Positions 1 through 64,000 of a stretch of DNA of 64,000 nucleotides are shown here, piece by piece. The stretch is from Eledone cirrhosa. Lineage: Eukaryota. The stretch's first letter is position 1; each line of letters opens with the position of its first letter. Below the pieces are notes generated by a model. The model was not told the origin of the DNA. It worked only from the letters and a program-made list of their open reading frames with translations, and made no database searches. Location: contig OZ024758.1 of assembly GCA_964016885.1 (NCBI GenBank), forward strand, positions 31,682,001-31,746,000, written 5' to 3'. The translations under genes were made by a program, and so were the position numbers.

Positions 1-206
1 TTTAATGAACAAGGCTCAGTTTTCTAAGATCCAATCTAAATGGTTTATATAATGTTTAGTCTATCTTTTTCAACAACTAACAATTTTTTTATCAGCTTGC
101 AGAATTTTACTTCTTGCATTCATCACCATCATCGGTTTTATGTCTATTTAAAAGAAAAACGATGATGATGATGATGAATGCAAGATATAAAATTCATCAT
201 TCTTTC

Positions 207-422
207 TTATCCCTTTATCATTTACATTACTCTATATTTACTATTATATTCTCACAGTAGAGACTGTACCTCACATAATATCGAATTTACGAGATTTTAA
301 TATTATTTATTTTCAGAACAATACCTTAAAGTCAGTATGAGCTGCCAATTATGGTCGGTTTGAACAGAAAGAGGTGAGAGAATTCTAGCTGGATACAGCT
401 GGTTTAAATGCTAAAGGGTTAA
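207..422. mobile_element. piggyBac-type MITE (about 210 bp)
   Basis: Family consensus TTAA-CCCTTTAGCATTTA ... TAAATGCTAAAGGG-TTAA (left end of this copy is diverged). Copies at 12246-12474, 31679-31887, 32940-33153, 37398-37715, 49828-50044, 54423-54608 and 55840-56837. Confidence 0.85.
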
Positions 423-586
423 ACCAGTGAAAGTCATCTATTAACTAACAATAGCTGTATTTGAAATCAAAATTATAAAGCAACAAATGAAATTAGCCTT
501 CATTTATAATGAAATGCCTAAACTTAGACTGTGACAACTCACTCAAAGATTTAACTTTGTGGACTATGTTATATTCTTTTCCTCAC

Positions 587-683
587 CTGCATTTTTTACA
601 TTTGTACAACGTTTCTGTTTTGGGATGATTTTCTGTTGGACTAGCAACAAGCAAGGTTTTTACATCATTGTTGAGAATTCCAC
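587..683 (-). CDS. DUSP12: DUSP12 coding exon 4 (start of zinc-binding domain); gene continues beyond the window start
   Basis: GGILNNDVKTLLVASPTENHPKTETLYKCKKCR|gtgagg; YKCxKCR is the first zinc-binding motif typical of DUSP12/YVH1. Confidence 0.85.
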
Positions 684-1569
684 CTGGAAAATACAGTTAA
701 AATATTTAAAACCAGACAATCAGAACCAACAGTAAAATAATATACTGTAAATGTGGTTGGCCTAAGAAGGGCATCCAGCCATAGAAACCAAGTCAGAAAC
801 AGTTCTGTATAAGCAAGATATGGTTATTTGATCTGACTTGTCTCACACTAGGACAACTTGTCAAACCCATGCTACCGTGGAAAAACGGACACTAAATATT
901 GATGATGATGGTGATGATGATTAGAGGCACTCTGTTGGTTATGATGGCAAGTGTTCCAGTTGATCCAATCAACGGAACAACTTGATCGTGGAATTAACAT
1001 GTAAGTGGCTGAGCATTCCACAGACACACGTACCCTTTACATAGTTCTCCGGAAGATTCAGTGTAACACAGTGTGTGACAAAGTTGGTCCTCTGCACTAC
1101 AGGTACAACTCATTTTTGCCAGCAGAGTGGACTGGAACAACGTTAAATAGAGTGTCTTGCTCAAGGACACAACCACACAGCCAAACTATAATAAAGTAAG
1201 GAGTGCGGGACAGCGTCCAGAATATATTTTTTTATCCAGTTTGTAAAATAAGTTGGATTACTTTGAATAAATAATGAATGAATATTACATAATTTATCTA
1301 CTAAATTTCGTTATTCTTGATTAAATATAAATAATTTTGTTGCTTATTTTAAGATTCACTTCTTTAAAATGTTCAAATGTCAACACTTCCGGTTAGCGAT
1401 CGCTTAAATAAACATTCATATATTTCTGTCACTAATTTTCTCCTAATGCAGTTTATATATAATATCATCTTTTTTTCATGTGTCATGGAGTACGTTATTG
1501 ATTACATAAGACAGTGTAACACAGTCTTCGTTCAATTTCTGTGTATATTGTCAATTACGATTTTATTTG

Positions 1570-4500
1570 ATGTATCATATCTACATGTATATATACTTGT
1601 GTATAATATCAATATACACACTAGACATGCAGCAGATATATAATATCTACATGTATATATACTTGTGTATAATATCAATATACACACTACACATGCAGCA
1701 GATATATAATATCTACATGTATATATACTTGTGTATAATATCAATATACACACTACACATGCAGCAGATATATAATATCTACATGTATATATACTTGTGT
1801 ATATTATCAATATACACACTACACATGCAGCAGATATATAATATCTACATGTATATATACTTGTATATAATATCAATATACACACTACACATGCAGCAGA
1901 TATATAATATCTACATGTATATATACTTGTGTATAATATCAATATACACACTAGACATGCAGCAGATATATAATATCTACATGTATATATACTTGTGTAT
2001 ATTATCAATATACACACTACACATGCAGCAGATATATAATATCTACATGTATATATACTTGTGTATAATATCAATATACACACTACACATGCAGCAGATA
2101 TATAATATCTACATGTATATATACTTGTGTATATTATCAATATACACACTAGACATGCCAGCAGATGTATCATATCTACATGTATATATACTTGTGTATA
2201 ATATCAATATACACACTAGACATGCCAGCAGATGTATCATATCTACATGTATATATACTTGTGTATAATATCAATATACACACTAGACATGCCAGCAGAT
2301 ATATCATATCTACATGTATATATACTTGTGTATAATATCAATATACACACTAGACATGCCAGCAGATATATCATATCTACATGTATATATACTTGTGTAT
2401 AATATCAATATACACACTAGACATACCAGCAGATATATAATATCTACATGTATATATACTTGTGTATAATATCAATATACACACTACACATGCAGCAGAT
2501 ATATAATATCTACATGTATATATACTTGTGTATATTATCAATATACACACTAGACATGCAGCAGATATATAATATCTACATGTATATATACTTGTGTATA
2601 TTATCAATATACACACTACACATGCAGCAGATATATAATATCTACATGTATATATACTTGTGTATATTATCAATATACACACTACACATGCAGCAGATAT
2701 ATAATATCTACATGTATATATACTTGTGTATATTATCAATATACACACTAGACATGCCAGCAGATATATCATATCTACATGTATATATACTTGTGTATAA
2801 TATCAATATACACACTAGACATACCAGCAGATATATAATATCTACATGTATATATACTTGTGTATAATATCAATATACACACTACACATGCAGCAGATAT
2901 ATAATATCTACATGTATATATACTTGTGTATATTATCAATATACACACTAGACATGCAGCAGATATATAATATCTACATGTATATATACTTGTGTATATT
3001 ATCAATATACACACTACACATGCAGCAGATATATAATATCTACATGTATATATACTTGTGTATATTATCAATATACACACTAGACATACCAGCAGATATA
3101 TAATATCTACATGTATATATACTTGTGTATAATATCAATATACACACTAGACATGCCAGCAGATGTATCATATCTACATGTATATATACTTGTGTATAAT
3201 ATCAATATACACACTAGACATGCCAGCAGATATATCATATCTACATGTATATATACTTGTGTATAATATCAATATACACACTACACATGCAGCAGATATA
3301 TAATATCTACATGTATATATACTTGTGTATATTATCAATATACACACTAGACATGCCAGCAGATATATCATATCTACATGTATATATACTTGTGTATATT
3401 ATCAATATACACACTACACATGCAGCAGATATATAATATCTACATGTATATATACTTGTGTATATTATCAATATACACACTAGACATGCCAGCAGATATA
3501 TAATATCTACATGTATATATACTTGTGTATAATATCAATATACACACTAGACATACCAGCAGATATATAATATCTACATGTATATATACTTGTGTATATT
3601 ATCAATATACACACTAGACATACCAGCAGATATATAATATCTACATGTATATATACTTGTGTATAATATCAATATACACACTAGACATGCAGCAGATATA
3701 TAATATCTACATGTATATATACTTGTGTATATTATCAATATACACACTAGACATGCAGCAGATATATAATATCTACATGTATATATACTTGTGTATATTA
3801 TCAATATACACACTAGACATGCAGCAGATATATAATATCTACATGTATATATACTTGTGTATATTATCAATATACACACTAGACATGCCAGCAGATATAT
3901 AATATCTACATGTATATATACTTGTGTATAATATCAATATACACACTAGACATGCCAGCAGATATATAATATCTACATGTATATATACTTGTGTATATTA
4001 TCAATATACACACTAGACATGCCAGCAGATATATAATATCTACATGTATATATACTTGTGTATATTATCAATATACACACTAGACATACCAGCAGATATA
4101 TAATATCTACATGTATATATACTTGTGTATAATATCAATATACACACTAGACATGCCAGCAGATATATAATATCTACATGTATATATACTTGTGTATATT
4201 ATCAATATACACACTAGACATGCCAGCAGATATATAATATCTACATGTATATATACTTGTGTATATTATCAATATACACACTACACATGCAGCAGATATA
4301 TAATATCTACATGTATATATACTTGTATATAATATCAATATACACACTACACATGCAGCAGATATATAATATCTACATGTATATATACTTGTGTATAATA
4401 TCAATATACACACTAGACATGCAGCAGATATATAATATCTACATGTATATATACTTGTGTATATTATCAATATACACACTACACATGCAGCAGATATATA

Positions 4501-6892
4501 ATATCTACATGTATATATACTTGTGTATAATATCAATATACACACTACACATGCAGCAGATATATAATATCTACATGTATATATACTTGTGTATATTATC
4601 AATATACACACTAGACATGCCAGCAGATGTATCATATCTACATGTATATATACTTGTGTATAATATCAATATACACACTAGACATGCCAGCAGATGTATC
4701 ATATCTACATGTATATATACTTGTGTATAATATCAATATACACACTAGACATGCCAGCAGATATATCATATCTACATGTATATATACTTGTGTATAATAT
4801 CAATATACACACTAGACATGCCAGCAGATATATCATATCTACATGTATATATACTTGTGTATAATATCAATATACACACTAGACATACCAGCAGATATAT
4901 AATATCTACATGTATATATACTTGTGTATAATATCAATATACACACTACACATGCAGCAGATATATAATATCTACATGTATATATACTTGTGTATATTAT
5001 CAATATACACACTAGACATGCAGCAGATATATAATATCTACATGTATATATACTTGTGTATATTATCAATATACACACTACACATGCAGCAGATATATAA
5101 TATCTACATGTATATATACTTGTGTATATTATCAATATACACACTACACATGCAGCAGATATATAATATCTACATGTATATATACTTGTGTATATTATCA
5201 ATATACACACTAGACATGCCAGCAGATATATCATATCTACATGTATATATACTTGTGTATAATATCAATATACACACTAGACATACCAGCAGATATATAA
5301 TATCTACATGTATATATACTTGTGTATAATATCAATATACACACTACACATGCAGCAGATATATAATATCTACATGTATATATACTTGTGTATATTATCA
5401 ATATACACACTAGACATGCAGCAGATATATAATATCTACATGTATATATACTTGTGTATATTATCAATATACACACTACACATGCAGCAGATATATAATA
5501 TCTACATGTATATATACTTGTGTATATTATCAATATACACACTAGACATACCAGCAGATATATAATATCTACATGTATATATACTTGTGTATAATATCAA
5601 TATACACACTAGACATGCCAGCAGATGTATCATATCTACATGTATATATACTTGTGTATAATATCAATATACACACTAGACATGCCAGCAGATATATCAT
5701 ATCTACATGTATATATACTTGTGTATAATATCAATATACACACTACACATGCAGCAGATATATAATATCTACATGTATATATACTTGTGTATATTATCAA
5801 TATACACACTAGACATGCCAGCAGATATATCATATCTACATGTATATATACTTGTGTATATTATCAATATACACACTACACATGCAGCAGATATATAATA
5901 TCTACATGTATATATACTTGTGTATATTATCAATATACACACTAGACATGCCAGCAGATATATAATATCTACATGTATATATACTTGTGTATAATATCAA
6001 TATACACACTAGACATACCAGCAGATATATAATATCTACATGTATATATACTTGTGTATATTATCAATATACACACTAGACATACCAGCAGATATATAAT
6101 ATCTACATGTATATATACTTGTGTATAATATCAATATACACACTAGACATGCAGCAGATATATAATATCTACATGTATATATACTTGTGTATATTATCAA
6201 TATACACACTAGACATGCAGCAGATATATAATATCTACATGTATATATACTTGTGTATATTATCAATATACACACTAGACATGCAGCAGATATATAATAT
6301 CTACATGTATATATACTTGTGTATATTATCAATATACACACTAGACATGCCAGCAGATATATAATATCTACATGTATATATACTTGTGTATAATATCAAT
6401 ATACACACTAGACATGCCAGCAGATATATAATATCTACATGTATATATACTTGTGTATATTATCAATATACACACTAGACATGCCAGCAGATATATAATA
6501 TCTACATGTATATATACTTGTGTATATTATCAATATACACACTAGACATACCAGCAGATATATAATATCTACATGTATATATACTTGTGTATAATATCAA
6601 TATACACACTAGACATGCCAGCAGATATATAATATCTACATGTATATATACTTGTGTATATTATCAATATACACACTAGACATGCCAGCAGATATATAAT
6701 ATCTACATGTATATATACTTGTGTATATTATCAATATACACACTAGACATGCCAGCAGATATATAATATCTACATGTATATATACTTGTGTATATTATCA
6801 ATATACACACTAGACATACCAGCAGATATATAATATCTACATGTATATATACTTGTGTATAATATCAATATACACACTAGACATGCCAGCAG
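1570..6892. repeat. 66/67-bp minisatellite, about 80 copies, in DUSP12 intron 3
   Basis: Unit atatctacatgtatatatacttgtgtata(a/t)tatcaatatacacacta(g/c)acat(g/a)c(c)agcagatatata. Confidence 0.97.
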
Positions 6893-7756
6893 AAAACCAC
6901 CCGAGGGTGGTTTTCTGTTACTACACAATAATAAGTCACATACACAACAGATAGAGCACATCACCATTGCACACCACACCACACTACACTACACTACACT
7001 ACACTACACTACACTACACTACACTACACTACACCACACCACACCACACTACACTACACTACATCACACCACACCACACTACATCACACCACACTACACT
7101 ACATCACACTACACTACACCACACCACACTACACCACACTACACCGCACCACACCATACCTCACCACACTACACTACATCACACCACACCACACTACACC
7201 ACACTACACTACACCACACCACACCACACCACACTACACCACACTACACCGCACCACACCATACCTCACCACACTACACTACATCACACCACACTACACC
7301 ACACTACACTACACCACACTACACCACACCACACTACACCACACCACACTACACAACACTACATCACACCACACCACACTACACCACACCACACCACACC
7401 ACACCACACCACACTACACTATACCGCACCACACTACACCACACCACACCACACCACACTACACCACACCACACCACACTACACTACACCACACCACAAT
7501 ACACTACACCACACCACACTACACTACACCACACCACAATACACTACACCACACCACACCGCACTACACTACACCACACTACACTATACCGCACCACACC
7601 ACACCACACCACACTACACCACACCACATGCCCCAGAAATGCTACATGTTAATACACCATCCCTACAACTCAGGAGTTACAGTAACATACAAGATGTAGA
7701 TAGGACATCATAATGAATTATGAGCGCTGTTAGGCAGGACCCCCCCTATTTAGAGA
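6877..7756 (-). mobile_element. Probable non-autonomous Helitron
   Basis: Minus strand ends in a 13-bp-stem hairpin (cagaaaaccaccc-tc-gggtggttttctg), 9 nt, then CTAG|T. Candidate A|TC 5' end at 7756, which is tentative. Confidence 0.5.
6965..7628. repeat. (CACCA/CACTA)n pentanucleotide microsatellite
   Basis: Direct reading. Confidence 0.97.
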
Positions 7757-7834
7757 TTAATTATGTCTTGCATAATCAAAAACTGGATGATGATGATGAT
7801 GATGATGATAAGGTAAAATAATATAATGTCTTAC

Positions 7835-7956
7835 CTTCATTGAGTTTCAAAGCAAATGTATTCAACTTGAACTTTTTATAATCACTATTGTTTACATTAA
7901 TGTGACAAGCCATTTGAGCAAAGAGTTCCAGCTGGAATTGGAATCCTGGGTTCGGC
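7835..7956 (-). CDS. DUSP12: DUSP12 coding exon 3
   Basis: Phase-compatible ag/gt exon encoding (Q)PNPGFQFQLELFAQMACHINVNNSDYKKFKLNTFALKLNE; PNxGFxxQL is the DSP C-terminal motif. Confidence 0.88.
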
Positions 7957-8046
7957 CTGGTATAAAATAGAAAGAATAGATTGGAACATGTTAGTCACAC
8001 AACCCATGAGGTCTAGTCACTAACATAATTATATTGCAGTGGAATG

Positions 8047-8230
8047 GTGGATTGGCAGTATAGGTAGAGGGTCGGACGCCATGCTTTGACGCATAGAGTT
8101 ACGGCCCTTGCCATTCTGAGTTCAAATCCTGCCGAGGTTAACTTTGCCTTTCATCCTTACGGGGTCGATAAAATAAAGTACCAGTAATTCACTGGTGAAT
8201 TGCTGGCCTTGTGCCAAAAGTAGAAACAAA
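8047..8230 (+). mobile_element. tRNA-derived SINE family 1 (about 180 bp); many copies in the window
   Basis: A-box tggcagtatcgg, B-box gagttcaaatcc, core gcctttcatccttacggggtcgataaaataaagtacc. Other copies at about 11538-11722, 11725-11940, 18098-18278, 20421-20608, 21153-21333, 22318-22502, 25617-25805, 25833-26017, 31365-31555, 43135-43282, 45675-45813 and 58650-58772. Confidence 0.9.
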
Positions 8231-9147
8231 TATTGCAGCAGCGGAATGTTTTTATACTTTATATCAGAGGTTCTCAAAGTGGGTTGGTACCACCACTCAG
8301 GCATTGAGAAGGGTTGGGGGAAGAGGAGTGCTATGAATTCATTATTTATAATATTATTATCGTATTGTATATACAGTGTACCCCAGTTATTAGCTGAATT
8401 TTCCTTAGAACCTAACTAATAATTGTTCATGGTAACCACCTCATATTTGTGGAATTGTAAATATCTTCTGCAATTTTTATTATGGCTTTTTTCGTGGCCA
8501 TATATATATTTTTTAACACTAAATTATTAATAACAATATACAGTATTTACTGGCCTATTGGACGCCCCTTCGCATAAAACACTCCCTCTTTTTTTATTAT
8601 ATTTTACGCTATATTTTGACATTTATAAGCATTTTTATGGACTACGCCCAATATCCACGGTTTTTCACTCTTCACAGTGGCCCCAAAAGTTTGAGAACTT
8701 CTGCTTTATATCATATTTTGATATGTTATATCTCTTCCTCACTTTCCCCTCTCTCTTTCTATCCTTCTTTGGAAGAAATCTGCTGTGTTCAGACATGGAA
8801 AGGGATGGACTCCACCAGGCTCAGAAATGGCCAGGAAATGCCTTATACCACTACTAAGAACATATTAGAACATATTAGTCGCACTTTTAGCAGCCAGCTC
8901 ACTAACATAATTCTATTGCGATATTATAGTGGAATTGTCAGTGACAAGGCCACAGAGTATGAGGTAAACTTTGACCCCACAAAATAAAAAACCAATGAAT
9001 AGGAAATATAACCGTTTTGAGGGGTTGTATTTTTGAATTGCTAAAATAACTCTCCTACAGTATAATTGTTTCAGTTTCATCAGTCATCATGTCGTTTGTT
9101 AAACAACTACAACTCTGAAAGATTAGAAGCCATTTTTTATTTGTTTT

Positions 9148-10729
9148 GTATATCTGGTTTATAACAGGTACACTGTATCTTTGGGTATTGTAAGAGATGT
9201 GTATCTGATTTATAACAGGTACACTGTATCTTTGGGTATTGTAAGAGATGTGTATCTGATTTATAACAGGTACACTGTATCTTTGGGTATTGTAAGAGAT
9301 GTGTATCTGATTTATAACAGGTACACTGTATCTTTGGGTATTGTAAGAGATGTATATCTGGTTTATAACAGGTACACTGTATCTTTGGGTATTGTAAGAG
9401 ATGTGTATCTGATTTATAACAGGTACACTGTATCTTTGGGTATTGTAAGAGATGTATATCTGGTTTATAACAGGTACACTGTATCTTTGGGTATTGTAAG
9501 AGATGTGTATCTGATTTATAACAGGTACACTGTATCTTTGGGTATTGTAAGAGATGTATATCTGGTTTATAACAGGTACACTGTATCTTTGGGTATTGTA
9601 AGAGATGTATATCTGGTTTATAACAGGTACACTGTATCTTTGGGTATTGTAAGAGATGTGTATCTGGTTTATAACAGGTACACTGTATCTTTGGGTATTG
9701 TAAGAGATGTATATCTGGTTTATAACAGGTACACTGTATCTTTGGGTATTGTAAGAGATGTATATCTGGTTTATAACAGGTACACTGTATCTTTGGGTAT
9801 TGTAAGAGATGTATATCTGGTTTATAACAGGTACACTGTATCTTTGGGTATTGTAAGAGATGTGTATCTGATTTATAACAGGTACACTGTATCTTTGGGT
9901 ATTGTAAGAGATGTGTATCTGGTTTATAACAGGTACACTGTATCTTTGGGTATTGTAAGAGATGTATATCTGGTTTATAACAGGTACACTGTATCTTTGG
10001 GTATTGTAAGAGATGTATATCTGGTTTATAACAGGTACACTGTATCTTTGGGTATTGTAAGAGATGTGTATCTGGTTTATAACAGGTACACTGTATCTTT
10101 GGGTATTGTAATAGATGTATATCTGGTTTATAATAGGTACACTGTATCTTTGGGTATTGTAAGAGATGTGTATCTGGTTTATAATAGGTACACTGTATCT
10201 TTGGGTATTGTAAGAGATGTGTATCTGGTTTATAACAGGTACACTGTATCTTTGTGTATTGTAAGAGATGTATATCTGGTTTATAATAGGTACACTGTAT
10301 CTTTGGGTATTGTAAGAGATGTGTATCTGGTTTATAACAGGTACACTGTATCTTTGGGTATTGTAAGAGATGTGTATCTGGTTTATAACAGGTACACTGT
10401 ATCTTTGGGTATTGTAAGAGATGTGTATCTGGTTTATAACAGGTACACTGTATCTTTGGGTATTGTAATAGATGTATATCTGGTTTATAATAGGTACACT
10501 GTATCTTTGGGTATTGTAAGAGATGTGTATCTGGTTTATAATAGGTACACTGTATCTTTGGGTATTGTAAGAGATGTGTATCTGGTTTATAACAGGTACA
10601 CTGTATCTTTGTGTATTGTAAGAGATGTATATCTGGTTTATAATAGGTACACTGTATCTTTGGGTATTGTAAGAGATGTGTATCTGGTTTATAACAGGTA
10701 CACTGTATCTTTGTGTATTGTAAGAGATG
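9148..10729. repeat. 51-bp minisatellite, about 31 copies
   Basis: Unit tgtatctttgggtattgtaagagatgt(g/a)tatctg(g/a)tttataacaggtacac. Confidence 0.97.
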
Positions 10730-12124
10730 ACTAAAAGAATTGGCACCAGAATTTTATAGCCAATTTCAAAAAAGAATATAATTTTTCAGATTTTTCAGTA
10801 TTGATGTCTTGTAAGGCACGTGACTTAGTGGTTAGAGAATTGGATTCACAATTGTGAAGTTGCAAGTTCGATTCCCAGACCAGGCGATGTGTTAAGTCCT
10901 TGAGCAAGGCACTTTATTTCTTGTTGCCCTTTCTGCCAGGAGTTGCGACGAGTAGATAGTATCGGCAAAGAAAAGACCAATGTAAACATTGTTTCCTTGG
11001 TCTGATTTGACAAGTTCCACTTCACTCAGTAAGGAGGTCTGGGATCTTGTCAATTGATTGATAACTTGCAATATATTTCTGTCAGTTTGATCTCCAGGTG
11101 CCACCAGGTAATGTATTTCAGTTTTGAACTAAGCAGACATCCAGGAATAAGACACCTAATGAAATGCATAAGGTCGTGAATTAGTTGGGTGCTTATGGTA
11201 TCGGATTAAAAATGCTTTGGTTTTTGTTTCAGCTCCCTGTACTCTAAGCTATAATCTCCCACTGAGGTTAGTACTCACTGTAAATGAGGTTGGTGTTAGG
11301 AAGGGCATCCAGCTGTAGAAACCAAGCCCAAATCAGTTCTGTATGAAGACATTGCCCACAACAGGACAACTCATTTAACCTATGCTAGCATGGAAAAATG
11401 GACGTAAAATGATGATGATGATGTATCAATTTAGTACTGGGGTTGATTCTTCCCACCCAGCTTTGAAAGAAATTGGTTGTTTAAAATGCTCAAAACATGC
11501 CCTGTGTCAGGTACACGAACAGGAATTAAGGGCATTTAATAATTGTTTCTACTTTAGGCACAAGGCCAGCAATTACCCAGTGCATTACTGGTACTTTATT
11601 TTATCGACCCCGTAAGGATGAAAGGCAAAGTCAACCTCGGCGGGATTTGAACTCAGAATGGCAAGGGCCGTAACTCTATGCGTCAAAACATTGCGTCCGA
11701 CCCTCTACCGATACTGCCAATCATAAAATAATGGTTTCCTTATATAGGCACAAGGCCAGTAATTTGGGGGGGGGGGGGTCGATTAAATCGACCCCAGTGC
11801 GTGACTGGTACTTTATTTTATCGACCCCATAAGGATGAAAGGCAAAGTTAACCTTGGCAGGATTTGAGCTCAGATCATAAAGGGCCTTAACTCTTTGCTG
11901 TAAAGCATGGTGTCCAACCCTCTACCGATACTGCCAATCATAAAAGAATGATAGATTTTGAGAATAGGCATGTTTGAGGCCTCTGCCCCGGCGACCCTCT
12001 CAGGAATAAGTGGGCAAAGAAGAAGAAAAAGAGAAGGAGATCAACCCATTCAAAATGTAATGTAGATCTAAATACTGAAAAATCTTTCATCCCTGAAGAT
12101 GTAATTAGTTTTAAAAAAATGATA

Positions 12125-12588
12125 TTAACCCTTTCATTACCATATTTCTAATAAAACAGCACGTATGTTTTTCAATTAAATTTTTAAATAATCGACAATT
12201 TGAAGGGGTTTAGTAAATTATTAATAAGCCAGTTTAGTACATAGGTTAACCCTTTAGCATTTAAACCGGCCGTATCCAGCCAAAATACTCTCACCTCTTT
12301 CTGTTCAAACTGACTGTAACTGGCCACTCATACCAATGTTAAGGTATTGTTCTCAAAATAAACAATATCAAAATCTCATAGATCCAATGTTATGTGGGAT
12401 AATTATGTGAGGTAAAGCCTTAACCATGTAAATACAATAGCAAATATAGAATAATGTAAATGCTAAAGGATTAACAAAGATATTCTTCTATAACATTAAA
12501 AAAAAAATTTAATTATGAATATTTTAAAACAAGACGTTTGTCATAGAATTGGAGCAGTTTAGGGCGGGTTGGTATCAGAAAGGGTTAA
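12125..12588. mobile_element. Second piggyBac-type MITE with the first family nested at an internal TTAA
   Basis: ttaaccctttcattacc ... ggtatcagaaagggttaa enclosing 12246-12474. Confidence 0.7.
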
Positions 12589-12629
12589 CAGTAAATCATC
12601 TCAAATATTTAGACATTTAAAGTTCATAC

Positions 12630-12743
12630 TGGATGAAGGGCCTACAGTCTTTAACCATTTTCAAGGCATTTTTCACATCTAACTGCTTATTTTTCATGAG
12701 CCAGGCAATCACCACAGTTGCACTTCGGGAACAACCAACAAGA
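12630..12743 (-). CDS. DUSP12: DUSP12 coding exon 2 (catalytic loop)
   Basis: ttcttcag|T CTT GTT GGT TGT TCC CGA AGT...; joined to exon 1 gives HCLVGCSRSATVVIAWLMKNKQLDVKNALKMVKDCRPFI (HCxxGxSRS motif); ends CA|gtatga. Confidence 0.9.
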
Positions 12744-14666
12744 CTGAAGAAAATAAAAGAATCATATCAATAATTTAATGAAAGCAGCAAACAGAAATGG
12801 GGAAAAAAGAAAGAAAGAAAGAAATACAACAAAATAATTTGAAATGTGAGAGTTCCAATGCAAATACTCATAATGACAACTATTGATAACTATAAATAAT
12901 AGTTGAGAAAATCAGGTAAAGTAACTTTGCAGATGGAAAAAAATGGACAGTGGCACCTGTTATCTCCAGGGGTCCTTTACCTGATTTTCTCAACCATTAT
13001 TTGTAGGTTTGACTGATGCTTTTCAAACAAACTCCCTTGTGATAGTTGTTCTACATTGAGTTACAGATACCACCTTATTTTCACTGTCAGAAATGTAGAA
13101 ATGAGTCAGTGATTGGGTCTGTCCGAAATCTCTAACAATAATACTGTTCCCCAATTGCAGTATAACCTGTGGTGTTCGAGATGTTTGGTGGAGTCAGGCC
13201 ACTGACAGTGAAGTTCTTGTCATCGTTAGTGGCTTACCTTACTGAGGTGTCAGTTGATGCTGGTTGTTTCAGTGCCTTGGCCTCGCCGTCACCCGTGGTA
13301 ATGCTGTTAGTGTATTGGCTTGTTAACCCTTATGATGGGATGTGCGGCTGATTATCGCACTTGGTGGTGAATTGTCTCCCATTTTCTTCTTTTTTTATTT
13401 TATTTTTGATCTCTCTTTTTGCGTTTATATTTGTATATATTATTTGCGTTTTCGTTCTGTAAGCATTATATTATTATATTTTTTATATTATTATATTATT
13501 TTTTATATTATTATATTTTTATTATAGATATCTTGAAAATATATTTTCCTAAAACTTATGTATATATTTATATATTTGTAATATTATTTATAAAACTGTG
13601 AATAAAAATCCATCCCTTAATAATTGTTAAAATATACAATATAAATAATTGTCAAAATAATAACATAGACAATTGTTAAAATAAATAATTACGTGGTGCC
13701 ACAAATAAAAGCGTGGTAACCTGCACCTAATATAGACTGTAAGGTGGTTGGCGTTAAAGTGGTCGGGCTGCCGTAGAAAACCAAGAAAGAATGGTGTGGC
13801 CAAGTCAAGGTCACTTGACCTGTCCATCCTTATAATGTTACGGTTCATTTAATCCATGCAAGCATGGAAAATAGATGTTAAACGGAGATGATGATGTTGA
13901 AACACAAACACATACATGGTTTGGCTTTGGACTTGGAAACTGTCTTCAAATGTTTTAGTCGATCATATCAATTTATACCAATCGCTACTTATACCAATCT
14001 AGTAGTTATTGTATCGATATCTATCTATCGAATGGCTAAGTTGTATATTCTGAGCACAACATGAGGTAAATCAATGTGCCGACTTATACAACAATGAATT
14101 TAACATAAAGTATGTTTATGTAGCCGGTCCCGGTAAAATAGACTCCCAGGCTATGTAACCGGTAAGGATGTCAGACACCATGCGTTGCGGTACAAGTTAA
14201 GACAATTATTAAGACAATTTGAAATCTTTTCCACCATCAATTGTTAAAAAAAACAAGTAAAAATCATTTAGTGTCCATTGGTAACCTACATTACACTTTA
14301 CTGGCATACACATACACATACACATATACATACACATACACACACACACATATACATACACACACACACACACATATACATGTACATACATAAACAGATA
14401 CAGACAACAGAAGTGGAAACCACACACATACACATATACATGTAAATACATAAACAGATACAGACAACAGAAGTGGAAACCACATACATACACATCCACT
14501 CATACATATTCATAAACACATTAGACAAAATAATGTAATGATTGAGGAAGGTAGGGGCTGGTGAAACGCCATAGCGATGTGTGTGTTGCGTCCCTTTAGG
14601 GTTTACCGGCTACGTAGCCTATTCAAGTAGAGTAATTTTCAAGTAAACTAAACTATCTAAGACATT

Positions 14667-15518
14667 TAAATATAAGTATATATACGTACATACATATATG
14701 TATACAGACGTACAGTAGTATGTATATATATATACATACATGCACACATATATATATGTACGTATGGATTTACCGAACATTTATTATAATGCGCGGTTTG
14801 TTTGTAAACAAACAGCCCGAATTACGCCGTACAGTGTTTAGCAACCATCGTTGCCCTTTTGTTCATGTGTATGTACGTATACATACTGTACACATATATG
14901 TATGTACGTATACATACTGTATACATACTGTACACATATATGTATGTACGTATACATACTGTATACATACTGTACACATATATGTATGTACGTATACATA
15001 CTGTACACATATATGTATGTATGTATACATACTGTATACATATATGTATGTACGTATACATACTTATATTTAAGTATCAGCTGTACTAAGAGTGAGAAAT
15101 GAAATTTCGTTTCATTCTTTTCCATTTATCGTTTTCGGTGCGCCCGGCCGACTAACTCACTCGATATGCAAATTATGCTACTCAGCCGTTTATGTGCATA
15201 AGGAAAGTATATACTTTCAAACGTTCAATTGACTGACAGGAAGGTATACGGTGCTGATGACAGCTAATAAGCTAGAAACTAGTACATCGTTCCTTTGTCA
15301 GTGTTGAACAAAAGGGCAACGATGGTTGCCGAACACTGTACGGCTTAATTCGGGCTGTTTGTTTACAAATAAACTGAGCATTATAATAAATGTTCGGTAA
15401 AGCCACGTACATATATATATATATATATGTGTGTGTGTGCATGTATGTATGTATATACATGCTATTGTTCGTCTGTATACATATATGTATGTACGTATAC
15501 ATACATACTTACATTTAA
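14667..15518. mobile_element. About 850-bp element with about 200-bp inverted termini
   Basis: 14667-14865 is the reverse complement of 15305-15518; an internal low-complexity tandem repeat lies at 14866-15065. Confidence 0.7.
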
Positions 15519-16039
15519 GACTTGCTTTACAGCAAACGCTGGCGAGATAGGAATAGCCAGGCGGCCTGGAGAATCTCACGAACTCATTTGTATAATTGTA
15601 TAAGAGATGTGATTACTAGAGTATCAATACATGTATTGAGAATAAATTAACACACCAACTGATATTTAGACGAGTGAAAGAGAAGTAAGCGAATCTCAAT
15701 TGTGAAATTACGGTTCCATTCTTAATCCAAGCGGAGAGACTACATAAATACATGTTTGCTAAATATAAACAGAAATAACAAAAGCAAATGATACAGTGCA
15801 ACGAAGAAATATTTTAGTTTAACGCTTGATATAGTACATATAGATAAGACTGTATATTTATTAATCAAGTAAAATAAATCATGTTTATTTCTATAATTGC
15901 TATGGTATAAAATTATGTATGAAATAGGTTTATTTGCATAGTATATGTACACACCATCGTCATAATTGTAGAGCTATAGCATAACTACTTACCATATGGT
16001 GTCAACCTAGATGGTATCGCAGATAAACAAAAATGTATG

Positions 16040-16071
<32 letters not shown>

Positions 16072-16359
16072 AGTAGGGAACACGGTAAAAACCTCCCAGC
16101 CCCACACTGTAAATGTGGTTGGTGTTAGGAAGGGCATCCAGCTGTGGAAAACCCGCCAGACAGTCCTATGCAAGCAATGACAACCACTCTTGCCTCAAGT
16201 GGGAAAACTCCCGTCCAAACCCATGCAAGCGTGGAACATGGACGTTAAACGATGATGATGATGATGATGATGATGATATATGTATTGAAGTTTCCGTTGA
16301 AAATTGAAAAAGTCATAGGAGTGAAGAGTGCTCTATGTAAGTACCAGAGCAAAATTTTA

Positions 16360-16567
16360 TGTATAATAAACAATACAATATAATTACCTCATTACCAGAG
16401 GTTTCCCGAATAAGATGAATACGAAAGAAACGTCCTCATTCGTTCGTCGGACAAGGCAATATATTTTATTGCCTTGTCCGACGAACGAATGAGGACGTTT
16501 CTTTCGTATTCGTCTTATTCGGGAAACCTCTGGTAATGAGGCAATTATATTGTATTGTTTATTATAC

Positions 16568-16570
<3 letters not shown>
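16360..16570. mobile_element. Fold-back element, family E (about 100-bp arms), next to (TA)n
   Basis: Near-perfect inverted repeat centred near 16464. Confidence 0.8.
16468..16546 (+). ncRNA. Type I hammerhead-like ribozyme with variant core CCGACGA (family E); mirror copy on the minus arm
   Basis: Stem I attgccttgt/atgaggcaat; stem II cgaatgaggacg/cgtcttattcg; GAAA; stem III ACC-tct-GGT; cleavage triplet GUA. Confidence 0.65.
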
Positions 16571-16599
<29 letters not shown>

Positions 16600-16601
<2 letters not shown>

Positions 16602-16968
16602 TTAAAGAGTTAAACAAGATTCAATGAGTACATCAAAGAATGAGTTTTACAGTAGATTGAAAGCACTCTACAAGAGATATTTTCCAGAGTTATTAATATT
16701 AAATTCAAATATTAATAAAATAGATGTTCTTGTGATTAATTAAATTTTATTATACATGTTAAATGGTTAAGATTTAAGATTTAATCAAGGTAGTACCTTG
16801 ATTAAATCTTAACCATTTAACATGTCAGGGTATGTCATGTATCATTTTATTTTATCTGATGAGGACATACTATTGAACTTGATTCAAGTACCTCTGAAAT
16901 ATGTATAATAAAATTTAATTGATCACAAGAACATCTATTTTATTTTATTAATATTTGAATTTAATATA
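16600..16968. mobile_element. Fold-back hammerhead element, family A (related copies 17770-18037 and 18835-19135)
   Basis: Outer inverted arms, an inner hairpin at 16754-16826, a hammerhead on the right arm, TA flanks. Confidence 0.78.
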
Positions 16969-16969
16969 T

Positions 16970-17010
<41 letters not shown>

Positions 17011-17014
<4 letters not shown>

Positions 17015-17450
17015 AAAGTTTTATTTAAATTGTTGGGATACAACAAGCAAATATTTTTATAACTGATATAAAGCACTCAACAAATATTTGGAGTAGATAT
17101 ACGATATTAATAAATGGAAACTATATTTATAAAACCATATTTATTTCATTATATATATTTCAAGGATACCAAGTTACATTATGGTATGCCTTCATCAGAC
17201 AAAATACAATATATAACAGTTTTATAAATAGACATTGACGTACCCCTTTAAAAATTGACCGTTGTTTTCGATGGCCTCCAAAAACAACGGTCAATTTTTA
17301 AAGGGGTACGTCAATGTCTATTTATAAAACTGTTATATATTGTATTTTGTCTGATGAAGGCATACCATAATGTAACTTGGTATCCTTGAAATATATATAA
17401 TGAAATAAATATGGTTTTATAAATATAGTTTCCATTTATTAATATCGTAT
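17011..17450. mobile_element. Fold-back hammerhead element, family C
   Basis: Arms of about 170 bp centred near 17275, plus a one-sided 90-bp extension; (TA)n on both sides. A homologue in opposite orientation lies at 44672-45112. Confidence 0.85.
17338..17412 (+). ncRNA. Type I hammerhead ribozyme (family C element); mirror copy on the minus strand at 17158-17198
   Basis: tattttgt-CTGATGA-AGGcATACCA..TGGTATCCTT-GAAA-TATATA-TA-atgaaata. A homologue at 44919-44959 has stem II AAGcACACCA..TGGTGTCCTT (compensatory T-A to C-G). Confidence 0.8.
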
Positions 17451-17835
17451 ATATATATATATATATTAAAATATAAATATTAATAAAGTCTTCACCTTAA
17501 TATTATAAATTAAATATTTTCAAATCTAACCATTTAACTTTCGAAAAAAAAACCCACACTTTATGTTCCCCTCCTTATAAATCTTTTTCCAGTGGCTATC
17601 ACTGGCTGTTATGATTCATGAGACGTTTTCCTAGATATATTGTAGTATCATATATTTTAAAAACTTTTAGAACACTTACAGTATGCAACGTTTTTTCTTA
17701 CTCACACATTCTCTAATGAATTTATTACGTTTTCGCACTTTCACATCAATAGGATATAAGCAAAATCTTCTATCGGGTTAATCACTACCTTGATTAAATC
17801 TTAACCATTTAACATCTCAGGGTATGTCATGTATC

Positions 17836-17898
17836 ATTATATTTTGTCTGATGAGGACGTACTGTTGTACATCCGAAATATGTATAATAAAATGTAAT
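17836..17898 (+). ncRNA. Type I hammerhead ribozyme (family A element)
   Basis: Stem I attatattttgt/ataaaatgtaat (12 bp); CTGATGA; stem II GGAcGTAC-tgtt-GTACaTCC; GAAA; near-palindromic stem III ATATGTAT; cleavage triplet AUA. Related copies at 16856-16899 and 19040-19070. Confidence 0.8.
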
Positions 17899-18031
17899 TG
17901 ATCAAAAGAACATCTATTTTATTAATATTTATATTTTAATATTAATAACTCCAGAAAATAATTTTTCCGTTGAGTGCTTCCAATCTACTGTAAAACTCAT
18001 TCTTTGACATAATCATTGAATATTGTTTAAC

Positions 18032-18086
<55 letters not shown>

Positions 18087-18277
18087 TATACACATATAAT
18101 TGTTTCTACTTTTGGCACAAGGCCAGCAATTACCCAGTGTATTACTGGTACTTTATTTTATCGACGCCGTAAGGATGAAAGGCAAAGTTAACCTCGGCGG
18201 GATTTGAACTCAGAATGGCAAGGGCCGTAACTCTATGCGTCAAAGCATGGCGTCCGACCCTCTACCGATACTGCCAA

Positions 18278-18606
18278 TATATTTCGGAGGTACTGTGCTG
18301 TTTTTTCAGTACGTCCTCATCAGATAAAATATATGAATTGATGTATACTGGAATTGAACCATCAAGACAGTTGAGGTATGTCATACATCAATTCATGTAT
18401 TTTATCTGACGAGGACGTACTGAAAAAAACAGCACAGTACCTCTGAAATATATATAATAAAACATATTTTTTGATTATGTGAATGTCTTCATTTATTAAT
18501 ATTTTGAATAATATTAATAACTCCAGAAAACTTTTTGTAGAGTGCTTTTAATCTATTGTAAAACTATATTCATTGATTAATCAATGAACCATATTAAACT
18601 TTGGTT
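18278..18606. mobile_element. Fold-back hammerhead element, family B; left arm abuts a SINE
   Basis: Inverted arms 18278-18345 / 18383-18452, then an extension ending in (TA)n. Confidence 0.82.
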
Positions 18607-18720
18607 ATATATATATATATATAATGGAAAAATGTGAACAGGGACAAAACAGAGAGGCAGTACAATAAATGTTTATTAATTTCACGCTCAGGAGAGTGGG
18701 GCGGGGGGTAGGTGGGGGAC

Positions 18721-18752
18721 GACGTTTCGGGCATAAGCCCTTCCTCAGGTGA
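18721..18752 (-). ncRNA. Short Penelope-type hammerhead motif
   Basis: CTGAGGA-aGGGC-ttat-GCCC-GAAA-CGTC with palindromic ACGT helix III; stem I is weak. Confidence 0.5.
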
Positions 18753-18799
18753 GAAGTGTGTGGGAACAGAGTTCAAAAGGTGTGTAAGGGAGTGGTGAT

Positions 18800-18837
<38 letters not shown>

Positions 18838-19130
18838 TTGTTAAACAATATTCAATGATTATGTCAAAGAATGAGTTTTACAGTAGATTGGAAGCACTCA
18901 ACAGAAAAATAATTTTCTGGAGTTATTAATATTAAAATATAAATATTAATAAAATAGATGTTCTTTTGATCAATTACATTTTATTATACATATTAACCAT
19001 TTAACATCTCAGGGTATGTCATGTATCATTATATTTTGTCTGACGAGGACGTACTGTTGTACATCTGAAATATGTATAATAAAATGTAATTGATCAAAAG
19101 AACATCTATTTTATTAATATTTATATTTTA

Positions 19131-19181
<51 letters not shown>

Positions 19182-19373
19182 CCAAAGATTAGAGCAAACA
19201 TCACGAGCGCTCTATCAAAATTTGTTTTGAAAAGCATTAGAAATGCGCAACTAAAGCTGAATACTAACCATTATTCCTAATTAAACTATTTTTCACTGGG
19301 AAAAATTTGTCAGCATTTTCTTTTCCTTTTTACTAATATATCACAACTCGTGTGTCACACCTCTATTTTTTTT

Positions 19374-19420
<47 letters not shown>

Positions 19421-19944
19421 TTTTTGGGGTTTTGGGAGGCATCGATACAAAGTGATGCTCGATTCTCAGAAGAGGATCATTTCTACCTTGGTATGAGTCA
19501 AATTACCCTTACCGAGTACCGAGCATCACTTTGTATCGATGCCTCCCAAACAAATAAATGTATATATATAGGTGTGTATATATATATATATATATACTTA
19601 AAATTTATTCTTATATATATACATACATACATTTTTGTTTATCTGCGATACCATCTAGGTTGACACCATATGGTAAGTAGTTATGCTATAGCTCTACAAT
19701 TATGACGATGGTGTGTGCATATACTATGCAAATAAACCTATTTCATACATAATTTTATACCATAGCAATTATAGAAATAAAGATGATTTATTTTAATTTA
19801 AAAAATTCTCTTGCAATAATAAAAAATTAAGAACGAACAAACGTATTTTTGGAAATAGGAAAATATCAAATAAGACAAAATTATAGAACAAGGGGGAAAT
19901 GTTTCGTTCAGCGTATTGTGGAAAGTAGTTAACCCTTTACTTAC

Positions 19945-20198
19945 CAGTGCACCATCACGGATCCACTCAAACGAGCATCATCAATAAATTGTAAACATTC
20001 GGGAAAGTAAGTCAGCAAATTTTCTTCAGGCATATCCAACACTCGGACGAATTTACATTTATATTTATTCTGAATTTCAGAACTTAGAGGTCTATCTAAA
20101 AGACTTAAAACATGAGTAATGTTAGCATTAGACATTGCTTCATCGTTTTTGACATCCTCAAGTCCCCCTAAATAAATCTTCTCGTAAATTTGATCCAT
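19945..20198 (-). CDS. DUSP12: Dual-specificity phosphatase 12 (YVH1-like), coding exon 1
   Basis: MDQIYEKIYLGG...ITHVLSL...VLDMPEENLLTYFPECLQFIDDARLSGSVMVH is a DSP N-terminal half; ends CAC TG|gtaagt (phase 2). Confidence 0.9.
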
Positions 20199-21649
20199 AT
20201 TTAGAAAGATGAATTACAATTAAATGTCGATTCAAAAGTTAATGTTCATAATTTTATAATAATCTCCCTTTCTAGGATAAACGGAAACTTACTAAATCTT
20301 ATACAGAGAATTTTATTTCCGGCTGTTTCTCAGCAGAGCCAGATATCCTCATAAACTTGGTTACCTCCCTTTACTTTCTGCTAGCGTCACCTTTAACTTT
20401 TATTCTTCCGAGAAAATATAATAATTGTTTCTACTTTTTGGCACAAGGCCAGCAATTACCTAGTACATTACAGGTACTTTATTTTATCGACCCCGTAAGG
20501 ATAAAAGCAAAGTTAACCACGGCGGGATTTGAACTCAGATCATAAAGGGACATAACTATGCTAGAAAGCATGGCGTCTGACCCTCTACCGATACTGCCAA
20601 TCCACCACCCAGAAAATATAATATAATTCATGGAACAAAAATGATAAAGGAAAGAAAAATATGTGTGGCAATTCACCACCAGATGCGACAATCGGCCGCA
20701 CCTCACATCTTAGAAGTTAACTACACACTTTCAGGCAAGTCAACACGCTCGCAACATTACCACGAGTGATGGCGAGGCTAAGGTGCTGAAATAACCAGAC
20801 ACCCTCACGGGCATCACCTGACACCTCAGTAAGGTGAGCCGCCAGTGATGACAAGAACTTGACTGTCAGTGGCCCAACTCCACCAAACGTCTCGAACGAT
20901 GGATACAAGCACTAAGATCGACTATATTTTTGTGAGAAGAGCAATAGAGAGGACAAACGCTTGACCCCGGACTATAATGCTTTAATAGTGATTTAATTAC
21001 GATCTTTTACTTTCCGAGTTTAAATCTCAAAAAGATCGGCCACTTTGCTTTTCATCCGAACACTTTATCAACCATACATTTTGAGCAATTCAATCGATGA
21101 CAATCCTTGCAATTTGTGGCCTTGCGTCAATGTAAAAAAAAAATAACATAAATAATTGTTTCTACTTTTGGCACAAGGCCAGCAATTACCCAGAGCATTA
21201 CTGGTAATTTATTTTATCGACCCCGTAAGGATGAAAGGCAAAGTTAACCTCGGCGGGATTTGAACTCAGAATGGCAAGGGCCGTAACTCTATACGTCAAA
21301 GCATGGCATCCGACCCGCTACCGATACTGCCAATAACATAAATAATAATTTATAATTTTAGTAAAAAATAGACACGCATTTTAAGGGATTGTATTTGATT
21401 GATTAAATTGGTTTTAGTACTTTATTGGTATTTTTTTTTATTGATCTCTGCGAGATTTGAATTCACAAAGTAAAAGTTACTAATTTTATTTAGTGTTTTT
21501 GAGCGAACAACATACAAACTTCATTTTTATAAGTAGTCGAAAGTTTTATAAATAACGTTACAAATGCGTAAATAACATTATAAATTGCTCACAATTCGTT
21601 CAGTAGAACATTACAAACAATGTCGGTGATCCGATCAATTTTCTAGGTG

Positions 21650-22310
21650 CCGCTTACTTTCTGCAAGCGCAAAGTTCTCGGGGGATTGGATTGATGCCCT
21701 TGCCTGTAGCCAACATTGGTGACCTTCTCAGTCAGGATGAGCTCCGTATCTCCATTGTACTTCGAGTGGGAGCCAACGTCTGTTGGAGTCTGAGATGTCG
21801 CTGTGGTAGGTCCCTCGACTCTACAGGTCTACATAGTTTGTCTAGCCGCTTGTTTGTCAGTCGTTTCGCCAACCCCACCGAGCTAAACCAGATCATCAAA
21901 CGGGCCCTGGCTCAGGTGAATATACCTCAGTTATGGAGCCGCTTGGATTATCCAGAAGTGATGGGAAAAGACCAGACAGCCCTGGTAGATGTCTCATCTG
22001 GGGCACCACAGTCAGTGACTCTTTTGCTCTCTCCCAGATCATGGACGCCGCGGTAAATGTGTGTGTGTGGGGGGGGGGGGTCACTGCTTCCGTTGCCCAA
22101 CGGAATAGAATTCGTAAATACCTGGATTTATCTAGAAATTATTTTTTTCAGCCTGTGCCGTTCGAGATGTGTGATTGAGTTCGGCTGCTGGCGGCTCGCC
22201 TTACTGTGATGTCTGGTGATGCCCGTGAAGGTGCCTGGTTGTTTCAACGCATTGGCCTCGCCATCACTCGTGGCAATGCTGCGAACGTATTGGCTTGCGT
22301 CAAAGTGTTT
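21650..22310 (+). mobile_element. CRE-clade (restriction-like endonuclease) non-LTR retrotransposon 3' fragment
   Basis: LRVG..CRCG..DSTGLH..ELNQIIKRAL..EPLGLSRSDGKRPD..KY..FQPVPFE..WLFQR..A..RGNA. Related fragments at 13160-13325 (+), 20725-20900 (-) and 38720-39130 (+). Confidence 0.75.
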
Positions 22311-22967
22311 AGACATTGTGGATTGGCAGTATCGGTAGAGGGTCGGACGCCATGCTTTCCAGCATAGTTACGTCCCTTTATAGTCTGAGTTCAAATCCCG
22401 CATAGGTTAACTTTGCCTTTCATCCTTACGGGGTCGATAAAATAAAGTACCAGTAATGTACTGAGAAATTTGCTGGCCTTGTGCCAAAAGTAGAAACAAT
22501 TATATTTGTAATGTTATTCTGAACGAATTGTGAACAATTTATAATGTCATTTACGCATTTGTAATGTTATTTATAAAACTTTCGATTACTTATAAAAAGG
22601 AAGTTTGTACGTTGAATAAAAAATGTCGCCAAGTGAAAATTGTGAATTATCAGAGTAGTTGGAATGTCAAGCTTGTTCCGAATCTTTACATTTGAATTTC
22701 AAATTCTGTTGAGGTAGATTTTGCCTTTAATCCTTCCGGGGTCGATGCAGTACTAGAATTACCTATAAGCTTAGGACCACACGTCGTCGGGACCACATTT
22801 AAAAAATATTTTATTTTATCATTAGTTTTTATTAACACTAAATCACACACACATATTATGTGTGTGTGTATAGCTCTGATTTATCTGAATTATTGAGCCC
22901 TCTGCCACTCATGTCGAATTTTGTTTATCGTGAACTCGTGCGCCGATTTTTCGATACTCGATTATTC

Positions 22968-23038
<71 letters not shown>

Positions 23039-23800
23039 TTCTTTATCATTAACATAAAAAATAATAATCATGTATAATTATTTTACATTTTTTTAAAGAT
23101 GGCCTCAAATTTCATATAGCTTAGGGCCTCGTCGGGTGAAAGTCCGGCCCTGGGTCGTTAGAATAAAGTGCGAGCTATGTCGATATAATCGACTAACCCT
23201 TATCTCCAAATTTTCTGGTCATAAGCCTCAGCTAGTTATTTTTGTTGGATATTGATGGACGGTGGATTGGCAGAATCGTTAGTGTCAAATAAAATACTTT
23301 TGCGGTATTTGTTCTCTGTCAATTTTGCCTTCTATCCATCCGGTCTCTAAAAAATAAAGTACTAGTCAAGCATCCCTCCCTAAAATCCTGGGCCTTGTTC
23401 CATTATTACTGTTACTTAGACCATAAACCATAATCAAAGAATAGCATCTGTTTGAAGGTTTTTCTTGAACTGTCCACAGTGAAAAAACAAAAAAACATTG
23501 TCAGGCAGAGAGCCGTTCTTCCTCAATACGACAAAAAATATAAAAAGTCGGAGAAGACACTCTCAATTACAGGCCACAAGGAGTTATTTCCCTTGCGTTT
23601 TTAGAATTGCAAATATAATCGCGTTTTTTCAATTCTGTTGTTCTGGATACTCCAGAACTAAGGTATATCCGGAACAACAACGATTTATTTGCGTACACCA
23701 TCTATCTGAATTATATCGATAATAAACTTTTGACTTAGCTTACTACTTTATACTTATATATATATTGAAAACAGTCTTTGGTGATTTTATATATATATAT

Positions 23801-23836
<36 letters not shown>

Positions 23837-26800
23837 GGAAGACGTAAAATAAGAAAATTATAAAAATTAACTTACTTACTAAAATTTCACTCCAACTAAT
23901 TAGTTTCTGAAAGGGAATAAACATGGTTTCCAAATAGAAAACATGGAGAAGCCATTTCGTCATCAGGAAGTCGTTGTCAGCTAAGATCCCTGGCGATGCG
24001 TGGACACAGGGAACTTATACAAAAATAATTCAGTGGATGGAAAAAAGCAAGCGTGGACTAAATTCCAAGACATTAAAAAAAATCACTGCCTACTTGATCG
24101 GTCGCAAATTCAAAAGAATCAATCACGTAACATCGAGGTTAATCAGTGAGGAGTGGGGTGTTAAAAAGACAGTAGCTAAACTGTTACTATGAACTATAAC
24201 AGTAATTTTGGCAAATTTTTGCTCAACAAAATAATTTGGAGATAATTATAAAGAATTAGTATATCTACCAACATATATATACAGAAGTATACCTATGCAA
24301 GCAAATATATAGGTTTTGTCTTAGTAACTTTGTGGTTCAATGTATGGGGATGCAGAACAATTATATGAAAGACGTAAAATAAGAAAATGATAAAAATTAA
24401 CTTACTTACTAAAATTTCACTCCAACTAATTAGTTTCTGAAAGGGAATAAACATGGTTTCCAAATAGAAGCCAATTTAGTCCACGCTTGCTTTTTTCCAT
24501 CCACTGAATTATTTTTGTATAAGTTCCCTGTGTCCACGCATCGCCAGGGATCTTAGCTGAGAACGACTTCCTGGTGACGAAATGGCTTCTCCATGTTTTC
24601 TATTTGGAAACCATGTTTATTCCCTTTCAGAAACTAATTAGTTGGAGTGAAATTTTAGTAAGTAAGTTAATTTTTATAATTTTCTTATTTTACGTCTTTC
24701 ATATAATTGTTCTGCATCCCTTTGCATTGAACCACAAAGTTACTAAGACAAAACCTATATATTTGCTTGCATAGGTATACTTCTGTATATATATATATAT
24801 ATGTTGGTAGATATATATATATATATATATAAAAAGAATTAGTATAAGAAAGTGAGGTTTTTTTAGTTGTTTTTTTTTAACAAAATGAAAAATAAACGAG
24901 GTGTCCTACACGAGTGAAAGTATAAGGGAAAAAAATGGAATCGAAAATACAACTGAGTCTTTTTTTTTTTTAAATGTATATTTATTTGGTTCCTTTACCG
25001 GCTTCGCAGTTCTTCTGCTTTTCAAAAAGTAGGATTGAGATGGAGGGTTTGTGGTTTTTTTCCTCCATCTCAGTCCTACTTTTGAAAAGCACTGCGAAAC
25101 CGGTAAAGGAACCAAATAAATATATATTTAAAAAAAAAAAGACTCCAGTTGCATTTTCGATTTCATATTTTTTCCTTTATATATATATATATATCGCTAT
25201 TTCAGGACACCAATTCTAATTTTCATTTTTGCTGGACCGGCAACCGCTCTGTATAATCGGTTCCTGATTATTACTGGAATTATATAATAATCCAACATTC
25301 ATAATTTTCAGCAAGCAAGGAGAGTGCTAAGCTCTGAGGAGTACCAACAGTATGAAACAGGGATCTGTCAGCTTATATCCCTTTGTTTGCTGAAAACAGA
25401 AGTGACATAGTCACTACTTTAAAACAATAGTGTAAGGTCTTCAAAATGCTTTTAATTAAGCATACAGTGTATTGCAAAATACACTATATATACATTGATA
25501 TAAAATAAAAATGGTTTTATAAAGATAGCTTCCATTTATTAATGTATCGGTGGTCGTGTGGATTGTTGGACTTTCTACTACGCTTAGGTAACGGGTTCGA
25601 TCTCCAATATTTTAGGGCGGTGGATTGACAGTATCAGTAGAAGGTCGGACGCCATGCTTTGCAGCAAAGAGTTACGGCCCTTTATGGTCTGAGTTCAAAT
25701 CCCGCCGAGGTTAACTTTGCCTTTCATCCTTACGGGGTCGATAAAATAAAGTACCAGTCATGCACTGGGTTATTGCTGGCCTTGTGCTAAACGTAGAAAT
25801 AATTTATTAATATTATTAATATATATATATATATAATTGTTTCTACTTTTGGCACAAGGCCATCAATTATCCCAGTGCATTACTGGTACTTTATTTTATT
25901 GACCTCGTAAGGATGAAAGGCAAAGTCAACCTCGGCGGGATTTGAACTCAGATCGTAAAGGGACGTAACTATGCTGGAAAGCATGGTGTCTGACCCTCTA
26001 CCGATACTGCCAATCCACATATATAATGAAGAATGGTTTTCCGAAGAGAAACAGTTAAATAAGATACCCACCTACTGAAAGTTCAAATTTATTTTATATA
26101 GAAATGTCATCTACAGAATTTATAAAGTGATAAATAACATGCATTCAAATAGACTCAATTTTGTTTTTAATCCCCGTTTGAGTCGGTCTGTAGTCAAAGA
26201 TGATTTGTGTACAATTTAGTCCAACCGCAATGTAGAGGTCCGTTCATTGGTTCAAATATACACAATTGTTGTTTAACTACAAGTAAACCTGTTATCAATG
26301 CATCCCGTCTTTTTGTATATCTAGGACTACATTATTTAACAAGTATTTTGTTTTACGAAGGAGATTGTATAAAGAAATGTGAAATAAAATTTTATGGGAT
26401 ATAACTTTATTTAACTAATGTAGAGTTATTTCCCTTAGCATGAAACCCACACCACATTAGTTTCTTTCTATACAATCATTCGACCTGCTAGAAACGGTAA
26501 AGAAATCTTTTCTGAAATCCTAACGTAACGCCTTTAAAATGGAAGATCACAACAAACAATATCACTGATTGGCTCTTTTTTGGGTGTGTGTGTGTGTGTG
26601 TGTGTGTAGTCTATTTCTTCGCCCACCTATTCCTGCAAGGGTCATGAGGGCAGAGTCCTGAAACTCCTTCCAATGGGACCCGTCAGAAGCAACTAATCCA
26701 GCTGGATTCCCAAGCATGACCAGCCTAGCTCATGGATGTTATCCAACTATCTTGCTCGGGGTCTACCTCTGGGTCTCTTCCCGGTTGGTTTTGCCCGTAC

Positions 26801-27325
26801 AATCTGTCCAGTGATTATTTCCTGAGACATTTTAACCACATGTCCATAGTATCAGAGCTGTGATGTCTCAATTCAGAGAAGTAGCAGCTCTACCTGGAGT
26901 GACTCTCTCATCTCCGATTTATGCACTTTAACGAGTTATGTTACTCTAAAGACCCTTCGGAGGAATCCCCTTTCAGCAGCTTGTATTGTTTCGGTCTATA
27001 ATATAAATTTTCCACCCCATATTACTTCATATGAAAATAAAAGACTAAACAAACAAATAAATTTATTTGTGAGACATTTTAACATTTTAAGTATTATAAC
27101 ATTCAAACGAATAAGGTTTAAAAAGTTTATTTGAAAATGTCATTTTATTTTCTATATTATTTGCTGCATTTAAAATTAAAATCAAAACTGTAATCTAAAT
27201 AAAAAAAATCTTTTTCATATGTGCACAATAAAATATACTTGAGTTGGTTCACATAGTCAACATCGAATTTATAAAGAAGCAAATTTTACTCCACAAGGCT
27301 TAACTATAGTTAAAAGAAGGAAGAG

Positions 27326-27498
27326 GCTATGTAGCCAGTAAGAGTAGTCATCCATTTGTAACATGTTACACTTTAGTTACATACACACATATCTACACAT
27401 AAATATATAAATAGATATAGACAACAGAAGGAAAGGTCTAGTGAAACGCTATAGTGATGTGTGTTGCGTCCCTTTACGGTTTACCGGCTACATAGCCT
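27326..27498. mobile_element. MITE-like element with 17-bp inverted ends; longer relative at 14149-14619
   Basis: ggctatgtagccagtaa ... ttaccggctacatagcc; both copies share the internal gtgaaacgc(t/c)atag..atgtgtg..ttgcgtcccttta segment. Confidence 0.7.
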
Positions 27499-27535
27499 AT
27501 TCGTGAAAAGAAAACATGCAGGGTTGTTAACAAAT

Positions 27536-27541
27536 TTTATT
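27536..27541 (-). promoter_or_regulatory. Candidate polyadenylation signal for HAUS4
   Basis: AATAAA on the minus strand about 130 nt after the stop; the AT-rich context makes chance matches common. Confidence 0.35.
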
Positions 27542-27669
27542 ACCAAGAATAATAAAATATAAAAGCCAAAGCTTTGGAGTCGTGCAGTTTATAAAAAAGT
27601 ATCTGTTTATACAGAGATAACAATGAACTGCTGATGGCGAGTAAACATTCTGCGGAGTTCTTTTTATGG

Positions 27670-27850
27670 TTAAGAAGTGTTTTTTAAGCGATTCAGAGAC
27701 CATTGGATGCTCTCAATATCTTGTTCTAGTTTTCTGTATTCATCAACCTTTGTTGTATATTCTGGGCCCAATTTTTCATACTCACTTAAAGCTTCATTTG
27801 CTTGCTTGTTTTGTTCTTTAACCTTTTTAAATTCTTTATCAATATGTTCC
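27670..27850 (-). CDS. HAUS4: HAUS4 last coding exon (stop TAA)
   Basis: EHIDKEFKKVKEQNKQANEALSEYEKLGPEYTTKVDEYRKLEQDIESIQWSLNRLKNTS* (YE.LG.E...V.EY..L.....W.L). The nine exons sum to 1032 nt and stay in frame. Confidence 0.88.
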
Positions 27851-28007
27851 CTGTTAATTGAAATAATAATAATTAATATAAGACAAAAGCAAAATAAATT
27901 CTTTCATCTGACAAAAATCATTCAAATTAACATATTCTTTTTTCAAAGTATCTGTGGTATATTATCTTTGATAAGTGTATAAATATATATAACGTTGAAA
28001 GAGATAG

Positions 28008-29568
28008 AAGGCTAAACAATGCAAAATGGACTGTAAGATGAAGTAAGGAAAAGTACAAGTTACCTGGTAATCTTTGTTTTGTTGTTGTTCTATTATCTGT
28101 CCAATATTTCGGGACCTAAAAGTCCCTTCATCAGGTGACTGAGTACATCATTTCATACAACATATACTGCTTTGGCCTCACTCCACAACACATACGTCAG
28201 CTGCTATCCGTCATCGTAGAAAATACATACTTCACTTTCTACCACCACACATACAAACAAACAACAGGCCTACCCATGGGGTCCAGTCTTTCAGGTCTTC
28301 TAGCCATCACCTATGTAAACCAACTGGAACATTGAGCGCTCAACACCTGCCGCTCCTGTGTTTTCTTCACCCGATACATAGATCATATACTCATCCTCAC
28401 ATCATCCCATGAAGAGGCCGACATAATATCTATGGCATTTTCACAGATAACAACATACGATTTACCACAGAACACCCTGATAAAAATGATTCCTTGTCTC
28501 TGCTGGACTTCCAACTTAGAGTAACAGATGAAGGTACTATATACACCAACGTCTATAAGAAAGCTGCCAGCAGAGACCTGTTTGTGCATTATAGATTAGC
28601 CCTTCCCTTTGGTGCTAAAACCGGATACATAAGAAATGAACTTACGTGTATCTGGAATAAATATAGTAAAGCAGAGGACCAGATCACCCACACTGCACAC
28701 TTCATAGATGTACTGAAGATACCCAACATCCACACTGAATCGACTTAAGAATAGAGGCGCTCTAACACCTGCTTTGTGAAATTACAACATTTCAGTGAAA
28801 GCATAACCACAGCTCTCCGCAAAGAAGGACTGGACATACAGTTAGCACACTCCAGCCCTTCACTGCGTGGATATCTATCTCAAAAGCAATCCAGAGACAA
28901 CAACAATTAATGCTCGCTGACTAACTGCCCTCACCGCGATACAGGTATGTGCCAGTGGACACATGGTATACCGGACTGAATGCAACAAATGTAAGGAGTT
29001 CTACATTGGTAGCATGATTTGAGCACTCCACACTCGCATTAAAGAACACCTCAACACACGCACATCCTCATTCACAAAATACATCGACAAATGTAGAAAC
29101 ATCAACCAATATATTACCGTTACCATTAAAGCCGGTGATAGAAATGAAGGCAACTTAAGAATTAAGGAAGCCTTGCTCATACGTAGACTCAACCCACAAA
29201 TAAATAATAGATTAGAACTCAGCACACAGAACTTGACATAAAAAGACTCACCCACAGGCACACAAACTAAACATCTCATACAAAAAAGAAAATTGTTTCG
29301 CGAAATATTAGATTGGCAATTGACTTCATTCACGTGGAAAGCGAAATAATCACCAAAAAACGCTTGAAAAGGACTTAGAAAAAATTTAAATCAAAATCCA
29401 AATTTTATCCCAAAGAGAGGAAATTGGAACATTATCCACTGAAACCCTGATGAAGGGACTTTTAGGTCCCGAAATATTGGACAGATAAAAGAAGAAGAAC
29501 ACAACAACAAAACAAACTTTTACTTTTCGTTACCTCATCTTACAATCCATTTTGCATGTTTAGCCTTC
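28008..29568 (+). mobile_element. Decayed Penelope-like retroelement (RT + GIY-YIG endonuclease) with inverted pseudo-LTRs
   Basis: RT motifs NTYFTF..YKQTTGLPMGSSLSG, RYID, LLDF, VYKK; GIY-YIG region ECNKCKEFYIGS..LHTRIKEH..KEALLIRRLNPQIN with stops and frameshifts. 28008-28135 is an inverted copy of 29446-29568. Confidence 0.88.
29445..29480 (+). ncRNA. Hammerhead motif in the Penelope pLTR (inverted copy at 28107-28134)
   Basis: cc-CTGATGA-aGGGAC-tttta-gGTCCC-GAAA-TATT-gg. Confidence 0.7.
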
Positions 29569-30141
29569 TTTCAATCTTATATATTAAACACAATGCTTCA
29601 AACAAATTATAATATAAATATATATATTTTTCTCTCTAAAGACGATACTTAACTCTTTTGATACTGCACGACATGCGACCACCTCCTGTTTTCAAGTTGT
29701 AGTAACAGGTCGAACCGATGTAGTTTCAGCTGGCCTTCGATGAGGTTGCATTTATACATGTATGGTCCCGTAACTCCTGATAGAGTCATGGGGCACTGTA
29801 TTGACATACAGCGTTTCTTGGGTATTTTAAGCCTGGCAGAGCCCACCCCCCTCCAGGCCTGAGTATATCAGATTTCTTCCAGAGAAAGATAGAAATTGAG
29901 AGAAGGGAGAGGAGAAAGAGATATAGAGGAAGAATCGACCCAGTATGAGACTGGTACTTTTTTTATCGACCTTGAAAGGACGAACGGCAAAGTTGACCGT
30001 GGCACAATTTGAACCCAGAGAGCCGGAACAAATACCATAAAGCCTTCTATCCGATCTTCTAACAACTCTGTCAATTCACTGCCTATTTATACATGTACTG
30101 TTGAATACAAAAAAATTAATAAATAACATAAAAGAGCTTAC

Positions 30142-30210
30142 TTAATTATCTGGAGAGCTTGCACTGTGTCTTCTTTATAAGTGTCACAAATTATTTCAGT
30201 ATTACATAAT
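30142..30210 (-). CDS. HAUS4: HAUS4 coding exon 8
   Basis: LCNTEIICDTYKEDTVQALQII containing the conserved DTY motif; ag/gtaagc. Confidence 0.85.
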
Positions 30211-30454
30211 CTGCCACAAACAGGTAAAAAGAAATCATTTAGTAATTTTCTTTTCTTATATTTATAAAATCATCATCATTTTACATCCACTTTTCCCTGC
30301 TTGCAAGGGTGGGACAGGAACCGATTCTGGCTTGATTTCTACAGCTGGATGCCCTTCCTAACACCAACCTCATTTACAGTGAGTGTTGGGTGCTTTTTTG
30401 CTGTGGCACCTCTACGACCACTTTGCAGTGGAATGATAGGGACCCCAGTCCTAT

Positions 30455-30600
30455 CATCTCATTTCTACAGCTGAGTAAACTGGAGCAATGTGAAATAAAG
30501 TTTCTTGCTCAAGGAAACAACACATCACCTGGTCTGAGAATTGAACTCACAACCTTTCGATTGCAAGGCCAATGCTCTAACCACTAAGCCATGTGCCTCC
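30455..30600 (-). mobile_element. tRNA-derived SINE family 2
   Basis: tggcttagtggttagagc...gagttcaattc...ccttgagcaag core. Copies at about 10815-10935 (+), 53470-53625 (-) and 925-1172 (-). Confidence 0.8.
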
Positions 30601-31904
30601 ATAAATAATTTTATTTCATTCAAATATTTCTTACAAATGGCTGGTTGTAGAAATTCTGTATATTCTTGAATATAAGCCACGGAATATGTGACAAAAAGAA
30701 AAAAAAATTGCTGGTAAAATGGGAGGTTGGCTTATATTCACCAGGTAAACAATGTGTTGATTAGCTCCCTCGGCTTATAAATGGGATTTGAATTTTTCTT
30801 CATTTCTCAGGCTTATAAGGTTGGCTTATATTCGAGTATATACTGTACATATTAAAACCATTTTTCATGAACTAATTTGAGATTTTATGGGGTTTAATTT
30901 GTAAAAGAGCTGTAGGAAAAGTTCCAATCCTAGAAGAATAGTCTCACACTAAAATGTTTAAAGGTGAACAAGACAATGACTGAGAAAAGGACCAGTTGGT
31001 TACTATGTACAAAATGACAATAGTATGGATATATATATCATCGTCATCATCTTCGTATATATATATGTGTATATCTGTATTTTAATAAATATTTGCTCTA
31101 CGGTTCTTATATATTTGATATATATTTATCCTTATCGAGCCCTCTTTGGATTTTAGTCTTCAAATTTATTATTATATTATTATTACTATATATGTGTGTA
31201 TATATATGTATAGAAATGCTCTTTATGTTTCTATTTAAATATTACATCAAATGATTTATATTCAGTGGTTTTTATTCCTTCAGTCCACCATTCTTTCATT
31301 ATAGCTTCTTTACAATCTGAGTTGAAATCAGAGGTTTACTTTGTAAATATTCCAACTGGGGTCAATAATTGTTTCTACTTTTGTCACAAGGCCAACAATT
31401 TGAAGGGAAGGGAAAAGTCAATTAAATCGATCCCATTACTGGTGCTATATTTTATCAACCCTGTAAGGATGAAAGGTAAAGCAGGATTAGAACTCAGAAT
31501 GTAAAGAGCCATCAAAACATATTGTCTCATGCTCTACTGATACTGCCAATCCACCACACCTTTCCGAGCTCAAAAAAATAAAGTACTAACCAAGTTCTGG
31601 GGTTAATATAATTCACCAAAATTACTGGCCTTGAACTTACACTAGACACAACTATTCATTCGTGAATTCATGACACTATTAACCCGTTACCGTTTACATT
31701 ACTCTATATTTACTATTGTATTTTCACAGTAAAGTCTCACGTAATATTGTATCTATGAGATTTTGATATTATATATTTTGAGAACAATACCTTAACATCA
31801 GTATGAGTGGCCAGTTATAACCAATTTGAACAGAAGGAGGTGAGAGAATTCTGACCAGATTTGACCGGTTTAAATGCTAAAGGGTTAGAAGGTAAGAAAC
31901 TCAC

Positions 31905-32032
31905 GCAAGTTTTGAATGTAGGGTCTTGCTATATGATGATAAATATTTAGAAGTGGTATTTTCCAACTCTGCTTGTAAGTGAAGCTTTTTGTCACAAATC
32001 TTTTGCAACTGCAGTAAACTTTCTTTGAAAAT
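31905..32032 (-). CDS. HAUS4: HAUS4 coding exon 7
   Basis: IFKESLLQLQKICDKKLHLQAELENTTSKYLSSYSKTLHSKL; ag/gtgagt. Confidence 0.85.
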
Positions 32033-33188
32033 CTGTAAAATAAAAAAAGGGAAAAGAATTGGATTAGGTTCTAACATCTTAACAGTTTCTATAGAAAATC
32101 AAGTTTTAAATCATTCAATGACATTTCTGTATGTTTAGGCAGCAATTTTGGTTGAATAGTTAAATGAAGTGAGCATGAAATGTGTGATGTTGCACGGCAG
32201 TGAAACGTGGGTGGTAAGTGAGCATGAAATGTGTGATGTTGCACGGCAGTGAAACGTGGGTGGTAAGTGAGCATGAAATGTGTGATGTCTGTGGAATGAA
32301 GCTGCTGTAAAGGAAGACCAAGAAAAACCTGGGCAAAGGTGGTTAGAGCTGATCTCGTGAATGTAGGCTGCACTGGAAAGGAGTGTATTTTATCAGCACC
32401 AGAAATGTTGTTACATCCTTAGTAAGACTATGCATAAATAAATACAGCAATTTTACTTCAAAAGACATTTGTATATTTTAACCCTATTGATAGCAAATGC
32501 CCCAAAACTGTCCTTGGTTCTATGTTACAAAACTGTAAAATGGTTGTGCTGATGACACAACAAAAAGCAGCCAGTCCACACTGTAAAGTGGTCGTTTTGG
32601 TGTCATGATAAAAAGCAACCAGTCCACACTGTGGTTGGCATAAGGAAGGGTATCCAGCTGTGGAAACCAAGCCAGAAACAGTTCTGTATGAGCAAGACAT
32701 GGTCACCTGACTTGGCTTGTTTCAAATGGGACAACTCGTCTAACCCATGCTAGCATGGAAAAATGAATGTTAAACTGTGATGATATATTTATCTATAAAC
32801 CTTCCACCATAATTTTGAGTAGAAACCTTTCTTAAGTCATATTCCAAACACCAGCATGATAGTGAGAAAGTTAGCTATATAACTAAATCCTTCCAAATTC
32901 TAGGTAATGTCTTTCCTCAGAAATATGGTAATGAAAGAGTTAACCCTTTAGTATTTAAACTGGCTGGATCCGGCCAGAATTCTCTCACTCCTTTCTGTTT
33001 AAACCAGCTGTAACTGGCCACTCATACTGACGTTAAGGTATTGTTCTCAAAATAAATAATATCAAAATCTCAGATTTGATATTATGTGAGATAAAGCCTT
33101 TACAGTGAAAATACAATAGTAAATATAGAGTAATTTAAAGGCTAAAGGGTTAAATATATGATTGAAATAATGAGAAGGAGATACTAAC

Positions 33189-33328
33189 TTTATAGCGCTC
33201 TTCTTCAAGTAACCTCTTTTCATTGTTAAGTGCTTCAAGTTGTTGCTGCTCTGTTTCTAATTCTGAAAGTTGAGCTTCCACAAGGGCTGGCAACTGACAA
33301 GCTTTGGCAAGGTTCAGATCTGCATTAT
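33189..33328 (-). CDS. HAUS4: HAUS4 coding exon 6
   Basis: NNADLNLAKACQLPALVEAQLSELETEQQQLEALNNEKRLLEEERYK; coiled-coil character; ag/gttagt. Confidence 0.85.
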
Positions 33329-33392
33329 CTAAAAATAAACAAACAACCAATTATAATGTCATTTTCTTATTTTATTTATGACATAAGACTTA

Positions 33393-34024
33393 TACGAGCT
33401 GGTGCTGGAAAGTTCCTGGCTTTGGGTAAAAGAAAATACAGGAGGATCACTTAGATACGATTTTATTCAACATATTCCTTAGAGTTGAGAGACCCAGGGA
33501 GACTTGGGTTGAGGTGATAAAAGCTGACCTTGCACAATTGCACCTCTCAAAGGCGATGACATATGACCAAGATCTCTGGTGTTACACAGTAATATAGAAG
33601 ACCTGACTTCCCACAGGTACAGGCTGAAGCATATATATAGCATGCCCCACTCCACCCTCCCACTGTAAAGTGGTTGTGTAGGTGTCACGACAAAAAGCAC
33701 CCAGTATTCATTGTAAATGAGGTTGGTGTTAGGAAGGGCATCCACCTGCAGAAACCAAGCCAAAATCAGTGCTGTATAAACAAGATATGGTCACCTGACC
33801 TAGCATTGCCCACAACAGGACAACTTGTCTAACCCATGCTCGCGTGGAAGAATGGACGTAAACCGGTGATGATGATGATGATGATATTCCCCTCTCAGAT
33901 TCACACTTATTGCAGCGGTCCTTCAGTTTCTCTAAGCCCTGTAAAAAGATGTTGGATGGTTAGGCCTCCAGCCAGGTGTTTGTGATATCGTCAAAGCCAG
34001 GAATGTTTCAGCACCCCCTCCCAT
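33393..34024. mobile_element. mariner-type MITE interrupted by an RTE tail
   Basis: tacgagctggtgctggaaagttcctggcttt ... aaagccaggaatgtttcagcaccccctc. Confidence 0.6.
33483..33886 (+). mobile_element. Short 5'-truncated copy of the RTE 3' end (dispersed 'gttaggaagggcatccagctgtagaaacc...cccatgctagcatggaa...(gat)n' repeat)
   Basis: Matches 47670-48080. Similar tails at about 745-920, 11275-11422, 16085-16277, 32530-32785, 34620-35080, 38300-38630 and 59395-59705. Confidence 0.85.
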
Positions 34025-34441
34025 ATAGTTGAGTGTGTCAGCATTATTAACGATAGCATTTGATGACTATTACTCTTGCCCTGATATGTCATCTGACAGG
34101 ATGGAGAAGACATTGCTCTGGAGGAGGGCGACGCACTGGAATAGCTGCTCTACCTGACGGGGCTCACACCTACTACAGGCTCAACCATAAATCTATCAGA
34201 GCAAAATCCACTGTCCTTGATTAGTACTTTATTTTATCGAGCACCCAAAAGAATGAAAGACAAAGTTGACCTCAGTGGGATGTGAGCTTAGAACACAAGC
34301 AGCTGGAACAAACAGCACAAGGAATTTAGTCGTTTACTCCAACAACTCAGCCAATTAACTGTGATGAAGATGACAAGATGACTCCCCAGGGGCACTGGAG
34401 AAGCAACCTAAAGCCAATAAAAACACAACAAAACCACTTAC

Positions 34442-34544
34442 TTGTTCTACCACCTGGTTGATAGGATTGTGATATATTTATACATTTTTGTTTCATCATA
34501 TCCTCTATTTCCGTCTGAATTCGAGGTAGAATTGCTTCATGTTT
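34442..34544 (-). CDS. HAUS4: HAUS4 coding exon 5
   Basis: KHEAILPRIQTEIEDMMKQKCINISQSYQPGGRT (ExExxxKxKC...Y.P); ag/gtaagt. Confidence 0.85.
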
Positions 34545-35158
34545 CTAAGAGAGTGTAATGAAAGTGACAAATAGAATACAGATTTCTAGCATTGGCACAA
34601 AGTTAGGAATTTTCACCCCGTAAAGTGGTTTTGTGTTGGTAACACAACAAAAAGTACCCAGTCCATACTGTAAAGGGGTTGTGTTGGTGACACAACAAAA
34701 AGTACCCAGTCCACCCTGTAAAGTGGTCATGTTGGTGACATGACAAAAAGTACCCAGTCCACCCCGTAAAGTGGTTGTGTTGGTGACACAACAAAAAGTA
34801 CCCAGTCCACACTGTAAAGAGGTCATGTTGCTGACATGATAAAAAGCCCCCCCAGTCCAGCCAGTCACTTGGTTGTTTTGGTGCCTTGATAAAAAGCATC
34901 CAGTCCATGCTATAAATGTGGTTGGCATTTGGAAGAGCATCCAGCTGTAGTAACCAAGCCAGAAACAGTTTGTATGAGCAAGACAGGGTCATCTGATCGA
35001 ACTTGTCTCAATGGGACAACTCATCTAACCCATGATAGTATAGAAAAAGAGAGAATAAATGATAATGATGATGATGATGAGTGCCTTACATTAGAAATAT
35101 GTTAATTGTGGTCTACTAAACCTCTTCATAGACTAACAGAAAAAAAAAAATTTTTTAC

Positions 35159-35281
35159 CTTTCGCTGCTTCTTAAGATGTTCAGCATCCAGCCCAAGAAC
35201 AGAGACCCCAGAATCACCAGAAGGGTGTAAATGTGGTATCATTTCACCAAATGCCAAACATTCATTCAATGCCTGACAAAA
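35159..35281 (-). CDS. HAUS4: HAUS4 coding exon 4
   Basis: FCQALNECLAFGEMIPHLHPSGDSGVSVLGLDAEHLKKQRK (LGL motif); ag/gt. Confidence 0.8.
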
Positions 35282-36249
35282 CTATCAACAAAAATAAAAT
35301 AAAAGAGTTATTCAAATTATAAACAAAAACATGAATGCTGTGGAAACAAAACTGATCTTACATTCTTTTACTGATTCTAGTCACTGGAAGCCATTTTAGT
35401 TGATCATGTGGATATCATCAACAGTTTTCTTTCTGATTTTCTATCTCTCAAATCAGAGAAGTAACAGCTCTACCTGGAGTGACTTTCTCATCTCTAAGCT
35501 ACACTCTATCAAGTAACATTACTCCAAAATCCTTCAGTTTTCACTTAGATTTGTAAGGTATGGATGTTTGGAAATCTAACCACAAAACAGTGGGATCTGT
35601 TCATGCAGAATGTAAACAAATATCACTATCTGTGATGACAAATGTAAAGAGGAGAGACAAACAAACACATATACAGCATGCTAGAGATGACAAAGGATTG
35701 CGATGAGTGGAGAGTTGCTGTGTTGAAAACCATCTGTCCAACCCATGCAAGCATGGAAAAGCAGACATAAAATGATGCTAATACACACACAATATATATA
35801 TCATCATCAACACCGTTTAACATCCATTTTTCCACACTTTCATGGGTTAAACGGGTCGTCCACACCGGGAGACAAGTCTGGCCAGAGTTGACCATGTCAC
35901 ACCTTGCTCCAGCGAGGGCTGTAAATTTGGCCAGGTATTTTACAGCTGGATACCAGTCTTAACACCAACTGCATTTACAGAGTGGAACTGGATGGCTCCA
36001 TTATGAGGAGGGACAGGCCATTTGGCCGTGCTGAACCCGTCTCACAGCAGAACCATATTTCTGAAACCTGACCCATCTCACAGTGGAACCATAGTTTTGG
36101 GGCCCGGAACTGGATAGCTATGAGGAGGGCCACGCCAAACCTATCTCACGTTACCACAGTTTTTATTCTTTAAAACTGAACCATTGCACCTGTAACTGTT
36201 GTTACACACCTAACATATATATATATAAATATTATCTATTCTTACATTT

Positions 36250-36815
36250 ACACGTAGGGTGCACTACGCAGACATCCTTGAGAGGACAGAATTGCAGGAG
36301 CTGGTGCAGTAATGTGCCAGCTTCTGCATTCAATAATCAGAAGGGAGGCAGGCGTAAAAGCCAAACTCGCTATCTTCAATTCAGTATTTGTGCCAACCCT
36401 AACCAATGGTCAAGAATCTTGGGAAATGACCAAAAGAATACAATCACGAATACAAGCAGCTGAAATGGGGTTCCTCCAAAGGGTCTTTGGAGTAAGATTA
36501 TTCAATAGAGTGTGTGGCTTGGAGATCAGAGAGTCACTCCAGTTAGAGTTGCTACTTCTCTGAATTGAGAGATGACAGCTCCGATACTATGGGCATGTGG
36601 TTAGAATGTCTCAGAAAAGAATTGCAGGACAGATTTTATAGGCAAAACCAACTAGCAGGAGACCCAGGGATAGACCCTGAGCAAGATGGTTGGATAACAT
36701 CCATGAGCTTGGCTGATCTTGCTCAGGAATCCAGCCGGATCAGTTGCTTCTGACAGGACTCGCTGGGTCATGTCCCCATCACCCTCTCAGGAATAAGTGG
36801 GCGAAAAAGAAGAAA
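36250..36815 (+). mobile_element. RTE-like LINE 3' fragment (same family on minus at about 26610-26990)
   Basis: FVPTLTNGQESW..RIQAAEMGFLQRV..EIRESL..YYGHVVRM. Confidence 0.8.
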
Positions 36816-37171
36816 TTATCTCTTTTTCATTAACATATAAAAAATAAAAATCATATATAATTATTTAAAATATTTTTACCTAAATGTTTCTAGAGAAGGG
36901 ACTCAAATATCATATAGCCCAGGGCTTCAACAGGTGAAAGTCCACCCATCAACCTTTTATTAAAATTTTGTAACATATTCTTTAGGTCTTTCTCTATTAA
37001 TTTGAACTATTTCATTTCTTTCTAATTTCCATTTACTCATGCTTTCACTTAATGATTTGTTTAGTGTAATACATAGTGTACACTACAATGATTGTTAAAT
37101 TCCATTTTTTAGTAGTGTAGTAGCAGTATCTTGTAATGCTCACTGTTAGATATCCTGTTTTGGATGCTTAC

Positions 37172-37303
37172 CTCTTTATCAGGGCCACTTAGCTCCTCAT
37201 CAATAGCTTTCATTTCATATCCAACCAATACTTGTTTTGCTACAGTTAGTAAAATCTTATGCTGTAACCATTCATTTTTCTCCTTTGATAAAATGTTTTT
37301 AGC
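37172..37303 (-). CDS. HAUS4: HAUS4 coding exon 3
   Basis: AKNILSKEKNEWLQHKILLTVAKQVLVGYEMKAIDEELSGPDKE; ag/gt, phase 0-0. Confidence 0.85.
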
Positions 37304-37791
37304 CTGTCAAGTAAAATTAACATGTCGATATCAAGTAGAAATGACGTCACTTTGTTTTAGAAAAAAAAAGGTCAGGATGGTCATGGCTAGAATGCCTTTA
37401 ACCCTTTAGCATTTACATTACTCTATATTTATTATATTTTCACAGTAAAGGCTTTACCTCACATAATATCTGACATAACATTTACATTACTCTATATATA
37501 TACTATTGTATTTTCACAGTAAAGGCTTTACCTCACATAACATGTACATTACTCTATATATACTATTGTATTTTCACAGTAAAGGCTTTACCTCACATAA
37601 TATCGAATATATGAGATTTTCATATTATTTTGAAAACAATACCTTAACATCAGTATGAGTGGCCAGTTACAGCTGGGTTGAACAAAAAGAGGTGCGAGAA
37701 TTCTGGTCAGATTTACTCAATTAGGGCTGTTGTGGAGCTAAACAACAACCAGGTTTACTAATCCAGATTAAGATCAGCAAATAAACTTTAC

Positions 37792-37928
37792 CTCTTCTAT
37801 ACTATCCTGCATTTTAATGCTGGTGCCACTGGGAGTAATTTGTTTTGACAGTGCAAGGAGCAAATTTGCAAGTTCTGGCATGGCTTCCACATCTTCTTCA
37901 CATAGTTGAATAGGTAAAGATTCATTAA
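37792..37928 (-). CDS. HAUS4: HAUS4 coding exon 2
   Basis: INESLPIQLCEEDVEAMPELANLLLALSKQITPSGTSIKMQDSIEE, resembling the HAUS4 N-terminus as I recall it (LPPCNLSKEDL..P..SKLLLNLSQHVDESG); ag/gt bounded. Confidence 0.85.
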
Positions 37929-38719
37929 CTGTTTAAAAGAAAGAAAAACAATTTTATTCTACTCAGGAGTCAAACTAAATTATTACAGGTCACTGTTATT
38001 TAAAAAAATAATCCGTGTTTGATTTGCCGAATTTGGAATGTGAGTAGGGTTTGGTTTGGCAGGAGTTATAAATACAGGTTGGTGTTTGTGGACTGATTAG
38101 AGCAATAACGCTTGCATATTGCACCTGGGCACTGTGCACAATATTTCGTTATTGTTATTATATCATGACTCATACACTGTTTATTTTCCTGACATTTGTA
38201 CATTATTCTATGTACTATACATGCACCTCTGATGAGTTGTAGTGCACCTGAGCACTGTACACAATAATTTCATTATTATTATTATTATTATATATGTATA
38301 AAGGCATCCAGCCCGAACTGTAAAGTGGTTGTGTAGGTGTCAGGACAAAGATCATACAGCCCACACTGTAAAAGTGGTCATATAGGTGTGTCACCGCAAA
38401 AATCACCCGGTCCATACTGCAAAAGTGGTCATGTAGGAGCCACGGCAAGAAGCCCCCAGCACACACAGTAAATGTGGTCGGCGTTAGGAATGGCATCCAG
38501 CTGTAGAAATCTAGCCAGAAACAGTTCAGTATGAACAGGATACGGTCACCTGTCCCAATTGCCTCAAATGGGACACCCGTCTAACCCATGTTAGCATGGA
38601 AAGTGAACGTTAAACAACGACAATGATGATGTATATACTCAGAATTTAAAGGAGGAGATCTCTTATATGCACCGCTAACTCTTCATAAGCTCTAGCTCTG
38701 CATTTCGCAAAGATTATTA

Positions 38720-39130
38720 GGATCGCATGAATAAACATTGAGCTACATTCTGCTAAACCTCATTTTCAAGAGAGCTTTGGCCCGGGCAAACATCCCCTCA
38801 ATTTTGGAACTATCTGGGTTGTCCAGAATTGATGGGAAAAGACCTGAGGGCCTTACCCAGTGCCCCTGGTCGAGCGGCAGGTGCCTTACCTGGGATGCCA
38901 CAGTTAGTGTCTCTTTTGCTTCTTCCCACATCCTGGACGAACGGAACAAAATCCTGTCAGCCAACCACATTTTCCAGCCTGTGGCGTTCGAGACATTTGG
39001 GGAAGTCGGGCTACTGACTGCGAGATTCTTATCTTCACTGACAGCTCACCTAACAGAGGTAACTGGTGAAGCTCATGAGGGCGCATCAGCCTCGCCATCA
39101 CCCGAGGTAACGCTGTGACCATGCTGGCTT
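38720..39130 (+). mobile_element. CRE-clade non-LTR fragment
   Basis: FKRALARANIPSILELSGLSRIDGKRPEGLTQCPWSSGRCLTWDATV..FQPVAFETFG. Confidence 0.75.
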
Positions 39131-39666
39131 GCCTCCAAAATTATTAGAGAGATTTCCCAATGCTCCTTGCGATACTGCCATCTTTTGCTCTGGTAGCGGC
39201 TTGGGGGGAAAGAAATGATGCCGCCAACTTAACAGACCCGTATAAACAGTGGGAATAATTAACGTATGGATGATAACAATAACATGAGTGAAAAAGGCTA
39301 ACACATCCTCTTAATTACACAATACAAGAAGGAATACTGGTATTTGACATTAAACATTTTGTAGGCAACCCACCAAAATCTTGATCTTAAAACCTTCCAC
39401 CTTAAATTTTATGTCAGAAAATTTTGTTGTTTAAAATAACAGCTTAATGGAAAAAAAAATTACAAAATTTCTTAAAATATGTGACACTTATTCAGTATAT
39501 TTCATTAGAAATATGGTAACTCGAGTAGTTGTGAGGTTGAGATAGTCAAGTACCAACAAGAACATCAGCTTATTCTTCAGTAAGATGAGACACCAATGAT
39601 GACAAAACTTCATTTAAGCAAAGAAATCCTGCTTTTACCCGAAACGGGATCTTCTGATAATATATA

Positions 39667-40271
39667 CAGTATGTCCCTCTAAAATGTATACAAACTTCGG
39701 CGTGCCTTACTTTTAGCGGTCGCAATAATGAAAGTAAATTTATTTTCATTTTCGAACGTCGTGTTTACATTTTGTGTGTGTGTTTAAAGGAAACATGCTG
39801 GCGACGAAGCTTCTTTGCACGGCTCCATGTGATCTCTATGAGCTGTGTGTGCACATCAGGGTCCGCAGGATCTACAAAGTTCCGTTCGTGCACCACAACA
39901 TCATGAACGTAAATCCCACCTTCCACCTTCAATTTCCGAATAGGAAGCCCAACCATCGGAGGTGATGCCTGGCAAAATCCTTGCTGAATGATGGGGACGA
40001 GAGTGTCAGAGCTTCGATTTGGAACTTCTACAAGGCAGCAGCGTCCAGAATGGCGGACTCACCATTCTGCAAGCCTCATTACAAGATTACTTCGGTATTG
40101 AGTACTCTTCTCTCAACCGTCAACTACATACACACATATACATAATCAGTTAAAACGACAGAGGCTCTGATTTTGTCTTTAATCTCAGTAACTAATTTAG
40201 ATCTAAACACACACACACACATTGCCTGTACAGGTAATCAAAGTGTGTATGCATTTTCTGGGGACACCCTG
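39667..40271 (-). mobile_element. TA-flanked TIR element containing a Merlin/IS1595-type transposase fragment
   Basis: About 31-bp imperfect TIRs cag(ta/gg)tgtccc..aaaatg.atac..actt. Minus strand reads (with frameshifts) LVEVPNRSSDTLVPIIQ..ILPG.ITSDGWASY..H..V.H..NFVDP..HTQLIE.TW..AK. Confidence 0.65.
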
Positions 40272-40274
40272 TAT

Positions 40275-40338
<64 letters not shown>

Positions 40339-40834
40339 GAAAATATGAAAATTAATGTGAGCAAGAAGCCAACAGTATTTCATAATATATAAGTGACTAT
40401 AACGTCAACATGGAAAATAATTAACGTAAGATGTGGGAAAATAATTCAAACTCAATTAAAAAAAAAAAAATCAAGACAGATTTTGTGAAATCCAGGGAAA
40501 AACCAATAGAGTCTTAACTCAGAATAAAATAAAGTTTAAATACTCATCCTTCAATTTGGAAAAACTACAAATGCTCTATATAGTCTTAAAAATATATATA
40601 TATGTATGTGTGTGTATTCCGCAATCTCTCCGTCTGTATCAGAGATTGTCAAACTAAACCTAAGACGAAGGATAGCAGATTAAAGTTTGGTTAGTGACGA
40701 ATTATTTAAGAAACAACTGAATGAAATATAATTGTAAAATGTGACTAAATTATACATAACCCCCCCCAAAATACACTTTCAATTACTTCATTATCAAGAA
40801 TAAATATACTAAAAAAATTCCAACTTTCACTCAC

Positions 40835-40853
40835 TGGTCCGTAAAAGAGACAT
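40835..40853 (-). CDS. HAUS4: HAUS augmin-like complex subunit 4, coding exon 1
   Basis: ATG TCT CTT TTA CGG ACC A|gtgagt; phase 1 matches the next exon. Short, so less certain. Confidence 0.65.
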
Positions 40854-41949
40854 GTTATTACTGAAGAGCTTTCAAAATGTAGCGTATATTTCGTCAACCG
40901 TCGTTAACTTGTATTTATCGGGTTAGCTAGAAATAGGTACATCCAAAAACTGGATAGGAAAGCGGAACGAATGGCCAACAACTTTTAGCGGGCTTTCTAC
41001 ATATCTTGTTGAAAGTGAAAATTGGACAGGAAGGTGGAACGACTCTGAAACAAACTTATTTCTAATGTTCTGTTTATTTAATATTTTATTTTGTTTAATA
41101 ATTTATCTATAATTTTATCTTTTGGGAGAAATTAAAAAAAAAAAAAATTAATATTTGAAATTTTGCTCAGTGTAAAAAAACACTCTAAAGCCTCGAGTAG
41201 AGACAACAAGAGAAGTAGCAGCGATTTCAAACTCAACAACGCAGCAGCAGTTTCAACTTCAACAGCGGCAGAAATAGCTTGCACAACAAACTGCAGCAGC
41301 AGCTGCAGGAAGAATCAACACGAAAGGTGACGGCAGCAGGCAATAGCTTCAACACCAAAGGTGGTAACAGCAGCAATAGCTTCAACGACAGAGTCAGCAG
41401 CAGCAGTTGCTTCAACTACATAGTCAGCAGCAGTTGCTTCAACTACATAGTCAGCAGCAGCAGCAGCAATAGCTTCAACGACAGAGTCAGCAGCAGCAGT
41501 TGCTTCAACTACATAGTCAGCAGCAGCAGCAGCAGTTGCTTCACCGACAGAGTCAGCAGCAGCAATAGCTTCAACTACATAGTCAGCAGCAGCAGTTGCT
41601 TCAACTACATAGTCAGCAGCAGCAGCAATAGTTGCGGCGGCGCCAGCTTCATCAACCCAATCAGCAGCAATAGTGGCGGTGGCAGCAGCATCAACACTGT
41701 CAGCAGCAATAGTGGCGGTGGCAGCTTCATCAACACTGTCAGCAGCAATAGTGGCGGTGGCAGCTTCATCAACACTGTCAGCAGCAATAGTGGCGGTGGC
41801 AGCTTCATCAACACAGTCAGCAGCAATAGTGGCGGTGGCAGCAGCATCAACACAGTCAGCAGCAATAGTGGCGGTGGCAGCAGCATCAACACAGTCAGCA
41901 GCAATAGTGGCGGTGGCAGCAGCAGCAGCTTCGTTTGGTCACAAAGAAA
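40854..41949. promoter_or_regulatory. Probable bidirectional promoter / 5'UTR region shared by HAUS4 and UBA2
   Basis: Divergent start codons about 1.1 kb apart; locally CpG-richer than the surroundings. Confidence 0.55.
41215..41930. repeat. CAG-rich degenerate minisatellite directly upstream of the UBA2 ATG
   Basis: Units of 27-39 nt such as cagcagcaatagtggcggtggcagcttcatcaacactgt; all length changes are multiples of 3. Confidence 0.9.
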
Positions 41950-42093
41950 ATGGCGGCTTCAGTTTGTGGTGTTTTAGAACCGAACTTACAGGCCGAAATA
42001 GAATGCAGTAAAGTTCTAGTGGTCGGTGCTGGTGGTATAGGATGTGAACTGATGAAAAATCTCGTTCTTACCGGATTTACTAATATAGAAATC
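41950..42093 (+). CDS. UBA2: SUMO-activating enzyme subunit 2, coding exon 1
   Basis: [48 protein letters not shown]|gtgagt; E1 ThiF nucleotide-binding motif GAGGIGCE; in-frame TAG upstream fixes the start. Confidence 0.92.
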
Positions 42094-44671
42094 GTGAGTT
42101 CCCTTCATTAGTTCCTTTTGTACAACAATTTATATCACCCCGTTTTATATATAAATGTAACCAACCGGTTAGTGAAGACACAAAGAACTGGCAAATACTT
42201 CTCTTTCGTCCTAGTTGTTCACATAAATATATATGTTTAACATAAATAATATACTTTTCACCATAAAAACTTACCAGACGTTTTACTCATAGAATGCTTG
42301 GAAAAATATATATATAATTATATATAAACAATTGTTGAGATTAAAGATAGATTTGATTTGAAAACCTTGGTTCAGTAATATATATTGAGGTAGGGTAACT
42401 AGTTTAGTAATCTCACCTTGCTTCATAACTTTCTCAATAATGTATATTTTAAAATACATTGTATAAATTATAGTTCTTCCGTTCGTCTTCTCATTTACTG
42501 AATACTTTCCATTTGTGTTGGTCGTAGTTGAGATATAAACTTACCCCTAAACTCCCACATTTTATCAACATACCTTCCAATTTCATTTTGATAACATCAA
42601 TCAGGATATGAAAGATATATTCTTTTAATGTTACAATATTAAAGAAAATATATTAGATTTTAGATACATGAGAATATATTGGATTTTAGATACATGAGAA
42701 TAATGTCATTATTTTACAATTATGAATTGAATTGTAAAAAAACAAAATACCAACAAAAAAAACTTGTCTTAAACTAATCCCAACGACACTTTCAAATATG
42801 TATCTAAAATTTCATTTAAAAATATACATCATTAAGAAAGTTATGAAGAAACATAGTGGAGGTCGGGGAGACACTAAACTAGTTATATTTATTTAATGGT
42901 TAATGAAGTATTCTATTCATGTTTACACAAAAAGTGTTCATTAAAGAAAGATGAAAGATTTTTGCATAAAAATTGGTAATATGTTTACTTATTTTGAAAA
43001 AATAACATTTTTTGTCGTTGTCCAGTAGTTGGATGTAGAGAATTGCCTGCTTAATAATTTACTGTTGATGTCCTTTAGACAAGCTGCAGGCATTGACATG
43101 GCTAAACATTCCTTATATTACCAATGAAAACTTCGGCGGGATTTGAACTCAGGCCCTTTATGGTCCGAGTTCAAATCCCGCCGAGGTTAACTTTGCCTTT
43201 CATCCTTACAGGGTCGATAAAATAAAGTACCAGTAGTGTACTGGATAATTGCTGGCCTTGTGCCAAAAGTAGAAACAATTATATTCCCAATGAAAGACAT
43301 TGTCTATTATTTTCAAATTATTTCGAAAATAATCAAAAATTAAAAACGATTAAATAAAATAATTTCTTTGGAATATGACTTAATAAAGGTTCTTACATGA
43401 AGTTATGATATTTAGATATATATAAACAGTTTTATATGAGAATCAGAGTCGGGTTGGGATAAATAGGGTTGATTTCCAGTGGACACCAATGGTCTCCTAC
43501 TTCACTTGATCCGGGACTAAGATAGAAACACTATCACGCACGGATTGGAATCGTTTCGATTTTCAATTGTCAATTTATTTCGGTTTTGAAATTACAGTAA
43601 AATTCAATAAACAGGCAAAGAACAGAATAAAACAATGACGAGGGTGAATGGCAAGCGAAACTGGCGGTAGCATATAATGAAACCTTTGTGGTTATTATAA
43701 CCGAAACCGGTAAATTTGGATGAATACTGTGTAATTAAATTGCCAAAACGAATAAATTGATGTTTCCAACTATATAAACCACTCAGTCGCTTCTAATTAA
43801 AAGACAACAATAAAAATTGCGATTCCTCCAACAATATTTTGTCTTTCCTCATCATTTTACTGACCACATATCGTTTCATCCTGAGAACATATAATTCCCT
43901 ACAATTGTTTTATACCAGGAAGGAAATACAACTGTATGTATATCAAATGCCTGAACTATGTATATTGAGCTACTCAAATGTGGACACTATTTCCCCCCCC
44001 AAATAATAAACCCAAACAAACACAAATTATTTAATCTAAGAGATATTTTATAAATAAAAAAAAAATGTGAATCATAAAGAAGACATGTTCGGTTATTTTT
44101 CTACGAAATGTATGTAAATGAATTTACTGATTCGTTTCGGTAATTCCTGAAAGCCAAGTTAGATTTTTATGTTACCCATTATTGCTGGTGCCAAATATAA
44201 TTGCGCCACTTCTAATTTTACCAAAACAACTTGCAAATTATTTTTAAAAAAAGGTAGTAAAATTAGATGAAAACATCGCAATTAAAAATTGAAACAAGTC
44301 TAAATAGGAATAAATAAAATGAGTCGATTCTGCAGCTGGTTTCCCGCTCTTGTTTATTTTTCAAAGCTGCTATGGGATTTCCACGTTTTCAACACCAGAG
44401 ATTCAGTTTTTTTATTTTTTTAAATTGATTTTAGTCATTAGACTACGGTCATACTCGAAGTCGATCAGATTTACTTTATCGATTTTTTTTTTTCTTCGAA
44501 CTGCTAAATTATGACACACACACATATATATATAGGAAAAGTATGAACCCGACGGCAGAGCTCAAGCAGTTTCGACTTACCCACTCTACTACCCTAAGTA
44601 TTGAGTACTCTGGTGCCTTATGGTCCATCTGGTTCCTTACCACAACTCACTCGTTATATATATATATATAT

Positions 44672-45112
44672 GATATTAACAAATGGAAACTATATTTATA
44701 AAACCATATTTATTTCATTATACATATTTCAAGGACACCAAGTTAAATTATGGTGTGCTTTCATCAGATAAAATATAATATAGAGCAGTTTTATAAATAA
44801 ATATTGACATACCCTTAAAGAATGCAACTGTTACTGTCGGAGCTTCCAACAGTAATGGTTGCATTCTTTAAGGGTATGTCAATATTTATTTATAAAACTG
44901 CTCTATATTATATTTTATCTGATGAAAGCACACCATAATTTAACTTGGTGTCCTTGAAATATGTATAATGAAATAAATATGGTTTTATAAATATAGTTTC
45001 CATTTGTTAATATCGTATTTTTACTCCAATTATTTGTTGAGTGCTTTATATCAGTTATAAAAATATTTGCTTGTTGTATCACAACAATTTAAATAGAACT
45101 TTTACATTTAAA
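44672..45112. mobile_element. Fold-back hammerhead element, family C (second copy)
   Basis: Arms of about 170 bp centred near 44843, one-sided extension, TA flanks. Confidence 0.85.
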
Positions 45113-45121
45113 AATATATAT

Positions 45122-45520
45122 AAAACCAAAGATTAATATGGTTCATTGATTATTCAATGACTATAGTTTTACAATAGATTAAAAGCACTCTACAAGAACG
45201 TTTTCTGGAGTTATTAATATTATTCAGAATATTAATAAATGAAGACATTCACATAATCAAAATATGTTTTATTATATATATTTCGAAGGTACTGTGCTGT
45301 TTTTTCAGTACGTCCTCATCAGATAAAATACATGAATTGATGTATGACATACCTCAACTGTCTGGATGGTTCAATTCCAGTATTGGTAGTATCAGTTCAT
45401 GTATTTTATCTGACGAGGACGTACTGAAAAAAACAGCACAGTACCTCCGAAATATATATAATAAAACATATATTTTGATTATGTGAATGTCTTCATTTAT
45501 TAATATTCTGAATAATATAT
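45122..45520. mobile_element. Fold-back hammerhead element, family B
   Basis: Inverted arms around a short spacer; homologous to 18278-18606 in opposite orientation. Confidence 0.85.
45400..45470 (+). ncRNA. Type I hammerhead ribozyme (family B element); mirror copy at 45281-45322
   Basis: ttttat-CTGACGA-GGAcGTACTG..CAGTACcTCC-GAAA-TATATA-TA-ataaaa. Same family at 18282-18323 (-) and 18406-18448 (+). Confidence 0.78.
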
Positions 45521-45833
45521 ATATATATGATAAGGTTCTGCTTAATTTATGTTTAACACATTTGTCCTACAAGACATTTGGTCAACACGAGGCTATATGA
45601 CACTTGTTCATGGTGCCACACAGTTAAGGGGACACTGCCATGCCTGCACCTATGTGCAATATATACTATTTACTTCATTTTACGTCCCTTTATGGTCTCA
45701 GTTCAAATCCCGCCGAGGTTAACTTTGCCTTTCATCCTTATGGGGTCGATAAAATAAAGTACCAGTAATGCACTGGGTAATTGCTGGCCTTGTGCCAAAA
45801 GTAGAAACAATTATTTACTTCCTTTTAATGACA

Positions 45834-45869
<36 letters not shown>

Positions 45870-46237
45870 AAAGGAAAAGAATGACTTGTAGTTGGTATTC
45901 TATAACAATTTAATTTTATAGTTTTACTATGTAGATCTAATTAGATCTACATAGTAAAACTATAAAATTAAATTGTTATAGAATACCAACTACAAGTCAT
46001 TCTTTTCCATTTTTCATATATACCTAACTGTACCAAGGATTTCACATATTTTCCAATATATATATATATATATTGCACAACCGTATCTGCTGGTGTTCAA
46101 AACATTGTACTTCAAGTACACATTGAAAAAAAAAAATGCTTTGTTTCCATAATTCTGGAAAGCTGAGTTAGATTTTTACAATTCTCATCCAATAATAGTC
46201 TCATTTTAAAATTTGATGCTTCACATACGTATATATA

Positions 46238-46285
<48 letters not shown>

Positions 46286-46369
46286 AAGGACTGCAAACTT
46301 TGTACAGAGGTACTCTCAGTAAAGTCAGGGTAGGAATGGAGTTTAGTGAGGAATTCCAGATACAAGTAG

Positions 46370-48080
46370 AACTGCTACAAAGGTAAAGGTGATGCACTCG
46401 ATAGAGGTATAAAGCTGATGGACCAGGTCATGAAAGTAACAGAAAGAGTTATAGCACAGTTGATTAGGGACCGGGTGAAACTAGATGAGATGCAATTTGG
46501 GTTTGTACCAGTAAGAGGCACCACTGATGCCCTCTTCCTTGTGAGGCAGTTACAGGAAAAGTACCTAGCTAAAAGTAAGCCACTCTACCTGGCATTCGTC
46601 GATCTCGAGAAAGCCTTTGACAGAGTTCCACGTGCTGTAATCTGGTGGGCTCTTAGAAAACTAGGAGTAGATGAATGGCTTGTGAAAGCTGTACAAGCCA
46701 TGTATAGGGAGGGGAGCAGTCAGCAAAGTTAGGATTAGCAATGAGTATAGTGAGGAATTTAGCGTACAGGTTGAGGTCCACCAGGGCTCTGTTCTTAGCC
46801 CTCTCCTGTTCATCATAGTCCTGCAGGCAATAACGGAGGAGTTTAAGACCGGATGCCCATGGGAACTCCTGTATGCTGATGACCTCGCACTTACAGCTGA
46901 ATCTATGGTAGAACTAGAGAATAAATTCCAAACTTGGAAGCAGGGACTAGAAAGAAAGGGTCTCAAAGTCAACATGACAAAGACTAAGGTCCTTGTAAGT
47001 AAACGAGAAAACAGAACCCAGATCCCCTCAGGGAAATGGCCTTGCTCGGTATGTAGGAAAGGTGTAGGTAGGAACTCCATTCTCTGCCCCAAATGTAAAC
47101 AATGGGTACAGGAAGCTTAATTAAGAATGTAGGCTTCACATGCAGCAGCTGTGCTGGGACAGCAAACAGCCACAGGAAACAAGTACCACCAATCTCTGGG
47201 AGGGCTCTGTAGAGACAGTAGATAGCTTCTGCTACCTAGGTGACCGAATTAGCAGCGGAGGTGGGTGTTCAGAAAGTACAATAACTAGGGTAAGAACGGG
47301 ATGGAAGAAGTTCAGGGAACTACTACCATTGCTAGCTGCAAAAGGCTTCTCCCTCAAAATGAAAGGCAGACTGTATGATGCGTGTATCCGAACAGCAATG
47401 TTACATGGGAGTGAGACCTGGGCGCTGAAGGTGGAAGACTTATGTAGATTAGAGAGAAATTAAACCTGCATGCTCCGATGGATGTGTCATAGTAATATAC
47501 GCGAACGACAAAGCATAAATGAATTGAGAGAGACTGAGCATAAGAGGAATCAAATGGTGTGTGCAGGAGAGGCGGATGCGTTGGTATGGACATGTGATGC
47601 GTATGAAGGATGACAGCTGCATAAAAAGGTGCCGAGCAATAGAAGTCGATGGAAACCGCGGAGTAGGGAGACCCAAGATGGCCTGGGATGAGGTGATAAA
47701 AGCTGACCTTACCCAATTACACCTCTCAAAGGCGATGACACACGACCGTGACCTCTTGCGTCATGCAGTAATACAGAGTACCCAACCTCCCATGGGTACA
47801 AGCTGAAGCATATAGACAATATGCCCCCACACCCTCCCACTGCAAGGCAAAAAACCACCCAGCCCACACTGTAAAGTGGACGTGTAGGCGCCACGAAAAA
47901 GCACCCAGCACTCACTGTAAATGAGGTTGGTGTTAGGAAGGGCATCCAGGTGTAGAAATCAAGCCAAATCAGTTCCTGTATAAGCAAGGTATGGTCAGCC
48001 GACCAGACACTGCCCACAACAGGACAACCTGTCTAACCCATGCTAGCGTGGAAGAACTGACGTAAAACGGTGATGATGAT
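46370..48080 (+). mobile_element. 5'-truncated RTE-clade LINE, decayed RT plus 3'UTR and (GAT)n tail
   Basis: QFGFVPVRGTTDA, AFVDLEKAFDRV, HQGSVLSPLLF, LLYADD, MRWYGHVMR, GRPK..W. Confidence 0.92.
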
Positions 48081-49167
48081 GTAGGAGTACATCAAGGTTC
48101 AGTCCTCAGCCCGCTCTTGTTCATTATAGTCCTCCAAGCCATAATAGAGGAGTTTAAGACTGGCTGTCCATGGGAACTTCTTTATGCAGACGATCTGGTT
48201 CTTATAGCAGAATCAGTAGAGGAGCTAGAGAATAAATTTTGGCTATGGAAACAGCAGTTGGAAGCAAGGGGACTGAGAGTGAACCTAGCTAAGACAAAAG
48301 TGTTGATGAGTAGAAAAGAGGATAAAACTCTGATTCCGTCAGGGGAATGGCCATGTTCGATATGCAGAAAAGGAACTGGCATAAATTCTATAAAATGCAC
48401 ACAATGCAGATCCTGGGTACACAAGAGATGTAGCGGGATAGTAGGCAAACTAACAGGTAGGGAGAAATATGTATGCAGTAGATGTACAGGGAAATTAGAC
48501 AGAAGTCGCATTGATAGACACATTTTTCAAATGCAGGAGGGTGCTATAGAAGTGGTGGATAGCTTCCAGTACCTAGGAGATCAGATTAGCATGGGAGGAG
48601 GGTGTTCCGAGGCCATAGTATCTAGAATAAGGACGGGTTGGAAGAAGTTTAGGGAGCTGCTTCCTCTACTGACGAAGAAGGGTTTCTCCCTGTGTATGAA
48701 AGGCCGGTTGTATGATGCCTGTGTGAGGAGTGCGATGCCGCATGATAGTGAGACATGGGCAGCAACTGCAGAGGATATGTGACGGCTGGAGAGAAATGAG
48801 GCAAGCATGCTCCGTTGGATGTGCAGTGTAAATGTGCGTGAACGACCCAGCATGAATGTGTTGAGAGAGAAACTGTGTCTGAGAGGGATAGAATGTAGTG
48901 TACGGGAGAGGAGACTAAGGTGGTATGGACATGTGATGCGCATGGAGGATGACCGATGGGTGAAGTGCCAGGAAATGCCAGTTGAAGGAAGATGTGGTAG
49001 AGGTAGACCACGAAAAACATGGGCGGAGGTGGTGAGAACAGACCTCAGATCGTTGAAGCTCACTGGAGATGACGAAGGTCCGTGACAAGTGGAGAGATGC
49101 TCTGCTGAATAAGACCCGTCCCACCCTTGCAAACAGGGAAGAGCGGACGTATGATGATGATGATGAT
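48081..49167 (+). mobile_element. Second, diverged 5'-truncated RTE LINE directly abutting the first
   Basis: VHQGSVLSPLLF, WELLYADDL, FQYLGD, LRWYGHVMR, GRPRKTW, (GAT)n tail. Confidence 0.92.
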
Positions 49168-50403
49168 ATATATATATACATTTTGATATCTGGCCCGTAG
49201 TGTTCTATGTTCAGGATGATATAGTTCTCTATGGTATTACACTTTGCTGATTAAGGTGAGCCAGTCAGTATAGCCAGCTACCAAATCCTGGGAAGTGTGA
49301 AACATCCTGGCCAACTCAGGTGGCCTAAGTAAGGCAGTGATACCTTTGATTGGAGGAACTGCCATCCGAAGGCACTAACCAAATTATTGAATTCCTTAGT
49401 GGTATCCACAAACCTGCTCTCGTGACAATTGTGACCAGCATGGTGAGTATTAGCCACATCCCTAAAGTAATATGGTGACACAATCAAAGCAATGACCTTC
49501 ACTCTCCATCAGCTTTTAGGAAAGAGTAGTGGATACTAAGAATCTGTTGGTTAGAACAGGCTACCTGAAGACATTTAAATAAGATTGGAGATGATAGACT
49601 CAATCAGCTAGAAACAGAACTCGAAAGTTTTGGGATGACTAAAGGAGAGGCATTTTACTCTTTTATTCCCCTATAAAGCTGAACCCTCTAGAATTCCTGC
49701 CATGCCTACATTTTCCCTGCAGTCATCAACCTATAGAAGTTCAAACGTAAAATCAATCTTGAGTCTAGGAAAACCTACTGTTGTCATGGATATTACTCCT
49801 CTTTCAGCTAAATTTTAAAAACACACCTTAACCCTTTAGCATTTAAACCAGCTGTATCTGGCCACAATTCCTTCATCTCTTTCTGTTCAAACCGGCTGTA
49901 ACCGTCCACTTATACTGATGTTAATGTATCAAAATAATTATCAAAATCTCAGATTCAATGTTATGAGAGGTAAAGACTTTACCATGAAAATATAGCAAAT
50001 ATAATGTAAATGGTAAAGGATTAATAAATTAATATCATACTTGTATGTATTCCACGACTAATGAATCTGTCTGTAATAATTGCTATATAAAATATTGAGT
50101 CCAACTACTGGTGCTATAAATCAATATTTCTGAAAGAGTTCATTTTCATTTACTTTTATTTCATACTGGCGATGTTATTTACAATTATTCATCATCATCA
50201 TCATCACTGTAAAACTTTTCTTTTCCATGCTTGCATGGGTTAGTCATGTACTGAGGGTAAACTTATTGGTACACTGCATTTTTGGTTTGGTTTCTGTGGC
50301 TGGATAGCCTCCCCAACACCAACTACTTTACAGACATTATTAGAAGCATTTTATCATGACTCTAACCCTACTACGTTACAGGGGCAACTTGGTGCTTTTT
50401 GTC

Positions 50404-52970
50404 TTGGCACCAACACTACTGCCTTACAGTGTGAACAGCTTGCTTTCTGTTATGGCACCAACATTACTGCCTTACAGTGTGGACAGCTTGCTTTCTGTTG
50501 TGGCACCAACACTACTGGCTTATAGTGTGGACAGCTTGCTTTCTGTTGTGGCACCAACACTACTGGCTTATAGTGTGGACAGCTTGCTTTCTGTTATGGC
50601 ACCAACACTACTGCCTTACAGTGTGGACAGCTTGCTTTCTGTTGTGGCACCAACACTACTGCCTTACAGTGTGGACAGCTTGCTTTCTGTTGTGGCACCA
50701 AAACTACTGCCTTACAGTGTGGACAGCTTGCTTTCTGTTGTGGCACCAACACTACTGCCTTACAGTGTGGACAGCTTGCTTTCTGTTATGGCACCAACAC
50801 TACTGGCTTATAGTGTGGACAGCTTGCTTTCTGTTATGGCACCAACACTACTGCCTTACAGTGTGGACAGCTTGCTTTCTGTTGTGGCACCAACACTACT
50901 GGCTTACAGTGTGGACAGCTTGCTTTCTGTTGTGGCACCAACACTACTGCCTTACAGTGTGGACAGCTTGCTTTCTGTTGTGGCACCAACACTACTGCCT
51001 TACAGTGTGGACAGCTTGCTTTCTGTTGTGGCACCAACACTACTGCCTTACAGTGTGGACAGCTTGCTTTCTGTTGTGGCACCAACACTACTGCCTTACA
51101 GTGTGGACAGCTTGCTTTCTGTTATGGCACCAACACTACTGGCTTACAGTGTGGACAGCTTACTTTCTGTTGTGGCACCAACACTACTGCCTTACAGTGT
51201 GGACAGCTTGCTTTCTGTTATGGCACCAACACTACTGGCTTACAGTGTGGACAGCTTGCTTTCTGTTGTGGCACCAACACTACTGGCTTATAGTGTGGAC
51301 AGCTTGCTTTCTGTTGTGGCACCAACACTACTGGCTTATAGTGTGGACAGCTTGCTTTCTGTTGTGGCACCAACACTACTGCCTTACAGTGTGGACAGCT
51401 TGCTTTCTGTTGTGGCACCAACACTACTGCCTTACAGTGTGGACAGCTTGCTTTCTGTTGTGGCACCAACACTACTGCCTTACAGTGTGGACAGCTTGCT
51501 TTCTGTTATGGCACCAACACTACTGGCTTACAGTGTGGACAGCTTACTTTCTGTTGTGGCACCAACACTACTGCCTTACAGTGTGGACAGCTTGCTTTCT
51601 GTTATGGCACCAACACTACTGGCTTACAGTGTGGACAGCTTGCTTTCTGTTGTGGCACCAACACTACTGGCTTATAGTGTGGACAGCTTGCTTTCTGTTG
51701 TGGCACCAACACTACTGGCTTATAGTGTGGACAGCTTGCTTTCTGTTGTGGCACCAACACTACTGCCTTACAGTGTGGACAGCTTGCTTTCTGTTGTGGC
51801 ACCAACACTACTGCCTTACAGTGTGGACAGCTTGCTTTCTGTTATGGCACCAACACTACTGGCTTACAGTGTGGACAGCTTACTTTCTGTTGTGGCACCA
51901 ACACTACTGGCTTATAGTGTGGACAGCTTGCTCTCTGTTGTGGCACCAACACTACTGCCTTACAGTGTGGACAGCTTGCTTTCTGTTGTGGCACCAACAC
52001 TACTGGCTTACAGTGTGGACAGCTTGCTTTCTGTTATGGCACCAACACTACTGGCTTATAGTGTGGACAGCTTGCTCTCTGTTGTGGCACCAACACTACT
52101 GGCTTACAGTGTGGACAGCTTGCTCTCTGTTGTGGCACCAACACTACTGCCTTACAGTGTGGACAGCTTGCTTTCTGTTGTGGCACCAACACTACTGGCT
52201 TACAGTGTGGACAGCTTACTTTCTGTTGTGGCACCAACACTACTGGCTTACAGTGTGGACAGCTTACTTTCTGTTGTGGCACCAACACTACTGCCTTACA
52301 GTGTGGACAGCTTGCTTTCTGTTGTGGCACCAACACTACTGGCTTACAGTGTGGACAGCTTACTTTCTGTTGTGGCACCAACACTACTGCCTTACAGTGT
52401 GGACAGCTTGCTTTCTGTTGTGGCACCAACACTACTGCCTTACAGTGTGGACAGCTTGCTTTCTGTTGTGGCACCAACACTACTGGCTTACAGTGTGGAC
52501 AGCTTGCTCTCTGTTGTGGCACCAACACTACTGCCTTACAGTGTGGACAGCTTGCTTTCTGTTGTGGCACCAACACTACTGCCTTACAGTGTGGACAGCT
52601 TGCTCTCTGTTGTGGCACCAACACTACTGCCTTACAGTGTGGACAGCTTGCTTTCTGTTGTGGCACCAACACTCCTGGCTTATAGTGTGGACAGCTTGCT
52701 TTCTGTTGTGGCACCAACACTACTGCCTTACAGTGTGGACAGCTTGCTTTCTGTTGTGGCACCAACACTACTGCCTTACAGTGTGGACAGCTTACTTTCT
52801 GTTGTGGCACCAACACTACTGCCTTACAGTGTGGACAGCTTGCTCTCTGTTGTGGCACCAACACTACTGCCTTACAGTGTGGACAGATTGCTTTCTGTTA
52901 TGGTACCAACACTACTGCCTTATAGTGTGGACAGCTTGCTCTCTGTTGTGGCACCAACACTACTGCCTTA
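50404..52970. repeat. 48-bp minisatellite, about 53 copies, in UBA2 intron 1
   Basis: Unit tggcaccaacactactg(c/g)ctta(c/t)agtgtggacagcttgctttctgttg. Confidence 0.97.
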
Positions 52971-53350
52971 GAGTTTACAAAATATCTTTTTCATTGTACT
53001 TTGTATTTTCTCCTGTTTGTGAATATTTCATAAAACATACTGGTATGTCTTTTACTGCCTAGACCTTGTGAACCAAAGATGCATTGACACGTTTTTGTGT
53101 AGTTAGTGAAGCACAGGTCAACACAAAGTAAATATACTAAATTTGATTAAAATACTATTTCATATATATGGGGGGGGGGGTTCAAAATTTAGCATGCAAT
53201 CTCAGTCTGGTACAGTAAAATGGCAAAAACAGAACTGGCACTCAAAGAGTTGAGAATTAGTTAATCCCATGTAACAAGTGAGATGTAAAATGTATGATTT
53301 CAATGCTCTCTTGACATATTTAACAAAATGAATATAATTAACTGTTGTAG

Positions 53351-53434
53351 ATTGATTTGGATACCATTGATATCAGCAACCTGAACCGCCAGTTCCTTTT
53401 CCACAAAGAACATGTTGGGAAATCCAAGGCTGAA
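53351..53434 (+). CDS. UBA2: UBA2 coding exon 2
   Basis: [28 protein letters not shown]; tag/gtaagt. Confidence 0.95.
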
Positions 53435-55355
53435 GTAAGTATATATATATTGAATTAATTTCTTTACTTGTGATATCACAACGCATTTCTACAGCAGAGT
53501 AAACTGGAGCAACATAAAATACAGTGTCTTGCTCAAGGACATAATGCATCACCCGGTCTGAGAATTGAATTCACAACCTCCCAATTGCATGTCCAACGCT
53601 CAAACCACTGAGCCATGTGCCTTCATTATTATATATTGCTAGATATTTTGATTACCTTATTGTTTAACCCTTTTGTTACTAACCTACCCCAAACTGACCC
53701 TAGTTCTAAAATCTTCCACTATAATTCGATATAAAAACCTTAAAATGGTATTTGTACCATTTTTTTAGCATTTTTTCTAAGGCTGGATACCCCTCCTGAC
53801 ACCAACCATTTTAGAAAGTGTACTCGGTACATTTTACCATGTCACTGGCACTAAGGTGTTTGTCTGGTTGTTGATTGAGGAGACTTCTTTAGTGTTGTTT
53901 CCAGTTGAATGTAATCCAGTTCAAGTAGAGTAGTATGTGCCTTTTATGTGTGATGTCAACTACAGTAAAGTGCATACCTTGTTCCAACATGAATGTGTTA
54001 AAGTGAGAATACAAGTTTTTGAGGGTTGGTTGAAAAGTTCATGGAATGACCAAATGAGGTTTATTTTTCAACATAGTCCCTGGAAAGAAACAATGCAGTT
54101 ATTAACAAGAAGAGTTAAAATTAATGCAAACAAGATTTCACAGTTCTAGCACTTTCAGCCCACCCTAGTATGTGGGGGTGTAAGATGGAACAGAGGTATA
54201 TGACAAGAAGTAGGTGAAACTGATAAGAAAAACACTAAAGATTGATGATGGAATGGGCCAAATATAGGAAATATTTGGAGATAACTGTTCCTAAATGGCT
54301 TTTACAAGAGAGCTTGTTATAAAATACATGCTCTACAAAATTGAAGAGCTGTTTGTTAAGCTGTTATAAATTACCACAACTACAACTATAGCAGTTGGCA
54401 GCCTTCATATCATTGTCAATGTTTAACCCTTTAGCATTTAAACCAGCCATATCCAGCCAGAATTTTCTCACCTCTTTCTGTTCAAACCAGCTGCTCATAC
54501 TGATGTTAAGGTGTTGTTCTCAAAATAAATAATATCAAGCTCTTATAGATTCAATATTATGTGAGGTAAAGCCTTTACCATGAAAATATGTAAATGCTAA
54601 AGTGTTAATGTCCATTTTACCACGCTAGCATGGGTTAAATGAGTTGTGAAATAAGCCAGATTAGATGACCGTGTCGTGCTCATCCAGAACTGATTTTGGC
54701 TTGGTTTCTAATGCCTTCCCTAATGCCAATCACATTTACATTTACAATTGTACAAAATGTGGCAAGATGGTAGTAAAGACCTGTCCAACCCATATACACA
54801 CAAAAAGCAAATGTAAACATGGTGACACTGATATCTGGCCAGGTTATACAAGCATGGATATATAATGACAGCACTGAATTATATTTTCTTTACAAATTTC
54901 ATTTGAAAATGTTTATCCTTACATCTTTCATTGTAATTTTATTTTAGAAATTTTTCTTAAGTAATGTTTAAAATATCTGCTTACTAATGAAAATCTAAAT
55001 TTTGGATTATTTTTCAAAATTAATTGAACACATAGGCAATGTATTTCATTAGAAATATATTTTTTGTTTGTTTTTTATATACTGGTTCAGTCCTGATCCA
55101 ACTGATCTGTGATCAAAGTTGCTACAGTTGTGACCATTTTGTGTTTTTTTATGTATAAGATTTCTTGTAAATTACATATAAAATAAGAGGAACTTTCTAT
55201 TTTAAAAAAAAAAGATACTATTATTAAAAGGATTAATACTTTTTTCGCATTTCTTAACCAATACTAACAGTATATACTTGACCATAAGCCAAGGGATATA
55301 TGATTAAAAAAAAATCCATGGTAAAATGGGTTGTCTTATATATGCCATCTAAAGC

Positions 55356-55556
55356 AGGCATGTCAAACTGAGGGGCACCCGAGGGCCATATGGATCACAT
55401 GTGTTGTCTGAGGGCCACACATGACAACTAATTGTGCATATTACAACTAATTTTTTAAATTTTATATTACGTTTATAAAACATGCTCGTGCTGTAAAAAC
55501 CTTTGTGTGTGCTGCAGGTGTGCCTGTAAAGGGCCGCGGGTCGCATGTTTGACAAT
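55356..55556. mobile_element. hAT-type MITE
   Basis: caggcatgtcaaac ... gtttgaca with ggccc/gggcc subterminal motifs. Confidence 0.55.
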
Positions 55557-55954
55557 GTGTTGATTAGCTGTCAAAGCTTGTATTCGAGTATATACAATAT
55601 GAAGGAGTCTATCTGGTCACTCAACCTGCTAGAAATAGCAACACCAAGTCACCCGCAAATCACATTTTACCATGTGGGAAAAACTGATGGGGGAAGGATG
55701 TAGGGATCGAACTTTGATAGTTTCTTAGATATTTTCCAGTATATCCTTCCCAGTTTTTAAAGAAGTTTGTGATTTGAGATTTCACTGTTATTTTTTGCAG
55801 GTCAAGTGATTACATAGATTCACTTATATTGGTGGTTGTTTCCAGCCAGAATTCTCTCACCTCTTTCTGTTCAAACTGGCTGTAACCAGCTACTCATACT
55901 GATGTTAAGGTATTGTTCTCAAAATAAATATCAAAATCTCAAATTTGATATTAT

Positions 55955-56825
55955 GTGAGAATACAATAGTATATATAGAGTAATGTAAATGTTATGTGAG
56001 ATATTATGTGAGGTAAAGCCTTCACTGTGAAAATACAATAGTATATATAGAGTAATGTAAATGTTATGTGAGATATTATGTGAGGTAAAGCCTTCACTGT
56101 GAAAATACAATAGTATATATAGAGTAATGTAAATGTTATGTGAGGTAAAGCCTTCACTGTGAAAATACAATAGTATATATAGAGTAATGTAAATGTTATG
56201 TGAGATATTATGTGAGATAAAGCCTTCACTGTGAAAATACAGTAGTATATATAGAGTAATGTAAATGTTATGTGAGGTAAAGCCTTCACTGTGAAAATAC
56301 AGTAGTATATATAGAGTAATGTAAATGTTATGTGAGATAAAGCCTTCACTGTGAAAATACAATAGTATATATAGAGTAATGTAAATGTTATGTGAAATAA
56401 AGCCTTCACTGTGAAAATACAATAGTATATATAGAGTAATGTAAATGTTATGTGAGATATGTGAGGTAAAGCCTTCACTGTGAAAATACAATAGTATATA
56501 TAGGGTAATGTAAATGTTATGTGAGATAAAGCCTTCACTGTGAAAATACAGTAGTATATATAGAGTAATGTAAATGTTATGTGAGATAAAGCCTTCACTG
56601 TGAAAATACAGTAGTATATATAGAGTAATGTAAATGTTATGTGAGATAAAGCCTTCACTGTGAAAATACAATAGTATATATAGAGTAATGTAAATGTTAT
56701 GTGAAATAAAGCCTTCACTGTGAAAATACAATAGTATATATAGAGTAATGTAAATGTTATGTGAGATATGTGAGGTAAAGCCTTCACTGTGAAAATACAA
56801 TAGTATATATAGGGTAATGTAAATG
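55955..56825. repeat. 60-72-bp minisatellite inside a piggyBac-type MITE
   Basis: Unit aaagccttcactgtgaaaatacaatagtatatatagagtaatgtaaatgttatgtgag(g/a)t; the array ends in the MITE TIR taaatgctaaagggttaa. Confidence 0.93.
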
Positions 56826-56926
56826 CTAAAGGGTTAAAATAGAATCCTTTTAATAGAACCAATATAATGTTGGATATTAAGTTTTATCTAAAGGTAATTT
56901 TAATAAAATTCACTTTAATCCATCAG

Positions 56927-56997
56927 GTAGCAAAAGACAGTGTGATTCGTTTTAATCCAGATGCTAAGATTGTGGCTTATCATGACAGTGTAACCAG
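56927..56997 (+). CDS. UBA2: UBA2 coding exon 3; gene continues beyond the window
   Basis: VAKDSVIRFNPDAKIVAYHDSVT; cag/gtaatt. Confidence 0.92.
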
Positions 56998-57499
56998 GTA
57001 ATTATTTAATTTTATTATTTATATCAGAAGTTCTCAAACTTATTGGGTCACACACTCCCCCTCAGCACCCCACCCCAACCCTATTTCCAGAGAGACCTGC
57101 CTACACGCAAATTGTAAATAATATATCTATATATATAAAGTTGTATTCCTACCTGTTTGTTCACGAACACATCCTATGGTTTTGGAGATAGACCCCCATA
57201 ACCATATATATTCTGAAACTACATTGGCCAGGGTACTTGGATAAGTATATTTCATTTTAATCAAAGGCTTCCCTTGGGGTCAAACCTCCGCTGAAAACTT
57301 TTTCCCTTCGATTTATATGACAAGATATGATGCCTATTCACAAAAGCTTTGAATTGATATTTTGAAAAAATTATTTACAAGAAACAAAATAAGAATAAGA
57401 TTTAATAATGTAATTTTGATTTGATACATTACAAAAAATGTTTTCCAATTTTTCATGCATTACATTTTACATTGAGTAAACACCTTGCTTCCCTGGGCA

Positions 57500-57740
57500 T
57501 GGATTCATTGAAGCTCCAACGTCTGGCAATGGACTTGGTAAACACCCACAAAGTTATCAACCCTGAGCACCTTTTTGATCTGTGTGTCTAACACACGTGG
57601 ACATGCCTACAAAGTCAGAAAACAGCACAGCTCCCATGACTTTTGGAAACATTTTTTCACGCTAGAGTTGCTGAAGCATGAAACAAACTGCCTGCATCGG
57701 TTGTTAGCTGCCGAGACACTGCATCCTTTAAAACCTCCAT
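57500..57740 (+). mobile_element. CR1/L2-type LINE 3' end
   Basis: NTRGHAYKVRKQHS..FF..RV...WNKL; typical CR1-group ORF2 C-terminus. Confidence 0.65.
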
Positions 57741-58102
57741 GGAACAAACTGTCTGCGTCAGTTGTTAGCTACCGAGACACTGCATCCTTTAAAACCTCCA
57801 TGGAACAAACTGCCTGCATCGGTTGTTAGCTGTCGAGACACTGCATCCTTTAAAACCTCCATGGAACAAACTGCCTGCATCGGTTGTTATCTGCCGAGAC
57901 ACTGCATCCTTTAAAACCTCCATGGAACAAACTGCCTGCATCGGTTGTTAGCTGTCGAGACACTGCATCCTTTAAAACCTCCATGGAACAAACTGCCTGC
58001 ATCAGTTTTTAGCTGCCGAGACACTGCATCCTTTAAAACCTCCATGGAACAAGCTGTCTGCGTCAGTTGTTAGCTGCCGAGACACTACATCCTTTAAAAC
58101 CC
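57680..58102. repeat. 60-bp tandem repeat, about 7 copies
   Basis: Unit catggaacaaactgcctgcatcggttgttagctgccgagacactgcatcctttaaaacctc. Confidence 0.93.
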
Positions 58103-60069
58103 TCATGCTTTCCGAAATTCGCCAAAACTACAGAAATCTGCTGTGTTCAGACTAAGAAATCTGCTGTGTTCAGACCTGGAGAGAGATGGGCTCAGCCAGG
58201 CTTAAGATGCCCAAGAAATGCTGTTGAAGTATGTCAATATGGCACCCCAATGATTCCCTCAGGAATTACGGGACCATACCTTACTAGTTCACCCAAAACT
58301 GCCTCTGTTTCTATGAAACAAATTCACCCATTTCAAAGAATTCCTATTTAGATTAATATTTTCCATCATAATTGCATTATATGAATCTTTTGTTCCGTTA
58401 CAAATGCCATCTCAATAATGAAATAATTTACTAAATTAATTAAAATGCAGTGTATTTCATTAGAAATATTACAAAAGTATAACATTATGGAATGTAATTT
58501 GACAGTGTCTATTATGAAATCTTTGCTGATATTCTTTAAACCTTTTCATACTAAACTACCTGACAACATGGCTATTTTAAAATGTTCATATTTATCTAAA
58601 AACCTTATATCAAAATTTTATGTAAGAATCTTTGTTTTGCTCCAAACATAATTGTTTCTATTTTTGGCATAAGGCCAGCAATTATCCCAGTGCATTACTT
58701 GTACTTTATTCTATCGACCCCGTAAGGATGAAAGACAAAGTTAACCTCGGTGGGATTTGAACTCAGACCATAAAGTTTTGCTCCAAACATAATAATATTG
58801 AAATTCTTGAAAAAAATTGAACTCAACGCTAGAACAGCTGTTAAATGTCCTGAGACATTTTTACTCTTTGCTGTCTTTGACAGCATTTGGCAATCTCTGT
58901 CTTGAGGCATTTTTGCCCATCACTGTCTTTGACAGCATTTGGCAACATTTTTCTACGAATTTTAATATGCTCTTGCCTCATCGCAACAAGAGACATTAAT
59001 GTTTATTAATAATAATAATAATAATGAGAAAATGAGTTATATTATTAATTCCTTGAATATTTTAATTTGAAATATAGTAACGAAAGGCTTAATTATTTTC
59101 TCCTTTGGTGTTCTATGTTGTTTGTGAACTATGCCATATCTCTCAGATACTGGGAGATATGGGGATTCAATTTCTCACAGCAGCCAATGGCAACTTCTTT
59201 TTCCATCTTTTCAGGATCTTCACTCTATTTATAACATGAGCACATTCTTTATATTCTCAGTGCTTAAAAAAAGTCTGAGATCGGCTACGTATACAATTTA
59301 TAGTATTTAAATTTTGTTAGTAGGAAGATGTCAAGACTTCTTTAGCATTTTATTTATGTATTACACTGTAAAGTTATGTTGGTATAAAAAAAAGGCATCC
59401 AGCCTCCACTGTGAAGTGGTTGTGTAGGTGTCGTGAAAGAAAGCTCACACTGTAAAGTGGTCGTTTAGGAGTCGCGACTAAAAGCACCCAGTACTCACTG
59501 TAAAGTGGTCGTGTAGATGTCATGACTAAAAGCACCCAGCCCACACTGTAAATGTGGTTGGCATTAGGAAAGGCATCCAGCTGTATAAATCTAGCCAGAA
59601 ACAGGTTCTATATGAGCAAGATACGGTCACTGGACTCAACTTGCCTCAAATGGGACAACCTGTCTAACCCATGCTAGCGTGGAAAGTGAACATTAAACGA
59701 TGATAACAAAAAAACTGTTAGTGTTTGACTTGTGTTAAATTCAGAGAATTGCTGATATGTGTGTGAGAAATGTTGAAATCAATCACTTTGTCTTTAAAAA
59801 GAGGTCATCAATATGGGGTTGATCAGATTTGTATACTTACTGATTTAGCTTCAGTGGTTCCTGTTAGCTGTGAAAGCAACATGCTGGACTGGTTTTGTAT
59901 TGAGCTGTTAACGAAGTGTGAAAACTGCTGGCTTTGGTCATGTTATTTTAGATTGATCTCTATACATCGTGGAGTTCCCAAATCTGTTTTGATATATGGT
60001 GTAAGTTTCTTTCAATAGGTTGATGTATTTTTTGTTAATTGAGGTATTGTTTAAGAGTTGCCACAAGCT

Positions 60070-60900
60070 AGGTAGTTTCACGTTGTTTCAGGAAATGAGG
60101 CTTAAAGGTCTGACTTCACTCATGCTGCAATGATACTCATGAAAAGCTTGTAAACGTGACTCAGTAGGCTGATAGGACGATAGTTCCCACAATCAAGTCT
60201 GCTACCTTTTTTGTAGAGTACAACTATCAATACTTTCTTGAACATGTCTGGGCTTTTTCCTGTTGTGATAATACAGTTAAAGAGATGTTGAAGTGCTTTG
60301 ATGAATTCTGAGTATATGGGCTTTTTCTTCGGTTCAAGTCTTTGATGGCATGAGATATCTCACTAGCTAAGATGATGGAATGGCATCTGATGTTGAATCA
60401 TGAATGGTTGTTGGTTCTGAGTTGCTGAAGTACAGTTCTTCATAGAATTTAACCCAGCGTTCAAGGATATCATCTTTGGCAGTAAGGATAGTATTGTTTG
60501 AATTTTTAATGCCCCAACTAAGATTTCTTGGTTTAGTCTTTAGTTTCTTCAGAACAGTGTGATATAACCTGTTGGGTGGTAGGTTATTCAGCTCCTCAAT
60601 GTTGTTGTACATTTGCTTAAGTTTGTCTGATTTAACGAGTTTTTTGGATTCAGTCTTTGCTATTCTATATTGGGATGATGTGTGGCCACATTCTCTTCTG
60701 ATTCTATGTTTTTCAGATATTGCTTTGTTTGTTTGTTGTGACATTCACTGTGGGATGGAAAGGCTTTTCTTAGGTAAAATCTCTTCAGATACCTCTTTTA
60801 TGCCTCTGCAGATAGTATCATAAATCTTGTTGGGGCCTTCATCAGATTGTAAAACTGAAAAGCGGTTTTGCAACTCGAGTTTGAATTGGCTTGCTGTTTT
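60070..60900 (-). mobile_element. RTE-like LINE fragment (linker to start of RT)
   Basis: ILERWVKFYEELY; downstream LYKKG..DCGNYRPISLLSHVYKLF. Confidence 0.8.
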
Positions 60901-60904
60901 GAAG

Positions 60905-61310
60905 GCTAAGATCTTCGATACTTACATCCTACTAGTTGTGTCTTGATTGTGTTAATTGAATGACAAGGTCACTTCAGAAGCTCTTTACACTCCAGAACTT
61001 CATCATGAGACTTGCAAGCTGCTCAGCATCACCAGGCTTAGACCAATCACATCAGTTGTCAAGTCAAGAGTGCTTAAACTGTACGGTGATATCAAAAGAT
61101 CAACTTGTGGTGTGAATAAGTTATGCCTGGAAGTCAAGTTGGCTAAGAGAAGCCGAGGTCGGCAGCCAAAACGATGGCTTGACAATGTCAACTTATGGAC
61201 TGGACTTGACCTTTGCTCTTTAAACACTGTTGGTGATCAAACTTTGTGTAGAGAGATATCACATGTTGATGTACAGCCTGCAACTGGTGGAGTTTAGAGA
61301 CTGGATATAT
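60905..61310 (+). mobile_element. RTE-like LINE C-terminal fragment
   Basis: SRVLKLYGDIKR...KRSRGRQPKRWLDNV. Confidence 0.72.
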
Positions 61311-61424
61311 AGTTTAGATTGAAACTGATTACCTGTTACATTGTAGGTTGGAAATATTGTATACTATGTTAGAGACTGATAGTAGGAAACCTGGGATTAG
61401 AGAAAGGGAGATATTTACATATAT

Positions 61425-64000
61425 ATATATATATATAACATACTGTATATAACATACTGTATATATAACATACTGTATATAACATACTGTATACAACATA
61501 CTGTATACAACATACTGTATATATAACATACTGTATATACAACATACTGTATATATAACATACTGTGTATATACAACATACTGTATATATAACATACTGT
61601 ATATATAACATACTGTATACAACATACTGTATATGTAACATACTGTATACAACATACTATATACAACATACTGTATACAACATACTGTATATAACATACT
61701 GTATATACAACATACTGTATATACAACATACTGTATATAACATACTGTATATATAACATACTGTATATACAACATACTGTATATACAACATACTGTATAC
61801 AACATACTGTATATACAACATACTGTATATACAACATACTGTATACAACATACTGTATACAACATACTGTATACAACATACTGTATATACAACATACTGT
61901 ATATACAACATACTGTATATAACATACTGTATACAACATACTGTATATATAACATACTATATACAACATACTGTATATATAACATACTATATACAACATA
62001 CTGTATATATAACATGTTATATACAACATACTGTATATAACATACTGTATATACAACATACTGTATATACAACATACTGTATACAACATACTGTATACAA
62101 CATACTGTATATACAACATACTGTATATACAATATACTGTATATAACATACTGTATATAACATACTGTATATACAATATACTGTATATAACATACTGTAT
62201 ATAACATACTGTATATACAACATACTGTATATACAACATACTGTATACAACATACTGTATATACAACATACTGTATATACAACATACTGTATATACAACA
62301 TACTGTATACAACATACTGTATATACAACATACTGTATATAGAACATACTGTATATACAACATACTGTATATACAACATACTGTATATACAACATACTGT
62401 ATACAACATACTGTATACAACATACTGTATATACAACATACTGTATATACAACATACTGTATATACAACATACTGTATATACAACATACTATATACAACA
62501 TACTCTATACAACACTTTATATACAACATACTGTATACAACATACTGTATATACAACATACTGTATATACAACATACTGTATATACAACATACTGTATAT
62601 ACAACATACTGTATATATAACATACTGTATGTAACATACTATACATATACAACAAACTGTATATAACATACTATATACAACATACTGTATATACAACATA
62701 CTGTATATATAACATACTGTATAAAACACTTTATATACAACATACTGTATATAACATACTGTATATAACATACTGTATATACAACATACTGTATATAACA
62801 TACTGTATATACAACATACTGTATACAACATACTGTATATACAACATACTATATATACAACATACTATATATACAACATACTGTATATAACATACTATAT
62901 ACAACATACTCTATACAACACTTTATATACAACATACTGTATATAACATACTGTATACAACATACTGTATATACAACATACTGTATATACAACATACTGT
63001 ATATACAACATACTGTATATACAACATACTGTATATACAACATACTGTATATACAACATACTGTATATACAACATACTGTATATAACATACTGTATATAC
63101 AACATACTGTATATACAACATATTGAATATATAACATACTGTATACAACACTTTATATACAACATACTGTATATAACATACTGTATACAACATACTGTAT
63201 ATAACATACTGTATATACAACATACTGTATACAACATACGGTATATATAACATACTGTATATATAACATACTGTATATATAACATACTGTATATAACATA
63301 CTGTATACAACATACTGTATATAACATACTGTATGTAACATACTATATATACAACATACTGTATATACAACATATATATATAACATACTGTATATACAAC
63401 ATACTGTATATAACATACTATATATATAACATACTATATATATAACATACTATATATATAACATACTATATATATAACATACTATATACAACATACTGTA
63501 TATATAACATACTATATACAACATACTGTATATATAACATACTATATATAACATACTGTATATATAACATACGATATACAACATACTGTATATATAACAT
63601 ACGATATACAACATACTGTATATATAACATACGATATACAACATACTGTATATATAACATACGATATACAACATACTGTATATATAACATACTATATACA
63701 ACATACTGTATATATAACATACTATATACAACATACTGTATATATAACATACGATATACAACATACTGTATATACAACATACTGTATATATAACATACTA
63801 TATACAACATACTGTATATACAACATACTGTATATATAACATACTATATACAACATACTGTATATATAACATACTATATACAACATACTGTGTATATAAC
63901 ATACTATATATATAACATACTATATACAACATACTGTATATATAACATACGATATACAACATACTGTATATATAACATACTATATACAACATACTGTATA
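61425..64000. repeat. 13-17-bp AT-rich minisatellite running off the right edge
   Basis: Unit aacatactgtat(at)(at)ac. Confidence 0.97.

What the first reader, a model, noticed from the sequence alone, without database searches (positions are those of the whole stretch)
44672..45520. Second cluster of the same hammerhead fold-back families in UBA2 intron 1, showing dispersal and covariation
Seen: a family C element (44672-45112) and a family B element (45122-45520) sit back to back, about 27 kb from their homologues and in opposite orientation. The two arms of each copy are nearly identical to each other, while the two copies of a family differ clearly (stem II AGGcATACCA/TGGTATCCTT versus AAGcACACCA/TGGTGTCCTT; different central loop). 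Inference: the second arm is copied from the first at each insertion (fold-back priming or template switch) or is homogenised afterwards, which fits a retro-mechanism. The inner arm breakpoints are similar between copies, so an ancestral hairpin RNA template is also possible.
Basis: partly seen in the sequence, partly recalled or inferred. Interest (0 to 1): 0.75.

Follow-up and report, generated by a model that had tools for sequence, protein, structure and literature searches.

The report
Mirror retroelement copies stop at cap
These two mirror-image, ribozyme-bearing repeats in a gene intron are short copies of two Penelope-type jumping genes, and their relatives across the genome often stop at one base just behind a TATA box with an extra G in front, which suggests that both halves are likely copied from the capped start of one RNA rather than one half from the other.

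Summary
Observation confirmed. The two elements are head-to-head end copies of two coding Hydra-clade Penelope-like retrotransposons, inserted in (TA)n in UBA2 intron 1; the two clusters are not a segmental duplication. Arms pair by locus (one family C variant: both arms at 20 loci, one arm at 0; 7 expected by chance). Arm-from-arm copying, later homogenisation and a hairpin master fit poorly: junctions vary between loci, 120 of 124 classifiable pairs have one short and one tailed 3' end, and 7 junctions join arms that share no sequence. In three families at least 32-59% of exact motif matches lack the genomic base before one position (+1), about 31 nt behind a TATA box in two of them. G precedes it in 513 of 1424 such cases (36%; 14-18% expected), the known sign of a reverse-transcribed mRNA cap. 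Likely mechanism: both cut DNA ends prime on one sense, capped RNA at two internal sites. No RNA data were available. The scan already noted twin priming and twin hairpins on other DNA of this genome; the extra G did not come up in my look-ups.

The parts
41950..42093 (+). Exon 1 of a SUMO-activating enzyme subunit 2 (UBA2/SAE2)-like gene; the next exon starts near 53351, so the finding lies in intron 1
44655..44671 (.). (TA)n target tract left of the family C element
44672..44841 (-). Family C short arm (about unit +15 to the short 3' end near +190), no tail
44713..44773 (-). Type I hammerhead motif in the C short arm
44839..45106 (+). Family C long arm (about unit +9 to +283), including the 3' tail 45024-45106
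44913..44973 (+). Type I hammerhead motif in the C long arm; predicted cleavage after 44967 (activity untested)
45023..45044 (+). First of two similar CTC...GAGyGC motifs, a few nt 3' of the short end (the second lies beyond the tail end in full-length copies); folding not above shuffles
45107..45124 (.). Degenerate TA-rich linker between the two tails (shared target tract)
45125..45390 (-). Family B long arm, from exactly unit +1 (45390, predicted transcription start) to the tail end +268; tail 45125-45216
45267..45328 (-). Type I hammerhead motif in the B long arm
45391..45518 (+). Family B short arm (unit +50 to the short 3' end +176)
45404..45466 (+). Type I hammerhead motif in the B short arm; predicted cleavage after 45460
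45515..45529 (.). (TA)n target tract right of the family B element

Best explanation
The two elements are independent head-to-head end copies of two coding Hydra-clade Penelope-like retrotransposons in a TA repeat, likely made when both cut DNA ends prime reverse transcription on one sense, probably capped, element RNA. Shown: the parent elements, two fixed 3' end positions, per-locus junctions, arms that share their source, and a pile-up of 5' ends at one base with an excess of G in front. Inferred: a TATA/initiator promoter starts the RNA at that base, about 330 nt before the ORF; the RT-endonuclease cuts both strands of (TA)n; one end primes at the short site and the other at the tail site about 92 nt further 3'; copying often runs to the RNA 5' end and reads the cap as C; host end joining links the two cDNA ends. 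Such short products lack the TATA box and would be dead-end copies of the 5' UTR. Each insertion leaves (TA)n on both sides, which would explain back-to-back clusters.
For: Parents: tandem pLTR-ORF-pLTR copies L123 and L124 (C), L121 and L122 (B) with Hydra motifs; nearest Atlas clusters are hypothetical or RT/GIY-YIG proteins, scores 0.92-0.94. Two ends: C +190/+283, B +176/+268; short+tail in 72 of 80 (C) and 48 of 66 (B) distinct divergent pairs, i.e. 120 of the 124 with both ends classifiable. One source per insertion: same-locus arm distance 0.013 versus 0.024 (C, 59 pairs) and 0.041 versus 0.060 (B, 45 pairs), 0 of 10000 permutations; C site +71 in both arms at 20 loci, one arm at 0, 7.0 expected; the two +71 groups show similar arm-arm divergence (p 0.9). 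Two separate cDNAs: 7 clear junctions (plus 1 borderline) of 82 join a short arm to a tail-only partner; the arm reaching +1 is the short one in 50 and the tailed one in 23 of those 82. RNA start: a base other than the genomic C precedes +1 in 213 of 360 (B), 593 of 1802 (C) and 618 of 1924 (A) exact matches; G share 0.38, 0.38, 0.34 versus 0.14-0.18 from unit composition or weak microhomology. Family A was tested after the prediction. TATA box at -32/-30 in 15 of 17 B read-through copies and at -31 in 13 of 20 A matches with C at -1. In vitro, an Anolis Penelope-like protein cuts and extends both strands and starts at two internal sites that bound the tail (PMC11167929).
Against: No RNA evidence for the start or the cap was obtained. 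An RT may add C without a cap. Some G bases are templated by the partner arm (G share 0.25 in templated junctions versus about 0.50 in untemplated ones, small and noisy classes). In family A the G share at -2 to -7 is already 0.20-0.25, and in B it is 0.30 at -2. Family C has no canonical TATA at -30 in most of 22 upstream sequences. B arms disagree at several shared sites (e.g. +105: both 10, one 5), from recurrent mutation or mixed templates. Subfamilies active at different times would also give concordant arms. One-sided deletion from a full palindrome can mimic unequal arms. Pfam gave no RT or GIY-YIG hit for 10 ORF pieces and the PDB sequence search none for one.
Confidence: 0.65

Rival explanations
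1. Fold-back copying (first reader; akin to the self-priming model): one cDNA is made from the tail end, folds back at its 3' end and is copied into the second arm; later deletions at the palindrome centre make the junctions unequal.
For: Explains arm concordance directly. Small snap-backs and palindromes centred on +1 exist (L040, L199, L200, L263, L274). Arkhipova et al. 2013 inferred self-priming on an antisense template from such palindromes (PMC3846280, passages).
Against: The tail-less arm is more often the one reaching +1 (50 versus 23 of 82 junctions) and cannot template the tail; 7 junctions have no shared sequence; solo short arms are joined straight to (TA)n; a fixed short end needs a second stop signal; an extra G on the sense 5' end fits a sense template.
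Confidence: 0.17
2. Twin priming on two different RNA molecules (for example one per subunit of a dimer), with arm concordance arising because one source locus dominates at any time.
For: Fits the two ends, both polarities and non-overlapping arms equally well; family B shows some one-arm variants at shared sites.
Against: 0 discordant loci at C +71; probability 1.3e-7 under independent draws for the 27 motif-picked loci, with similar apparent ages of the two groups; long divergent pairs share promoter-region variants.
Confidence: 0.12
3. A fixed hairpin RNA master, or gene conversion between arms after insertion.
For: Many copies have nearly the same length as the window copy, but these were picked by similarity to it.
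Against: No site separates short from tailed arms (Fisher p 0.32-1.0); the short/tail label needs 32 changes on the arm tree, no fewer than shuffled labels (poorly resolved tree); private variants are one-armed in 92 of 100 cases; divergent pairs lie from about 20 nt to 5 kb apart.
Confidence: 0.04
4. A DNA transposon (MITE/foldback) or a segmental duplication of one cluster.
For: Long inverted repeats and TA flanks resemble MITEs; a SINE lies near the B element in both clusters.
Against: Ends are asymmetric, parents encode RT and GIY-YIG motifs, no unique flank is shared between the clusters and the element order differs.
Confidence: 0.02

Closest known systems
Hydra clade of C-terminal EN+ Penelope-like elements (Craig et al. 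2021, PMC8557442; section 11 and passages read)
   Same: RW(R/K) and DKT motifs, CxCx5C linker, C-terminal GIY-YIG, hammerheads, (TA)n targeting, partial tandems, inverted 5'-truncated copy, tail at one end only.
   Different: The tail is about 92 nt against the 30-40 bp stated. The passages read do not describe a 5'-end pile-up at a TATA/initiator site, an extra G, or a one-short/one-tail rule. The supplementary family list was not seen and may include these families.
Poseidon_Ac (PAc) in vitro system (Frangieh et al. 2024, PMC11167929; parts 1-2 of 4 and passages read)
   Same: Both strands cut and extended, two internal RT start sites that bound the tail, AT-rich target, uncleaved RNA used as template (here 0 of 81 partner 5' ends fall at the hammerhead cut site).
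   Different: Other clade; there the start sites lie inside the ORF, here they lie in the predicted 5' UTR before the ATG; the text read does not address how inverted genomic insertions form.
Adineta vaga Penelope pLTRs (Arkhipova et al. 2013, PMC3846280; passages read)
   Same: Inverted pLTR with one-sided tail, palindromes at the junction, a putative TATA box with an initiator-like TCACT in the pLTR.
   Different: That paper proposed self-priming on an antisense template; the data here favour a sense template copied from two primers.
Extra G from reverse transcription of the m7G cap (LINE-1 and viral mRNA copies; PMC4038843, passages read, citing Gilbert 2005 and Volloch 1995, which were not read)
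   Same: An additional G before the RNA start in the DNA copy.
   Different: Described there for LINE-1-type and retroviral RT; not found for Penelope-like elements in my searches.
Metazoan type I / minimal hammerheads of PLEs (Cervera and de la Pena 2014, PMC4209133, passages read) and non-LTR retrozymes (bioRxiv 10.64898/2026.07.22.740005, part 1 of 5 read)
   Same: Type I fold with a short, palindromic helix III predicted to need a dimer.
   Different: Not tandem retrozyme arrays; family C has A-U rather than G-C at the first stem II pair; cleavage untested.

Membership tests
Hydra-clade Penelope-like elements | Single ORF with RT core and C-terminal GIY-YIG endonuclease | tested here: met
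   Motifs read in L123, L124, L125 (C) and L121 (B), all broken by stops or frameshifts; Atlas neighbours with RVT_1/GIY-YIG on 21-49% of members; Pfam itself gave no hit.
Hydra-clade Penelope-like elements | RWK-type motif and DKT in place of DKG | tested here: met
   An RWR-type motif (L121 translation; L124 read from the DNA; L125 has MWR) and DKT in both families.
Hydra-clade Penelope-like elements | CxCx5C linker; no CCHH cysteine pair between GIY and YIG | tested here: met
   CxCx5C in both families; at most one cysteine between the GIY-like and YIG-like motifs.
Hydra-clade Penelope-like elements | Hammerhead in the pLTR and insertion into (TA)n | tested here: met
Hydra-clade Penelope-like elements | Placement inside the Hydra clade in an RT phylogeny | not tested
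   No reference Hydra proteins were at hand.
Type I hammerhead ribozyme | Conserved core, stems I-III, cleavage triplet, covariation | tested here: met
   folding z -1.4 to -2.6 for three arms; no Rfam hit at gathering threshold.
Type I hammerhead ribozyme | Self-cleavage | not testable with these tools
   Needs an in vitro assay.
Non-LTR retrozyme | Head-to-tail tandem units, each with a hammerhead, non-coding | tested here: not met
   Units here are head-to-head and derive from coding elements.
MITE / foldback DNA transposon | Symmetric terminal inverted repeats and fixed internal structure | tested here: not met
   One-sided tail and variable junctions.
Pol II TATA/initiator promoter with capped transcript | TATA box near -31 and a pyrimidine-A start | tested here: inconclusive
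   Met in B and A, weak in C; the start itself was not observed in RNA.

The most novel reading that the evidence does not exclude
The commonest product of these Penelope-like elements is a strong-stop-like copy of their own capped 5' UTR: one RNA is reverse transcribed twice, from both ends of a cut TA repeat, down to the cap. The genome thus records thousands of events that map the promoter, fix the template as sense and capped, and overturn the antisense self-priming explanation of Penelope inverted repeats.
Probability: 0.45. Interest if true: 0.7.

Novelty: new member of a known kind. Interest (0 to 1): 0.5.

Why it matters
How Penelope-like elements, the sister group of telomerase, form their inverted and tandem insertions is stated as open in PMC8557442 and PMC11167929. 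The elements themselves are of a known kind. What this adds is countable genomic evidence on template polarity, on one RNA serving both arms, and on the RNA start, each with a direct experimental test.

Tried and rejected
Fixed 5' end of a non-autonomous mini-element: my first reading, rejected as ascertainment once motif searches showed longer copies and coding parents. Hammerhead-cleaved RNA as template: 0 of 42 (C) and 0 of 39 (B) partner 5' ends lie at the cut site. Empty-site test: no RNA holder listed, and the DNA contigs laid were swamped by repeat copies, so no verdict. Twin hairpin folding: z +0.72, +0.11 and -1.46, no thermodynamic support from single sequences. Pfam and PDB sequence searches of the parent ORFs were blank. 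The arm tree is mostly unresolved (4 of 69 inner branches starred). The automatic templated/untemplated classes mislabel 6 pure (TA)n flanks with A/T, and one with G, as untemplated (by eye). Two junctions in the tally are seen from both arms (L220/L221, L185/L251); removes duplicates. Look-ups in earlier findings by words for the cap G and by sequence returned nothing. Literature searches for a cap G or twin priming in Penelope-like elements listed no such paper (listings only for most hits).

Full report
Observation. Reading left to right: (TA)n, a family C short arm on the minus strand, a C long arm with a tail of about 85-90 nt, a TA-rich linker, the tail and long arm of family B on the minus strand, the B short arm, and (TA)n. 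All four arms carry a type I hammerhead. Across 10 window copies of three families, 7 of 9 stem II pairs change on both sides and 97% of cells pair. The site is intron 1 of a UBA2/SAE2-like gene. The genome is 3.0 Gb in 1796 contigs; earlier notes of the scan call it an octopus, which I did not test.

Not a duplication. The clusters at 17-19 kb and 45 kb share only repeat sequence, in a different order. The C copies are 87% alike, while the window copy has 98% relatives on other contigs; for B the figures are 92% and 95%. The first-look candidate counts were 1380 (C) and 2918 (B), 40 scored each.

What the families are. Exact 5' motifs occur 1802 (C) and 360 (B) times. In samples of 30, many copies run on upstream into an ORF. 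Tandem pLTR-ORF-pLTR copies exist for both families. Their broken ORFs show RWR-type, DKT, RT core, CxCx5C and GIY-YIG motifs, the features that define the Hydra clade in PMC8557442 (section 11). That paper also describes the inverted 5'-truncated copy, the one-sided tail and (TA)n targeting. In the parents the unit found in the window lies directly before the ATG, so it is the predicted 5' UTR part of the pseudo-LTR.

Arms pair by locus. Same-locus short-versus-tail distances are 0.0127 (C, 59 pairs) and 0.0408 (B, 45 pairs) against 0.0242 and 0.0599 between loci; 0 of 10000 permutations are as low, and no site separates the two sides. The C variant at +71 is in both arms at 20 loci and in one arm at none (7.0 expected in both if independent); 7 of the 59 loci had a gap or a third letter there and were set aside. 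Later homogenisation is unlikely, because variants private to one locus are one-armed in 30 of 33 (C) and 62 of 67 (B) cases. A hairpin master is unlikely, because junctions vary between loci and divergent pairs lie from about 20 nt to 5 kb apart.

Why not arm-from-arm copying. The 3' ends fall at two positions about 92 nt apart. Of 146 distinct divergent pairs, 124 had both ends classifiable and 120 of these combine one short and one tailed end. Among 82 junctions where one arm holds the +1 motif, that arm is the short one in 50, the tailed one in 23 and unclassified in 9; in 7 clear cases its partner consists of tail only and shares no sequence with it. Solo short arms joined to (TA)n also occur. 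A single cDNA folding back gives these only with extra one-sided deletions. Two primers on one RNA give them directly, and the Anolis protein cuts and extends both strands from two internal sites that bound the tail (PMC11167929). Earlier notes of this scan reached twin priming on other DNA of this genome; these are leads, and the counts above are my own.

The inner breakpoint. The genomic base before unit +1 is C. A different base stands there in 213 of 360 (B) and 593 of 1802 (C) exact matches; in the samples only 4 of 120 such loci were read-through copies. Partner 5' ends pile up from +1 to about +26. G makes up 81 of 213 and 223 of 593, against 0.14-0.18 from unit composition or weak microhomology weighting and 0.05-0.24 at positions -3 to -12. 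I then predicted the same for family A, whose window copy folds back at the same three bases: G was 209 of 618, with 1306 matches keeping C. The pooled figure is 513 of 1424. A TATA box lies at -32/-30 in 15 of 17 B copies and at -31 in 13 of 20 A copies; family C is only AT-rich there. An extra G before an RNA start is a described sign of an RT reading the m7G cap (PMC4038843, passages). A TATA box with an initiator-like TCACT was noted in Adineta pLTRs (PMC3846280), and the start site lies in the pLTR in Drosophila Penelope and Chlamys-3. The limits are real: part of the G is templated by the partner (share 0.25 in templated and about 0.50 in untemplated junctions), local G is higher in family A, an RT can add C without a cap (own knowledge), and no RNA run was available. 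The window's B long arm ends exactly at +1 without a G; the C arms stop at about +9 and +15.

Mechanism. Shown: parents, target, two 3' ends, per-locus junctions, shared source of the arms, a 5' edge with excess G. Inferred: transcription from a TATA/initiator promoter in the upstream pseudo-LTR; a cut on both strands of (TA)n; priming from both ends at the two sites near the RNA 5' end; copying to or near the cap; end joining with microhomology or short inserts. The products lack the TATA box and would be dead ends. None of 81 partner 5' ends lies at the hammerhead cut, which fits the in vitro finding that uncleaved RNA is the template. A similar short motif follows each 3' end in the parents, as earlier notes report, but it does not fold better than shuffles here.

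Verdict. A real feature and a new member of a known kind. The anatomy is in print, and the twin-priming reading was already noted by this scan elsewhere in the genome. The added value is the evidence for one sense, probably capped, template, which argues against the antisense self-priming model of PMC3846280 and can be tested by CAGE or 5'-RACE. My searches listed no paper with this signature for Penelope-like elements; subscription papers and the supplements of PMC8557442 were not seen. Interest 0.5.

Noticed in passing
window 16609-16967, 17781-18040, 18831-19140: A third family (A) of the same build; its 5' pile-up starts with the same three bases as B and C and has a TATA box at -31. No ORF with the searched motifs was found upstream in 20 loci, so its coding parent is not shown.
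   Followed up: partly
window 16359-16569 and 45859-46022: Further near-perfect fold-backs in (TA)n (97% and 99%) that do not match families A, B or C; the first carries a CTGA-like core variant that my scan did not list.
   Followed up: no
window 24260-24815, 24921-25181, 25620-26018: More local inverted repeats of other sequence.
   Followed up: no
window 45680-45815, 43154-43284, 18034-18276 and others: A very abundant short interspersed repeat ending in TA/CA tracts (recalled as an octopus SINE; name from no call); one copy abuts the truncated short arm of the B element at 18277.
   Followed up: no
stem II of all 10 hammerheads in alignment A1: A C-C mismatch at the fourth stem II position is kept across three families while the flanking pairs covary.
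   Followed up: partly
L123 5392-6258, L124 5572-6804, L121: Asparagine-rich stretches between RT thumb and endonuclease, like the N-rich inserts described for Adineta Penelope elements (PMC3846280).
   Followed up: no
L106/L107 (G000:C1:226342956-226343007): A 29-nt tandem repeat of the first bases of the B unit, each copy preceded by G, as if the RT restarted after reaching the RNA 5' end (part of the G may be templated).
   Followed up: no
window 50344-53062 and 61329-64000: Long tandem and low-complexity repeats that produce spurious long ORFs.
   Followed up: no
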